DNA of 64,000 nt, from contig NW_027271764.1 in assembly GCF_040938485.1 (NCBI RefSeq), positions 124,001 to 188,000 of the forward strand. Direction: 5' to 3'. Shown in pieces: positions 1-64,000 of this stretch; positions within the stretch are counted from its first letter, which is position 1, and each line of letters opens with the position of its first letter. The notes under the pieces were generated by a model. It ran no database searches, was not told the origin of the DNA, and worked only from the letters and a program-made list of their open reading frames with translations. Both the position numbers and the translations under genes were made by a program. The DNA is from Diadema antillarum (taxonomy: Eukaryota).

Positions 1-68
1 GGGGGGATCCATCTCCCCCCCCCCCCGGTCTGTGGATAGCCAAAAAAGCCCGGCCCCTTTAGGGTTAA
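1..68. mobile_element. Right end of a TTAA-CCCT...AGGG-TTAA (piggyBac-like) MITE, truncated by window edge
   Basis: Ends ...AAAAAGCCCGGCCCCTTTAGGG-TTAA, like the element at 5977-6098. Confidence 0.6.
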
Positions 69-446
69 CATAAAAGAAAATGTCCGTATTCAATCTCACG
101 AGCCAGGCTACGGTTTAACCTGAAGGAAATTGTAATCTATTTTGCTTTGATGTGTTCGCAACTATATATTTCATTGCTTATTTGGAGCAATGTTTATGGA
201 GTCAAAGAGTTCACCTCCAATGCTACCACAAACAGACTATAAAGCTAACGATAAAACAATAAAATACATATTACGACATATGTCTACATTCCATTCAATC
301 TAGAAACGTGATAACTTGGGTCAAACGGGACATTAGAATTCATATCTTCTTAATGGATATACAGTGCATGTACACATTAACTCTTTTGTGGGGAAGTGGG
401 TGTATGAGTCTTCAATAATCACTCTTCACTGGAAAATTAAACATAC

Positions 447-789
447 ATGTTCCTCAACCAGTCTTGCATGCTGCACATCCTCTGCCAAAGGGTGGGGTCG
501 CTCAATGGCCATTGCCGACACCAGACTTGGTGATTTGGAGCCAGGTCTCCGGTTCCTTAGGTACGTGTCGTAGTCCATCCCCGTGCTGGACCCCTCCGTG
601 ACGGAGGCGCTCATTGCCGCCCCCGGGGAACTTGTCTTGAGGGTCTGGGGAGGGGAGGCCGAGAGCTTGCGAGCCACAGTTGTCAGGACGGCCGTGGAGG
701 GCGGAGCCACGATCCCAGCATCCTTTGGAGCAGGTTTCCACTCAAGGCCTTTGCAATCACGCCAGAAGCGCTGGATCGTTACCACTGCC
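447..789 (-). CDS. LRRIQ3: LRRIQ3 exon (second IQ-like motif, low-complexity region)
   Basis: atgcag|G AVVTIQRFWRD...LVEEH|gtatgt, 343 nt, phase-compatible with previous exon. Confidence 0.8.
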
Positions 790-3700
790 CTGCATACGAA
801 CACGCAAATAATGTTGTGTGATGGGTGGATGCTAATTACATTTTTCTTCTGCTTTATACAGAATTACTACATACTTGCTTTTTTTTGTAACTAAAGAAGT
901 TGTCATCACTCTATTTGAGTAAAAAAAAAGGATATCTACTATAGTCTTCTACATGTAAGGTCTTTTGAATAACAACTGAATCTGCTTCTGTGGTCATTCT
1001 GGGATCTTACTGAAACTTCAGAAGAGCACTTCGGGCTGCGTTCGAGCTTGATTTTGTTTTTCACTTGAGCTTTCCATGAAGGGAGCCATTTGTATGTGGT
1101 GTATACAAGTCCATCTGCACATTTTATAGACTCACATAGAAAACCCTTTTTTTCTATCATTTTCTCCATACTTCTTTATCAAGGACATCCTTTCTATAAA
1201 AACAAATGGCCTACAATTCTATGTGGCTGTATTTTTATTATCACAGAGCAATGCCCTTCATGTGGTGCTGAACGGGTGACTTGCATCTATAATGGTAAAA
1301 GGCCTCCATAAATTGTTTCAAGAGCTGATAAAATCTCTACAGATCTGTGGCTTTGTATGTCATCCATGTTCGTCAGGTACAACCTTTTTCTTGGGGAGTG
1401 GAATCTCATTTCATCCGTCATTTTTATTTCAAAGTTATTTCACTCTTACTGTACCAATGGATAGAGATACACTGACTGAGTCTTTAAATAAAAAAAAAAA
1501 ACACACACACACACACACACCAATTACAAACAGCAGAGGATCCCTAAGTACACAAAGTACACAACACATTCCAAAAATACACTGTAACTGTTATTTATAT
1601 GCAAAAATGTTTTATACTTTATGTTTGTAAAGCTCTTTCATCAGCTATTTCTCTGTTGAATTGTGCTACATAGAAATACTATATTATTATCATGATCATT
1701 ATTATTATTATGACTTTGGTTCTGGGGCCAAACCAAGAGCTTTCTTCTATCATTCAGCACATGAAACATATTTTTTGGTCTATTCCTTTATACCACTACA
1801 CTCAAAGGCGCATTCCAGACAATTTTCACAATTTCACATGTAGTACATAAAACGACAGCTCCATGTATAGATTTGAGGAATTCATTGTGATCCTTGAGCA
1901 GAGAAACCAATACTCTGAAAATCTTAAACAAATTACACTAAACAGTGTTGATGACATAGGAGCCTCACATATTTGAGAAATGTAGCAGTGTAATTCAATT
2001 ACAATACCGCTTGTTGAACAACTAACTCACCAGTATAGAACCTATGTGTGCCTTCTTCTTTTGTTCTGCTTCATTGAGCCCCAACTCAAGCACTCTTATG
2101 GTGAGGCTGCCATGTCATCATCCTTGTTCATTGCAATTTGTTATTAATTTTGAAAACATTCTTATTCCTCCTCCCAATCACGATAAATTCTGAAAAGTCT
2201 ACATTTTGTATAACTAATTCATAGTTGTTCAAATGTATAAGTCTGAAAATCATCTGGAGGTCCCCTTTAATGCATCCATTCATGAAAGCGTCCCCCTGGT
2301 CATGTAAATCAGTATATTTCAAGAGAAACTGGAGATCCGTGGACTCACCAGATCTTGGTCCGTGCCATGATTCGGAACCTCCTGCGCGTCACCCATCCCC
2401 TGATGAAGCGCTGGATGATGAGGACCGGGGAATGCTTGGCCTGGATGCGGGAGACTTTCTGGAGCACCGACCGCACCTGGGCCAGCTCTTCATCAAGGGA
2501 GTTGTCCTGTGAAGGGAATCCAAGGGAATACACACACACAAAAAAAAAAATAATAATAATAATTAAAACCTAGAGTCTTATCTACTGCTCTAAGCAAAAT
2601 GACAATGCACAGAAATAAACAGGGGTATATTATTTAACACTTTATGTGCCATGGTGTAAACCTTCTACGTGCCACATTATTCTAAGACAGCAACACAGTC
2701 AAGCTTTCAGAAAACATTCTGCCTGTCAAATCTATGCGTTTTAGCAGAATATACGAACTTGGCATGCCATTGACTGAGGTGGGCATGCAAACATGGCACG
2801 TAAAGAGTAAAAAATAAATAGAATAGAAGTGGATGATGGTGTGGAAAGGACTGATACATTTAGGAAGATCACTGCAAATGAACCAGGAAAAGCATCTTTG
2901 CCACACTATGATTTGCCCTTTATCCTCAGCAATAAAAGATTATATGATAATAACAACACAATATCACAGCAGAAGAAATAGCTGTAGAACTATACAGCCA
3001 AAGAAATTGTATCATTAGTATCATGGGGTAACATCACTTGGGACAAAAAAGTGAAGGAAGCCATTTTGTTATATTGGGGTTGATACTTCCAAAATGGTCT
3101 TTAATGGGACATTTTAGATAATGTAAATTTGATTTCAGCTGTTATGAGATACAAATCCTGTGGTTTTTGCAGACATGCACTGATCTATCTTCTTTGCTTT
3201 AATTAATAATTTACAAAATGAGGAAAAATGTAGCAATCTTCGTTTGTTTCCGGCAGAAAATGTAAAATATTTTGCAGACAAAAAAACAAAGTTGTAACAT
3301 TTCATGTCTTCTATAAAACCAAATAGAAACATACTCAAATAATTTGAATCCTATTCCGCAACATTATTTTTTTGTATGAAATGAGAAATGAATTTTTGTT
3401 ACAGCATATTCTTGTAACAAATGAGAAATTGCCTACCTTTTTGTCAGGTGTGACGAGATTCATATGGAAGGACGAGTGGAGCATGCTGAAGTGACCTCCA
3501 AAGAAGGCATCCTCAATGATTTCCTCATCTGAGATGACATGGTTGTCTAGCGCCTTCAGCGACCATACACTGCATGAACATAACAAAACAAAAGATGAAA
3601 TTCAGATTTTGAAACGTGTGATCATAATAATCCCTCAGCATTGCAGTGAGTACATTACACACAATCAAAATCGTTCATGAAATTCATTCAGTAAGTTATT

Positions 3701-6700
3701 TGACTGCCACACTCTAAACACCTAAATGTGAGTTTAGGTGAACCCTTCATTACTCTGATTGCAGAAAACAATCATCAAGTGTGCTTGTTTGAAGGTTGGA
3801 AACTCATCAAGTGGGCCACAACCTTGCAAAGTTGACTTACTTTGTACATTCTACCTCAATCTGACATTAGGTGACCCATTACAATGACAAGCCGGCCACT
3901 AAAGAGCAGAATAGGTTGTTAATTTCTAGGATATAGGACCACATTCATGCCCTTCTGGGTTTACAGGTGATGATAGTTTGTCGTTGGTCAGACACTTATT
4001 ACGCTCAGGGAAGTGCTGTATAGTGTTGCTGTTTTTTATTATTATTATTATTATTTTTGGATGGATTTGATAAATAATGCCTTGCGAGGGGTTTCCATCT
4101 CATTTTACCTGTTGACAACGTGATGCCTGTAGGTCATCTTCAGACTGATCGGGGTGTCGTACAGAGTCAGGACCTGAAGGTTGGATGCTGCCCCCATGGC
4201 CTGCAAGTAGTCCAGCCGACTGATGCTGTTGTTATGGAGATACAACATGCGCAGCTCTCTCATCCCTGACCAGAATTTCTCATCTGGGAGCTGGTTGATC
4301 TGAAACCAGAACAAAGGGATAACAAGATGTTTAAAAAAACACAAACACAAGATAAGAAAAGAAAAGAACACTAAAATATCAACAATTGTTTCTTTAATTG
4401 TAGAATGTGATACAGTCACATGAATTGGAATCAGATATACTTCATCTCTTTAAATATAGTGCCCTGAGAATAGCTTTAATTAATTTACAAATGTTACTTC
4501 ATCAATTTCAATAAATGCATTCTTTGGAAAAAAAAAAGAAATTACACGTATGACAAATGTTGTGGTATTTGTGACCGTGCACCTCAAAACGAACATAAAG
4601 TCGCGCACACACTGATTTTGCATGAGGACTGAAAATAAGTGAAATGGGTCAACCTAGCCGAACTTGACTTTTTCATATTTTCTGAAAGAGCGGGTCTTCT
4701 TTTACATTATGCTAATATTTGGTATCATAAAACGGGCAAGAAAGTGTGTTTTTTTTAGCAGTTTATCTCGAACATTTTTGGTAGAATAGTGTGATTAGGT
4801 GTGTCTTTAGAATCCCTTTTTCATTTCTGAAAAACCTTGTCCACACTCACCACTTTCAACTCTAATAACTTTTGAAAGGATAGTGCTACTGCTTTGAAAG
4901 TTAGCATTAATTATGGACAGAATGTGTTAATGAGGCATGCTTAATTTCAGTTTAATCTGATAATCCCTTCATTGTTATTACTCTCGTGGTTTACTTCCTG
5001 TTTTTTTGTCCCATTCATCGCACAGCCAGCACGGTTTGGTAAAGATTAAGCGCTTGAATAGACACTGTACTTCAGAGCCTCTTTTCTCAGTTCACACTTT
5101 TCCTGAGTTTGTGCTTTCTTTCCAATATTTAGATAGGTTAGGAGAGTCCATTTGATTTGAGTTATACATCATTTTAAAGCTTAAAGTCTGTTCTTTCAGA
5201 ATATGGTCTTAACTAAAAATTCATGTCTGGCGACTTTTTGTTTGTTTTGAGGTGCAGGGTCTTATTTTATGTCTGTGGAAAATTTAAGAGAAGTACAAAC
5301 CTGGTTGCCATGGAGATCGAGTTTGACCAGACGCCTGCATGCAGCCAGCCCCTCAAAGCTCTTGATGTAGTTTGAAGCCAGGTTGCACACTCTCAGGTTG
5401 AGGCATTCTCCAGTGGCTCCCACATCCCTGAGGTGCACCCCACAGAGTCGCACCATCTGGACATCTTCTAAGTTATAAATGCTTCCGTCCTTTTCTCGGC
5501 ATGCCTGCAGACAATCAAAAATTTATGGGTTTGAAATAATTCCAATGCATTTTCGGTTCAAACCTGAAATTGTAAACAAAGTTAAAAACAGGCCAGATAA
5601 ACAATGTATGAATTACATATTATAAGCCAAACTGATCATCAATGATACAGTTAGCTCAGTTGGTTTCTGGTGCCCACAATAATTCTTCCTTTAGTGAATG
5701 TGGACCCGGAAAGAACCAGTGTACTTGTCCATCAAAGACCAGACTACATCGAACGTGAACTGAGTAGGTCCTTTTGCAGGACCACATTCATCCAAGAAAG
5801 AATTTGTGTGCAGTACCAGAAACCAACAGGCATACAGTACATCCTCTCCCCAGGAAAACTTTGAGAATTACACTTGTAATGCATTTGCTAACTTAAATTT
5901 TGAACTGAACAATTACAATGAAACACTGTATCAGTTTAACGCACATTACATTTTGATTGTACATCATAACATAATTTTAACCCTAAATAGGCCGGGGCTG
6001 ATTAAATCAACCGCAGTTGCTGGAATCAAACCCCCCCCCCCCCCCCCCCCCCCCTCGGCCACAGAACACCCCAAAAAGCCTGGCCTGGTTAGGGTTAAGG
6101 CTACAACATCAGGGGGCAAGACAGAGACTCCAACCCAAAGCACCTTCTGATCTGGAGATTCTCCCGCCTGAAACCCCTAGCAAACGGGAGATTCCAAGTT
6201 GATGTGTGCAAAGCGCGAAATTCCCAGGGTTCTAGATGCTCTCTGGTGCTATCTAAGGCTTATTTTTTCAACATACGATAGCAATAAGTAAGAAATCCTT
6301 TCCAACGGGAGACACAGAGCCAGGGCAGCAGAAATTAAATCATAAGCGGGAGAACGGGAGATTTTGCAAAAATGGGTTTTCAGCGGGAGATCTCCCGTCG
6401 AAAACAGGAGAGTTGGAGTCTCTGGCAAGGAGACCTCAGAGACTGCAAAGATAAACCTGACCACAGGGTACCTGTAGAGCATCTACATAACTGTGTATAG
6501 AGTATCAAAGTATTCCTTACTGTCAAAATCATAGCCTCTGTGGGGGAAGCAAGATAGCCCTTTTCCTGTGCTTGCTTGAGGAACTGTTTATTACGCTCCT
6601 TTTCCATGATGCTGCGTAGTCGACGAGGGCGCTGTTGCTCTTGGAGCCAGGACAGCAGCTGTGGTTGATTGGCCATGGGTTGCATGTGACCGCCTGGAAA

Positions 6701-6703
6701 CAT
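447..6703 (-). CDS. LRRIQ3: Leucine-rich repeat and IQ motif protein 3-like gene (spliced, 3' end beyond left edge of window)
   Basis: Exons 6703-6521, 5504-5301, 4299-4109, 3569-3437, 2506-2349, 789-447 join in frame with GT-AG sites. The protein has LRR segments (LRVCNLASNYI, LVKLDLHGNQI, LRMLYLHNNSI), SLKMTYRHHVVNSVWSLKALDNHVISDEEII and HSPVLIIQRFIRGW, matching recalled vertebrate LRRIQ3 motifs. In-frame TGA upstream of ATG 6703. Confidence 0.88.
2349..2506 (-). CDS. LRRIQ3: LRRIQ3 exon (IQ motif)
   Basis: tcacag|DNSLDEE...IIQRFIRGWVTRRRF...KI TG|gtgagt, 158 nt. Confidence 0.9.
3437..3569 (-). CDS. LRRIQ3: LRRIQ3 exon (LRR cap)
   Basis: atgcag|T VWSLKALDNHVISDEEII...PDKK|gtaggc, 133 nt. 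Confidence 0.9.
4109..4299 (-). CDS. LRRIQ3: LRRIQ3 exon (LRR)
   Basis: tttcag|INQLPDEKFW...YRHHVVN AG|gtaaaa, 191 nt. Confidence 0.9.
4571..5263. mobile_element. Non-autonomous DNA transposon (~690 bp) in LRRIQ3 intron
   Basis: ~33-bp TIRs TGACCGTGCACCTCAAAACGAACATAAAGTCGC / GCGACTTTTTGTTTGTTTTGAGGTGCAGGGTC; an end fragment recurs at ~10660-10692. Confidence 0.7.
5301..5504 (-). CDS. LRRIQ3: LRRIQ3 exon (LRR)
   Basis: ctgcag|ACREKDGSIYNLEDVQMVRL...KLDLHGNQ|gtttgt, 204 nt. Confidence 0.9.
5977..6098. mobile_element. piggyBac-like MITE with internal poly-C
   Basis: TTAA target duplication; imperfect TIRs CCCTAAATAGGCCGGGGCT / AGCCTGGCCTGGTTAGGG. Confidence 0.7.
6122..6424. mobile_element. 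~300-bp MITE family A (CAGAGACTCCAAC...GTTGGAGTCTCTG), hAT-like termini
   Basis: 13-bp perfect TIR; flanks GCAAGA/GCAAGG (6-bp TSD, 1 mismatch); near-identical copies at 61276 and 61752. Confidence 0.85.
6521..6703 (-). CDS. LRRIQ3: LRRIQ3 first coding exon (CDS part; exon acceptor at 6837)
   Basis: ATG 6703 MFPGGHMQP...AMILT, donor gtaagg, phase 0. Confidence 0.75.
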
Positions 6704-8318
6704 TGTGCCGTTTGGTGTCCTGACGTTTTTGTGCAGCTGTCAGATGGCGACGCCCCTTTGCTCTTAGACTCACTCGGCCATGTTGTGTGAACGCATCCAA
6801 TTGTACACTAGACACGTATATTCAGTCTCTCTTGTTCCTGTTATGAATTACGAATAGAGACAAGAGAAAAAAAAAACAGTGAGTTACAAATATAATTAAG
6901 ATTATGCTGGCTGCTTTGCAGCATGCAGTGTAGAAAGCAAAATATAGTTTTTTGAAGTGCCATATTGTATAGAAATCCAAGCTTATCTAGTCAGTGCAGT
7001 GCAATGCAATTTGAATCGATCATGCAGCCAAAATGTAAAATTTTATGAGAACCACAATAAATACCATTACATGACAGCATATTAGTATTACTAACCCACA
7101 GGCTACAACTGATTGCAGATTACAGCATTTAGCTGTGACAGGGTTGTCGTTCACACTAAATCAAGGGCTGTTGAGCTTCTATTTCTTTAACCATTTGACT
7201 AAAAATGCTGGGCAGTATCTCCCAGAAATGCACTCCCAATTCCAGTAGGTGCAATTCTCATGATGAATCTAACATTAGGACTGAAGATATGGCCTTTATT
7301 TAGTGTACTTTTCCCAAATTTCCTATCAACCAGAGCATCCCCTTCACCAGTGCCCATACCCACTTACACTCTCTGTTGTGTCAGTCAAGTTAGATACAAA
7401 GTCTAACATCATTAAATTTTATGTTATGTGTACAGCCCATGATTTGTGTCTATGAAAGATAGCTTTAATGCTAGTTAGATATTCACTTAGAATAAGATCC
7501 TATAAACCTGGACTGCGGTAAGAAACACACTGCAATTCACAGTCCAGATTCATTCTCGACTGAAAAAAAAAAAAACATTAAAAAGCAAATTTGTAGTTCT
7601 ACGGCCTAGATCTTAGGAGACCCTAACATTAATTCTTTCATTGTCCACCCACATAACAAGTGTTTTCACTGTCCTCCAGTTCTACAGAGACTTTGATAGA
7701 TTTTATGTGGACGAAGCAGTTCCTCAATTCCACCCTTACGTCAGGAAAAATAGGGTTTTCTAGATAAATAACAGAACATGCCAGACATTACTACTATATT
7801 TACTCTAGTGCATAGTTAGTAGTAGGCCTCAGCAGCATACGGTTTCTTGAGATTGAGAATCTATCAGTAAAATTACCTAGCTGAGAACTCATGAACTAAC
7901 TGTACAATAACTGTCAATAGTGTTAGACAAGTTCTATTGTTTATAATAGCTACAGCTGTAGTGTAGAAACCAAACAGCGACACTAGTAGTAGCATGGTAG
8001 TGTAGATCTAGGTATTATAGGGTAGGCCCTAGGCCTAGTTAGTAGTAGAGCTACTACAATAGGAGGTCTAGATTCTACAAGATGGACACATTTTGTGCGG
8101 CATGCAGTGCAGCAGTGCAGCAGCTGCTGTGTGCAACACACCCGGACCCGGACAAGACACCACCGCCGAAACTACGGGGCAATCTGTAGCAGAGAGGTCG
8201 CGTTGGATTCTAGGAGCTGCAAAATGTAGCGGCAGTACATTAAAACTTTCACAGATTGTTCGGGTCTTGCATCGTATTTGCGTGCAGCAACAGAACGAAA
8301 CTTACACAGTTTTCTTAC

Positions 8319-8420
8319 CAAAGTGGCCCGCCGGTATGGTCACTCTATCACTCCACTTGATTTGAAATTGTTAAAATCTTGTTTTCACAAGTTGGACAAG
8401 TTTGAATGATCAATACAATC
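8319..8420 (-). other. Candidate non-coding first exon of LRRIQ3
   Basis: Minus-strand donors G|gtaaga (after 8319) and gtaagt (8305) at the edge of a CpG-rich zone (~8090-8850); 5' boundary is a guess. Confidence 0.35.
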
Positions 8421-8663
8421 GTACACTAAAACCAGTCAGTGTGTAGTGTACACAAGAAAAGCGTACACACACACATGATCCAAACGTACGTACGTACGTA
8501 CACATACAAGACGCGCACGCCGACGCCGCGGAAGAGCCGCCTTCGTCGTCATGGCAGCAACTGCCAAATCCGACAAAAATAACAAACGCCCTCTTGTGTC
8601 AACCGTGAACAACGAGCAAGATCGACGTGTGGGTTGATCGCTCGAACGCGCATACTCATTAAC

Positions 8664-8773
8664 AGGTGTTTTCACATCAGCCCGATAAAATTCCAAGCTC
8701 GAGATATTTTCCAATTTCCCAAGTCAGAAAATAGCGCGCTATTTCGAAACATCGGGCTGATGTGAAAACGCCT
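8664..8773. mobile_element. Small Harbinger-like MITE
   Basis: 23-bp TIR AGGTGTTTTCACATCAGCCCGAT / ATCGGGCTGATGTGAAAACGCCT. Confidence 0.7.
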
Positions 8774-9749
8774 AGTGGTACTCCGTTTCGCACAATGAGC
8801 AAAAGACTCGTGAGACTGATGCATGGCCGGCGGAACCGGGGGCTCGGCCCCCCCCCCCCCATTTTTTTTTCTTTTGCACCATACAAAGGAATGCATAAGG
8901 TGTCACCACTTTGGGAAATCGAATATTTTGTGTAATATACAGGCCCTTTATCACATATTAACAGCAACCTATTTCCGAAGAAATATTTATAAGATAATTA
9001 ATCGAGAAAAGATGCTTGGATGAGAATTTTTTTTCATCTTTTTAATAATTTTATACAGTGTATTTATAAGAAACTATATAATATCCTACAGGCAAATTTC
9101 TTTAACACTACATTTGATTGATAATATTTTTACTACTACTGATTAAATATTATTTGAAATCTGGCCTTTTGCATAGTGCGATTGCTGATCACTTTACTTA
9201 CATTTTAAAATATCATAATTTGTAATGACATGAAGTATCCTTATGGTACACAAACAAAACGTAACATGAATGTTATAAGAAAACATCCTATTATTGAAAG
9301 ACGATTTTATTTTTAATCACGGAAACACGGCACAGGGGAGTCACCAGCTTTTTTTCAAGGGGGGTGCGTTTTGACACTAAATATTTTTTGTTTAAAGTTG
9401 GGAACCGGTCTATTTTGTATAATTCAAGTACGCTGAATTAAAAAATTCCGTCTAAGATCATGTAATTTGCATAAACAAAATGGCCGACAATCCATTGCTT
9501 TTTAAGGTGTTTCGATGATTAAATTTTCATAAAATCTCCACAGAAATGCAGAAATAGTAATAATTTCAGTAATCAAGGTGCCAAAGACAGTAGCTAGATC
9601 ATCAATATTGTTCATAACATTGATTTTTATGCAAACTAAGAAATGAAATATGCAAATTAGGAGTTGCCATTGATACAGCAATGCATTACAGCATATTACT
9701 ATGCACATGTATAGTACTTATATTCCCTTCTGTTTTATCCGGCAAACAA

Positions 9750-10900
9750 AAAGTACATGGTGTTGTCAGAGCCCAATCAAAATTAGGTCCTGCTAATGCA
9801 TCTCAATCAATTCAAAAGAACTGAATTATACATATGCAAAATATCTATATGCAAATTGGCATACAAGAGGATACCAGGACTGGCAGGTTTCTACTATAGA
9901 TTCTACAATGTATTGCCGCAATATATAAATCTGAATCATAATCATGATGATATATAGTAATCATTGTATCAAGACCGGTTCACGAATCCTAAGTGTGATA
10001 AAGAGATACAAGAACCAACTTCAGCTATTAAGATAACACACGCATCTCATTTGCATAATAAATTATGCAAATATTTGGCCATTTTCTCAACATATTTTCC
10101 CCTTAAACAAAGTCTTTCTATCAAACTGTACCTTGACGTCATGTGTGAAGAATAGATAAGGTATCGGTCTATAAGAAAGCGTACATGGTGTCATCAGAGG
10201 AAAATCAAGTACTGAAATCAACCAATTCAGAAAAAAAAAATGAATAACAATATTTGCAATTATGTGTGCAAATTGGTATGCAAGAGGCTATAGAAGCGAC
10301 AGGCTTCGAGATTCTACAACACATTGCCGCGATATAGATGAATCTGAATAATTATATACACTAGTTATCATATATATATATACCAAGACCTTCCTGGTTG
10401 TGATGTAATAATGAGATACAGAGAAAAAAAAACTTTGAAATACATTAATAATCTGATTTGCATAATGAATTACGCAAAATAATAATTGGCCATTTCTACG
10501 CATATTTTCCCTAAAACAAAGTCTTGCTATCAAATTGTACACGTACCTTGGCGTACTGAAAATCAGGTAAGTTATCGAGCAAACAAGGTGCACATTATAG
10601 TGTCGTCAGAGTCTAAGGTAAATTAAGTACTGAAATCAATCAATAAAGGGGAGCTGCCCCTAACTAAAAACCCATGTCTGGCGACTTTTTGTTATACATC
10701 AAGACTTGTTCAAGATTCCTGGGGTGATAACGAGATAAAAAGAATTAACTGCATCTTTTACACAACACATCTCTATTATCTCATTTGCATAATAGATTAT
10801 GCAAATATTTGCCCATTTTCGATGCATATATTCCACCAAAACAAAGTCTTGCTATATATGAAAGTGTATCAAAAAGGATAAGTTATCGGGCAATCGCATC
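9750..10900. repeat. Degenerate tandem triplication, unit ~310-420 bp, probably inside an old transposon
   Basis: Recurring blocks GTACATGGTGT..TCAGAG (9755, ~10180, ~10590) and TCTCATTTGCATAAT..TTATGCAAATATTT (~10045, ~10450, ~10780); segment 9395-9450 has an inverted relative at 15761-15820. Confidence 0.55.
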
Positions 10901-11194
10901 ACTATCCATTGCTCTATAGATTAGTGCAAGGTCACTGTATCTTTCCCTGTACTTTGTCGGATTCATTGGATAAGTTGGTATGTAATTATTTTCAATCTGC
11001 AGGTGAATGTAAAATCAAGTGGCAACTTTCATAAATCTCGTCTGAGAACATAAAATGTCTTTTTGTTTTCATTTATCTCTTCACCCACTCTGCATGTCAC
11101 TAAGCTCAAGCCAAAATAAAAAAATAAATTGTAAGAAAAATCCTGGAATCTCTGAAACAGAACCGAAGAATGACTTTGTAATATACCTAAGTTA

Positions 11195-11577
11195 TTAAAT
11201 GCATAATTTACCACTTGATTTACCATTTGCAGATGAAATAAATACCCAGCATCAGGGCTTCAAAATAGTTCTAAAATGTAAGTTAGGGATAGAAACAACC
11301 AATGTAGAAATGTGAACCAGTATAATAGATTTTTAAGTACTAATATACAAAATTTGAACAATACTTATAATGACAATGTTTCCAGATTAAACCGTCTGCA
11401 GTTATGGTTTAATGAGAAAAATAGCGATATCTCCTTACATTTTATGCTTTATGCAGAAATTTTATATGGTACAGTGTTTTGTGATACAACTGACCTACAC
11501 ATAATATGCATCAAAAGTGATGTCTTGACAAAAATATTGTTTAAATCACTGCTCCCAAAGGTAAACAGGACCTTTAA
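11195..11577. mobile_element. TTAA-AGG...CCT-TTAA MITE family B (Kolobok/T2-like)
   Basis: TTAA flanks; highly similar copy at 58539-58894. Confidence 0.75.
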
Positions 11578-11727
11578 CACATTCATAATTTATGTTTGCT
11601 GTCAAAGAAACATAATCTGAGTCGAAAGGTCTATTTCTCAATCGAGCTGAATCAATCTACATTCATGCAAGGTTTGCATCATCACATTGTTGCTGACATG
11701 CACACATTGCTGTACATCGTAGGCCTG

Positions 11728-11846
11728 GGCTCCGTCTTATAAAGCCTTCAAATCAATCACAAGTCCCCAAATCAATCGCAACTTGCATTGCAGCTCACAA
11801 GAAACTTGTGATTGATTTCTATCACAAGTCTTTATAAGACAGGCCC
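11728..11846. mobile_element. Small Harbinger-like MITE
   Basis: TIR GTCTTATAAAG / CTTTATAAGAC; 3-bp CTG duplication. Confidence 0.55.
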
Positions 11847-12545
11847 CTGATTTGTGACATTTGCATCGAAACGTTCTGCATTGCTTTCGCATGCACGTGA
11901 AATAATCTCAAGGCAACTTTGGAGGATTGGAGCTAGAGATATCAGTACAGGCTGTAGGCCAAATCAAAACGTGCCCACCCATTGTCTACTGGTAAAGAAA
12001 GATCAGGTCTGGCACAGTGAGCAGGTTTTTCTTTCTTTCTGGTTTTTTTTTTTTTTTGATACAGGAGTATTGTCGTTGAACTGCTTCCGCAAGCGTTCAG
12101 TTTACTTTTGTCGGTGATATGGGTAGAACACTTTTTGTGCAAAACAAGCCTGGTTAAGATTTATAACGGTACAATTTTGGGGGGAATGGGACCGAATAAT
12201 TTACCTGTTTAGCAAAAGTCAGACAGACAAAGGAGCGTGGTGTCGTCCAGTTAAGAATAAACTGAAATGCATCAATACCTGGTGGTTATCACTGGCGGCA
12301 TGTTATCCACGTATGTTTAAAGTAAAAAAAAAAGGACCAGGAAGGGGTGAAGGTGAGATTGCACTGACCGAGGCAATTTCAGAGTTTAAACTGTTGACCG
12401 AGTATTTTTTTTTTTGGGGGGGGGGGGGGAACAGATGTATAAAAAGATCAAATCTAGATAGATGTGTGTGATATGTTTTCTTATCCATTTTCTTCTCCCT
12501 CGATCACTGCTATTCTAACGTCGTTATTAAAGTTTATCATAATAA

Positions 12546-12817
12546 GGCGCGGTCAGACTGGCAAAAGATCGGAAAGTTTAAGACGCGATCTTTTGTTGTC
12601 CGATCACACTAGCAAAAGATCGAGAAGTTTGGCCGTAATGGCATAGGATGAAATATCCCTAGTTGTAGTGGGAAGTTTCGCGGAAAGTTTGAGGTCACAT
12701 GCACTTGCAAAACGTCGAGATCTTAAAGATCGCGATCTTATCCAACTGTTCGATATTTGGCCAATCTGTCCGCGCCTTTTTTTTTTTCTTGATCTTTTGC
12801 CAGTGTGTGATCGTGGC
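12546..12817. mobile_element. Harbinger-like MITE
   Basis: TIR GGCGCGGTCAGACTGGCAAAAGATC / GATCTTTTGCCAGTGTGTGATCGTGGC, with internal AAAAGATCG repeats. Confidence 0.65.
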
Positions 12818-13685
12818 TATTCTACAAGCCTTACTTCCCAATGGATCCTTCTCCAGTCTTTAAAAAATATCATTATTTTATCTAACGGACTTACAACATG
12901 ATTTTGTTTATCTATTGGGGCATCAGTAATGTTTGTTATAAAATTAAAGGCGTTTTTCTTCGACGTGAAAGAAAAACAAATACCTCAAGAAAAAAGAGAA
13001 TAAAACCACATATCTCATTTCAACTTATAGACGAATGTTTGCGATATTAATGATAATGAATATAACACTGTGTGTTATGATTACCATGCTCTTGAAAAAA
13101 TAGATTCACTGGGAAACATAATTTCTGTGCTGATGCTACAGATTTGAGAGTTTTAATCAATTCATTTTTGCTTCTATACGTTTATCTATGTACTGTAAAA
13201 TGACAAATTCATGGTAATATTTTGTATGTATTATGCAAATTTGGTGTTAAAGTTCATTCACTTGAATAAGAACCGGATTTTTTCATTTCATTTCATTTAT
13301 TAAGTTTCCACACAAATCATAAAGTGTTGTGTCTACAACATCCATCCATGACAATGTAAAGTAACACATAAATTATAAGTTATAAGTTCAGTATTTACAA
13401 ATAGCATTTACATAACACAAAATCAAATGAAATCATTCTCAAGAGTACATTCATGATTAATAAGATGGGCTTTAGAATCTCTGCAATCTGTTTGGTCAAT
13501 TGCCATGCACTGATTTTTACTGATCCACATTGAGCCATGCGTCCGGTAAAATCCGAACGCATGGCCATGCATGCGTCCGCTAAAACCCGAACGCATGGCT
13601 CAAGTCTTGTACAGTGTTGTAGGTTTACCGGACGCATGATGGGAAAATGGTTGCATTTCATGAATTTACGGGCCCATTTTATAAC

Positions 13686-13852
13686 ACAAATGATGCACAG
13701 GCCTATTTCGTGGATCAGTGAGAATTGGATGCTCTCATTTAACTTTGGAATAGTCTAAAACCCACTCACTGCGCTCGTGGGTTTAAACAGTTCCAAAGTT
13801 AAACTCGCGCATCCAATTCTCACCGATCCACTCTGTCCTGTGCATCATTTGT
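13686..13852. repeat. Foldback palindrome, ~77-bp arms, 13-nt loop containing CTGCGCT
   Basis: ACAAATGATGCACAGG...TAAAACCCA / TGGGTTTAAA...CCTGTGCATCATTTGT. Confidence 0.75.
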
Positions 13853-13950
13853 ATACTGGTGAATAAACTTGTGTGTGGAGGGAACCTACATAGAAGCAGA
13901 TGCTTGTGGGAGTAGGTTCCCCGAAAGAAAATCAAACACAGGTTATTACA

Positions 13951-13985
<35 letters not shown>
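13951..13985. repeat. (CA)n microsatellite
   Basis: Direct reading; similar arrays at 1501-1521 and 18778-18809. Confidence 0.95.
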
Positions 13986-13987
<2 letters not shown>

Positions 13988-14289
13988 CAAGGAGAAGAGA
14001 ATGAGAAGGAAGAAGAGGAGAAATCACCTACAAGACCGTCATAGGGACAGTATTAATGACGGTATCTGCAGCTGCAAGAGGATAGAAATATGAAAGAAAT
14101 TAATTAAAAATAAAACCATACAGACCTGTTCTACAATCATGTCGAATAATCTATATCAGTATTAATAATTTCAAATCAACTGATAGATCTATAATTCATA
14201 TTATCACTAGAGTATTGCAAATAATTTCAAATCATCTGCTAAAATCATATAAATTCATATTATCACAGAGTATTGCAAAAGAAGTTTAT

Positions 14290-14720
14290 TTTTGAGCTTG
14301 CGTTAGAATGAATACCAACCGGGAGTTCGTCGTAATTCACCATCTAAAGAATTCCATAATTTGGGGTCATTGTAAATAAAAGTATTCTGTAATATTCGTA
14401 ATCTAGTTTTCGGTATATGAAACATATCACTCTGTCGTGTTGGATATCTATGTATTTATTTATTTTTCTTACATATCAACTCCAAAACTTCAGGCAAAAC
14501 ACAATTATCCAAATTATACATCAAAATGACTAAATTCAGTGAATACAAATCATCTATCTTTAAAATTTTACTATCTAAGAAAAGTGGATCAGTATGTGCA
14601 TATAAATTACATCCATAAATACATCTTAAAACTCTTTTTAGAGTAACAAATAACTTATCAATATTCATCCTAGCTGAACTTCCCCACTCTAATATTCCAT
14701 GATTTTAATATGACAAAATC
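14290..14720 (-). mobile_element. CR1/L2-clade LINE 3' fragment (degenerate)
   Basis: AHTDPLF..KILKIDDLY, H.YPTRQS.....PKTR, PKLWNSL C-terminal motifs with stops. Confidence 0.7.
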
Positions 14721-15090
14721 ATAGTTGAATATAACATCAAAACATTTTAATTGTTAAACAAATTGCTTTAATTTATACATAAATTATCTTATTATCATTT
14801 ATTATAGATTAAAAAAAATGGCCCTAGCGCACGCAGTTTTGTTTAAAAACTAACTTGAAATTTAAAAAAAAAAATCCACCAGTGCCTTTTTAGAGGAGTT
14901 TAAAAAAAAACAGATCTGACCGCGGTATGTAGACTAATGGATGAACTGCATGTATATAAGACTCATGAAGCCTACTGTATATGATTTGCATATACCAATT
15001 ACAATATTTGCATTTAATAGCCCTCAAAACCTTAAGCATGTTTAATTTGCCTCTCAAGAAAAAGAACTGTAAAAATCACTCTTCCAGTTC

Positions 15091-15134
<44 letters not shown>

Positions 15135-15135
<1 letters not shown>

Positions 15136-15390
15136 CATATAGTTGAAAGAAATTGGACTGAGGCGGGACGTTGCTCTCGATCTTAGTCTCCCTTTTATTT
15201 GTCAAGCTTTCGGCCCGTCATTGGGCCTTCGTCAGGACCTACGAACAGAACGATTATTATATGAATAACCTGATGTGTCATATAATATATAATGCAATTT
15301 CACATATTACCAATCTTCTAAATCATTTCCTTTATATACACAAATCAATCATTCAACGTCCCGCCTCAGTCCAATTTCTTTCAACTATAT
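15135..15390. mobile_element. Penelope-like retroelement terminal-repeat fragment with inverted ends, inside (TA)n
   Basis: ~37-bp perfect inverted repeat (ATATAGTTGAAAGAAATTGGACTGAGGCGGGACGTTG, ~15137-15173 vs ~15354-15390) enclosing the hammerhead; (TA)n arrays on both sides. Confidence 0.55.
15201..15238 (-). ncRNA. Minimal type I hammerhead ribozyme motif (Penelope-type)
   Basis: GUC-CUGACGA-A-GGCCC(AAUGAC)GGGCC-GAAA-GC-UU-GAC: conserved core boxes, 5-bp helix II, palindromic AGCU helix III, 3-bp helix I. Confidence 0.7.
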
Positions 15391-15458
15391 GCATCCAACA
15401 ATGCGGCACCGCGTACGTTCGGGACCCAGGGAACTATTTCTCACATTATATATACATT

Positions 15459-15516
<58 letters not shown>

Positions 15517-17528
15517 AATATTTGCATATTTCAGCAATAATTTGCATAATTATGAATACAAATATTCACCACCTGAGAAACGCTTATCCCTCAAATCGCT
15601 AATTGCATTCCATGTACAGAGATTTCAAATCATTTTTCCCCGCTCGTTTGCAAAGAATTTTGTAGAAAACGTGTCTCTAAAATTGACAATTTCTGTGACT
15701 GGGCAGCCATTTTGTTTTATGCAAATTAGACGGTCAAGGTCGATGAATTTCGCTTGGAAACCGGATTTTTTGGATTCAGCATACTCAAATTAGGTAAAAG
15801 AGACCGGTTCCCAACTTTTACTCAAAAATGCCTCTAACAACCCTTTAGAGAGCCCTTTTTCAGAAATCCCACTAGACTTATGTATAAAATCAGTGATGCC
15901 AGAGCCCGGGGTGCGATTTTTTTTTCCAACGATAATCATTTAAAAGAAAAGAGAATATTGTTCTCTTTTCTTTTTTCTTTTCTTTTTTGTCCCTAGTACA
16001 AAATGAAAAATAAATGAAAAAAATATGAAAAAGAATAATTACAATAGCGTCTGGCGTTGCGATTGCTCGCAGACTGAAGTGGCATTCTTTCTTCTTCTTC
16101 TTTTTTTTTGGGGGGGGGGGGTCTGAAGGGGGTGCGTTCGCACCCAACGCAAGCCCCCCCCCCCCCGTGACGCCCCATGGCATGATGTATCATTTAGCGC
16201 AGACACAAATATCACATTTGACATCATATGGGATTTATTTCTCTCTATTTTTGACAAACATACCCCCACAATTGGTAAGAAAAATAAAGCAAAAATTCCA
16301 AGTAACATTTTTTCGTTAAATTAAGAAAATAAACAAAAAACATTCTTAATGATAATTTTAATAATTATAGATTCTAGAAAGAAAAAAACCTGACACAAAT
16401 TATAAGAAGTTCCCCCAGAATGCATTACAGTATATGGAAGCGTTAATGTCAGTCACTTGAAAAGTCATTAATGAGGTCATTGGTAAGCAAAAGAAAGTGT
16501 AAACATTTCAAATTGCACCTGAAGGACGCTCTCTGTAATCATTAGAGAAAAGTAGCGAACTGTTTGAATTATTATTTTGTTAATGTAGGTTCTGGTATAC
16601 TCAAGCCTCAAAATTCGAGCCGGCACAAGCAGATTTTGAGCAGTATTTTAGGGCGTGCGTGGCAAATGAACCTATGACATGTCAATGCATACTGTATATA
16701 AATTCCTTCGCATAATTATTTGTCGCACTCAATCTCATGGCATAACCATATGCGACCGACCACGACCAGGCATTAAAAAAAATAAAAAATATCCCTCGTT
16801 GCACCCTTTGTGTAAACCTCGAGGGAAGGATAGGCTTATCTGCTTTCACCAAGGTTCATTCATTCCTTTTATATTCGCAAAATAAATGGAATGAACCTTC
16901 AGCAGTCACGAGCTTCTCAGTCCCTTTCCCCTTTCGTCTATCCTATCTCTATCAAAGTCACTCTTCCATTCTATTTTTTTCTTCATACATGAGTATGTGG
17001 GCTGCAAGCAGATAAAGCTATGCGCTTTAGCTGAGTAGCCCTTCTCCGTTACTCATTGTGTCGACTCACACTTTGTAATAAAAGAAATGCACATAAACAT
17101 GATATGATTACTAAGAAAGCAATTATAATGTGCTACGAAGAATGTGCGTGTGTACATGTGTGTACATAATAGGCTCACGTACATTGATAATGCAGAAACA
17201 ATCGAATCAAATCAAATCAAATCAAACTGGTTGACACAGAGAGACACTTGAACAATATGAGCTTAAGGATGGAAGTCATTTTGACCTCAGTTCTACTGTT
17301 AACAATTACTATATTATTATTATTTGGGGATGGGGTGGGGAGGGTTAGGACCAACCTTACCTCTGCTGTGTCAAAAATTCGAGATAGATATTCGCCCACA
17401 TGACGGACTTATTTAAAACGACAGCAACAAAAATAACAGCACAAAACACAGAAATAAGAGAAATTCCTTTATATTTCGCTTTCTTTGTGTCAACAGAGCA
17501 AGTTGAAACTAAATTCATTTAAGTCCAT

Positions 17529-18608
17529 CTATCCATTGAAAGTACTGTATGGCGACAGACTTTGCCATGCCTGAAGCATGAGTTTTTCGGACAGGTTATA
17601 AAATACTGCAAATAATTTCCATTGTTCTTTGCCAGAATAGCAGAAGTTGTTTTCTGCGTGAACACAAATAAAATATCCGGTGGTCTTAATCTTGATCCCC
17701 ATCTTCTGTAAGCACATACCCACAAAGACATCTTCCCAAGGAAAGAGCGGGGTGGTAACAGCGGTCCGGTAGGTTGCCTCTACCAGGTCTGTAGACATGA
17801 TATAAGCCGCTCCGGTCAAGTAAGGTGGGTAGGTTGAATTGGGATAAAATTCTTTCGAAGTGTAAAATTTGTCGTGCTTGTTTCGAATCACTGCAGCATC
17901 GACGTAAGCATGTCCCGCAGTGTAGTTGTGTAAAGGAGCTTTTGAGAGCATGTTGATGATCCGGGGCATATTCAATATTACATCGTCATCAGCTTTTATT
18001 GTGAATTTGGCTTGTCGGCAATGGTTCGTCACCCACTTCAAACCCATGATCGTCTTTCGTGTCAGGTTTTGGTAGCTATCAATCATGTCCTCCTGCACAA
18101 TATCCATGTACAAATCATATTCCTGGTCAATTTCCCTTTGCACAGTATGGTTAGATGTACTGCCCAGCATAAACACTGTTCTCACTACAGTCTTGTTGAA
18201 TAGCAACCAGTGTTTTCCGTTTCCAAAAGTCGTTCGGATGATTTGCCGCCGATGGAAGTTGGCAGGAGCAGATGTCACGAAAATGACAATATCTACCCCT
18301 TCGAGTTCTCCATGATGATCACTTGTGCTACATATATTTCTTGGATTGTGTAGGTTTAAAAAATCGTGACTGTCGATCGGCTCTAGCATATACTTTGATA
18401 AAGACTTCGAAGCTTTTCTATCCTCATTCTCTCGCGCGGCCGGTGTGGCCACCAGCTTCCTTTCACCTGCGTCGACGTCTATTCGATGTGGAGGTGTGCA
18501 TAAGCAGGGAGTATACTTCTGTCTTCGGCTTTTGGACAGAAAATAAACGTTTATCCCAACAATGATCAAGAAGATCAGATGCCAACCTCTCACTGTGTGT
18601 GCTTTCAT
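17529..18608 (-). CDS. Beta-1,3-galactosyltransferase / GT31 family, type II membrane protein, intronless CDS, 359 aa
   Basis: N-terminal TM (LIFLIIVGINVYFL); IFVTSAPANFHRRQIIRTTFG, DIVQEDMIDSYQNLTRKTIMGLKW, KADDDV (DxD), YPPYLTGAAYIMS, FPWEDVFVG. Confidence 0.95.
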   Translation of the reverse strand: MKAHTVRGWHLIFLIIVGINVYFLSKSRRQKYTPCLCTPPHRIDVDAGERKLVATPAARENEDRKASKSLSKYMLEPIDSHDFLNLHNPRNICSTSDHHGELEGVDIVIFVTSAPANFHRRQIIRTTFGNGKHWLLFNKTVVRTVFMLGSTSNHTVQREIDQEYDLYMDIVQEDMIDSYQNLTRKTIMGLKWVTNHCRQAKFTIKADDDVILNMPRIINMLSKAPLHNYTAGHAYVDAAVIRNKHDKFYTSKEFYPNSTYPPYLTGAAYIMSTDLVEATYRTAVTTPLFPWEDVFVGMCLQKMGIKIKTTGYFICVHAENNFCYSGKEQWKLFAVFYNLSEKLMLQAWQSLSPYSTFNG

Positions 18609-18771
18609 GTTCTAACGAGTACTTAGATTTGTAACTTATCCAGGATTACAGTAGATGTTCGCTCTTCTTACACAATTGACACGATTGACACGAAGAAGTT
18701 AAAGTGTACCTGGAACTGAAGTAACGTAAACATGGTATAATGCCATTCTCATCAGCGAATGAGTTGGTTTT

Positions 18772-18811
<40 letters not shown>

Positions 18812-19244
18812 ACTCACACCTGTATACACTAAAACAACCAATCAAAACCTTCCCGCCATCTAATAAAACTTGCTGATAACGGTACAATATAAACCGCATA
18901 TTTTGTTTTCGGGGACGAACGTATTACCTTTTCAGTTCGTGGTAGCTTCAATATACATTTTCCACCAAACAATGATTGAAGGTTATGCAGTGGCTGGAAT
19001 GTAGCTGTCTTCTTCTTCTTCTTCTTCTTCTTTTGTTAACTTTTAATTCCCTCACATGATTCTACAGCATGAACAAACAAGGAACAGCTAGTGCAAAACC
19101 GATTACCTGCTTATTTCCGTCGACAATATTGAGCTGTTCTTAAATAGACCATAATTTTTCTACTAGTCGTATCGTTGTGAATAGAAAGAAAAAAAACAGC
19201 AACAGGACATTAATTAACATACACTCTACCACTATATGCTGCTG

Positions 19245-19502
19245 ACGAAAATTGGTTTTCAAATGGCTGAGATATCAAAAACGTGATAATAATAAAAGGC
19301 GACAGGCCACGCCTTTTATTAGGATCTCTTTGTTTCACCTTGTTTTTAGATATCTCAGCCATTTCAAAACCAATTTTCACCAAATAAACTTTTGATACCC
19401 CTTAGAATGGCATGCTCTTTGACATAGAGTGGTTTCTGAATATCTCGCAAAACGTTAAAAGCTAAATCCTCAACTCAACCAGAACTGTACACACCCTTTA
19501 AA
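19245..19502. mobile_element. TTAA MITE family C, partial
   Basis: Shares TTGGTTTTCAAATGGCTGAGATATC / GATATCTCAGCCATTTCAAAACCAA core with 40090-40426 and 62223-62611; ends CCCTTTAA. Confidence 0.65.
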
Positions 19503-20074
19503 GTGAACGAACGCTGCGTCCACTAGCTCCTTTCTTCCTGCCATGACTATACAGTGATAGCCCCCCCCCCAAAAAAAAAAAAAAAAAAAAAAAAATTTTT
19601 CGCATTGATAACTTCCAATGATTAAAGTGTCCGAATGTTATTTCAGGATCTTGAAGATAACATCTTAGCTTTATTTTGCAGAAATCCCCAGTCAATGTTG
19701 TTAAGTGGTCACAGAAAAATGTGGATCGTTGGAAAGCAGGTCATGGATCTAATTCTTTCAACTTCCACTTGAATGCTCTTGGACCTGCATTATAATGTGT
19801 GAATGCAATGGACAGAACTTGGCGGACATGGAGGGATTTCTGACATGCTCTTCAAAAATCCTCATTTCTCTTTGACCACTGAAGCAAATCAAATGGGAAT
19901 ATCTGTAAGATATGGGTAATTAGTTATGGTTTCATATCCTGAAATTGTGTTTGGACTGATGCATTATTTTTAAAGTAAATATCGTTGCGGAGGGTACCGT
20001 TGTATTTTTTTTTTTTTTTGGGGGGGGGACATATGGTGTACTCATGTGGGAGGGGGGATACCCCTCCCACATGA

Positions 20075-20183
20075 TAATTTCGTTAACTTTCGTTAAATGA
20101 TAATTTCGTTAACGAAACGGTCATTTTGTCGACGAAATGACCAATTTCGTAACGAAATATTCCGTGCGACACTTGGCGCTCCA
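20075..20183. mobile_element. Palindromic TTTCGTTAACGAAA-repeat MITE, partial
   Basis: Ends GCGACACTTGGCGC; related copy 31321-31462. Confidence 0.55.
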
Positions 20184-21506
20184 TGGTTTTTGTCCTTGGT
20201 TTAAACCATGGTTTCATTTGTACCACCTTCTGTTCAGTTTTCGAGAAAGGCTTTTGAGAATAATTAAGAACAGTATTAACAAGGATGCTGTTGTTGCCAC
20301 AATGATAATTGAACTCATCTAATGATCCATAACCTCTGATTAACATACAAAATGGGTATCACTCAGGCTGCTTGTATTTAAAGCATGTGCCGAGTTTGCC
20401 CATCGCGGCCAATTATAATGATTCGTTGATTCTGGTGAAATCGATATAAATCAGTATGTACAAACGTCCGTGATCGGTTACCGATACCGTGAAAGGTGAG
20501 TCGGGTACCCAACAGCTAGACAATCTCAATGATGGATCTCCTTGCAGTATGGGAAATTTATCACATGGCAGGACAACAACATATCGGGAAAGCTGTAGTG
20601 GTAGTCTTTCGTCGCAACTGCATATAGGACATAGACAGCAGTTGATAACTAGCATGATAGCAACATTACTGTTTTACAAATCATCGTCAATGATTGTACC
20701 TCTCTTTATCATAAGACCTTCCCTGAGTAATCTAACGTTATGCTGACCAAAAATCTGCACATTTTACATCTCTTATCACTCCTCATGAATGATCTTATGC
20801 TTAAACTGATGATAAGGGTAATGGATATGGCCCGTTAAGGGCATCAAGAAGAGATAGGTTGTCTTCATGAAATAAGTTAAGAGGTATCCCCTACATTATT
20901 ACTCCACTGATTAGGCGTAGTGAACATTGGGTTACTGAAGCTTGCTGCTATCAGTTTTAACACTTCAAAAAAAAAATAAAACAGACTGAATGAGAGACTA
21001 GCTTAAAAAAACATATGCTGCTTTGTTGTAATCCACGTGGCTGATATCGAGTCACTCCATATCAAATCACACGACGACACGAATCTCTCAGCAAATTATA
21101 TTGAAGTGAGAGTAATTGCACATGTAATCATAAACTCACAGTTATCGGCAGGGTTCATGGCAAAACGCTTCCGTGATGTGTGAAATGTACACAAGGAACT
21201 TACCGGGAGTGTTCAGTCATCAGTGCAAAGCTGAGATTTAGCAAATATGTTCTCTACACCAACTTGATTGAAGTCGTGAAGACGTGCGTTTTCTTTGATC
21301 ATGTCATACAAGGAAAATGCCAATAGAAGAGAGTAGAGTTGATTGGGCTACCTAATTCACACAAAGTCGTTCTAGACCTGGACTGATTTCTTTTTGACTG
21401 AGTTTACGTGCGAACGAAATTCCACATGGTGAGCGCCGCCACCGTGCATATGCGCGGGCATTCGGGTGTCCGCCAAGTTTTCGGCGACTTCTCCGACGAA
21501 TCCAAA

Positions 21507-23249
21507 ATGGGGTTCAAATCCTCAAACTTCTACCGGACACAAATTCGGGGATTCAGATGTAACTCGTTGGCATACTGTCTGGTGATTGCTTTAGTGACAT
21601 TTAGTTTGTATTACCTCGTCTACTGGAGGAATAGTGACAGCGATGCTGGAGAAGTCAGTTTTCGTCATGGCGTTGTTGACAGTGAACGCGAACAAGTCGT
21701 GGAGGACGCCGTTATGCAGAAAGCCAACCCTGAATCCAAAAAAGTTGTTGATAAGCATGGTTATGAGGATAAATCTCATAACCGAATAAGAGGTCATGAT
21801 AAAAAAATGCACATGAAAAACGAACGACCGGTCGATGATTTCAAACCTGGAGACCGCCACGACGCTTTTGACGACGATCACGTGATCAAAGACGATGACG
21901 GGGAGGACGAACAGGTTTTTAAGGCAGTTGTACAAGAGAATGACGAAGAGAGATACGATGACGAGCCAGTCTTTGCCGCCGAAGTCGTGGAAGACGAGGA
22001 TGACGATGAGGAAGGCGAGCACGACGATGACAAACAAGAAATTGCAGGCAAAGCAGACGATTCTCACTTGAAGATACCTAAGGCGGGGCGAAAGCAGATT
22101 CCAGCGGCCGGGCAGAAACAGATTCCAAAGGCGGGGCAAAGGTCACATGCAGGTGACCATCCTGGCAAAATCGTATTTGGACACGATATGTTTGATAAAT
22201 TAACGCCGAAGAAGTTACACGAAAAGGCGCGCAAATATCAAGAGTACCGAAAGGCTGAAGTCGATCCCGACTATCGGGCCGTCGCCGAACATAACAAGAA
22301 TCCGAAAAACCAGCCAAAGCTACCAAAGTTCAAGCCTAACAAGCACATAAATCTGCAACAACAGGCACAAGCAGTCGCGAAGCCTCATCCTCAGCCAAAA
22401 CAGTTCCCCGTTTCCGTTACACACCATCCAAACGTTAGACTATGTCCCCGCAAGCCATTCATTCTTGTAGTCGTTTTGTCCAACGTCAAGGATCACGTGG
22501 TTCGGAACACAATCCGGAAGACGTGGGGATCACCGGGAAACTTCCATGTTTCTCACGTTCCTGCACCTTCTATGGATTGGTGGGTGGTGTTTGCCGTAGG
22601 ATCCGATGCCTCTAAGAACGAAGCGATACTTGCAGAGAGTGCCAAGTATGCCGACATCTTGCAAGGCGACTTCGTCGACATGGACGCGGAAGAAACGCGG
22701 AAGCTGATGATGGCCATGAAGTGGATAACTGAATTGCACGAGGCATCTCCCAGCTGTCATCCAGCGTACTTGCTTAAAACAAATGCCAACGTCTTCATCA
22801 ACGGGCCCATTTTATCCAACTGGATAACGAATACCCTGAAGAAAACAAGCAACGTTTACGCTGGCAAAGTCTTGCGCCAAGATTTCCCGATCCGGGATAT
22901 GACCGACCCCCATTACGTTCCCTACGGTGATTTTCCCGACGATGTTTTTCCCGACATGATCCGCGGTCCAACCGTCATCCTCTCTTTCGACGTCGTGCTC
23001 CGCATGGTTCCATTGTTCGGCACTGTTGCTCCGATCGCTATGGACGACTCGTACATTGGCGTCCTGGCATCGCGCCTTGGCGTAGCGCCGAGGAACGACG
23101 AGCGTTTCGTGCATATGAAGCGACCGTCCAACGTGTGTCACTACATGAACATGATGATTGTTTTTGGCATCAATGCGTCCGAGCATCGCCATGTATATAA
23201 CGTCATCATAGGGAAATCGGGAAAGCATTGTACGAACAGGGGTCTGTAG
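21507..23249 (+). CDS. Divergent GT31 (B3GALT/B3GNT-like) type II membrane protein with long acidic stem; DxD motif absent
   Basis: Open frame 21408-23249; start most likely aaaATGG at 21507 (alternative ATG 21426). TM LAYCLVIALVTFSLYYLVYW; GT31 scaffold CPRKPFILVVVLS..RNTIRKTWG, VVFAVG, DILQGDFVD, MMAMKW, KTNANVFIN, MDDSYIG. Confidence 0.9.
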   Translation: MGFKSSNFYRTQIRGFRCNSLAYCLVIALVTFSLYYLVYWRNSDSDAGEVSFRHGVVDSEREQVVEDAVMQKANPESKKVVDKHGYEDKSHNRIRGHDKKMHMKNERPVDDFKPGDRHDAFDDDHVIKDDDGEDEQVFKAVVQENDEERYDDEPVFAAEVVEDEDDDEEGEHDDDKQEIAGKADDSHLKIPKAGRKQIPAAGQKQIPKAGQRSHAGDHPGKIVFGHDMFDKLTPKKLHEKARKYQEYRKAEVDPDYRAVAEHNKNPKNQPKLPKFKPNKHINLQQQAQAVAKPHPQPKQFPVSVTHHPNVRLCPRKPFILVVVLSNVKDHVVRNTIRKTWGSPGNFHVSHVPAPSMDWWVVFAVGSDASKNEAILAESAKYADILQGDFVDMDAEETRKLMMAMKWITELHEASPSCHPAYLLKTNANVFINGPILSNWITNTLKKTSNVYAGKVLRQDFPIRDMTDPHYVPYGDFPDDVFPDMIRGPTVILSFDVVLRMVPLFGTVAPIAMDDSYIGVLASRLGVAPRNDERFVHMKRPSNVCHYMNMMIVFGINASEHRHVYNVIIGKSGKHCTNRGL

Positions 23250-24197
23250 AGTCTCGAATGATTCAACATTAGCAAGAATAGATAGCTTGCGTATTAGAAG
23301 ATAACGAATATAATCATTGCTGTGGTTCTCATCACTTAACTAGTTTTGGGTATAACTTGTGTCAGTAGACAAAATACTGTTTGGTGGTGTGGGTAAATCA
23401 TCATTAAATATCGTGCCTGTGAAAATAATGAAAAATGAAAGTGAAATGGTATTGTAATATAGAAAAACAACATTCAGCTCTTTCGAGCGAAATCAGTCCG
23501 GTCAGTGAGATACAAAGTGAAGGAAACTTAAGCAAAGCAAAGCAAAACAAACTTGGAAACACAATCACAGGCCGAGCAAGACAGGACGTCATTTCTGTAT
23601 CTCATTAGTTTTGTTATAATGAAGACAGAAATAATCGGTTGTTATCTTGGAGAACCATTTCTTGACATCCGGGAGGAGACCTTTAGCCTCCTATCATGAA
23701 GGGCTTAGATATTTCCCCAAAGTGCAAATGGACATATCTTTTGGGAGGCCTCCCCATGATTCTTCTAACATTGCACATGCAGTAATTGTCCACAAAAAAA
23801 GTATACTGATATGAGTTCTTTGAAAACCTTTATTGAAATATAGATCGCTATTACAATCTTAACAAATTCCACCATCATATTTTTAGAGATGATTTTCGAC
23901 AGCATAATAGGAAGGATAAATTATCAAATTCAGGTTTCAACTTCGTCCACGTATTCTGATGTAAATATTCATTTCAATCATAGGACTATGAAATTGAATT
24001 TTTGCGTAAAAACGCACCCCCTGTTGCGTTCATTCTGCTTTTCTTTTTACCCAGTGGTGTATCATAAATGATTTTTCTCGACCCCTCCCCTCCCTTTTAA
24101 ATCTGCCTGTTTTTATAGCTGAAATGAAGAGAATATTTATGTTTTCAGCTTGTAAACCATAAATCAATCAAAGATTTCTGCGTATATTAGGTGCTTA

Positions 24198-24554
24198 GGG
24201 CGGTGAGTTGGCTCAGTCGGTAGCGCGTCTGCCTCACGATCACGCGGCCCGGGTTCGAACCCGAGTCTGGACTAAGCAATGTTGTGTGTAAACATACCGT
24301 CCCCTCTAGCAAGAGGCATAACACTCTGTCCCTCGGATAGGACATAAAATGGAGGTCCCGTGTATGAGAGAGTCACAGCTCATGCACGTAAAAGATCCCG
24401 CTTCATTCATTCATCGCAAAGAGCAGGGTGTCTAACCCGGTGAAGTGGTCCTACCCCACAACCAACTGGACCCCATGGAAGACCAGCTTAGTGTAGCTGA
24501 ATATGGGCTATCCAGCCATCTTCATAGATGGAAAAGGAACAACAACAACAACAA
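24198..24554 (+). mobile_element. tRNA-derived SINE with Deu/Nin-like central domain and (AAC)n tail
   Basis: A box TGGCTCAGTCGG, B box GGTTCGAACCC, GTAAAAGATCCC...AAGAGCAGGG block; second copy at 55205. Confidence 0.8.
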
Positions 24555-25259
24555 GCTCATTTTGTCTCGAGGTCTTTCACTGCTATACGATTTCTACGGT
24601 ACGAAAATTCGAAGAAATGCTAATAAAGCACTTGAGTCTCTTCTTTCTTCAGATTTATAGAGACTATGAAATAAAGGGGGTAATTAGAGACAAGGCAGAG
24701 AAAGCAGAGCTGCACTGGCTTAGAATGCGCAGTATTAGCCACGTATATGTACAGTGCAGCGTACTTCATAAACGTCACAATCAAATTAAAAGCGTGATAT
24801 AATTTCTGCTCTAAGCTGGCATGATGTATGATTTACGGCGTGTTTAGAGCAACGCAACCCCAAGCATTTGAGCATGTTGTGTATGTTTCAATAAAAGTTG
24901 TGTCCATTCAACTCCACTTCATTTGCGAGGGCACGCGCGTTGGTAGTTGTCTTCGATCCCCCCCCCCCCCCCCGTCATTAAATAAGGGTGTGGGTCTTAA
25001 TATTGACAAAATTGTGCTGGTACACACAAAAGAGGACCGACCTACACACTCGATAAGGATTAAAAATATATTTTTTTCCTCGTCCCTACAAGAAAGAAGG
25101 GAAGGAATGACGTTTACATTGTAGGGATTGTTTAACATTAGTATACATAAAAGATAGTTTCCCTGTATACATGGTAAAATCGCTGAATGTGAGATATAAT
25201 TTTTCTGTCGACTGCTTCAGTGATGTTTATTTCATATTCATTCGAAAACGACTTCCACA

Positions 25260-25740
25260 GAAATATATCAATACGTGCAGCGTAGACTAACATAATGAAG
25301 AGTTTGTTTGCAAAAACCGATAAGTCCATATTTGCCAAATGGAGATATTTGCGATTAAAGGTCAAGAAAAATAACGAGAATAATAAGAAAATGTTTGCTT
25401 CTTTTGACCATAACTTTAAAAACATACCTTTTTATGTAGTGACCAATATATCATTTAAAAGGTATTATTTTGTACTTTATGACAGAAATCGTACTTCAAA
25501 ATCTTCAAAAATGGACTTATCGGTTTTTGCAAACAAACCCTTTATATATTTTCAGCCTTTCAGCGATAGTTATCATGATAAGAAAGCATTTTGTGATCCC
25601 CAGCATATATTTTTGACTCTCTTTAGAACTCATTCCTCACTTTTCCTTGTTTCAATGAGAGTGACAAGAAGTAATCTGCATACTACAGGAAAAAACCAAG
25701 TGGCTGCGTCAAAACACGATTTTAACAAAATACATTAGCC
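25260..25740. mobile_element. Old MITE with internal inverted repeat
   Basis: TTTGCAAAAACCGATAAGTCCAT (~25308) inverted at ~25510-25535; boundaries approximate. Confidence 0.45.
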
Positions 25741-26369
25741 ATTAAGTTGTAACAGTTTCCATTAAAAAGTATGTCGAGTGGTATTTTGTGACTTGTTGTT
25801 TTATTGTTTAGTTGAGATATAAGATAGTGGACCAGGTTTTATTCTGTAACTTTGCATGACGATAAACTTTACTGCAACCATGATGCAGCTATTGTGGCGT
25901 TTGGGTGCATTCGTTTTAAAAACGTTCATTTTTGTTCGGCATTTTGTCATAATAGTCACAACTTTTATTGTATTTCAGTTCGCAATACAGATATATTTTC
26001 CATGATTACATTTGTGTGTTGAATTTGTGTCATTAAGTGTCTTCAAATGTTTAATTGCAATTGAATTTTGAAATGAATGAAAATTCTAATGAAAAAAAAA
26101 ATTGTAATTGATGATATGATGAAGAGTATCTAGTACTTTTCTTGAACAGAACAATAAACAGGTGCAATTTTGAAATTGTCTAACGTTTTCGCAGATGCTC
26201 CCTGAAGGGACAAGTTCACCTTCATATACATGTTGATTGAGTGGATGCAGTAGAACTACTAGTATAACACATCTGCGAAAGTTTGGGGAAAATTGAAAAA
26301 TCCGATCAAAACTTATGATTCTTTCTTGGTGCGTGTGTTTGTATTTTCGCACAGTCACTATATACTTGT

Positions 26370-26803
26370 AGAGAAGTCTGTACCACAGTGTAAGATGTCA
26401 CGTGCGTAGAACGATGTAGGGAAACAGAAAATTTCACAAAATTTCGGGAAGGTTTTTTTTGTTCTTAAAGTACACATTCCTTCGAATTTTAACTGATATA
26501 TCGAGGGTAATTTTATTCCCCCTGCCTTCTGAAGGAGGCAAGTCAAGTGCTCTTTCATGTGAAATGTGGAGGTATGCTACAATCTCCCTCTATTTTCTTT
26601 ATATTGTTCTATACATGTGACATCACAAGCTGTGTAGTCTTCTCATCCAGTGATGGCGGAACTGAAATTTCAAAAACTCATAACTTTTGAACAGATTGTC
26701 CAATTTTCCTTAAACTTTCAGTGATGTGTTTTATAAACATTACGGCGTGCTCTCAATTCACATATTATTATGATATAAATTATGAAGGTGCAACTATCCT
26801 TTT
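26370..26803. mobile_element. TTAA MITE family D relative, partial
   Basis: Shares ATTCCCCCTGCCTTCTGAA and AAAACTCATAACTTTTGAACAGATTGTCC blocks with 42539-43105. Confidence 0.65.
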
Positions 26804-27745
26804 AACTTTTACTAATCGGCTTGCCTATAGTTCATATTACAATATTCTCCATTAAAAAATAGCACTTGACAATGTGATGTCTCTACGTGAATATTTGAGT
26901 GTTGGTAACCTACCTTTGTGTTCTCTTTTCATTTTGTATTGATCATATTCAAGTATTAAAGAATATCTGTATACAATGCCGAGACATAAGATCACCGAAA
27001 ATTTGTGAACGCTAGCCATATTCATAGCATTGTTAGAAATATGCCCTGAATCGATATGTGCAATTGATTTTCCTTCATTTTGCCTCTTTTTTTTTAATTC
27101 ACTCTCTCTCTCTCTCCCTCTCTGTTTCCCAAATTTATTTGACCAGATGGTGAGAGCTCTTCAGTCGCGTAGTCTATCCCTGGGTGCAGTGTATTTGCCC
27201 CAGCGGTGGTGCATATGGCGCCTAATCAGTGTGGTATTCTATCATAAACCATGCAGCATGCATGTGCGCCTTGGCAGCTGTTGATTGTATACTTTGCATA
27301 CAGCGCGGCGGTGATTTATGGATTTCACCTATCATGCCTATTGTCTCAAGTGCAACGATAGTAAAGATTCACCCAACGCTAGAAAAGACAAAGCAAAAAT
27401 GAGGATTTGATCGGAGGCTAATGTGTTGGTGGGGTTGTATGTAGAATGTGGTATGCTTTGCAAAAATTTCATCTGGGAAGGCATTATCAATTTGCGAACA
27501 TGCGTAAAATATACATATATATGATATACACACTTTATTCAGAAGAAGAGATTTGATAACCATGCGACTTGATGAGAAGAAAATGAAACTCATGTTTTAG
27601 AATAAAACGAGCAATTAAAAGTGTTTTAGTATATTGAAATAAGCAATATGTTTATCAGAGAATGTGTAGAGTTCAATAGCTTTATAACATTTTATAGGAT
27701 ATCTCTCTCTCTTTCTATCTCTTAGTGCCCTATTTTCCCTTCCTT

Positions 27746-27754
27746 TCCTTGGCA

Positions 27755-27792
<38 letters not shown>
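27746..27792. repeat. (CT)n microsatellite next to assembly gap
   Basis: Direct reading; another (CT)n at ~59979-60035. Confidence 0.95.
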
Positions 27793-27795
<3 letters not shown>

Positions 27796-27818
27796 CTAGA
27801 CCTAACTATGCATCACGG

Positions 27819-27977
27819 NNNNNNNNNNNNNNNNNNNNNNNNNNNNNNNNNNNNNNNNNNNNNNNNNNNNNNNNNNNNNNNNNNNNNNNNNNNNNNNNNN
27901 NNNNNNNNNNNNNNNNNNNNNNNNNNNNNNNNNNNNNNNNNNNNNNNNNNNNNNNNNNNNNNNNNNNNNNNNNNNNN
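27819..27977. other. Assembly gap (159 N)
   Basis: Run of n. Confidence 1.
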
Positions 27978-28462
27978 TTTTACATGTACTATGTTGATGG
28001 ATACAGATGTGAAAACATAATATTGTGTGTGTTTCTTTTTTCTGAACTTTCAGCCCAATAAGGACGATGGTAATGATGGTTTAAGAGTACTAATTGTTTC
28101 GAGTGCAATTGCTGCACTCAAAGCAGCAAACCAACAGATCATATCAGCGAAATGGTCCAGTACTGACAAATTTACGACAGTTTGAATGTCACTTTGGTGA
28201 TGTAGAATGGTATTTCTTTTTCCTGCGTGGATATGAAACCTCCCTTGCCTCCCATCTGCCTAAATTTGGTAGGCGAAACTAACAAAACGTGCACAGTTTT
28301 GACGAATTTATATGTTGAACAATATGGTTATTCACTTAACTCAGTCTCAAAAACACCGTCACAGATGTGAGATTTTTATATGATGCCTAGTTCGAGACAT
28401 TAGTTGAATGTCCTGATAAATGTCTTACATAATAATGATAACAATAATAATATATACGGTCT

Positions 28463-28685
28463 TTTTTATCCAGGGTAGCCTCTTTATAGTGTTGTCATTG
28501 TTCTACCAGAGGGCCCTGCCATTATCATTATCCAGGAGTTGGCAGGTACCCATTTATACACCTGGGTCGAGAGAGACGTGGTTGGTAAACCCATCTTGTC
28601 CAGGGACGAGAAGCACTGGGCGGGAATCGAACTCGGGTCCTCCGGTTGGGAGTCGGGAGTCTTACCCAGTATGCCACAGCGCCCC
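28463..28685 (-). mobile_element. tRNA-derived SINE, CORE-like
   Basis: Minus strand GGGGCGCTGTGGCATACTGG (A box)...GAGTTCGATTCCC (B box)...CTCTCGACCCAGGTGTATAAATGGGTACC; degenerate copy at ~33833-34030. Confidence 0.7.
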
Positions 28686-29792
28686 TACTATTAGAGTATG
28701 AACATCATTTGTTTTTATATCTTACTAAAATTTCTCACTTTCACTCAGATTTCATTAATGTAAATAGTGTTGTTGTTGTGTCTTTTTCCAAAGTCTACAA
28801 GTGTGCGTTTACTAGATTCGATTATGGTCGCCAGCACACGCATATCATACGATGTGCGGATACATACAAAGAGTCGAGAAGGGAAAAGACTCGAAAAACA
28901 CACTTTCGCTGTCTTACTCAATGTTTATTAGCTGCATAGTTGTACTAGAGAAAACTTGATAATATACAATTAGATATTTCACGTCAATCACTGAAATAGC
29001 TCTGTAAATAAATCAAACATTCACTGATTAATTTCTTTATCTACAAGACAATAAGAAGATGATCATTCAAAAAGCCCGAACAGGGTGCTTAGAAAATGAA
29101 ACCAAAAAGTGCATTATATATTGCTGTTCTGTTAGTTACTATATCCATTACAGTTAGTTTTGTTTTTTACTTTATAAGCAAAACCTCAGAGCTTGTTAAA
29201 AAGACCAACGATCTTCCCGTAGTTATTACCATCTTCACTATCTATGTTAAAGTCTTGAACCGCAAGAATATTAGAAAATGTGATTTTTTTCTTTTGCTTC
29301 CTTTTCATCAGTGCATGAATTCCTGTTAGAAAACACCAGAGTGTCGACAAAATGTTTTCATTATATTAATATTTCACAATTCTACATGCACGCCAAACTC
29401 ACTAATAATGTCAAATATCTCTGCGAGAGCTTCCTTACAAGTTTAAATTTTTAAGGAAAAATACCTCGCTATAAACAACATTGAAGACTATACTATATAC
29501 ATTGAATAAGATTGGTGTGTTATCTCCATAAGTTTAGTCTAATTGGCGTCTTTGAATCTGCTAACGATTGCCTTGTTCACTTGTATTGAGGGATGAATTA
29601 TTTCGCCATTTTTCTTCCGACCAGAGAATGTAAGAATCTAAAGACATGTAAAGAAAAAATAAAATAAAATGGGTGGATTACTGGCAGGTTTGAGTTCTCT
29701 GAGACCCGTCAATGGAAGGGAGTGTCATGTAAAAAGAATAATAGGGGCCTCCATGAGAGGGTAATGGGTATCCGGAGGAAGGGTCCGGAGAT

Positions 29793-30197
29793 TTACATAT
29801 CCGGACGCGACTCCGAGACTTTCGCGGCACGACGCTTCACCTTCCCATTAAAACGAGGGGCGTTCTTCACGCGCTGTGCCTCCAGATCCCGCCGATACTG
29901 TCCGGACTCCTTGTTCTTCAGGCCCGCCGTCATCTTCTGCACGCCGCTGTACATGGCCTCACGGAAGGCTTGTCCGCGGACCTTGGCAGCCGCTTCGCCC
30001 CGGAGCCCCTGGTTGATCATCTCCTTGTAGGCGTTGGCGTGGGCCTGTTTCTTCATGTGTTGGCGGGCGTGGTTGACGGCCGTGGTGGGCAGGCCCCTGT
30101 GGATCTCCTCCATGTCGGCTTTGAACTGCTCACGAGCCTCCCTCAGGCGTTCCTTCTTGTCTTCGAATTCGAGGTCGGCGATGGCTATGTGCTCGAC
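29793..30197 (-). CDS. Secreted protein terminal exon
   Basis: ttccag|VEHIAIADLEFEDKK...ESRPDM*, 405 nt. Confidence 0.85.
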   Translation of the reverse strand, partial: VEHIAIADLEFEDKKERLREAREQFKADMEEIHRGLPTTAVNHARQHMKKQAHANAYKEMINQGLRGEAAAKVRGQAFREAMYSGVQKMTAGLKNKESGQYRRDLEAQRVKNAPRFNGKVKRRAAKVSESRPDM

Positions 30198-33098
30198 CTG
30201 GAATATTCAGACGTGAACAAAAACACCTTGAAAAACAAATGCGATGCAGTAATGCACAATGAATTCATTTCGTTATTTAACGACCTTCCAAGTCATTGTC
30301 AAAAGTGGTGGTTCGTTCCCTTATAAGCTTTGTTCCCGAATCATTGGGTGCACGTCACGAGTTCGACATCCATGAATCATACAGTCTACAAGTCATTCGG
30401 CCCATTAGTCATACAGCCCACAAGTTATACATCCCAAGTGTCATACAGCCAATGAGTTCGACACTAAGCAAACGACGCCCAAGAGACCGACACATTAAGT
30501 TCCGTGTTGTCATGTCGAACTCGTAGACTGTATGACTCATGGACCTTTTTTTTTCACTGTCGAACTAGATGACTCGACGTGGGTGTCGGCCTCGTGGGAT
30601 GACTTACCCGAATTATTACATTATAGTATAGGCATCATTTAGATAACAACCGATCACGTTCACATGTACACGTCATTGGTACAGTCGTCATCACCATCAT
30701 CATCATCATCATCATCATCCACCATCAGCGTTTCGGTATCTTTTGGGGTATTTGCTCTTTTATGTTGTTTATTTATTTCCTTCCCACCCTAAGAGTCAAT
30801 CGTAAATGACAATAATACTGATATAATCTGCAACGCTGGTGATTATGACGTTAACATACATTTCGCCACGGGTGCGTGTCTAAATAAGAATAATAAAAAC
30901 AAGAATTAGTATCGTCGTCGACGTCGTTCCCGACGTCGAAACGTACCTGTCTGACGAGCTCCTTCCGTCTGGTCTCGACGGGTTCGATGGGCGAGGAGTG
31001 GAGGAGGGCCTTGGGTAGGATGGCGTGGGGTCCCATGTACATCATGGCGTGCTCACGGAGTTTGTGGAGTTCCTTGGCCTTCTCTTCGTCACTCATTGAG
31101 TAGTCCTCCTTGATCTCCATGGCGCGCTTGATGAACTGACCCTGCTTCTCCCGCAGCTTCGATTTATCCCACTTGGAGGGGCCATGGTGTTCCGTCACCT
31201 CATCCTGATGGAGTGGTGGAAAAAAGAAGAAGTGTAAAGCAAACTTCTCAATCTTAAGCACAATGCCCACTGTGCGACCTGAGCCTGCGAGCTTATGGCG
31301 AGCTGGTGCGAGCTTTATGAGGCGCCAAGTGTCGCGTGGCCTATTTCGTTACGAAATCAGTCATTTCGTCGACGAAATTTTGATTTTGTTAACGAAATGA
31401 TCATTTCGTTACGAAGTGACTGATTTCGTAACAAAATAGGATATGAGACACTTGAGTTTATCTTATTCATACACGGATCAAAAGCCTGCTTTCGGCTAGA
31501 CAGTTGTTGTTGTTTTTTTCAGCAAGGCCGTGTTTTACATCGAATAACAAATCATACACATTACGAAAATGCAAATGAAGAGCTGGTATTCATTTTCATC
31601 TTATCTTTGTATCTCATGTCATCTTGTCTCATTACATTTCATTCGTTCTAGAAATTGGATTCACCTAAAAGAGCAACGGGAGAAGCAAGAAAATGGCTTA
31701 CAACTTGACTATGATGAGGTTTAGATGTCACATTATCATTTTATGCTCCATTTTACAATAAAGATGTTTATTAATAATCACATCATGTATATGTATTCAG
31801 TATCACTAATATTCATTGGAAATTGAAAGGACTGCACAACAAGCACTTTGGTTTAGCATATACGTTGTCTGGATAAGGAAAGAGAACGGGCAAAACAAAA
31901 AAAAAACAACACAACACCATCAGAGAGTATAAAGCGAGTTCGGGCTTCAAACTGAACACAGACAAAGAGATCAAGTTAAAGGGAAGGCAAACCCAAAGAG
32001 CAATGTGGATTGAGTGAAAGCAGTAACATTAGTAGAACACATCAGTGAAAGTTTGAAGAAAATCGGACAATCGATGCAAGTGTTATGAATTTTTAAAGTT
32101 TTGGTGTTGGTACCGCTGGATGAGGAGACTACTAGAGGTTATGACGTATGAGTGGACAACAATATAAAGAAATATAAAGAAAATTCCTCAAAAATTCATT
32201 TTTCATGAAAATTACAAATTCCATGAACTTGATACTGACAAAAGGGTAGCAATTATTCCCCCTGCTTTCTGAAAGCGGTTAGTCAAGTGCTCTTTCATAA
32301 TGCTAGAAAAGAAAATTTTTTGTTGAATTTCATTTATATTTTCTTTGTATTGTTGTCCACTCATACGTCATAACCTCTAGTAGTCTCCTTATCCAGCGGT
32401 TCCAACACCAAAACTTTAAAAATTCATAACTCTTGCATCGATTGCCCGATTTTCCTCAAACTTTCATTGGTGTGTTCTACTAATGTTGCTGCTTTCACTC
32501 AATCCACATTGCTCTTTGGGTTTGTGTTCCCTTCAAAGCCATAGCTAGGAAATCTTGTTAGAACAACTGGCTGCCGACCTACGTAAAAGGGAGTCATATT
32601 GTGCTTTCCATAGATTCACACGATATGCCGAATGTATAGGCTATATTCTGGCGTGATGGGATTACTGACACAAACTGTACGAGGACATTTTGAAGGTCTC
32701 TTTTCTGAAGTCAATAGACAGATTTAAAGTCAGACAATCATTGATTGAGCAGGAAAAATAGTGTTTGTGAGAAGTGTAAGAACGTACCGCAACATTTAAC
32801 CTTGTGCCTACAATATACTGCAATTACATTATTTTTTCACAAAAAGTGAAACCTTGCGCACTACGAATATAGTATGCAGAATGAGTTGCAAATCGCTGTG
32901 CAGATATGCCATCGATTTTTGTTGGATTTGTTTGTTTGTTTGTTTGTTTGTTTGCTTGCTTTTTAAGAATACCTATAGTGACTCGTCAATGTATTCCTTA
33001 GCCACAGATTTAGCGGTATAGATAAAGTTTAAAGAGTGCACTCTTCTTGCTGTTGTTGTTGCCCTGACATGACAGACTTAGTAAGAAGTTCATCTGTG

Positions 33099-33136
<38 letters not shown>

Positions 33137-36100
33137 TGTGTGCGTGTATGTGTGTATGTGTGTGTGTGTGTGTTTCGGGGTTGTCATCCCTCAAGGCCGA
33201 CACCACGAGTCATACCGCCCATCGAGCTCGATATTGAAAAAAAGGCCCATAAGTCAAACGGCCAACCAGTCATACAGCCCATGAGTTCGAAGTTCGAAAC
33301 TAGGAAAAGAAGGACCATGAATCCTTAACTAGGTAAACAAGACCCACGAGTTTGATACTAGGCAAAAACGGCCCACAAGACCTGCATTAGACCCTACATC
33401 ACGAGACTTAAATGTGTCGGTCTCGTGGGCCTTATTTGCCTGTAATTATAGTGTCGAACTCAGGGGCCTTATTTATTTAGTGTTGAACTCATGGGCTGTA
33501 TGACTCATGGGTTGTATGACTCACGGGCTGTATGACTAGTAGGCTGCATGATTTGTGGGCGTCGAACTCATGTCTTGCACCCGTGTTTTCTTCAATGCAT
33601 GGATTTCAATTTCGTGAATTGACTTGTTTTTATGTGCATTAACATTGCTGCTGGGTGGTAGCCCTTAACGGCGTAGGATTTTTACGTATGGCCTTGTCGT
33701 ATTTTGCCTTGCCATTACTTTTATCGCACGAGATGCCTTACAGTACCATGAGTGAAATATCAATCATGAAAACCGCTGCGTGTTAAGATAGTGTCGGGAA
33801 AAATACACGAGATAATAAATGATAATTATGTTCTTCTTTTATCCAGGGTATAGCCTCTTCAGTGTCGCCACTGCTCTACAATATTGAGCGCTGCCATTAT
33901 TAGTACAATTTGTACCCTGGTGTTGCCATGTTTCCATTCTCCGCCTGACTTGAGAGGGACCTGGTGGGTAAAAACATCTTGTCCGTGCACTTGACGGGAT
34001 TCGCAACTTAAGAGTCATGAGTCTTATCGACTATTACGAATTATGCAACAGTTCCTCCAAACTGTTGAGAGATATGACAAGCTAATCGCGAAACGTGACA
34101 TAATCTAATGTTAAATTACACCGTTCAACAATTAGGAATGAAGGCGACGAGTAGTGCATGCGTGAAGAAATAAATATCAAGCAATTTCTATGCGTGTATT
34201 GATTGCAGTCATTTTTTTTTCATACACGTTTGGTGTGCCGAATAGTGTTGTAATGTTTGCCAAACATCAACTACGATGGCAGATGTTCAGTCAATCGTCC
34301 ATTTCTCTTCAAACAAGCCTCTCTGACGTCTAGGAACAGTTAGATGGGGGAGGGTTAATGCTGCTCTTCAACGTTTTGTTTCAGTCGCTACTGGTGATCC
34401 GATGATGGAGTTTCTGTTCAGATCTCTTCATACATCCCTGTTCTTACTAGACACTTTCCCTTGTATACTTTGTCATGTCTTTCATTTTTTTTTTTTTTGG
34501 CAAGCGGCAATGTTATCAATATGATTTTTCTTTTGGCCTGGATTCCGTAAGATTGCTTTGAGGTTATTGTTATTATTTTTTTTAATTCATGTTCCATATT
34601 CCACATTTCATACTAGTCTTATATTCCATTTGATTTGAAGCAGAAATGTTTTTCACACAATGGTCAGTTTGAACCAATAATGCACAAATGTATAAGGACA
34701 TATAATTGACGTGTAATATGAGGAACCCACTAACAAGCAAAGCTTGTAGGATGTGGGCTCCAAAAATATAACATAGGGTTTTAGTACAGTATATCAATGT
34801 CAGAAGTGACGTAACATGCAAAAATACAAGATATCGAGAATATTACAAAGTTTACGGGATGTACAAAGTATAGTATATAATGTTTATGATTAACTTATGG
34901 TATAAATGCTAAGAAAAGTAGCAAGTTGATCAAACTAATGAAGTCATCCGAGCGAGGCATCATTTGAGTATGCAAAAATTTTTCAAGTGATTACGGCAAA
35001 AATAATTAAACATAGGATTTTAGAAAATTGGCTTTGAGATTTTTCTCAAAGGAGCTTAAAGAACTTGAGTGCAACCGAACCGAATCTAACTCATTCCAGA
35101 AAGAAGGGCCGGTCGATGTAATTGTCTTAAGGGCTAAAACTGTACGAACAAGGGAAAATGATAGGATTCACTGTGTCTTGTAGGGTAAGTATGAATATCA
35201 CTGTTTTTCACAAACATTGAGGAAAATATACTAGGACGGTCACCAGTATTCAACTTATACATGAAAATTCCAACATGATACAAATACAAATCAGTAATTT
35301 TTAACAATTTACTTGAAACAAACAATTCATCAGTGTGATCAAAAAATTGTGCTCGATTTATAATCCGCAAGGCCTTTTTCTGAACCAAAAATAACGAATC
35401 AATTTTAGTCTTTGAGCAATTCCCCCAGGCTAATATTCCGTAATTCAAGTAAGGTAATAATAAAGTTGTATAAAGAGAATGCAATATTGGCTTTGGGAAG
35501 AGATATTTCAGTTTGTGAATAATTCCAACATTCTTGCACAACAATTTACATAAATAATCAACTTGTACCTTCCATGAAAGGTTACTGTCAATATGAATAC
35601 CTAAAAATTTTGTTGAATCTATTTGATTTAACTGTAAACCGTTCATTAAAACTAAACCTGGAAGAGATTTTATTGTGTTACTGAAAACCATATAATTGGT
35701 CTTATTTATGTTAAGCGACAATTTATTTGCCTGAATCCACTCAAACACCAACTTAAGTTCATTATTCAAAGTATCGAGCAAAACATAAGGATCTGAGTGA
35801 GAATAAAAGAGACTTGTATCATATGCGAACAGAAGAAAAGACAGCAGAGAGGATGAGTTCCGGAAGTCATTGATGTATAAAATGAATAAAAGAGGACCTA
35901 AGAAGGAGCCCTTGACATCGGCTAGAGTTTGTCTGTCTGTCCGTTTAATTTTGCCGATGTTTTTGAAAATGAGGTATACACGATGTCATTACTCTGTACA
36001 GAAAATGTAGAAAAAATATTTAAATAAACCGATCTTTCCAACCGTCAGCAACGGCTAATCATCAATTTGCAGTTATCTTGTGCAAATGATGTTAATGTCA

Positions 36101-37119
36101 TATCTGCGTGACATTGCCTACTGTTTTAAATATACAAAAGTATTTCAGCAGCGTCTTCGAACGACTGCGTCAAAAGTGCGTCATTATTAATTTCAATCAA
36201 GGGGCACGACAGCCAGTTTACATCTTAATGTCCGCATGATATGTGTCCATATGAAAACTGGACACCATGCTGTATACTAGTATTCAATCCGCCGTTGTGT
36301 CGTGAGACATAGTATGTGCATACCCAAGATGTGGACATTAAACTTAATGGTTAAATTTAGGCTTGTCAACAAGCCTAAAGTGGCTTGTTAACAAAATTAA
36401 GATTGATTCGATCTATTCCTGAGTTACTTCAAAGTAGTCCCTACCTGATCAAATGATCAAAAAAGTATGTCTTTTCTTCCAAATTCGTTGAATAGACTTT
36501 GATACACTATCTCCCGCACTGAGAAACAGCGACAGTTCCGATTATAACAAACTGACAAAATAAACCTAGTCTTTTTTTTCTAAGGAGTAGTACAGTATTA
36601 TGAATAACGTTTATGATTTATAGCCCTCTAGCCTTATGTTGATATACCATGCAGTAAACTAATCATTGTTTGAAGTTTCTAAAATGGTTGAAAATTCATT
36701 ATTTGAAGGAGATACCACATCCTAATGATCAAATTAGGTCTACGGATTTCTTTGGGTTTTGATTTTTCAATATGACCCAATTTGCTCGAATACCTCATGT
36801 CGGTAAAAAGATGAATTGTCTGATCCTATGAATAGCATTTGAAGAAACGTAAAAAAAAAAACACGGAAATATTGTTCCCAACATGGAAGATAAAAATGTT
36901 TATCGCAGTTTAGCAGATGTTATCAGGGGCAAGATGGCGATTATTGATTGGTTAAGAGCTGACGTCTTACGTATCATACGTATAGTTCTTGGCACAGGAT
37001 GTACATGCCAAACATGGCAGTCAAACTGGTCCAGGACTTACCTCTTTTTGGGGTGGTCCCGCCGCTAAAACAATTGACACGAAGCCAACCAAGACGGCTA
37101 GGAAAATCCAGGCCTTCAT
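29793..37119 (-). CDS. Uncharacterised secreted protein, ~246 aa, 3 coding exons
   Basis: Exons 37119-37042 (MKAWIFLAVLVGFVSIVLAAGPPQKE|gtaagt), 31204-30947 (86 codons), 30197-29793 (134 codons + TAA); all phase 0 with canonical splice sites and GC-rich coding-like codon use. Joining exon 1 to exon 2 across a 5.8-kb intron is an inference. Confidence 0.7.
30345..30610. mobile_element. CGGGT...ACCCG MITE family E
   Basis: Internal GAGTCATACAGCCCA/GAGTTCGAC repeats; flanks AATCAT/AATTAT. Confidence 0.65.
30947..31204 (-). CDS. Secreted protein exon 2
   Basis: catcag|DEVTEHHGPSK...KELVRQ|gtacgt, 258 nt. Confidence 0.85.
31321..31462. mobile_element. Palindromic TTTCGT(T)AACGAAA-repeat MITE
   Basis: GGCGCCAAGTGTCGC...GAGACACTTGAG termini; internal repeats of ATTTCGT(T)ACGAAAT. 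Confidence 0.6.
31976..32536. mobile_element. TTAA MITE family D with ~200-bp TIRs
   Basis: GGGAAGGCAAACCCAAAGAGCAATGTGGATTGAGTGAAAGCAG... and reverse complement at right end. Confidence 0.8.
33085..33172. repeat. (TG)n microsatellite
   Basis: Direct reading. Confidence 0.95.
33176..33583. mobile_element. MITE family E, long copy
   Basis: Same internal repeats; flanked by TGTTT on both sides. Confidence 0.7.
33833..34030 (-). mobile_element. Degenerate copy of the CORE-like SINE
   Basis: Shares TTTTATCCAGGGTA..GCCTCTT..AGTGT 3' end and AAACATCTTGTCC with 28463-28685. Confidence 0.55.
35134..35900 (-). mobile_element. CR1/L2-clade LINE fragment (RT thumb / C-terminal region, 215-aa open stretch)
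   Basis: NKLSLNINKTNYM, STKFLGIHIDSNLSWK, LPYLNYGILAWG, QKKALRII, HTYPTR; lies in intron 1 of the secreted-protein gene. Confidence 0.85.
37042..37119 (-). CDS. Secreted protein exon 1 (signal peptide); exon acceptor at 37140
   Basis: ttcctccag acceptor, aaagATG, hydrophobic core, gtaagt donor. Confidence 0.7.
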
Positions 37120-38059
37120 CTTTGTACCCTTAATCTAGATCTGGAGGAATAAGAACAGGAGTAGACTTTTCTGTAGAATCTCCAGCGATAGTCAAGGTCC
37201 TAGCGACGCAATGTGCCAGGCATCCAAGCTACTGCTCCTCACTCTTTGTGCCGAAAGAGAGTGTGGCTCAAGCAACCCAGATCCTTTGAGGACAAAGATC
37301 GACAAAAAACTCAAAGAAAAAAAAGAGAGAAAGCAACGAATGGAACCCTCAACGCGAGACGGTACCGAGATACACGAAAGAAAGGCGGTGATCGATTAGT
37401 ATCGATCGAAAGCCACATCACTATTCAGTGTCTACGGGCTGCACATAGCAAGTTTTAAGATACAGACAAATTGCCCTTCTTTCTGACAGTTGATGGTTTC
37501 CAAACTAATCATAACGGCATGTAGTAGCCATCATGTGCTATTTAAGTATTTAGATTATTGCTCGTGATACATTACAGCCATTTATGTCATCAAGGCTGAT
37601 GATCTACTGCTCAACAATTCCGCAAACTTATGAAATTATTGGTCAGCCTTTGGTTTTATTTCTTCGTTTTTGCTTAATGTTCATTCTGAAATTTTGGGGA
37701 AAATGAGACCCAATCAGTCATGTACCTACTTCTTTAAAGCAGTGGGCTGCAATTCAAAACCCCAATTTATGGAGACCATCCCATCGAGATGGTTTTGGTA
37801 TATGGTTGAAATTCCGTCGAAATTTAGGAGAAAGCATGGTATGGACAATGTTGGTTATAATAATAACCAAAGGAGATGGCAATTCAGGGGTAGAGAAAAC
37901 AATCGGCAGTAATCTGGCGGAACTTCGTATCCTCTTTTTCCCATTTCGCCAGAAATCGGCTTTTAAAGATTCAATGTTACACCTTTCTAAACTAAGTTAC
38001 GATGAGTTGCATTTTTTTTCTTTTCTTGGTCATATTGGTCTAAAACAATCAGTTATCAG

Positions 38060-38490
38060 CAAAAAGATGACATGGAGGAGGACTGATACAGAACAAAAAT
38101 TAACAAATCAACAAAGAAGAAGAAGACATGAAGAAGAAGAAGTGGAGGAGGAAAGAAGAGGAGGCGGAGGAGGATGAGAAGAAGAGAAAGAAGAAAATGA
38201 ATAGTAAAGGATTGAGGAGAAGAAGAAAAATAGTATTCAATACATGACAAAGAAGGTAATGGTAATGCAATAAAGAAAATTATAATGACAAAAAAGATGA
38301 CAAAGGAAATGAATAACAAAGAAAGGTAGAAAGCGAGATAGAAAGGGACAAAGGTAACGAAGAATAAGAATTTGGAAGGAATGGAATTATTCTTGACGAT
38401 ATAATGCGATGAGGTCTAGGATGATAATAAGCAATTAGAAAGAAAGAACAAAGATAGAAAGAAGGAAAGATGACCTAGGATAAGAAAGAT
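38060..38490. repeat. Purine-rich (GAA/GAG/AAAG) low-complexity tract
   Basis: Strong strand asymmetry of purines. Confidence 0.75.
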
Positions 38491-39094
38491 ATTCGGCAAA
38501 TTGAAGTTATATAGAATACCACTGTGACATGATCAGGAGAAGGGATTTGATCATTGAAATCTTCCTTGGATATCAGAACTAACCCATATTATTTTAGAAG
38601 AATTGCTACACTGGCCCTGGAGATGTGTTTGCACTGCACGAAACAATAAAAAAAGTTTAACAGATGATGTGATCCAGTCTCCCCCCCCCCCAAAAAAAAA
38701 AAAAGTACCCTCTCTACTGGACCTGCGAGATCTTAAGTACCCTCAAGCTCAAATCGATCACTCTATTCTGGTTCCCATGGTTGATCAAAATGTTAGGCCG
38801 GGTATTACGTAAGGACTGGACAAAGCCGTCGGGAATAGCGGTGAATCGAGGAAACGCCACTTACAATAGATAAGAAATTGCAGGAAGAATAAAAAGCAAG
38901 AGAGACAATACTGTCGGACAGTCGGAAGAGGGAACAGAGTCTGACGCTTGATGAAAATCAAAAGTGTCAGAAATTTTCAGGAGATTGTGTCACCATGGAG
39001 CAGCTCCATGGATGGTTTTACTTTACCTTTGCAGGTTATACTGCTATCGGCTTCACATAAATAGTATGCCACATTCCCGTTTCAGACGATTTAA

Positions 39095-39305
39095 CGGGGT
39101 CGTCACAAGACCAACACCCACGAGTCATACAGCCCATGAGTTCGACACTAGTATAAGTGAAAACAGCCCACGAGTTCGACAGATACAACACGGGGCTTAA
39201 TGCGTCGGTCTCGTGGGCCTTGGTTAGTTTTGTGTCGAACTCATGGACTGCATGACTCGTGAGCTGTATATGACTCGTGGGTGTCGGTCTCGTGACGTGC
39301 ACCCG
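39095..39305. mobile_element. MITE family E, short copy
   Basis: CGGGGTCGTCACAAGACC...GGTCTCGTGACGTGCACCCG; flanks ATTTAA/ATTTCA. Confidence 0.7.
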
Positions 39306-40089
39306 ATTTCACGAGTTCGATCGCAAACTTAGTATGCTACCATAGGGCCATTCTTAAACATTTTTAATTCCCATTTAAGTCCATCATCATGCAGATAGAG
39401 CAAAATAGACACCTTTCCATTGATACCTCACTTGTTACATAACAAGAAATGTTCTTGATGAATATCCCATATTTTCTTATTGTTTTATTTGTTTTTAGAA
39501 GCTTTAAATATTTCAACTTTACAAGAATGGCGTTAACTCGATTTGCCACCAAACTTTTTATACCAAGTTAGTCTTGGACAAGGCATCAGTTGTTACATTT
39601 TTTGAAGTTTCATTTGTTCTAACAAAATGATGATGTCAGTCACAATCGCATAATGAGATACACCTAAATAATTATTGTATGATTTTGAACGATGTAATGA
39701 CCTCTAAAGTTTCAAACTGAACTGCACGCAGTTTTCACTAAATGTGCTCCTCCTTTAAGTCGAAAACCAAAAAACAAACAAACAAACAAACAAACCACAC
39801 ATTATAATGATTATTACTTTCAAAGATTCAAATTGAGGTTTAGTTGTAGGGGCTATTCACTCAAGTTGTGTTTCAAGTTCATAATCATCACTAGTCATTG
39901 TTGATGTCACGTAGATACAGTCATGAAAATGCTTACATATTCACACATCAAGCACGCATAAATATAACAATGATTACACACAAAAGAATGCTCAGTACAT
40001 TAAAGACGTAGGGCCCTATGACAAATCCAGATTATAGACCCTGCTAGCAAGTTAATAAAAAAAAAGTTAAGAAATGAAAGGAGGTGTAG

Positions 40090-40426
40090 TGGCCGATGGT
40101 GTTGACAAAGAGCATGCAATAATATTCTGAGGGGTATCAAAAGTTAATTTGGTGAAAATCGGTTTGGAAATGGCTGAGATATCCAAAAACAAGGGGAAAC
40201 AAAGGAATCCTAATAAAAGGTGTGGCCTGTCGCCTTTTATTATTATCACTATGTTGGATATCTCAGCCATTTGAAAACCAGTTTTCATCAAATAAACGTT
40301 GAATCCTTTTTAAAATTACATGCTCTTTCATATTTCATAGGAGATTTCTCATTATCTCACCTAGGAATGTTCAAAACATGAATCCCCACCTCAACCAGGT
40401 CACGTACCGTAAACAGTCCCTTTAAA
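40090..40426. mobile_element. TTAA MITE family C copy
   Basis: Internal inverted core and CCCTTTAA end. Confidence 0.65.
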
Positions 40427-41063
40427 GGAACCACTGAACCGGGGGTTGGAGATACATCTGGTCTAGGCTGAACAAAAAAAAAAAAGATAATGATAATCGG
40501 GATCAATTTGTGATAGTGTACAGAAGAGAGTTTAGGATTTTAGATCGACTCCTATACCCTTATGGAGCAGGATTTTTTTCCCCGCGATGTCCCTTGATCT
40601 GTAGGCATATTATGTGTTCCTCGCAATGTCAGGATTCGAGTTCAAGTTCAACGTGACATTATGTCCTGCAATACCAAATCATATAGACTATACAAGTCAT
40701 ATAGACAATGACACTTATGTAGCCTACACTGAAGAAGGCGTGGTACCAAAGAATAGCAAAGTTTGTATTGAGTACTAGTACGCCTATAAAATATCATTGC
40801 GAGTATTACATTCGTTTATAGATAGACATCAAAAGATAATGATGAAAGCAGAGCAGCTCTGCACTGACGAAGCTAAATTAGCCAACTGAGAGCATTTCAA
40901 TATCACAGCAATCATCGTTTCTGTTTCTTCTTTTTTTCCCCGTCATCACAGCAGTCGGGCCTACTAACTTGATAAAGTGCCGTGAAAACATTCGAATAGT
41001 GAGAGGCATGTCACAAGTTGGACGTCCCACTGCCGTGAGGTCGAGTGCCAATGTAATTCAGCC

Positions 41064-41080
41064 TGCTGCCATCTAGTGGC
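41064..41080 (-). promoter_or_regulatory. CTCF-consensus motif upstream of USP20/33, with a CCAAT at 41048-41052
   Basis: Minus strand GCCACTAGATGGCAGCA matches the CTCF core consensus. Confidence 0.55.
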
Positions 41081-41084
41081 ATTT

Positions 41085-41161
41085 GTACGCACAGTTTCTT
41101 AAAGAAAAACCCACTCAGGTGAATCACAAATTTCGGGTGACGACGGAACGGAGAAAATCAG
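41085..41161 (+). other. Candidate non-coding first exon of USP20/33
   Basis: Donor CAG|gtataa after 41161 in a CpG-containing zone; exon 2 acceptor at 41991 lies upstream of the ATG; start coordinate is approximate. Confidence 0.45.
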
Positions 41162-42033
41162 GTATAAGATTCTTTACTGTCCAATATTTTTCCTCTATTT
41201 CCAGCAGAAGTGATATGTTTTGTATACTGATATTATCTGAGGGTGCACAGGGATACATTTATGTTTCATGCGCTTAGAATGTGTTGATCTTGTGCTAGGC
41301 CTTTTCTTTTACAAGGAAGGTTAGCAATAACTGACGGATAGCGCCTTCAACGACAGGAGAAACAGTCCCATTCGTAGAGACTCGCGTAGGATGGGAATGT
41401 CATGCATGTCTGTGATTTGATGCAATGCAATGATGAAATGCCGTTTTACATTTTCATTGATCATATAAGCGTGAAGTTTGGGCGTAAGTCATGACTGACA
41501 CGAAGATGGTAGCAAGTAATGAACGTGAATAGATGATGCTGAATGGATAGTATGTATTGTCTTGTCGGCATTTACAATCCTGGACCTTGTATTATTTGTA
41601 TTTAGTATTGTAATACTAGTAAATAAATTATGGTCCTATCCTCTTGATAGTTATGTATGATGAACTGTATATCTAATGTTAGTGTATGATTATGAGTATG
41701 AATGATAGGCAAATTATTTAATGCAGCAACCAAGAAATTTATCAATGTGTAACCTCCCTGCGATGGTTGAATTATTGAATAGGGGCCTACTGCTTTAAGT
41801 CTGTCACTGTGTCTTTTTTTTTTAACTCCCTACTCCCACCCAGTTTCTATACCCCCACCTCCTAGCTCCTCCAAAGAAAAGAGAAAAAATATATATGGAA
41901 AGGGTGGCATTGGTCAATAAAGCTGAATTACTTTTAAAATTGCCCCATCAAGAATTCATATGACTGTCCCGTTTCTGTTTCATTGGACAGTTTTGGTCAC
42001 AACAACGCAGCAAGGACACTGGATCTACCAAAA

Positions 42034-42114
42034 ATGAGTAAAGCCGGGAAACAGTGCCAGCACATAGCATGTGTTGAAAAATTCACAAAGGAGCAGTTGG
42101 AAGGCTTTACAAAG
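42034..42114 (+). CDS. USP20: USP20/33 first coding exon
   Basis: aaa[29 protein letters not shown]|gtgagg. Confidence 0.85.
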
Positions 42115-45100
42115 GTGAGGGCTGCAATGAGAAATGTACAGCAAACTCATGAAAAAGGGAGAACTTTTGCATTTGGGTAAATCACATGGCAGCTATGCCC
42201 ATCGAGACTCGTAATTTGCTGACAACCGTGCACAAAACTTGTCAGATATCTGTATAGACAGTTGGTGAACAAACAAAAAAATCACACTTTAACATTTTAT
42301 AAGATAAGGATAAAGGATTGACCTTCAAAATATAACTGCTTCATTCAAAGGGTTTGAAATGATTACTATCATATAGTATTAAAATGTACTCTTTCACTCC
42401 AATCCACATTTCAGGGTCACTGTTTTGACTGCAATGCAAAGGGTCCAAATCTATGGCTATGCTTAGAGGTAAGTACTCAACTAAATCTTTCCATTTGTAC
42501 TTGTGATTCAAAGTCATGCATAGCTGGCATTGTAGAAGTTAAAGGACAAGTCCACCTTCATATACATAAGGATTGAGAGAATGCAGCAATATTAGTAGAA
42601 CACATCAGTGAAAGTTTGAGGGAAATTGGACCATCCGTTCAAAAGTTATGAATATTTTAAGTATCTGCGCAGTCACTGCTGGAAGAGAAGACTACTATAG
42701 TGTATGATGTCACATGCGTACAACAATATAAGGAAAATAAAAGGAGAATTTCACAAAACTTTACTTTTTGAATAAAGTGCACATTTCTCCGACTTACTAC
42801 TGACGTATATTAAGGGTAATATTATTCCCCCTGCCTTCTGAAAGAGAGAAGTCAAGTGTTCTTTTGTTATGCGAGAAAAACGGAAATATGTTGAATTTTC
42901 TTTATTCTTTCTTTATATTGTTGTACTCATGTGACATCACAAGCTATAGTAGTCTTTTCATCCAGCCGTGACTGAGCAGAAACTTCAAAAATTCATAACT
43001 TTTGAACGGATTGTCCGATTTTGCTCAAACTCTCACTGATGTGTTCTACTAATATTGCTGCATTCACTCAACCCACATGTTAATGAAGGTGAACTTGTCC
43101 TTTAATAACATTGTGTGATAATTTGATCTCAGAACACACAACTAGCAAATATTAGCTGTAGAGTTCATAGGTCGCTCAGGGAGGTGATCCTCCTGGTTCA
43201 TTATACTTTTTGTTTGTGTATGTGTATGTTCACATACATGTATGTTTGAACTCGGTATCTAAGTAGGACTTTCACAAAAATCTGTCATTTACCATCCACA
43301 GTACTAATAGTAAAATTTTAAGATAAATGAGGTAAAATTGTCATACTTGTTATAATCATCATAGTTGACGTGCAGAAAACTAGGATTGTGTTTGTAAAGG
43401 CTCACTACTTTTTTGTCCCCGCCGAACGAGTTCGAGCAGGGGACTATGAAACGGGCTCCGTACGTGTGTGTGTCTGTGTGTCTGTCTGTCTGTCTGTGGG
43501 TCTGTCTGTGCGTCCGTTGTGTGATCAAAATCTTTTAATTTGCTACTTCTGTGTCATTTATGAGCAAATTTTGATTCTGTTTGCTTTATATGATAGCACT
43601 ACATGGGAGCTTTGAAACTTCTACACAGAATTTCAGTTGTGACCTTTGACCTTGACCTTTGACCTATATTGTACATTTTGCTACAAAATGCCACTCCTTC
43701 GCCATTTCTAACCCGATTTCGATTCCGTTTGCTTTATGTGATAGCACTAGGTGAGGGCTTCAAAATTATACACAGAATTTTGATCTTTGACCTTTGACCT
43801 TGATTTTTGACCCGTATTGTAGATTTTGCTACAAAATGCTACTCCTTCGCCATTTCTAACCCGATTTAGATTCTGTTTGCTTTATGTGATGGCACTGGGT
43901 GAGGGCTTCGAAACTTCTACACAGAATTTTGACCTTTGACCTTGATTTTTGACCTATATTGTACATTGGCTACAAAATGCTACTCCTTCGCCATTTCTAA
44001 CCCAATTTCGATTCCGTTTGCTTTATGTGATGGCTCTAGGTGAGAGCTTCAAAACTTCTACACAGAATTGTGACCTTTGACTTCTTTGATCTTTGACCTT
44101 GATTTTTGACTTGTATTGTACATTTTGCTACACGTACTCCTTCGCCATTTCTAACCCGATTTCGATTCCGTTTGCTTTATGTGATGGCACTAGGTGAGGG
44201 CTTCAAAACTTTTACACAGAATTTTGACCTTTGACTTCTTTGACCTTTGACCTTGATTTTTGACCTATATTGTACATTTTGCTACAAAATGCTACTTCCG
44301 GCGGGGACATGTATTACGCACCGCGTAATTTCTACTTTTCCTTGTTTCTTTAGCAATGTAAATGAATTTATTAAGAAGAAATAAGAATGTGTTGAATAAA
44401 ATTTGCCGCACACTCTAACAAGAATGACTCTTGTGTTTGTCCATACTACATCTAGGCTTTTAGTGTGAACCAGTAATAACTTTTTGTGTCTGATTTTGAA
44501 TAGCCCAGGTGATGTCATTGTAGCCCCTTTGACTAGTTTTTTTTACAACAGTGTATGTGTGTGTCTGTTCGTTGTTTTGTGTGTGTGTGTTTGGTGGGTT
44601 TATTTTTTTTTGCTGTTTTCTTTTTTGTTCAGTTGAGTTTTTTTGCTGCCCATGTGTGCAATTGTAGATTTGGATAATTTCCGATTTGCTGACAGTTAAG
44701 AAGTGTTTCTCTATTTCCTCGTCCAGTCTGGGTGTCGATATGTTGGATGTGGGGAGTCAGCCGCTGACCACAGCTCAGATCACTCTGTAGTAAGTTGGAA
44801 AACTGAACACAGTGAACTGTTCTTTATACAACCCCAGTTTAACTCAACCAGTATTTGGACGTAACATTGTATCAAAACTGTTTAACTGTAAGGAGTATAA
44901 TTCATTCCCAACAAAGTTTCCATTTATCAGAAAAGTGCAAAAGTTTATCTATTGCCTTTTGACATGATTAGAGCTGATATCAAAGCAAAAATTTTGAAGT
45001 ATGATCTGTTTGTGTTGTCATCTGCATTGAAAATAAAAGATACAGTTCTTTGCAAGGGATAAGTTTCCTTATTTGATACAAGTTCCTCAATTTTCAAAAT

Positions 45101-48100
45101 ACCACTCAAAATTTGTGTGTGTATGACTCTTGCATAAGTCAATCATGATCACTGATGTCTTGTAGATACAGTTATTCATAACAAGAATGTTGACATCAGG
45201 ATATGTTATGTTACTATTTATTTGTATTGATTCTGTTCAAAATCATATTTTGGCCCTACACATCCCAAAAGGAGGTGATTATATGCTTCATTAACCCTAT
45301 TTTTTTGCAGGGTAAGAATCATAACTTGACCATGAACCTGCAGACGCGTCGCACATGGTGTTACGCGTGCGAGCGAGAGGCGTTCCCCAACGTCCTTCTC
45401 CCCGATCGGGCCCAGATGGCGGTGCCCGATCACGTGACCAAGCGGCACATCAGCGTCCAGGAGACCGAGCGCGTGGCACAGCAACGACACCATCACCATC
45501 ACCAGCACCAGCATCAGCACCGCTATCACCATCATCATCACCAGCACGCCAGCCAGCGGGGGAAAGAGGATGAGGGTACAGGTGATGAGGAGGAGGCAAT
45601 GGAGCACTCTGGGGCAATGACAGGCCAGGAACACTACTCCCAGTGAGTATTGGGGGATAGGTACAAGTATAAGACACTTATTTGCCCAAGCAGGCCTTTT
45701 GCAATGGTTATGATGGGAGGGGAAAAATGAATAGAAATAGCCAGTGAGAAATTAGTACATGTAAGAATGACACCTTCAATGATTATGACCAAAAAAATCT
45801 TTTCTTGTACCACATATCTCCTTTTTAGTTTCTTTCTTTTTCCAGATATGGTTTGTTCAAGGTTAAGGTGTCACTGGATGAAGTGTTTATAATCTGTCCA
45901 AGAATTTTGATGGTGAATTTATCTGATGGCACTTGGCAGAACTTGTTTTTGAATTGAGTCAAAGCAGAACAATTACCTAAGAAAATGTTTTCATGCAGTT
46001 AAAGATATAGAGAGGAAAGGTCCACTTCTAAGTGGAAATGTGTTCCATATTTAACATGTCGTTGGTGATAAATAAAAAGCAAACAATGCAGTAGAATATC
46101 CAACGTGACAGTCACGAAATTCTAAAGTTTCACACATTTTCCCAGAAGAGTGTCTAAACAGCTTCTCCCAAGCAAAACTTTACTCCAGCTCCACAAGAAA
46201 ATGAAACATTTTTTTTCTTGTGTTGGATACATGTACCTTGGAATTCTTTCTTGTACAGTGCACTCCAGTTATAACTAACATGGTTATAACAAAATACCGG
46301 TTACAACGAAATAAAAATTCAGGCGGCAACATTATCCTCTCGTTGTCTTTTTTTGTTTATTTGTTCAAACAAAATTTCGATTTAACTAAAGAAAAGTGCC
46401 AGTCCAGAGGACTTCATTATAAAGGGAGTCCACTAAAGCAACACTCTCCCATGACTATATAGCCTCATACTACAGAATTGTTATGTCTCTGTCCCAAACT
46501 AGGATTCCAAGTTTCCGCACCGTCAACACTCCAGTCACCCAGGCTCTGGATGAGATCGCCCTAGATGACACCAAACCGAGAGGTAGGGCGTGATATCAAG
46601 TATTATATTCCACACACTAAGAATCTTGCTATAGGACTGGTCAAGAGCTGATCATGTGATGAAGCGTAGTTTTGCCCATCACATCACCTGAGAAGAAAAG
46701 TTTGTTACACTCTATGTTGATAGTCCCTTTTTTTTCGCTGATCTCCACACAGTCCACACAGTCCTAACGCAAGATGAGTGCGCGCGAAATAAAAGTGCGT
46801 TGCACTGTGGACTATCATGTGATCTAGGTCACTTGATAGTACACAGTGCAACGCACTTTCACTTCGGTGCCGCGCGGTGCGCGCAGCAAATTCATTGTTT
46901 TGTCATCTGCGCGCACACGTAGCCTAAGCCCTAAGGATACCTAAAGACAGCTAAAACGGTTTCAGATGTGGAATAAAATGGGAATTTCTAGGACCCTAGA
47001 TGTGGAATATAAAGCAAATAATCAACTTTCAGTTTCAGGCAATGAGACAAACTATCACTTCCTCGGGGATCTGAATGTGTACGCTATCTTTCCTCTGCTG
47101 CGCTTCGGAAAGATAGCTACATCCAGATCGCCTCGGAAGTGATAGTTTGTCCCATCACCTCCAATTTGCGAAAAGTTCATGCTGCGAAAAAAATGTTGCT
47201 TTACAGTACTTGAAGTGTAGTTGGCTTGTTTGTGCGCACTGAACTGTTAAATCATAAAGTTCCAGAGCAGGATATATAGTTACAGTAATGGCATGGTGGC
47301 AAACTAGCATAACGATAGTGGTGGTGGTACTTTCACTTGTGACACGATTTGTACTGATGCTAATAGATCTTACATGATTTTACATTATCATTATGCACAT
47401 GGCGTTATAGTGTATACAATGTACATTACCAAGCAAGGAAATATGTCAAATTTGATACATCTATTCAATTCTGCTTGATTTTGTTCCATAAGGACTAACT
47501 GGGCTTAGAAACTTGGGAAATACATGCTATCTGAACTCTGGTATCCAAGCTTTGTCTAACTGGTAAGTTGTTGTTATTTAATTTGCTTTCTTTATCCTTT
47601 TTTTAATGTCATGATAGTGTTTGTTGTTGCTGTTGTTGTTGTTGTTGTTTTAATGATTGTGTTACCCAGTTATATAACTGTGTATTCAGGGTGTGTTTGC
47701 ATTACTTCTGTTGAAGTTGATAACATTTACAAATCACTTTACCTGTATTGCATTTTTTGTTTGTTTAGAAAAAGAGCGGAAAGCAGAACTTACAAACAAC
47801 ACTAAGACAGATGTTAATACATGCTGAGAAATTCTTAGTCACTGAAATACTGACCCTACCTTTTAAGTCATGGAAATCATTAACACTGTGCAAAGAGTAA
47901 AAGTAGTTTAGATGATTCTTGGATATTAATTATGTAAAAAAATGTAATGTTGTCTTACTTGTGTAACAAAATGATCACCCAAACAAAAGTCATCATATTA
48001 GTTTTTCCCAGTCATGTGTGTGTGTGTGTGTGTGTGTGTGTATGAATGGTGCATGTATTATGATTTTTTTTCTTTTGTATTCTTTGTGCAAATTCCAAAT

Positions 48101-51100
48101 TAGGTGTATTTTAGGTATTTCCCTTTTTTATTATTGTTTCTTAGCTTTTGCATAAGATCATCATTTCAGATATGAATTTATATGATTGGTAAAAAAAATA
48201 CCATTATGATATTCAGGATTTTTTTATTGTTTCATTGTTGAATTACTGGGACAAAAGCAAGTAACGATTGTGGAAATATGAATGATGATCATATGATATT
48301 AGAAAGAGATCCTTCGTTTTCATTGTCCCTGTGTGTGCAGCCCTGCATTCACCCACTTTTTCTTGGAGTGCAATGGATTTGTGAAGACAGAGAAGAAGCC
48401 CTACCTCGGGGCCTCATATCAACGACTCATGGAGGACATTTGGGGGCGGAAAAGGTGAGGAGAAAACCTTCTAATTTTTATTTGAAAATAAAGTCTAATT
48501 TGTGTTTTATTCTTCCACCCCCAAAATATGACAGAGACATCATGTTTTCTCAGGGTTTTCTGCCTACAACGTGTCTATCGTTACACCACAAATCTTGTTC
48601 TGTTGTGTTATTTGGCATGTTTTCTAATGTTAGCTCATAGCGTTACCTTGTCAGTAATTGATTCAGAGAATTACTATTACAGGGCACTCCCAACAAATTT
48701 TGTTACAGCAAGGAAAAAATTCAGGTTCCAAATTTATTAAGTGCAAAATTCTCTTTGGTTAGTGCAAAATTTTGAGATATGGAAAGAAAACTGCTGGTCC
48801 TGAGGAGTATGTTACAACAGAAGTTGCTTGTACAACAAAGATAGATGGACACAATATTTTAGGAATGTTTGTCCTTCCTTGGCTTATTTTCTTCAGTCTG
48901 TTTTTAATTTCATTTAATGCCTGTGTATGTTGTTATGTTAACAATTGTTGTGTTTTCCTTGTCTTATTTTTTATCCCCTTCAGGCCAAGCTACATGACCC
49001 CATCGAGCCTCGTCAACAGTTTCAAGGCAGTGTTTCCTATGTTCAAAGGATTCACACAACAGGTAGTTAACTTTCTGACACTGTTTTATGTGCAAAACTC
49101 ATGCCTGGACAATGATGTAGCTACTGATCATTTGATTAAAAGTCATCGTAGATCTGTGATAAAACTTTAACATCAAAGCAAAGCTTTGCATATTCTCAAC
49201 AGCTGTGCTCATTGCATGTACAGCGTAACAAAAATCTATAAAAACTTGCATAGATTTGAAACACGGAATGTTTACCCAAAGCATGCTTTCGTTGCGGTCT
49301 CTAAACAATTTGTCACACAGCGGTATTCTACAATGGCGCATAAAGAGTTAAAAACCGCTGCTTGTATTTGATCGGCACTCCCCCACTAACTTTGAAATGA
49401 AAAAGATTTTTTTTTAGTGCAAAAGAGGACTTTGATGTCTGGTGTTTGATGTTTGACATAGAATCAGGGTTTTCATCATCACTCATTTCTTTAATCTTGT
49501 CTCATTATCAGGATTCTCAAGAATTCTTGCGCTGCATCATGGACAGACTCCACGAAGAACTCAAGGAGCCAGTCTTTGTCGAGAGCGATGACGCAGTCGA
49601 TGACAGTCGGCCTACCACAGCTACTGATGGCAATGCGGACAAGGACCCAAACCCTCGGCGACGCATGCGGGCAGGCTCGCCTTCCCTGGATGCATACCAC
49701 CGGACGCGCTCCAACGACTCGCTCACCTTGTCGGAGGACATGGAGATGGAAAGTCTCCCGGACAACGATGCGGCCCAAGCCCAGATGATGGAGAGTGCCG
49801 AGGAGCGCATCCCACTCCACCCAGGAGCATCATCTGCCCATGGAGAGGAGATGTTGACCCCGCCCCCCAGAGGTCACGGGGTGGACAAGAATCACCCGCA
49901 CAGAAAGAGGGCGTCGGATTCCACCTCAGAAACGGAGCCCCTCAATCCCAACCCAGCTCCAACCAGAGGTGAGAATGTCTGAAATGCAATGAGCAAGATT
50001 TATCATGTTCTGTATGTGCCTTCTCTTTTCAGGCTATGTCTTGGTCATTTATTGGCATTCAATATTCCTGTATATGCCATATTATAGTATACAAATATTC
50101 AATGTGTATGAGTTCAATGGTTCCTTATATTACATGAGCATGCTAGTTTAACCATTCTATTCAAGGGCGCAAAGTGAGGTTGAATAGAACGGTGAAACTT
50201 GCTGTGCAGGCTCACTTGATTTACCATTTAATAGATGTCTATTGCACTGCCATTAAGAGTGAGCATGGGATAGCTGATTCTTCTTATTGTCATATGGCCT
50301 GCTTTCATCCAGTCAGATTGCAAGGATCTATACATGTGTTGTATAATATGCAATAATGTAGTGTAATAATATGCAATTTATTTTTGTGATTGTAATCAGT
50401 ACACCAATAATTTTGAAATCAGACATTTGCAGAAAAACCTCCTCCTGTAACAGATGTGCATTATAAATCATCACAAAACTGGGAAATTGCCGACCTGAAT
50501 AGGGAAATACTTACATCTCATTCTGCACTGTGGTTCTTCATCAAGAATTCAATGGCCTGTAAAACTGTCTTACAAGTCCAGTAGCCTGAAATATTATGCT
50601 CATGAAATATATTATCATACAGTTACACATCCTAAAATATATGGCATATATTATGAACACTAATACAGTGATTTATACCATCTACCTACATTTCTTGGCT
50701 GATGCTTTGACAAATTCTAGTAGCCAGATGCATCATCTCTTACAAGTGGTCCACATGTTAGCCTCACGTAATCATTTTGTGATACTTAGATTACTTGAAG
50801 AACTGTTTTAGATATCAGACCAACCACTCACAAAAATGTCATACTCTGTAACTGCTAGTCATGCTCTGTAATCATACATTCGTAATTATACATGTAGTCG
50901 AATCATACATCATGATACATGTATTTTTACTCTGTATGTGTGGCACTATAAGTCTGCAGACTTTCTGTTATGCTCTCTTTTGAATTGCAGTAAAATCGAA
51001 ATTGAATTGAATTGAATAACAAGTCCCATTTACGAATACAAGGTGTATACAGTATCGATGTGAATTGTTAACTGAATGTGGATGAACATACTAAAAGGAA

Positions 51101-54100
51101 GTGCTCTTTGTACAAATTTTCTTCTGATTTTCCTCTTGCGTGCAGTCAACACTAGATCGCGTACTGTTTCCTCCACCTCGAATGTGAAGTACGATCGAGA
51201 AGTCTACGACAGCGAGAAAGATATCGACGAATTGGCGTCTGGTGATCAGATGAGTACGTCTTCAGCCAGCAGGGATGCAGGTCAGAGGTCTTTTTATTTC
51301 TAATCCTTCAAACAAGTTGATTATGCCATGTGGAACACTTTATGACTTGCTATGTGCATCTGTTGACAACATCTATCAGGTTATAGTTTCTGTAATTGAG
51401 TTCATCAAAAAAAAAAAGGACTTAGCAATAAAAACAGTGTGCTCAATGCCGTGCATACAGTATTGTGAACCAGCAATCTATGGTGTGTGGAAGACATTGC
51501 GTTCACTATACAAATTTTGATTTCCATGTTACGATTGTACGCGTGTCATGGGAGAGAACAAAAGTTCTTTCACCTTTCCTGTAAAATTCTCGCGCAGTGA
51601 AAAAGAAGAAGCCGCAGCCGACGACATACCGCAGCATCATATCCGATGTCTTTGACGGGAAGATTCTCAGCTCTGTTCAGTGTCTCACCTGCGAAAACGT
51701 AAGCATCACACATCATTTCGATCCCTCATGCTTTTAGTCGGTTGTAGTCTCGGCCACATGGAATTTTTTCCCTGGGTGCGGATGAGGATGCGAAAGAGTT
51801 GAACCCAACTCTTTTTCACCTCTTTCTCTCTGAGAATTTTGGTTTTGATCTTCACGCTCTGAAAGGAATAGAATGGATACACGTGATATGATGACGAAGA
51901 GCCAGGGTAGTATGCATGCTATCCTTATTGCAATTCTGTTCTTAGAAACAATGAAGAATAAAGAATAAACACATTTATTTTTGTCTTTTATGGCAGTTTT
52001 ATTAATGGTAGTACAACTTCTTTCTACTTTTTCCATAGGAAATTTATTTCATATATGGATTCCACCATTAGCTTTGATATTTCATGGGGGTTTTACTGCT
52101 GTATAAGTGTGATTTGAGATATCATAGTATTACTGTTAATGTCAATATTTTTATGTGATTGTTTTCTCGTGCTAGGAGGCTCAAAAAACATATTCATGGG
52201 TTCCTGAGCTCGTGCTGTGCAATTGTTAACCCATTTAAGTGTGCAGATAAAATTGAAGATATTTTCATGGATTTTAGAATTCAAAATACAAGAAAATCAA
52301 TGTATTAATATAATTGATAAATTCATGTAAATTAACATTTTTGCACTTCCAATATACCATACTGAAAAGAAAAAAGATGTTTTAAAGATTTTCCAATGGA
52401 ATTGTTGGCACATTATAATTGTAGCAAGTACACTATAGAACATAATGTTTCTCTGTTTTCTCAGGGAGCCAGGACAGTGAGCCCAATTGTAGTATTGTTG
52501 TTATCACTTTTGTAATTTCCTTGTCGGTTCTTGACAGATCTCGTGTCAGAAGGAGAATTACCAGGACCTGTCCCTGCCCATCCCGGGCAAGGAGGACCTG
52601 GCCCGGATCCAGGACCTGCCGCCAAAGTCCACGGGCACCTGTGCGGACACCCATCGGAAGCAAGGGTGGCTGTCCTGGTTTTACGGCCTCATCACAGGGT
52701 ATGTAAGACCTCAGAATGGTGCTCCTTGACTGCACTGTGGTATAGTCTCCCACTACCCCCCCCCCCCCCCCTTCCCCTCCCTCTCCCCTCTCCCCCCCCC
52801 CCCTTTTGTCTTCATTCTATCCCTTCTTCTCGCTTTCTCTTTCTTTTGTCATTGATGAACAGTCAGGCGCTCTCTTTCCCCACGTCCACAGTAGACTCTT
52901 CATCACATGGAGAATCGGGAGAGATCATATCATTTTTATGACTGACCGTCCACACTGCTATCTCAACTGTCCCCAAGCTGTGGCAATCGGGGCTTGGGAC
53001 AAACCCTGTCACTTGAAACCAGACTTTGTAAGTGTCTAACGTGTGCACATTTGATGAATACAGCTGGGCTCTATTAATTCTCGCCTAAGGTCCCTCTCCC
53101 CTCCACGTTTTGTCTGCGGAGCCGACTTGGTGTGCAAGATTGGGGGGGGGGGGGGGGGGGGGGGACAAGTCCCAGTGAGCATCCGTACTATGGTTTTGGG
53201 CTTTGATGCGGGACCTAGTGTGAAGGTGGAGTGTATCTGATCAAGTAAGAGGTGTTGCAGTCATTCGTGCCAAACCCAAACCTCCCCACTCCTGTCCAGA
53301 GGGGATGATGCTGTGAAAGTGAAAATGAAGAGAGTTTATAGAGCTGCACTTTTTATAGACATGTCCAGTCTTTTTCTGTCGCATGGTGCAATACAAAGGG
53401 GAGGTCATAACCTCATGAAGGTTAATGTCCAAGTTGCTGATTCAAGTCCAAAGTCTGTTTTCCTGAAACTTGTTATCAATAACAACTGCCACATTTCTAT
53501 GACAAATTTGCTCTCAGGCAATCAGATGCAAGGATTTCAGTGGCTTGTAACAACTTTCGGAACTTGTTACTGATAACAAGTTTTGTGAAATGGGATCCAG
53601 GGCAGCATCTCTTGGTTTTGCAATTTCTGTGAGTCTTCCCGAAAACATCCAAAGATGGCAGTCCTCCCCGATGTGACGCATGGTGTGTCCAGTTACACAA
53701 TCTGGGAGATTTGACTGTCTTTGTCAACATGTCTGCTATGTATTTCATTGAAGTATGGGACACCATATGGAATAATACCAACTAGAAAAACACATGAAGT
53801 TAAATTAGTATGTGCAAAAAGCATCCATGTAATTTTGAATGCAGGATTACACCTGTGGCAGTGCGCACTGAACCAAGTTGGTCGTCTTGAGAGAATGAAT
53901 GTAGCTTTATTTCCATCGATTGTCCTTAATGTGTGTATAAAGAGGGAGGTGTTGGTGATGCTCCATGCAAGTCAAGTAGTGAATGAAGTAGTGTGGAGTA
54001 TATCAAGTGAAGCAAGACACATACTGTGCGAGTTGAAATTTTCGCGGTGTTTTTATTTTCGCGAATTTCGCAAATCGTCTTTGAACCGCGAAAATAACAC

Positions 54101-57100
54101 GCGAAAATAACAACGCACAAATAAGTAAGTTCACTTACACCCTCGCAACCGTGAAATTAACAACACGCCAAAATATCCTCCAAGTAGCAATTTGCGAAAA
54201 TATCTTTATGCAAAAATTTCAGCTCGTACTGTAAATCAGCACCACATTTCTTCTGCCTCTATTCTTACTGAGCAGAAGCTGGCTGTGGGGCCCAAATATT
54301 ACGCTGGACAACTGCCTTGCTGCTTTCTTCTCTGCAGATGATCTCAAAGGTAATCTGTGTTTTGTTCTGTTTCTTTTTTTTAGTTCTTAATTTCAGTAGC
54401 ATATGCCTTGTCACTGTTGTTGTAGTTTGCTTGGTCTTTTTTTTTGGGGGGGGGGGGGTTAACATAGGTAAGGTGTGAGAATGTAGCAGGCTACAGGCCT
54501 TGTTACAAAATGCTTGTGCAAGCATGAGCGCATCTTAGTGACTCATTAAAGATTCAAGACAAGGATTGGAGAAATATTCTCTTGTCTTCATTCCTCACTA
54601 CTCATGAGTTTAAGATATTTACTTTCATTTAAAGAAATTCCATGTCATTTTCTCCCCCTCCCCCTTTCCAATGGAGAGTAAATATTGAAGCAGTGATGAT
54701 TTGTATGTGGAATGAGTGAAATATCTCACAGATTCTACTGAATGATTTCTTTTTAGGTGACAACATGTACAGCTGTGAAAAGTGCAAGAAGTAAGTATTT
54801 GACAAAACGTGTCAAACTGTTTGAAATTGGACATTTCTGTACTTGATGAACAAGACAGAATGGGCAGAATTAATACCTAGCTTTAAGTGTAAGATTAAGT
54901 TGTCAAGATCACACTTTTGAGACTCTAATACAGAAAGGTTTGTTAGATAGCCATTGCAAATAAAACACAATGTGCTGATGTTAAATCTCGAGATTCACGC
55001 CTAAAAAGATACAGCATGTCTCATGTAACATCAGTTCATCATTGTATTTGTGAAATAAAGATTCAAATGAAGTGTTGACACTGCTGTAAGAATCCCATTC
55101 TATGACTGAGGTGATTCAGGGATTGTTTGGTTTTTTTCCTTAAGGTTTGTTATTTGTCCTTACAGTCAGCATTTGATTATTTTCTGTTTTGCACTATGCT
55201 AAAAGGGCGGTGAGTTGGCTCAGTCGGTAGCGCGTCTGCCTCACGATCACGCGGCCCGGGTTTGAATCTGAATTGGGACTGAGCAATGTTGTGTGTAAGC
55301 ATACCGTCCCCTCTAGCAAGAGGCAAAACACTCTGTCCCTCGGATAGGACATAAAATGGAGGTCCTATGTATCAGAGAGTAACAACTCATGCACGTTAAA
55401 GATCCCGCTTCATTCATTCATCGCAAAGAGCAGGGTGTTTACTATAACCCGATGAAGTGGTCCCATCTCACATCCAACTGGACCCCATGGAAGACCAGCT
55501 TAACGTAGCTGAATATGGGCTATCCAGCCATCTTCTCAGATGGAAATGAACAAACAAAATTTGTTTCATTTTCACAATTGAGAAAAATTTATCAGAACAA
55601 ATTCTGATCTTTTGTAGACATTGGCAGAATTTGAACTAATTATCAAGCGTTCATTTTAATTCCATCACACTCCAGACTCCGAAATGGTGTCAAGTTTGTG
55701 CAAGTACTTGAGCTGCCAGAGGTAAGAAATTTGACTTGTTTAGTCCTGTAGCATTGCAAACCCTCAGCAATATCACTGATTGGCCAAAGGCAACCCGTGA
55801 TACAGGCATGCATGAATGTCTGTTTTTTATGCGAGTTGGGAAAATCTGTGCATTTTCTTTGGCTGGTCCATGCCTTTTCCGTATTCACCACCTTAAATGT
55901 TATAATACATGGTCAAGTTAGTGTAATCCAAACTTTGAAGGAGTGTGATATTTAAAGCCTCTTCATTGAGTAGAAGTTGAGAAACATCAACACCTACACT
56001 GAGTAGTGGCATACTTTATAGGGAAAATGAATTAAACCAGAATACTGGTATGTATAAATTGTCAGTTCATTGAATGTAGAAATACTTAGTAGAACATAAA
56101 GTAGATACATCAAGTCTGAGGGAAAATCAGACAATCTATTCAAAAGTCTTGAATCTGTACCGATGATGGGCTAAATCCATGCTCCCTCGTTGCTGGATGA
56201 GTAATATGTTATGTGCAGGTCATGAGAACTTTCTCCCAGCTTCCTTTATTCTCACCTCCAACATCATGGGGGATTCCCCTATCTCACACTCAGTCGCCCC
56301 CATTGTTTTCCACAGGTGCTGTGCATCCACCTGAAAAGGTTCCGCCACGAGTCCTTCACGTCCTACTCCTCCAAGATATGCAGCTACGTTTCGTTCCCCA
56401 TGGAGGGACTGGACATGACCCCCTATCTTGCCAAAGGTGAGGACGATGATCCCCTGGTGTCCGTTAGTAATCCAGTGGTGGAAGTCGGTGGGGGTCATAG
56501 TGGGGATCTCCCCAGGTGACTATGTCCTTTGTCAAGGGCGCCATTCCCTCTACGTTTGAATTAAGCCTGACCATGCTGTCAGCAGCAAGCCAGAGCAGAT
56601 ATCATATTGTCAGAAAAATATTTTATATTTACATTGAATTGAAAATCATATTATTTTCAGTGTAAAGGCAATATCAAAGAGCTTTTACAGTAACATCTTG
56701 GCTGAATTTGTGTCATTTAAGTTTTTTTGTAACTTTCATTACACTTGACCAAACTCAAATTGGTCTTTTATTGCCTTACTACACTCGTTCTAGATGAAGC
56801 AAGTAACCATATATCGTGTCGAAAGATTCTTCTTTTTTTTTACGTATAACATACCAGATTGTTCTTCGATTTTATGGTCCTACAAATGGAGGTATTGGAA
56901 TCTCTCAGTGCTTTTCTTTTGTTTTGTTTTTTCTTCTTTTCAGATTGCAAGAACACCTGCGCAACATATGATCTAAATGCAGTCATTTGCCATCATGGTA
57001 CTGCAGGGGGTGAGTACATGGTCAATATCTTTCTCCTCCTCGTTCGGTTCTTGGTTGCACTGACTTAAATTGTGGCAGCCATTTGCAGATTGTTAACTTG

Positions 57101-59977
57101 TGACATTACACATCAAAATATGCAAAGAAAGTAGTATTCGTTGTTTACTTGATTTTTGTCTTGTTTTGATTGATTACTTTTCATCATGTTTTATATTTCT
57201 TTTAATATCATATGCCGTCGTTTTGTTATGCTTTTTCTGTTTTGCTTCTGCAAACTAAAAACAAATTTTAAAAAAGCGTGTCATAAGCAAACTACATTTC
57301 AGAATGATACCACAAATGAGCATAAAATGTGTGTTACACACCAATTTAGAAGTTATGTGGATGTTCATGGAAGGGAGAATCAGGAAATGGTGCATACCAG
57401 GGTCAAGGGGAGAAGGTTGTAGATTCCTTAAATCCAGAGAATGGTAGAATGGACAAATAGGGCCATTTGCATTTCAGATTTTACTGGTAATGAGTTTGGG
57501 GGGGGGGGGGGGGGGAGAGGGGAGTAGACTGAAGGGCAGAAGCAGAGGTGATAGCCCCTTTCTCTCACACCCCACTGGTTGCCACAGGCGGCCACTACAC
57601 CTGCTACGCCCAGAACTGGCTGAACAGCAAGTGGTACGAATACGACGACATCTACGTGACGGAGGTCAACGAACTGCAGGTGGCCAACTGTGAGGCATAC
57701 GTTCTCTTCTACAGGTGAGAGGAATCTGGCATCCGAGTGATTTAACTCTTTTTGTGCCCAGACATTCAGCTCAAAGGTAAAAATACTTCTCAAGAGGACT
57801 CACATTCATCTGCCACTATCTTGAATTATGTTGCTTTATATATCGGCAGGGTCGACCAAGAGGCTTATCTGGCTGATACGATTTGCAAGGATAATGAGTT
57901 CTTTTGGAGTATGATTTTGTATTTTGAGAACAAGAGTATAAAGTAATAAATGTTGGTGTCCCCGATTTGTAATCCTGAAGAGCCATCCCCGTTCAGCTGT
58001 GGCTTTGTAGAATGTTGCTTGGTACGTGATGATCAAATCTTGCCCTGTCGGTAGTATTGAATCACATGCAGCTAACGTGCTGCTGCATGCGATTTACTCT
58101 CATGCAATGGATACTGCTATGGCCAGATATATTGTAATTGATGTAATCGCATATAAAACATTACATAGCAGCCACCTAATGTGTATGCTCTGAGAATTCA
58201 ATACTTCCAATGTAGTGGGTCTTTTGGGGTAGTATTTCGCATTTTCATTGTTACAATTACCCAACTGGAAATCGTGTTATCTTCCTCCTTTTGCAGGAAA
58301 TCTTCAGAAGAGGCAATAAAAGAGAGGCAGAAAGTGCAGGACTTGTTTGAACAGGATGAGGTGAGAGCCAATTTTATTCTTAACCCACTACCTCTCAGAT
58401 GCGATGAAAGCCATTGGATTAATTCATAAGACTCTCCTTTCCCCTATGTCATGGGTTATACTACTGTATTGTCTGTGCTATTTTGCTTCTGTGTATGTTG
58501 TGCTGTAAAACTACAAGCCTCAAGGATGATATGATTCATTAAAGGCATAATTTACCATTTGCAGATGAAACAAAAACCCAGCAATCGTGCTTCAAAATAG
58601 TTCTAAAATATGAGTTAGGGATAGAAACAACCAATGTAAAATTTGAACCAGTATAATCGATGTTAAGTATTGTTGAATATACGAAATGTGAACAATAGTT
58701 ACAATAGAAATGTTTCCAGACTAAACCGTCTACAGATATGGTTTAATGAGAAAAATAGTGATATCTCATTATATATTAGGCTTTACCGCAAAAATTTTAT
58801 ATGGTAGGATGTTTTGTGATACAACGGACCTACACATATGCATCAAAGGTGATACTTTTGAAATCACTGCTCCCAAAGGTAAACGGTACCTTTATCGTAA
58901 ATGTAGGTCTTTTGTGAATTTATATATGCATTTGTATATATACAAGTATTCTGACAGGTATGACAGAATGCCGACTACAATGAGAGAATGGTACAATGCA
59001 GTAGAATACAATACAAGAAGATAATTTCTAAACACATTTCTCTTAACCTTTCATGGGTAGAGAACCACAACATTCTAGAAGCAGGTTTGGGAGTATTAGA
59101 CATTGTAAGAAGGAGGCATTTGGAGTCTTTATGACCAGCTGAAGGGAGGACGCAGTGAAAGGAAACAAACAGAAAGTTTTTTTTATGAGAAAACCTAAAA
59201 GGGTCCTCATTCATGGAAGACAAGAAAACTGTTAAAATGTGAACACTTAGATGTTATTTTCAAGCATATTCCATGTTTTGTAGGTATATAATTTTTGAGA
59301 AGCTTTGCACACTGGGAGTGTAGCTCTACGATGAAGGCTGAAATTATTGTTGGTGTTCTTGTTTTCCTCCAAAAACAGCCCAGTTTGCTCCACTTCTACG
59401 TGTCCCTGCAGTGGCTCAACAAACTCAACAACTTTGCCGAACCAGGGCCCATCACCAACCATGACTTTCTCTGCAAACATGGAGGTCAGAAACATTTTAT
59501 CATATTCGTACCTTGCCTTGCATGTTGCAGTTTAGCTATCTCTTTTGTTTAGTCTATTGGACAGGTGTACATTGCAGATCATGTTACTAGTAATGTAGTA
59601 TTTGATAATGATGATAATTGTAAGTCGTTTTCCTTGTATTTGTGATTTACAGTATGACAGTGGTGAATAAAATGACAGTAAAAGTAATGGTTGACTGTAA
59701 CAATTAGTTTTAGAATTACTATAATCTTCGTTGCTATAAAATCAGCAAAAGAGTCATCTTTATTAGAGTCTCGTTTTCTTGTGATATTGAAACTTGTAGG
59801 ATACGTTTGCATCAGATGAGATGAATGCCACATAAAAAGAAAATATGTTAATCAGTCACTGTTGTTGTTTTGTTATCATAATTATGTAATAGGTGTGCAA
59901 CCAAGCAAGACCCCCTATGTGGACAAGCTTGTGTTGAAAGTCCCGCAACCTGTGTGGGATCACCTGTACAAGACGTG

Positions 59978-60015
<38 letters not shown>

Positions 60016-63000
60016 TCTTGCCCTCTCTCTCCCTAAGTGATGTCACACTGCCCAAATGAACTTCAAAAATTTCAAGTGTGCTGCTAGAAATCATTGTGCT
60101 AATTTGCAGTGTGATGCCAAAATCTGCACAAAACAGAGGGATCTGTATTGTGATCCATGTTTTACAATGGTGCCAGATTTTCAAATGTGAATTGCTACAA
60201 ATGAAAACTGTTCAGAGGTATGAAGAAGAGAATGTTCAGACTAATGAGTACATTAACAACAATATAAAGAAATTGACTGAAATAGTTGCATTTTACAAAG
60301 AAACACAGGTCATATTTGCAAGTCCACATGAAGCAAATAATATATTGTTAGGTCTTGATAATTTTACCTTGTGTAGTTGAAGTTCAGTAAAACTCTGCAA
60401 ATTTGTTTCCACAGTTTAGGCCAAGTCTGATGCTGCTCTTTGTTTACTCATACACCACCTGCAATATTTCAGTGCAGAGAACAAAGCATTGTTTCATTAA
60501 TTCACATAAATTTCTACAGAGATGTCATGCTTTCAACCTTCACTTATGTGTCAGCCCCTGCATGTACAACCCAAATATGACTGAATTAACTTAATGATGG
60601 GTTTTTTTAAATTCTGATGGAAGGATGGTCCAATATATGTGCTTTATTTGTCATGTAACATGTCTTGATTCATACCCATTGTCAGTATTTTTTTTTTTTT
60701 TTTTGGTGGGGGGGGGGGGGCAATTCCTTTTCAAGAAAAAAAAAAAGTTGAAGTGACCAAGAATTGGAAATGGACATGAAATTGATGTGAAAGGAATTGA
60801 ATTGAAATGGAAATAAAATTGAGATGAATGGAACTGAAATAAATTAGAATTGAAATTGACATGAATGGAATTGAAGTGAAATGGAAATGAAATTGGAATG
60901 GAATAAAAGGAAGTAAAATGAAATGAAATTACATGGAAAATTGAAATGAAATAAGATTAATTGCAAATTACATTCCAAAATTGAAATGAAATAATCAGAA
61001 AATGGAATTCCTCTTACCCATGTATGGACAGGTTTGGAGGTGGCCCAGCCGTGAACAGACTGTCTCCCTGCTCCATGTGTCAGGCAGAGATGGAGCAGCT
61101 GGAGAGGAGGCGGAGGGAAGAGATGGAGACTTTCATCAGGGTGAGTCTAGAGACCCTGGTTGGTCTTTTACGCCCCCTTTTGTCTCTCCCCTCACCCAGT
61201 TTTGACCACGCCCAAGAGAGATAAGACAAACTGGCAGGAGAAGTCAGAAACTTGCATCTTATCATTACACAGTCACAGAGACTCCAACCCCAAGCACCTT
61301 CTGATCTGGAGATTCTCCCGCCCGAAACCCCTAGCAAACGGGAGACTCCAAGTTGATGTGCGTGAAGCGCGAAGTTAGGGTTCTAGATGTTCTCTGGTGC
61401 TATCTAAGGCTTATTTTTTCAACATACGATAGCAATAAGTAAAAAATTCTTTCCACCGGGAGACACAGAGCCAGGGCGGGAGAAATCAAATCTCAAACGG
61501 GAGAACGGGAGATTTTGCAAAAATGGGCTTTCGGCGGGAGATCTTCCGTCAAAGACAGGAGAGTTGGAGTCTCTGACTGTAACCGTGTGTCCAAGTCCAA
61601 GTTCAAATTTTCCCCATTATTCAATCCCTTATTCTGTTTAAATACAATTTTTTTCTTTAACATCCGTTAGTGTGCTGCATTCCCCCCCCCCCCCAAGCCC
61701 CCAACATTATCATTTCATCTCCGCATACTGTATGTATATATTGTACATAGTCAGAGACTCCAACCCAAAGCACCTTCTGATCTGGAGATTCTCCCGCCTG
61801 AAACCCCTAGCAAACGGGAGACTCCAACTTGATGTGTGCGAAGCGCGAAGTTCCTAGGGTTCTAGATGCTCTCTTGTGCTATCTAAGGCTTATTTTTTCA
61901 TCATACGATAGAAATAAGTAAGAAATCCCTTCCAACGGGAGACAAAGAGCCAGGGCGGGAGAAATTAAATCTCAAACGGGAGAACGGGAGATTTTGCAAA
62001 AATGGGTTTTCGGCGGGAGATCTCCCATCGAAAACGGGAGAGTTGGAGTCTCTGCAGTCAATCATCAAGGATCACGATATGGCAGTATCTCCATGTTTGT
62101 GGAAACAAATAATCTTTAAAAAAAATGAAATAAAATTCAAGTAGTTTCTGGTATAAAAGTAGCGTCTTTCCACTACGCCATGGTGTACGAAGCATTTTAT
62201 GACTCTATTCTGGGTGCTGGTTTTAAAGGGATGGTACAGTATTGGTGGAGATGAGAATTGGACTTTTAACTTTTGGTGATATACCAAGAAAACACTTATG
62301 AAATAGTACAGAGCATGCCATTTTAAGAGGAATTCAAAGTTTATTTGATGAAAATCGGGTTTTGGAATGACTGAAACATCCAAAAAGAAAGTAAAACAAA
62401 GCGATCGTAATAAAGTGTGGGTCCCACACTTTATCAGAATCGCTCTTTTTGGATATCTCAGCCATTTCAAAACCAATTTTCATCAAATAAACATTGAATT
62501 TCTCATAGAATTGCATGCTGTTTCATGTTTCATAAGAGGTTTCTCATTATCTCACCAAAAATATTAGAAACCTGAAATTAGGTCTTAACCAAAACTATAC
62601 GATCCCTTTAAACCTGGTGCTGGTTTTAAACCTGCACCAGTGTTGCTTGTACCTCACCTTCTTTGGAGCATTCCAGCAGGGCTTCCACTTTCATGCTAAG
62701 TCCAGCCACATAAACATTCTCATACTCTTGAATGGAGAGGAATATTATTGCCCAAGAGTTGATACTATCTTCTACTGTATTAGGTATCAATGTTTGCTAC
62801 AATCCTGTACACTATTTTGTATTATTGTTCATGTTCACTTCTTCTGATAGAATGCTATTTTCAGTGAATGAAGCAATTATTATTTTAGGTTTACAAGCCA
62901 AACTCTCTTCTTGAAGAGGGAAGAAAACTGACCACTCACTCCAAGCCTGTGGTTCTTCCATGTGATTTTAAACACTCGAGAAGTTATCTCACTGGTCCTC

Positions 63001-63245
63001 ATTCACACAAACTATTATGCTCATGAAATATATGATGTCTACAGGATTTCTTTGATGATCACAGGTGTAATCGGTCTTCACATGTTGTTTTCATATTATC
63101 TATGATCTTACATTGTGTTTCTATGTTTCTGTGTACTAGCTGAATGAAGAGTTCCAGCAGGATGAATCGTGCAGTACGTCAGTCTACTGCATCAGCCTGG
63201 CATGGTTCAAGCAATGGGAGGCATTCGTCAAGGCAAAGCAAGCAG
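42034..63245 (+). CDS. USP20: Ubiquitin carboxyl-terminal hydrolase 20/33-like (ZnF-UBP + USP catalytic + DUSP domains); continues beyond right edge
   Basis: 23 phase-consistent coding exons; ZnF-UBP ([30 protein letters not shown]), Cys box [53 protein letters not shown], His box [28 protein letters not shown]. Single ortholog of vertebrate USP20/USP33. Confidence 0.96.
42415..42468 (+). CDS. USP20: USP20/33 exon (ZnF-UBP)
   Basis: tttcag|[18 protein letters not shown]|gtaagt. Confidence 0.92.
42539..43105. mobile_element. TTAA MITE family D relative, full-length
   Basis: TTAA-AGGACAAGTCCACCTTCA...TGAAGGTGAACTTGTCCT-TTAA; long TIRs. Confidence 0.85.
43409..44339 (+). mobile_element. Helentron-associated non-autonomous element (HINE/DINE-like) with internal minisatellite
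   Basis: T-run, subTIR GTCCCCGCC (43415), (GTCT/GT)n, ~6 x 120-130 bp tandem units, inverted subTIR GGCGGGGAC (44300), hairpin ATTACGC-ACC-GCGTAAT (44313-44329), CTAC-TTTT. Confidence 0.75.
44727..44789 (+). CDS. USP20: USP20/33 exon (ZnF-UBP)
   Basis: gtccag|[21 protein letters not shown]|gtaagt. Confidence 0.92.
45311..45642 (+). CDS. USP20: USP20/33 exon (end of ZnF-UBP + His-rich insert)
   Basis: ttgcag|[23 protein letters not shown]...EHYS CA|gtgagt. Confidence 0.85.
46256..46435. mobile_element. Tc1/mariner-type (pogo/Tigger-like) MITE
   Basis: TA-CAGTGCACTCC...GGAGTCCACT; copy at 63506-63691. Confidence 0.7.
46503..46582 (+). CDS. USP20: USP20/33 exon (linker)
   Basis: actag|G IPSFRTVN...DDTKPR G|gtaggg. 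Confidence 0.85.
46600..47155. repeat. Cluster of foldback palindromes in USP20/33 intron
   Basis: Hairpins 46792-46859 and 47042-47155 (13-nt loop with CTGCGCT); 11-bp inverted TATATTCCACA / TGTGGAATATA at 46604 and 47001. Confidence 0.6.
47493..47562 (+). CDS. USP20: USP20/33 exon (Cys box)
   Basis: [23 protein letters not shown]|gtaagt. Confidence 0.95.
48341..48454 (+). CDS. USP20: USP20/33 exon
   Basis: [15 protein letters not shown]...IWGRK|gtgagg. Confidence 0.92.
48984..49062 (+). CDS. USP20: USP20/33 exon
   Basis: PSYMTPSSL...FKGFTQQ|gtagtt. Confidence 0.92.
49512..49968 (+). CDS. USP20: USP20/33 exon (DSQEFL box + disordered insert)
   Basis: [20 protein letters not shown]...APTR G|gtgaga. 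Confidence 0.92.
51146..51280 (+). CDS. USP20: USP20/33 exon (disordered insert)
   Basis: gtgcag|NTRSRTVSS...SRDA G|gtcaga, phase-compatible. Confidence 0.8.
51598..51698 (+). CDS. USP20: USP20/33 exon
   Basis: [33 protein letters not shown]|gtaagc. Confidence 0.93.
52538..52698 (+). CDS. USP20: USP20/33 exon
   Basis: [21 protein letters not shown]...YGLIT|gtatgt. Confidence 0.92.
54022..54233. mobile_element. TACTGT...MITE with CGCGAAAAT repeats
   Basis: TIR TACTGTGCGAGTTGAAATTTT vs reverse complement TACAGTACGAGCTGAAATTTT. Confidence 0.65.
54276..54349 (+). CDS. USP20: USP20/33 exon (tandem acceptor 54276/54279)
   Basis: (S)[23 protein letters not shown]|gtaatc. Confidence 0.92.
54757..54790 (+). 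CDS. USP20: USP20/33 exon
   Basis: [11 protein letters not shown]|gtaagt. Confidence 0.92.
55205..55558 (+). mobile_element. Same SINE family, intronic copy in USP20/33
   Basis: Near-identical to 24198-24554; tail AACAAACAAA. Confidence 0.8.
55676..55721 (+). CDS. USP20: USP20/33 exon
   Basis: [15 protein letters not shown]|gtaaga. Confidence 0.92.
56316..56436 (+). CDS. USP20: USP20/33 exon
   Basis: [12 protein letters not shown]...DMTPYLAK|gtgagg. Confidence 0.93.
56944..57009 (+). CDS. USP20: USP20/33 exon
   Basis: [21 protein letters not shown]|gtgagt. Confidence 0.93.
57588..57714 (+). CDS. USP20: USP20/33 exon (His box)
   Basis: [10 protein letters not shown]...WYEYDD...EAYVLFY|gtgaga. 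Confidence 0.95.
58297..58360 (+). CDS. USP20: USP20/33 exon
   Basis: [21 protein letters not shown]|gtgaga. Confidence 0.9.
58539..58894. mobile_element. MITE family B copy
   Basis: TTAAAGGCATAATTTACC...GGTAAACGGTACCTTTA. Confidence 0.75.
59379..59484 (+). CDS. USP20: USP20/33 exon (DUSP1)
   Basis: [15 protein letters not shown]...[14 protein letters not shown]|gtcaga. Confidence 0.93.
59893..59974 (+). CDS. USP20: USP20/33 exon (DUSP1)
   Basis: [26 protein letters not shown]|gtgagt. Confidence 0.92.
60760..61000. repeat. Degenerate (GAAAT/GAATT/GAAATG)n satellite
   Basis: Direct reading; ends ~30 nt before the 61032 exon. Confidence 0.85.
61032..61140 (+). CDS. USP20: USP20/33 exon
   Basis: [19 protein letters not shown]...METFIR|gtgagt. 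Confidence 0.92.
61276..61575. mobile_element. MITE family A copy 2
   Basis: Same TIRs and internal sequence as 6122-6424. Confidence 0.85.
61752..62054. mobile_element. MITE family A copy 3
   Basis: Same TIRs, same orientation as copy 2. Confidence 0.85.
62223..62611. mobile_element. TTAA MITE family C, full-length
   Basis: TTAA-AGGGATGG...GATCCCT-TTAA. Confidence 0.75.
63140..63245 (+). CDS. USP20: USP20/33 exon (DUSP2 start)
   Basis: [10 protein letters not shown]...[20 protein letters not shown]|gtgggt. Confidence 0.92.
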
Positions 63246-63505
63246 GTGGGTGGAAAATAATTATCTCAAGGATATTGTCAAGGACGAGCTGCATTTATTA
63301 TCAGTGTGCATTATTATTAGGAAGAATGACCTTCAGGGTACCTGTCACTGTGATCTATGATTATTGCTGCTGCTGTTGTTGTCATTTGGTGTTGGTCTCT
63401 TGCTTTAATAAGATGGTAGTAGTAGTTGTAAAAGTAGCAGTGAGTGTTTAAAGATATAGTAGTCAAACACATTTAAAATGATAGAGGAACATATTACTTC
63501 ACATA

Positions 63506-63691
63506 CAGTGCACTCCCGTTATAACGAACACGGATAAAATGAAATTCCAGTTACAACGAGATAGAAATTCAGGCTGCAACATTATCGGCTCTATGTATTT
63601 TTATTGTTTATTTGTTCTGTTGCAACGAAATTTCGATGTAACAAAAGAAAACTGCCAGTTCCAAGGATTTTGTTATAACGGGAGTCCATTG
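63506..63691. mobile_element. Tc1/mariner-type MITE
   Basis: TA-CAGTGCACTCCCGTTATAAC...GTTATAACGGGAGTCCATTG-TA. Confidence 0.8.
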
Positions 63692-64000
63692 TACGGATAT
63701 GACAAAATGGTGCTCTTGAGTGTTTTTGAGAGCAAGTCTGAGTCTAAACATAGATGTCACAGATGGTCATGCATGGGCTGCACATACACACAGTGTACAT
63801 AGCGTGCTGGTATGTCTTTTCACACTTGCAGCGTTGCTCAGTAACTGTTGCATATATGCCCTTTTGTCACACATTCTTAACCACTTCAGAAAGCAGCATT
63901 TGGTGAAAGATGGAAAATGATGAGATTTTAAACTACTGTCTCATTTTTTAAGTTTTAGAACAGACGATGCTTGTAACTCTCTCCTCCCATTATGGAAATC

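What the first reader, a model, noticed from the sequence alone, without database searches (positions are those of the whole stretch)
21507..23249. Intact GT31 gene that has lost its catalytic motifs: candidate glycosyltransferase pseudoenzyme
Seen: an uninterrupted ~580-codon ORF with TM anchor and recognisable GT31 scaffold. The metal/UDP-binding KxDDD reads KTNAN, SYxNLTLK reads MDAEETRK, YPPYxxGxGY reads FPDMIRGPTV, and the C-terminal His position (typical ITVHxxS) reads IVFGINA. The acidic pair that carries the catalytic base (EDV/DDV) survives as MDDSY. Established: DxD is required by metal-dependent GT-A enzymes, and non-catalytic relatives act as partners (COSMC/C1GALT1C1 chaperones T-synthase, CHPF activates chondroitin synthases). 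Inference: several concerted donor-side changes in an unbroken ORF suggest a selected non-catalytic role (chaperone, activator, glycan-binding scaffold) or metal-independent chemistry.
Basis: partly seen in the sequence, partly recalled or inferred. Interest (0 to 1): 0.75.

Follow-up and report, generated by a model that had tools for sequence, protein, structure and literature searches.

The report
Conserved DxD-less GT31 glycosyltransferase paralogue
This intact echinoderm gene encodes a Golgi-type GT31 glycosyltransferase fold that has lost most residues its relatives use to hold the metal and the UDP leaving group, and the loss is ancient and maintained by selection, so it is probably a non-catalytic relative and less probably an enzyme with unusual chemistry.

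Summary
An uninterrupted single-exon ORF encodes a 607-aa type II membrane protein; the likely start is ATG 21426 rather than 21507, and the stop is at 23249. It has a GT31 domain (PF01762, E 4.7e-23). The AF2 model has pLDDT 95.7 and is closest to B3GalT5 (TM 0.79) and B3GNT2.

Mapped on the B3GalT5 and B3GNT2 structures, eight cleft residues are replaced:
- DxD reads NAN.
- The C-terminal His is Phe.
- The general-acid Tyr128 is Asp.
- The phosphate-binding Lys197 is Pro.
- The acceptor-stacking Trp198 and Phe213 are His and Met.

The uracil-binding Asp/Lys pair, the xED base and four cysteines are kept.

This is not allele decay. An independent sample shows identical sequence. Orthologs in all five echinoderm classes lack DxD. 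They belong to a well-supported clade of 30 sequences, also found in annelids, nemerteans, a cephalopod and amphioxus, in which the motif mostly reads xDN and the His is usually lost. Against a close relative, the first 155 codons show 21 synonymous and 10 non-synonymous changes, and all ORF indels are in frame.

Best reading: a selected non-catalytic GT31 (0.55). Main rival: metal-independent or altered-donor transferase (0.3). Expression and activity are untested. The adjacent canonical GT31 is not a conserved neighbour. The scan noted this stretch before (s1-229887).

The parts
21426..23249 (+).
   Evidence: ORF list. It equals database protein P0001, 607 aa. The N-terminal 'ATVHMRGHSG' resembles urchin 'TTLHSRAQHP'. 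A 1-nt indel against the sister species lies at 21412, just upstream, and the ORF indels are 3 and 24 nt.
21561..21626 (+). Type II signal-anchor (transmembrane) helix, residues 46-67, preceded by a basic cytoplasmic tail
   Evidence: The best 19-residue hydropathy window is SLAYCLVIALVTFSLYYLV, mean 2.04.
21627..22259 (+). Stem region, low complexity: an acidic stretch followed by a basic KQIP(K/A)AGQ repeat. Length is variable between species.
   Evidence: 27% D+E and 18% K+R. Poorly alignable among orthologs. A 24-nt in-frame indel against the sister species lies at 22086/22095.
22260..22352 (+). Conserved stem motif VDPDYRAVAEHNKNPKNQPKLPKFKPNKHI, function unknown
Evidence: Conserved among window, urchin, sea cucumber and P0005 sequences.
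22380..23246 (+). Luminal GT31 (GT-A fold) domain, residues 319-607
   Evidence: PF01762 E 4.7e-23. AF2 pLDDT 95.7, pTM 0.93. Foldseek B3GalT5 8zwp E 1.9e-23 with TM 0.79, and B3GNT2 E 2e-21. The four canonical cysteines 340, 444, 571 and 602 are kept.
22677..22703 (+). D418-M-D420-A-E-E-T-R425-K426, replacing the canonical D-x-Y-x-N-L-T-L-K. The uracil-binding Asp and Lys are kept. The general-acid Tyr is now Asp, and the N-glycan sequon is replaced by E-E-T-R.
   Evidence: Column counts: canonical Y 46/47, N 47/47, L 47/47. In the clade, E422 is 9/9 and 17/21, and R425 is 9/9 and 16/21. Residue roles come from PMC11969544 and PMC7948508.
22782..22790 (+). Degenerate DxD: N453-A454-N455
   Evidence: Aligned to DSD of B3GalT5 and DDD of B3GNT2. 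Canonical D47/D42/D47 of 47. All three positions vary in echinoderms. The other clade members mostly read xDN.
22908..22913 (+). P495-H496, in place of the canonical Lys-Trp (B3GalT5 K197 phosphate salt bridge, W198 acceptor lid)
   Evidence: Canonical K37+R8 and W40 of 47. The clade has P in 26 of 30.
23043..23048 (+). Retained xED pair D540-D541 (catalytic-base position)
   Evidence: D541-equivalent is 8/9 in echinoderms, 21/21 in the other clade members and 47/47 in canonical sequences. It aligns to D243 of B3GalT5 and D333 of B3GNT2.
23163..23165 (+). F580, in place of the metal-binding C-terminal His
   Evidence: Aligned to H376 of B3GNT2. Canonical H 46/47. The clade mostly has Y/F.
17529..18608 (-). 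Neighbouring canonical GT31 gene, head-to-head (359 aa, with DDD, YQNLTRK, WEDVF). This is context, and it has not been shown to be a partner.
   Evidence: PF01762 E 2.9e-46. Sequence. 24% identity to the DxD-less gene. It falls among DDD sequences in the trees. It is absent next to orthologs in five other loci.

Best explanation
The gene encodes a type II Golgi-type membrane protein. Its luminal GT31 domain is well folded but has lost the parts that bind Mn2+ and stabilise the UDP leaving group. It also lacks the aromatic residues that stack the acceptor sugar. It most likely no longer transfers sugar from a UDP-sugar. Selection probably maintains it as a non-catalytic GT31 paralogue that works through binding. 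That binding could be to a glycan-like ligand in the remnant cleft, where the xED pair and the clade-specific R484, D486, P488 and P515 are conserved. It could also be to an active glycosyltransferase, as COSMC and CHPF do. Shown here: the fold, the substitutions, their age, their phylogenetic spread and purifying selection. Inferred: loss of activity and the binding or partner role.
For: Fold: AF2 pLDDT 95.7, with best matches B3GalT5 and B3GNT2.

Lost residues: eight cleft residues with defined roles in B3GalT5 or B3GNT2 are replaced. These are Y128 to D420, D156 to N453, S157 to A454, D158 to N455, K197 to P495, W198 to H496, F213 to M511 and H285 to F580. In B3GalT5, mutating key residues that contact the donor galactose, the Mn2+ or the acceptor abolished activity. 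Mutating the B3GALT1 DxD region also abolished activity (PMC8022947). No basic residue is conserved at any of the positions that face the diphosphate; the window has D, P, N and F there. In echinoderms all three DxD positions vary between classes, as expected once specific donor contacts are gone.

Selection: orthologs occur in all five echinoderm classes in species-tree order. Branch lengths are comparable to those of canonical enzymes. Against a sister species there are 21 synonymous and 10 non-synonymous changes, and only in-frame indels. The four canonical cysteines are kept.

Precedent inside GT31: COSMC and CHPF/CHPF2.
Against: The catalytic-base pair (D540-D541) and the uracil-binding Asp and Lys are invariant, whereas COSMC lost xED as well. 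GT14 and bacterial GT6 (NxN) lost DxD and stayed active without metal. Outside echinoderms the middle Asp, which contacts ribose, is kept in 19 of 21 sequences. In echinoderms that position is always a small residue and the third position is always polar, so some nucleotide contact is not excluded. No activity, binding or expression data exist, and no RNA run could be listed. The Asterias rubens/amurensis pair gives omega 0.78 from only 15 changes, which has no power. No partner has been identified.
Confidence: 0.55

Rival explanations
1. It is still a glycosyltransferase, but metal-independent or using a different donor. The retained uracil-binding pair, K451 and the xED base do the chemistry. 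New clade-specific residues (E422, R425, R484, and the polar third DxD position) replace the metal, as basic side chains do in GT14 and as the NxN motif does in bacterial GT6.
For: D418, K426, K451, D540 and D541 are invariant or nearly so. The window reads NAN, formally like the NxN of metal-independent BoGT6a. R425 and R484 are clade-specific basic residues. The wider clade conserves xDN rather than random residues. Taujale et al. document independent loss of DxD and C-His with retained activity.
Against: The NxN reading is not conserved even among echinoderm orthologs (GSH, ETS, ECS, PAH and others). The general-acid Tyr and the phosphate-binding Lys are also gone, replaced by Asp and Pro. 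By alignment, R425 sits on the uracil helix and R484 in the acceptor loop (B3GNT2 residues 276-282), not at the diphosphate. The helix facing the diphosphate has become strongly acidic (D418, D420, E422, E423). The acceptor-stacking aromatics are lost.
Confidence: 0.3
2. It is the dedicated partner (activator or chaperone) of the canonical GT31 gene that faces it head-to-head 2.8 kb away, co-regulated from a shared intergenic region.
For: The divergent arrangement at 17529-18608(-) and 21426-23249(+). COSMC/T-synthase and CHPF/CHSY are precedents for GT31 pseudo/active pairs. The same genome and other echinoderms also carry single-chain GT31 proteins with a degenerate N-domain and an intact C-domain.
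Against: No GT31 neighbour lies within the available flanks of the orthologs: 10 kb on each side in Apostichopus, both Asterias species and Amphiura, 6 kb upstream in L002 (P0005), and 3.2 kb upstream in L003, which holds the non-echinoderm clade member P0007. The neighbour is only 24% identical and sits in a different, DDD-bearing part of the tree. The degenerate N-domains of the two-domain proteins are a separate clade, so they give no fusion ('Rosetta stone') link.
Confidence: 0.08
3. It is a decaying gene whose ORF is intact only by chance, or an assembly or allele artefact.
For: Evolution is fairly fast (S. purpuratus and Lytechinus are 63% identical over the full length). Asterias pair omega is 0.78. 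No RNA evidence.
Against: Intact orthologous ORFs exist in all five echinoderm classes, and related ones in other phyla. The 21:10 synonymous to non-synonymous ratio, with 22 of 31 changes at third codon positions, and the in-frame indels. Identical sequence in an independent sample. A high-confidence fold with conserved cysteines.
Confidence: 0.03

Closest known systems
Human B3GalT5 / B3GALT1-2-5 group (GT31, B3GALT-related subgroup)
   Same: Best sequence match (E 9.7e-20) and best structural match (E 1.9e-23, TM 0.79). Type II topology and a single coding exon. Shared features are motif I RxxIRxTWG, the uracil Asp/Lys pair, K of KTDxD, the xED base and four cysteines. The degenerate clade is sister (SH-aLRT 95) to a DDD-bearing B3GALT-like group.
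   Different: DSD/DDD reads NAN. The Tyr128, Lys197, Trp198, Phe213 and His285 equivalents are all replaced, and the NLT sequon is replaced by EET. The stem is long, acidic then basic.
COSMC (C1GALT1C1), the GT31 pseudoenzyme chaperone of T-synthase
   Same: A GT31 paralogue without DxD that selection retains. It is the precedent for a non-catalytic role.
   Different: COSMC also lost xED, and here xED is kept. COSMC belongs to the Fringe-related/C1GALT branch. The model matches C1GalT1 only weakly (E 1e-6, TM 0.56). This is an independent origin.
CHPF / CHPF2 (chondroitin polymerising factors)
   Same: A modified DxD in a GT31 domain. They work as obligate partners of active CHSY enzymes.
   Different: They are about 800-aa two-domain proteins carrying a CHGN domain. 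The structural match is weak (TM 0.56-0.58). The protein here has a single domain.
Metal-independent GT-A enzymes: GT14 (C2GnT) and bacterial GT6 (BoGT6a, NxN)
   Same: Loss of DxD and of the metal with a retained catalytic base. The window literally reads NxN.
   Different: They belong to different CAZy families and match only distantly (BoGT6a TM 0.44). In those enzymes the replacements are conserved, whereas here the triplet varies between orthologs. No conserved basic residue lies at diphosphate-facing positions.
Echinoderm two-domain GT31 proteins (degenerate N-domain plus intact C-domain; e.g. Patiria XP_038045540, Lytechinus XP_054751181)
   Same: The same phylum and the same theme of a degenerate GT31 module beside an active one.
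   Different: Their N-domains form a separate clade together with their own C-domains, which points to an internal duplication. They are not related to this clade.

Membership tests
GT31 (CAZy) / Pfam PF01762 Galactosyl_T | Significant match to the family profile | tested here: met
   E 4.7e-23, 82.4 bits against a cut-off of 23, profile positions 3-194 of 195.
GT31 (CAZy) / Pfam PF01762 Galactosyl_T | GT-A fold superposable on solved GT31 structures | tested here: met
   AF2 pLDDT 95.7. Foldseek B3GalT5 TM 0.79/0.86 and B3GNT2 TM 0.77.
GT31 (CAZy) / Pfam PF01762 Galactosyl_T | Motif I (RxxIRxTWG), motif III (YxG), motif V ((E/D)DVxxG) and the conserved cysteines | tested here: met
   R360, I363, R364, W367, Y478-G480, D540-D541-x-Y-x-G545, and C340/C444/C571/C602.
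Catalytically competent metal-dependent beta-1,3-glycosyltransferase (B3GALT/B3GNT type) | DxD motif (donor sugar, ribose and Mn2+ ligand) | tested here: not met
   NAN at 453-455. Canonical D at 47, 42 and 47 of 47 sequences.
Catalytically competent metal-dependent beta-1,3-glycosyltransferase (B3GALT/B3GNT type) | C-terminal His as second metal ligand | tested here: not met
   F580 aligns to H376 of B3GNT2. Canonical H in 46 of 47.
Catalytically competent metal-dependent beta-1,3-glycosyltransferase (B3GALT/B3GNT type) | Leaving-group helpers: Tyr128 (general acid) and Lys197 (phosphate salt bridge) of B3GalT5 | tested here: not met
   D420 and P495. Canonical Y 46/47 and K/R 45/47.
Catalytically competent metal-dependent beta-1,3-glycosyltransferase (B3GALT/B3GNT type) | xED catalytic base | tested here: met
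   D540-D541.
Catalytically competent metal-dependent beta-1,3-glycosyltransferase (B3GALT/B3GNT type) | Measured transferase activity | not testable with these tools
No paper on any clade member turned up in the four literature searches, none of which named a clade member.
COSMC (C1GALT1C1) orthologue | Membership of the C1GALT branch, with loss of both DxD and xED | tested here: not met
   xED is retained. The nearest structures are B3GalT5 and B3GNT2, with C1GalT1 only at E 1e-6. The clade is sister to B3GALT-like DDD sequences.
CHPF/CHSY family | Two-domain architecture of about 800 aa with a CHGN domain | tested here: not met
   Only one Pfam domain in 607 aa. The match to CHSY3-CHPF is weak, TM 0.56-0.58.
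Metal-independent GT-A transferases (GT14 / bacterial GT6 type mechanism) | No DxD and no metal ligands | tested here: met
   NAN and F580.
Metal-independent GT-A transferases (GT14 / bacterial GT6 type mechanism) | Conserved basic side chains that take over diphosphate binding | tested here: inconclusive
   R425 and R484 are clade-specific, but by alignment they map to the uracil helix and the acceptor loop. The diphosphate-facing columns hold D, P, N and F.

The most novel reading that the evidence does not exclude
The clade would be the first metal-independent, or differently-donored, transferase lineage inside GT31. It comprises echinoderms, annelids, nemerteans, a cephalopod and amphioxus, and is marked by GDFxD...E-x-T-R-K, xDN or none, FPDxxxGP and no C-His. 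It would keep the uracil pair and the xED base and would have rebuilt leaving-group stabilisation with new residues such as E422/R425 and R484/D486. It would make a linkage or use a donor not yet assigned to any animal enzyme.
Probability: 0.25. Interest if true: 0.7.

Novelty: new member of a known kind. Interest (0 to 1): 0.5.

Why it matters
GT31 is one of the largest animal glycosyltransferase families. Its only recognised non-catalytic members, COSMC and CHPF/CHPF2, are both essential regulators of glycosylation. This locus represents a third, independent and much wider lineage with a dismantled donor site. It is found in deuterostomes and spiralians and is kept as an intact, constrained single-exon gene in every echinoderm class.

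Databases currently name these proteins 'beta-1,3-galactosyltransferase 1/5-like' or 'hexosyltransferase', which probably mis-states their activity and inflates inferred glycosylation capacity.

Because sea urchins are tractable embryos, the function can be tested directly: partner, lectin-like regulator or unusual enzyme. The two-step decay, xDN in most phyla and nothing left in echinoderms, offers a natural series for asking which GT-A residues are needed for nucleotide binding and which for catalysis.

Tried and rejected
1. RNA evidence. Two run searches listed no RNA holder, so expression is untested.

2. Full dN/dS against the sister species. Read laying printed only 40 of 122 differences, so only codons 1-155 could be classed. 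For 21891-23276 only the total is known: 57 differences, or 4.1%, against 6.7% in the first 465 nt.

3. Asterias rubens against A. amurensis. Only 15 substitutions, omega 0.78 (0.42 in the domain), which has no power.

4. First AF2 run with six sequences. Poor model, pLDDT 56. It was replaced by a run with 77 sequences.

5. First tree. It used a wrong column range, keeping 117 columns. It was superseded. The 'careful' IQ-TREE search did not finish in time, so supports are SH-aLRT from quick searches.

6. Synteny. The WW+PIN_4 gene that precedes the ortholog in Asterias and Apostichopus leaves no tblastx trace in the window. The head-to-head GT31 neighbour was not found at any other locus. The Lytechinus locus was not on record.

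7. Fusion ('Rosetta stone') idea. The hypothesis was that degenerate N-domains of echinoderm two-domain GT31 proteins are kin of this clade. It was rejected by the tree.

8. Link to vertebrate B3GALT9/B3GNT10, suggested by NCBI's name for amphioxus P0039. The word search from P0039 found only amphioxus proteins, so the link is untested.

9. ESM Atlas feature search. It gave only generic Galactosyl_T clusters.

10. Side-chain distances in the model could not be measured, because the tools do not expose coordinates.
Full report
OBSERVATION

The window holds an uninterrupted ORF at 21408..23249 on the + strand. Its first ATG is at 21426 and gives 607 aa. This is the protein stored for this locus in the protein collection (P0001). 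Two things favour 21426:
- The stretch between the two Met codons (ATVHMRGHSG) resembles the N-terminus of the sea-urchin orthologs.
- A contig of a closely related species carries a 1-nt insertion at 21412, just upstream of 21426, whereas the indels inside the ORF are 3 and 24 nt.

The protein has these parts:
- a short basic tail
- one strongly hydrophobic segment at residues 46-67
- a roughly 210-residue low-complexity stem, acidic and then basic
- a conserved 30-residue stem motif
- a C-terminal domain that matches Pfam Galactosyl_T (PF01762, E 4.7e-23)

By sequence, the nearest solved structures are human B3GalT5 (E 9.7e-20) and B3GNT2 (E 4.7e-16). A model built on a 77-sequence alignment is very confident (pLDDT 95.7, pTM 0.93). 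It superposes best on B3GalT5 (Foldseek E 1.9e-23, TM 0.79/0.86) and on B3GNT2.

THE ACTIVE SITE, RESIDUE BY RESIDUE

I took residue roles from two crystallographic papers:
- B3GNT2 (PMC7948508): D215 and K223 bind uracil, D245 the donor sugar, D246 the ribose, D247 and H376 the metal, and D333 is the base.
- B3GalT5 (PMC11969544): D126 and K134 bind uracil. Y128 is a general acid and contacts the pyrophosphate. K154, D156 and E242 contact the donor Gal, and S157 the ribose. D158 and H285 bind Mn2+. K197 forms a salt bridge to the phosphates and stabilises the leaving group. W198 and F213 stack the acceptor. D243 is the base.

I then counted each column in an alignment of 9 echinoderm sequences, 21 other members of the same clade and 47 canonical DDD-bearing GT31 domains (A3).

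Kept in the window protein:
- D418 and K426 (the uracil pair)
- K451
- D540-D541 (xED)
- motif I (R360, I363, R364, W367)
- G480 and R490
- all four canonical cysteines (340, 444, 571, 602)

Replaced in the window protein:
- Y128 equivalent is D420 (canonical Y in 46/47)
- D156-S157-D158 is N453-A454-N455 (canonical D in 47, 42 and 47 of 47)
- K197 is P495 (canonical K/R in 45/47; the clade has P in 26/30)
- W198 is H496
- F213 is M511
- H285/H376 is F580 (canonical H in 46/47)
- the NLT sequon is E422-E423-T424
- the following Leu is R425

It includes the general acid, the phosphate-binding Lys and both acceptor-stacking aromatics.

NOT AN ARTEFACT, NOT RECENT

Contigs from an independent sample of the same species cover 22689-23400 without a single difference (X2). 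The word-index search found orthologs in Strongylocentrotus purpuratus, Lytechinus pictus and Apostichopus japonicus. The exhaustive profile search added Holothuria leucospilota, Asterias rubens and A. amurensis, Amphiura filiformis and the crinoid Anneissia japonica. All five echinoderm classes are therefore represented.

None of these orthologs has a DxD. The triplet reads NAN, GSH, GSN, ETS, ECS, ECT, PAH, NAK and EAD. In two trees these sequences group in species-tree order. They lie inside a clade of 30 sequences that is separated from DDD-bearing domains by a long branch with SH-aLRT 99. The other named members of that clade are:
- annelids (Owenia, Dimorphilus, Capitella)
- nemerteans (Tubulanus, Lineus)
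- a cephalopod (Argonauta)
- amphioxus, at the base

In these the triplet is mostly xDN. The middle Asp is kept in 19/21 and the third position is Asn in 14/21. The C-terminal His is usually Y/F. E-x-T-R-K replaces N-L-T-L-K, Pro replaces the phosphate Lys, and G-P replaces G-x-G.

The simplest history has two steps. First, an old loss of the metal and leaving-group apparatus occurred in a bilaterian ancestor. Second, the remaining ribose-binding Asp was lost at the base of the echinoderms. The clade is sister (SH-aLRT 95) to a DDD-bearing B3GALT-like group. It is therefore independent of COSMC and of CHPF, which belong to the Fringe-related half of GT31 (PMC8022947). That survey of animal GT31 lists only C1GALT1C1, CHPF and CHPF2 as inactive members. 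My four literature searches, none of which named a clade member, turned up no study of any of them.

SELECTION

A contig of a close relative ('organism B', about 4.8% nucleotide divergence) spans the whole gene. Its only indels within the ORF are in frame. Only the first 40 differences were printed. The 31 that fall in codons 1-155 comprise 21 synonymous and 10 non-synonymous changes, 22 of them at third positions. That corresponds to omega of roughly 0.13, and this is the least conserved part of the protein.

For the remainder, 21891-23276, the total divergence is lower: 57 differences or 4.1%, against 6.7% in the first 465 nt. The domain is therefore unlikely to be less constrained, but I could not class those differences.

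The Asterias rubens/amurensis pair differs at only 15 sites, giving omega 0.78 overall and 0.42 in the domain, and it is uninformative. Intact ORFs in all echinoderm classes, terminal branch lengths similar to those of canonical enzymes and conserved disulfide cysteines all argue for long-term constraint.

Expression could not be checked. No RNA run holding this sequence could be listed, which is not evidence of silence.

MECHANISM

I commit to the non-catalytic reading at 0.55. Reasons for it:
- Both metal ligands, the general acid, the phosphate Lys and the donor-sugar Asp are gone.
- The positions that would face the diphosphate now hold Asp, Pro, Asn and Phe. No basic residue is conserved there.
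- The helix that cradles the nucleotide has become strongly acidic.
- In echinoderms all three DxD positions drift between classes, as expected once specific donor contacts are lost.
- The acceptor-stacking aromatics are also replaced.

What selection preserves is the fold, the remnant cleft (the xED pair, and the clade-specific R484, D486, P488, W466 and P515) and the type II membrane layout. By alignment, R484 and D486 fall in the B3GNT2 acceptor loop at residues 276-282. This fits a protein that binds something in the Golgi lumen, either a glycan-like ligand or a partner transferase, as COSMC and CHPF do. That last step is inference.

The main rival, at 0.3, is a transferase with metal-independent or altered-donor chemistry. 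GT14 and bacterial GT6 (NxN) show that GT-A enzymes can lose DxD and stay active (PMC7185993). Unlike COSMC, this protein keeps the base and the uracil pair. Outside echinoderms the xDN triplet is conserved rather than random. In echinoderms the middle residue is always small and the third is always polar. I could not measure distances in the model, so I cannot exclude that R425 or R484 reaches the phosphates.

THE NEIGHBOUR

A canonical GT31 gene lies head-to-head at 17529-18608 (-). It is 359 aa, scores PF01762 E 2.9e-46, and carries DDD, YQNLTRK and WEDVF.

The neighbour is only 24% identical to the DxD-less gene and sits among DDD sequences far from the clade. It is therefore not a recent duplicate. 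No GT31 neighbour lies within the available flanks in these loci:
- Apostichopus, both Asterias species and Amphiura, with 10 kb on each side
- P0005 (L002), with 6 kb upstream, and the non-echinoderm clade member P0007 (L003), with 3.2 kb upstream

In Asterias and Apostichopus the ortholog instead follows a WW+PIN_4 gene, which leaves no trace in the window. A dedicated pairing is therefore possible only as a lineage-specific arrangement (0.08).

I found such proteins in crinoids, urchins, a sea cucumber and a starfish. Their degenerate N-domains form a separate clade with their own C-domains, so they provide no fusion evidence for this gene.

VERDICT

The feature is a new, independent and phylogenetically wide lineage of donor-site-degenerate GT31 proteins. 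It is most likely a pseudoenzyme, and I file it as a new member of a known kind (non-catalytic GT31 paralogues). It is of moderate interest because the lineage is undescribed in the papers my searches returned, is mis-annotated as active galactosyltransferases, and can be tested in sea urchins.

Noticed in passing
window 17529-18608 (-): In the 77-sequence alignment, the canonical neighbour GT31 (DDD, YQNLTRK, WEDVF) has Tyr at the C-terminal His column ('AVFYN'). It may use water in place of the His, as some GT-A families do. A 'CVHAEN' His lies upstream of the conserved Cys, not at the aligned position.
   Followed up: partly
window 22086-22118: There is a 24-nt in-frame length difference between this species and its close relative inside the repeated KQIP(K/A)AGQ stem segment. 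Two contigs place it at 22086 or 22095. A 3-nt deletion lies at 21801.
   Followed up: partly
window 22260-22352: The stem motif DPDY-AV--HN--P-NQPKLPKFKPN-HI is conserved between the window, urchins and a sea cucumber, well upstream of the folded domain. Its function is unknown; a sorting, cleavage or interaction site is possible.
   Followed up: no
P0023 (Anneissia japonica XP_033095454), xED column: The crinoid ortholog reads MDG at the xED position, so it has also lost the catalytic-base Asp. The annelid Owenia protein P0026 reads QAD. These are further steps of decay within the clade.
   Followed up: no
P0046, P0047, P0060, P0066, P0074, P0077, P0081, P0086, P0134: Echinoderm-wide family of proteins of about 640-730 aa with two GT31 domains. 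The N-domain has a degenerate DxD and xED, and the C-domain is intact (DDD, NLTLK, IDD, His). The two domain sets are sister clades, which points to an internal duplication. The Holothuria member has 12 near-identical Logan contigs of 2.5-3 kb.
   Followed up: partly
P0010, P0011, P0012: Predicted proteins of 1,900-2,160 aa with seven GT31 domains in a row, several of them degenerate (RVT, QSN, DVR). The taxon is unknown. They may be true arrays or gene-model fusions of tandem genes.
   Followed up: no
L004, L005, L006 (loci of Apostichopus and Asterias orthologs): Microsynteny is conserved across echinoderm classes. A WW+PIN_4 gene lies immediately upstream on the same strand, and in Asterias a VAV-like gene (CH-RhoGEF-PH-C1-SH2-SH3) lies downstream. 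Neither is detectable in the window.
   Followed up: partly
window 45203-45646 and 49446-49982 (+): ORF fragments with weak zf-UBP and UCH hits, and a weak V_ATPase_I hit. They are probably exons of a ubiquitin-specific protease gene downstream.
   Followed up: no
P0039 / P0166 (Branchiostoma): The amphioxus protein at the base of the degenerate clade (DDN, no C-His) is named by NCBI after human LOC100288842 / RP11-27I1.4, that is B3GALT9/B3GNT10. Whether vertebrate B3GALT9 belongs to this clade was not tested.
   Followed up: partly

What the first reader, a model, noticed from the sequence alone, without database searches (positions are those of the whole stretch)
29793..37119. Orphan secreted, cysteine-free helical protein whose signal-peptide exon is missed by the ORF track
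Seen: a 78-nt minus-strand exon (MKAWIFLAVLVGFVSIVLA-AGPPQKE) splices in phase 0 to two strongly coding-like exons, giving ~246 aa rich in K/E/R/A/H/M with no Cys and no family I recognise. Inference: a lineage-specific secreted protein (extracellular matrix, gland, gamete, immune or lipid/metal carrier).
Basis: partly seen in the sequence, partly recalled or inferred. Interest (0 to 1): 0.7.

Follow-up and report, generated by a model that had tools for sequence, protein, structure and literature searches.

The report
Sea-urchin-only secreted protein gene
This is a real three-exon gene of the sea urchin Diadema antillarum, already annotated publicly as an "uncharacterized protein"; it encodes a small, cysteine-free, probably secreted protein found only in sea urchins, and nobody has studied its function.

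Summary
Three minus-strand exons (37119-37042, 31204-30947, 30197-29793) have GT-AG, phase-0 introns. They translate to 26 + 86 + 134 residues.

The gene is neither unannotated nor a one-species orphan. NCBI protein XP_071507833.1 (D. antillarum, "uncharacterized protein", 246 aa) equals the three exon translations in order, letter for letter.

Orthologues of 245-247 aa exist in D. setosum, Lytechinus pictus, L. variegatus and Strongylocentrotus purpuratus. At least three unnamed species also carry it, on intronless cDNA-like contigs. These contigs, and identical intron positions in L. pictus, support the exon 1-exon 2 join.

An exhaustive search with exon 3 against 1.84 billion representatives found only this family. 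Pfam, PDB, the ESM Atlas and fold searches gave nothing significant. No paper mentions the gene ids.

The mature protein is 227 aa, about 26 kDa, basic, 37% charged, with no Cys. AlphaFold gives two moderately confident helical hairpins (37-147) and a poorly defined C-terminal half.

The gene is single-copy. The second copy on contig C490 is the other haplotype. It is under purifying selection but evolves fast.

Function remains unknown. My best guess is a soluble extracellular binding protein, possibly trimmed at an invariant KRR. No RNA run was listed.

The parts
37042..37119 (-). Coding exon 1 (78 nt, 26 codons). It holds the start ATG at 37119-37117, a 19-aa signal peptide with predicted cleavage after V-L-A19, and the first 7 mature residues. 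The donor GT is at 37041-37040.
   Evidence: It is identical to residues 1-26 of P0007. It is conserved in position and size (78 nt) in L. pictus. Signal-peptide features are kept in 8 orthologues.
31205..37041 (-). Intron 1 (5837 nt, phase 0). It contains a (CA)n run near 33030-33190 and a haplotype-specific insertion at 34569-35912.
   Evidence: There is no conservation with the L. pictus intron.
30947..31204 (-). Coding exon 2 (258 nt, 86 codons). It is the most conserved part (66% identity to L. pictus). It holds predicted helices 37-58 and 65-83 and the invariant block LREHAM..MGPHA.LP.AL.
   Evidence: L. pictus also has a 258-nt exon here.
30198..30946 (-). Intron 2 (749 nt, phase 0, GT-AG).
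   Evidence: The same position is seen in L. pictus and in S. purpuratus-type Logan contigs, which read ...cacag|GTCGAA.
29793..30197 (-). Coding exon 3 (402 nt plus TAA stop). It holds helices 100-147 and a low-confidence C-terminal half with the invariant blocks AYK.MI..G.RG and G.QK.TAG.KNKE.G. It ends with KRR followed by a conserved 11-residue tail.
28924..28929 (-). Candidate polyadenylation signal AATAAA, about 865 nt after the stop codon. This is tentative.
   Evidence: It was read. Orthologue cDNA-like contigs carry 3' UTRs of up to 1021 nt. There is no transcript evidence for this species.

Best explanation
The window holds the Diadema antillarum allele of a single-copy, echinoid-restricted gene, publicly annotated as XP_071507833.1, 'uncharacterized protein'.

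Shown:
- Three coding exons with phase-0 GT-AG introns give a 246-aa pre-protein.
- The same exon structure and the same spliced mRNA occur in other sea urchins.
- The gene is under purifying selection but diverges fast: 52% identity between Diadema and camarodont urchins.
- It has no detectable relative outside sea urchins and no paralogue in this genome.

Inferred:
- The first 19 residues are a cleavable signal peptide.
- The product therefore enters the ER and leaves the cell as a soluble 227-aa, 26-kDa, basic (pI 9-9.7), cysteine-free protein. It has no N-glycosylation sequon, no membrane anchor and no KDEL-type signal.
- It has a core of two alpha-helical hairpins (residues 37-83 and 100-147), followed by a flexible, helix-prone basic half.

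Speculative, about 25-30% likely:
- It is a non-enzymatic extracellular binding protein of embryos or larvae.
- Conserved helix faces form the core.
- The basic C-terminus, K-R-R-A-x-[KR], fits the XBBBXXBX heparin-binding pattern. It may dock onto polyanions such as sulfated glycans or acidic matrix.
- The invariant KRR may also serve as a convertase cleavage site that releases the conserved 11-residue tail.
For: Gene model:
- Sequence and splice sites.
- P0007 is identical to the exon translations.
- The genome is GCA_040938485.1. Its size of 1,754,659,819 bp is given both and in PMC13511894. It was annotated by NCBI's pipeline.

Spliced form in relatives:
- Intronless ORFs with UTRs lie on JGI and Logan contigs.
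- L. pictus exons are 78/258/399 nt with the same phases.
- The intron 2 acceptor is seen in S. purpuratus-type contigs.

Restriction to echinoids:
- phmmer with exon 3 against 1.84 billion representatives gave only 2 hits, both from this family.
- Word and profile searches found only echinoid proteins.
- The family tree follows echinoid phylogeny.

Single copy. PMC13511894 says both haplotypes are retained in this assembly.

Selection:
- Haplotype dN/dS is 0.10.
- Interspecies dN/dS is 0.08-0.39.
- Coding divergence between haplotypes is 1.48%, against 3.35% for non-exonic sequence.

Signal peptide: all 8 orthologues meet the (-3,-1) rule and have a 15-17-residue uncharged run.

Physico-chemistry.

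Helices:
- AlphaFold pLDDT is 72-88 over roughly residues 40-150.
- Conservation has a 100-degree periodicity in 4 of 5 segments.

The invariant KRR and the conserved tail.
Against: - There is no transcript or protein evidence from D. antillarum itself. No RNA run was listed, so the junctions rest on the public model and on orthologues.
- The signal peptide was judged by rule only, not by a trained predictor.
- The charge-hydropathy plot puts the mature protein on the disordered side.
- AlphaFold mean pLDDT is only 59-60, with pTM 0.26-0.42. A defined fold is therefore uncertain.
- The polyanion-binding idea rests on one short motif. That motif is equally a dibasic processing site or simple basic composition.
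- No expression site is known. Larval expression is inferred only from contigs that look like plankton metatranscriptomes, and I could not check their sample descriptions.
Confidence: 0.6

Rival explanations
1. It is a pro-protein of the regulated secretory pathway. It would be cut at conserved dibasic sites (105-106, 126-127, 161-162, 214-215, 233-235) into bioactive peptides. Alternatively it could be a 7B2- or proSAAS-like convertase partner whose C-terminal peptide is released after the KRR.
For: Five dibasic positions are basic in all nine full-length orthologues. KRR 233-235 is invariant and is followed by a conserved 11-12-residue tail, A-x-[KR]-x-S-x-S-x-P-D. The protein has a signal peptide, no Cys, is about 26 kDa, and is partly disordered. 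From general knowledge, this overall build resembles 7B2 and proSAAS.
Against: Conservation is spread over the whole protein. It is strongest in blocks that are not flanked by basic pairs, such as LREHAM..MGPHA and G.QK.TAG.KNKE.G, unlike typical neuropeptide precursors. There is no amidation Gly and no repeated peptide. In a protein with 21% K+R, basic pairs arise readily by chance. No Pfam hit to granin or 7B2 families was found.
Confidence: 0.15
2. It is a histidine/methionine-based metal-binding carrier for Cu or Zn, using the invariant H73, H78, M80, M83, H86 block and the N-terminal His.
For: Five His and three internal Met are invariant across about nine orthologues. Most lie in the single most conserved block, H-A-M-x-x-M-G-P-H. 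A weak sub-threshold Pfam match to the cation-binding Ani s 5 domain appears in one member.
Against: No recognised metal-binding family or fold was matched. The Ani s 5 match scores 14.7 bits against a 29.3-bit cutoff and falls outside the His/Met block. The motif sits in a predicted loop of lower confidence. No coordinates were available to check the geometry.
Confidence: 0.08
3. It is an exchangeable-apolipoprotein-like lipid or membrane binder made of amphipathic helices.
For: It is secreted, Cys-free, rich in A/E/K/R/L and helix-prone. ApoLp-III (1aep) and the apoE N-terminal domain (1ya9) appear among weak Foldseek rows.
Against: The mean helical hydrophobic moment is no higher than in shuffled sequences: 0.232 against 0.232 +/- 0.026. 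GRAVY is -1.1. The Foldseek E-values are 3.2-3.4 with TM no higher than 0.29, so these are generic helical matches. No Pfam apolipoprotein hit was found.
Confidence: 0.05
4. It is not secreted. The N-terminal hydrophobic stretch would be an uncleaved signal anchor, or the protein would stay in the ER or Golgi as an escort or chaperone, RAP-like.
For: Signal peptide cleavage is only inferred. The His-rich, Lys-rich, Cys-free helical build recalls the LDL-receptor chaperone RAP (general knowledge).
Against: The hydrophobic run is only 15-17 residues, with conserved small residues at -3 and -1. That is typical of cleaved signal peptides. There is no KDEL- or HNEL-type C-terminus; the sequence ends ...RPDM. 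No Pfam RAP hit was found.
Confidence: 0.1
5. Exon 1 does not belong to this gene, and exons 2-3 are joined to another first exon.
For: There are no RNA reads from this species. A strong acceptor-like tract directly upstream of the ATG (37160-37141) shows that the 5' end of the transcript is not settled.
Against: The public model uses exactly this exon. All orthologue cDNA-like contigs read signal peptide, then AGPxQxE, then DEVT without interruption. L. pictus has a 78-nt exon 1 with the same donor phase. Exon 2 has no in-frame ATG before residue 29 of the exon, and it has a strong acceptor.
Confidence: 0.02

Closest known systems
Echinoid orthogroup of 'uncharacterized proteins': S. purpuratus LOC115929330 (XP_030853958.1), L. 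variegatus LOC121428932, L. pictus LOC129277626, D. setosum XP_072176270.1, D. antillarum XP_071507833.1
   Same: They align collinearly over the full length (245-247 aa). They share the signal peptide, the mature N-terminus AGPxQxEDEVT, the invariant blocks and the three-exon, phase-0 structure. The window encodes the D. antillarum member exactly.
   Different: Nothing structural differs. Diadema is the most divergent named member, at 52% identity to camarodonts. No member has a published function.
Nematode SXP/RAL-2 (Ani s 5-like) proteins, Pfam PF02520
   Same: Both are small, secreted, cysteine-free, all-helical lineage-restricted proteins. They share a local helix-[ND]xx[LM][ST]xxEK-helix motif at residues 50-77.
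   Different: The match is below threshold (14.7 bits against 29.3), occurs in 1 of 10 members and covers only 28 residues. That is not homology evidence. The phylum and protein length also differ.
Neuroendocrine convertase partners 7B2 and proSAAS (general knowledge)
   Same: Both have a signal peptide, are about 21-27 kDa and are largely disordered or helical. Both have a short conserved C-terminal peptide after a basic cleavage site.
   Different: No sequence or Pfam similarity was found. The 7B2 Cys pair and Pro-rich motif are absent. Cleavage is untested. proSAAS is known only from vertebrates.
Exchangeable apolipoproteins (apoLp-III 1aep, apoE N-terminal domain 1ya9)
   Same: Both are secreted helical proteins poor in Cys.
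   Different: Foldseek E-values are above 3 with TM no higher than 0.29. There is no excess amphipathicity. The protein is strongly hydrophilic.
SpTransformer (Sp185/333) immune proteins of sea urchins (general knowledge)
   Same: Both are echinoid-restricted, secreted, cysteine-free and disorder-prone, with the leader on its own exon.
   Different: SpTransformer genes form a clustered multigene family with two exons and Gly- and His-rich regions. This gene is single-copy, has three exons and no such regions. I made no direct sequence comparison.

Membership tests
Echinoid LOC115929330 / LOC129277626 orthogroup (uncharacterized, no Pfam entry) | Collinear full-length alignment to the named members | tested here: met
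   Identity is 52-53% to the Lytechinus and Strongylocentrotus proteins over 245-247 aa, and 97% to D. setosum. There are 44 invariant columns. Profile E-value is 7.9e-116.
Echinoid LOC115929330 / LOC129277626 orthogroup (uncharacterized, no Pfam entry) | Three coding exons with phase-0 introns after ...Q-x-E and before V-E | tested here: met
   Window exons are 78/258/402 nt and L. pictus exons are 78/258/399 nt. The intron 2 acceptor is seen in S. purpuratus-type contigs.
Echinoid LOC115929330 / LOC129277626 orthogroup (uncharacterized, no Pfam entry) | N-terminal signal peptide followed by AGPxQxEDEVT, with a Cys-free mature chain | tested here: met
SXP/RAL-2, Ani s 5-like (PF02520) | Score at or above the Pfam gathering threshold | tested here: not met
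   14.7 bits against 29.3, in one member only.
Proteobacterial lipase chaperone (PF03280) | Score at or above the Pfam gathering threshold | tested here: not met
   The best score is 20.3 bits against 25.7, over 43 residues, in 4 of 9 rows. I read it as a compositional or capping-box match.
Exchangeable apolipoproteins | Amphipathic helices, seen as a high helical hydrophobic moment | tested here: not met
   The observed mean muH equals the shuffled mean; 241 of 500 shuffles reach it.
Exchangeable apolipoproteins | Fold match to an apolipoprotein helix bundle | tested here: inconclusive
   1aep and 1ya9 appear only at E 3.2-3.4 with TM no higher than 0.29. The query model itself has low confidence.
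RAP / LRPAP1 ER escort protein | Pfam RAP domains and a C-terminal HNEL/KDEL-type retrieval signal | tested here: not met
   No RAP family appears among the Pfam matches, even at E up to 5. The C-terminus reads ...SRPDM.
Prohormone or convertase-partner pro-proteins (7B2, proSAAS, neuropeptide precursors) | Conserved basic cleavage site flanking a conserved peptide | tested here: met
   KRR 233-235 is invariant and is followed by the conserved A-x-[KR]-x-S-x-S-x-P-D tail. This is necessary for membership but not sufficient.
Prohormone or convertase-partner pro-proteins (7B2, proSAAS, neuropeptide precursors) | Actual proteolytic processing, and expression in neuroendocrine cells | not testable with these tools
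   No peptide or expression data were reachable.
SpTransformer (Sp185/333) | Clustered multigene family with two-exon genes | tested here: not met
   A profile search of the whole genome finds only the two allelic copies. The gene has three coding exons.

The most novel reading that the evidence does not exclude
The family founds an undescribed, echinoid-born class of secreted helical-hairpin proteins with a specific extracellular or secretory-pathway role. Two examples are a larval matrix or polyanion-binding factor, or an invertebrate functional analogue of proSAAS/7B2 that is activated by cleavage at the invariant KRR. Either would tie a gene born de novo or diverged beyond recognition to an echinoid-specific trait.
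Probability: 0.2. Interest if true: 0.55.

Novelty: already known. Interest (0 to 1): 0.27.

Why it matters
For genome annotation it adds nothing. The exact 246-aa model is already in RefSeq, and orthologues are annotated in four other sea urchins.

Its value is as a clean example of a taxonomically restricted gene:
- single-copy, constrained, apparently expressed, and conserved across euechinoids;
- no Pfam family, no solved or recognisable fold, and no literature.

S. purpuratus and Lytechinus are injectable, CRISPR-ready models. A simple localisation and knock-down experiment could therefore assign a first function. Until then it is one of many uncharacterized lineage-specific secreted proteins.

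Tried and rejected
- RNA evidence: the look-up of sequencing runs listed no RNA run, so read laying could not be used. None was listed, which does not mean none exists.
Exons were searched separately by reference. The joined form was examined only through P0007, a database protein returned by a search.
- Word search with exon 3 alone found nothing. This was a length-window artefact, because the 246-aa relatives exceed 1.75 times 134 aa.
- ESM Atlas: no usable hit for exon 3 or for P0007.
- Pfam: only sub-threshold helical or compositional matches to Med11, Lipase_chap, ANIS5, DUF445 and others.
- PDB sequence profile: only the Rabin8 coiled coil, at E 0.011.
- Foldseek against PDB: nothing below E = 1.
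- VIA wide search: best Z 7.5 over about 50 residues, which are generic helix hairpins.
- AlphaFold on exon 3 alone gave no compact fold, pTM 0.26, so I did not search with it.
- Internal repeat between the exon 2 and exon 3 parts: hhalign probability 3.8%, rejected.
- Charged single alpha-helix: i,i+4 opposite-charge pairs are not enriched, 10 against 14.6 +/- 3.2, rejected.
- Microsynteny with L. pictus within 10 kb either side: none detectable.
- Literature: gene ids, accession numbers and short peptide words gave no relevant paper. Seven papers were asked for supplements. The supplements held for five had no occurrence, and two papers had no files held.
- JGI sample ids were not found in any paper.
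- The first related-loci run failed because the alignment had partial rows. It was repeated with A2.


Full report
**1. The observation**

I read the minus strand directly.
- An ATG at 37119 opens a 78-nt exon that ends GAG|gtaagt at 37042/37041.
- A long pyrimidine tract and CAG precede 31204. That exon runs 258 nt to CAG|gtacgt after 30947.
- ...attccag precedes 30197. That exon runs 402 nt to a TAA at 29795-29793.

The translations are 26, 86 and 134 residues, and both introns are phase 0. The exon-1 frame is open for only 37 codons, so a stop-to-stop ORF list with a 40-aa floor does not show it. The mature chain has A25 E27 K26 R21 H11 M11 and no Cys.

They were searched one by one, by reference.

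**2. Whose genome, and is the gene annotated?**

The assembly behind the window has 1,754,659,819 bases in 2963 contigs. PMC13511894 gives exactly that size for Diadema antillarum GCA_040938485.1. It explains that this assembly retains both haplotypes: the haploid estimate is about 703 Mb and 84.4% of BUSCOs are duplicated. The preprint 10.64898/2026.05.24.727502 says it was annotated by NCBI's eukaryotic pipeline.

A profile search returned P0007, "uncharacterized protein [Diadema antillarum]", 246 aa, XP_071507833.1. Its sequence is, letter for letter, the exon 1, exon 2 and exon 3 translations in order. The signal-peptide exon is missed only by an ORF list.

**3. Support for the splice junctions without reads from this species**

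The indirect evidence is strong.
- (a) Orthologues sit as uninterrupted 738-741-nt ORFs, with 5' UTRs of 74-157 nt and 3' UTRs of up to 1 kb, on short JGI and Logan contigs. These are L009, L010, L012, L013, L022, L024, L025 and L026. The genomic genes have two introns, so these contigs are spliced mRNA. All read signal peptide, then AGPxQxE, then DEVT without a break.
- (b) The L. pictus gene (L011) has exons of 78, 258 and 399 nt. Its donors are GTGAGT and GTAAGT, and its introns fall at the same codons and in the same phase.
- (c) Logan contigs carrying the S. purpuratus-type exon 3 show ...cacag|GTCGAA at the intron 2 position.
- (d) A tblastx of the 24-kb L. pictus locus against the window finds only the three exons.
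- (e) Exon 2 has no in-frame ATG until residue 29 of the exon, and it has a strong acceptor. It therefore cannot be a first coding exon of a comparable protein.

**4. Copy number and selection**

Exon and profile searches of the whole genome find exactly two collinear copies, C876 (the window) and C490. They differ at 11 of 741 coding positions (1.48%), of which 8 are synonymous and 3 non-synonymous, giving dN/dS of 0.10. Non-exonic positions differ at 3.35%. The copies also differ by kilobase-scale indels in intron 1. Given the published haplotype retention, C490 is the other allele.

Between species, synonymous sites are saturated (pS 0.59-0.75), so ratios are rough, but dN/dS stays between 0.08 and 0.39. 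The family tree follows echinoid phylogeny, with one gene per species. Protein identity between Diadema and camarodonts is only 52%. The gene is constrained but evolves fast.

**5. Relatives**

An exhaustive phmmer search with exon 3 against 1.84 billion representatives gave two hits, both from this family. Word and profile searches plus cluster look-ups add several members:
- XP_072176270.1 (D. setosum)
- LOC129277626 (L. pictus)
- LOC121428932 (L. variegatus)
- LOC115929330 / A0A7M7PNQ0 (S. purpuratus)
- three unnamed lineages from environmental contigs

All named entries are called "uncharacterized". Nothing was found outside echinoids.

One caveat applies. The exhaustive search used exon 3 only. 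The better conserved exon 2 domain was covered only by the word-limited profile search.

**6. Known families and folds**

- Pfam gives only sub-threshold matches. The best are Lipase_chap at 20.3 bits against a 25.7 cutoff, and ANIS5 at 14.7 bits against 29.3. Both fall on the same 40-residue helix-cap-helix stretch.
- A PDB profile search gives only a coiled coil, at E 0.011.
- The ESM Atlas gives nothing.
- AlphaFold2 with a 10-row alignment gives mean pLDDT 59 and pTM 0.42. Helices 37-58, 65-83, 100-118 and 123-147 reach pLDDT 72-88. The signal peptide, the mature N-terminus and everything after about residue 165 are poorly defined.
- Exon 3 folded alone is one long low-confidence helix, pTM 0.26.
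- Foldseek against PDB has no match below E = 1.
- The index-free VIA search tops out at Z 7.5 over about 50 residues. By the tool's own calibration this is just a helix hairpin.

**7. Sequence features bearing on mechanism**

- All eight full-length orthologues have a 19-20-residue N-terminus with a 15-17-residue uncharged run. V or A sits at -3 and A or S at -1, directly before the invariant AGP. This is the classical cleaved signal peptide pattern.
- There is no later hydrophobic segment, no KDEL-type end and no N-glycosylation sequon. Cys appears only inside the Lytechinus signal peptides.
- The mature chain is 26 kDa, with pI 9.0-9.7, GRAVY about -1.1 and 33-38% charged residues. It lies on the disordered side of the charge-hydropathy boundary.
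- Conservation nevertheless shows alpha-helical periodicity in four of five segments. Eight Gly and six Pro are essentially invariant. This argues for defined helices and turns rather than a featureless coil.
- Amphipathicity does not exceed shuffled controls. There is no excess of i,i+4 salt bridges and no internal repeat.
- The conserved landmarks are as follows.
  - An S/T-x-E/D at residues 64-66, in the loop of hairpin 1.
  - H73, H78, M80, M83 and H86 in the most conserved block.
  - AYK.MI..G.RG.
  - G.QK.TAG.KNKE.G.
  - An invariant KRR (233-235), followed by A-x-[KR]-x-S-x-S-x-P-D.
- The segment [x]KRRA[AV][KR][x] fits the XBBBXXBX heparin-binding consensus (general knowledge). It is also a dibasic convertase site.

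**8. Most likely mechanism and its rivals**

I am confident of the following:
- It is a real, expressed, single-copy echinoid gene (about 0.97).
- Its product enters the secretory pathway and is released as a soluble, non-enzymatic protein (about 0.8).

What it binds is open. My preferred reading, at about 0.25-0.3, is an extracellular binding protein with a two-hairpin core and a flexible basic tail that engages polyanions. The tail may be trimmed at KRR.

The rivals are:
- a processed pro-protein or convertase partner (0.15)
- an ER or membrane-retained protein (0.1)
- a His/Met metal binder (0.08)
- an apolipoprotein-like lipid binder (0.05, disfavoured)
- a wrong exon 1 (0.02)

Several full-length cDNA-like contigs come from one JGI project series and from a Logan run. 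This suggests appreciable expression in planktonic stages. I could not verify the sample descriptions, so this remains an inference.

**9. Literature**

No paper in the searchable library contains the gene ids, accession numbers or short peptide words from the conserved blocks. I asked seven sea-urchin omics papers for supplements. The supplements held for five had no occurrence, and two papers had no files held.

**10. Verdict**

- The interpretation "lineage-specific secreted protein" is supported.
- "Orphan" must be read as "echinoid-restricted family", not "species orphan".
- The model is already public.
- It is an ordinary, though clean and experimentally tractable, uncharacterized taxon-restricted gene.

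Interest is 0.27.

Noticed in passing
G000:C490:146777-155409 (L005/L006), against window 29793-37119: A second collinear copy of the whole gene is present. It has intact splice sites, 11 coding differences and 3 amino-acid changes (R to K, G to S, T to A, all in exon 3). It is most likely the other haplotype of this uncollapsed assembly.
   Followed up: yes
window 34569-35912 (ORF 35134-35781, minus strand): A 1.3-kb stretch in intron 1 carries a 215-aa ORF that looks like the C-terminal part of a non-LTR retrotransposon reverse transcriptase. That reading is my own; Pfam gave no hit at E 0.01. The stretch is absent from the C490 copy, so it is a polymorphic insertion. Conversely, C490 has about 2.3 kb extra (149423-151752), flanked by inverted matches.
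   Followed up: partly
window 37141-37160 (minus strand): A pyrimidine tract ending in CAG lies 22 nt upstream of the start codon and looks like a splice acceptor. The CCAG is kept in the C490 copy. The coding 'exon 1' may therefore be preceded by an untranslated exon. There is no transcript evidence for this species.
   Followed up: no
L014:110-481 (JGI contig, protein P0002): This contig fuses the start of the signal peptide (MDSRIIFAVLALF...) out of frame to ...RNLPAADV of exon 3. It is either an aberrant splice or deletion form, or an assembly chimera, in an unnamed relative.
   Followed up: partly
L023 (JGI contig Ga0314678_10110128): This is a further variant of the P0001-type transcript. 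Its ORF stops after 95 residues, although tblastn matches the whole protein. That suggests a frameshift or a sequencing error.
   Followed up: no
window 45203-49982 (plus strand): Exon-like ORFs here have weak zf-UBP and UCH matches. This is a ubiquitin-specific protease gene, the upstream neighbour on the opposite strand. L. pictus instead has a SET-domain gene upstream, so local synteny is not kept.
   Followed up: partly
window about 33030-33190: A (CA)n/(TG)n microsatellite lies inside intron 1. It generates spurious Cys/Val- and His/Thr-rich ORFs on both strands.
   Followed up: no
window about 28600-28720 (minus strand): A tRNA-like stretch with a B-box-like ...GAGTTCGATTCCC... lies downstream of the gene. 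ARAGORN calls no tRNA in 28000-38000. It may be a tRNA-derived SINE.
   Followed up: partly
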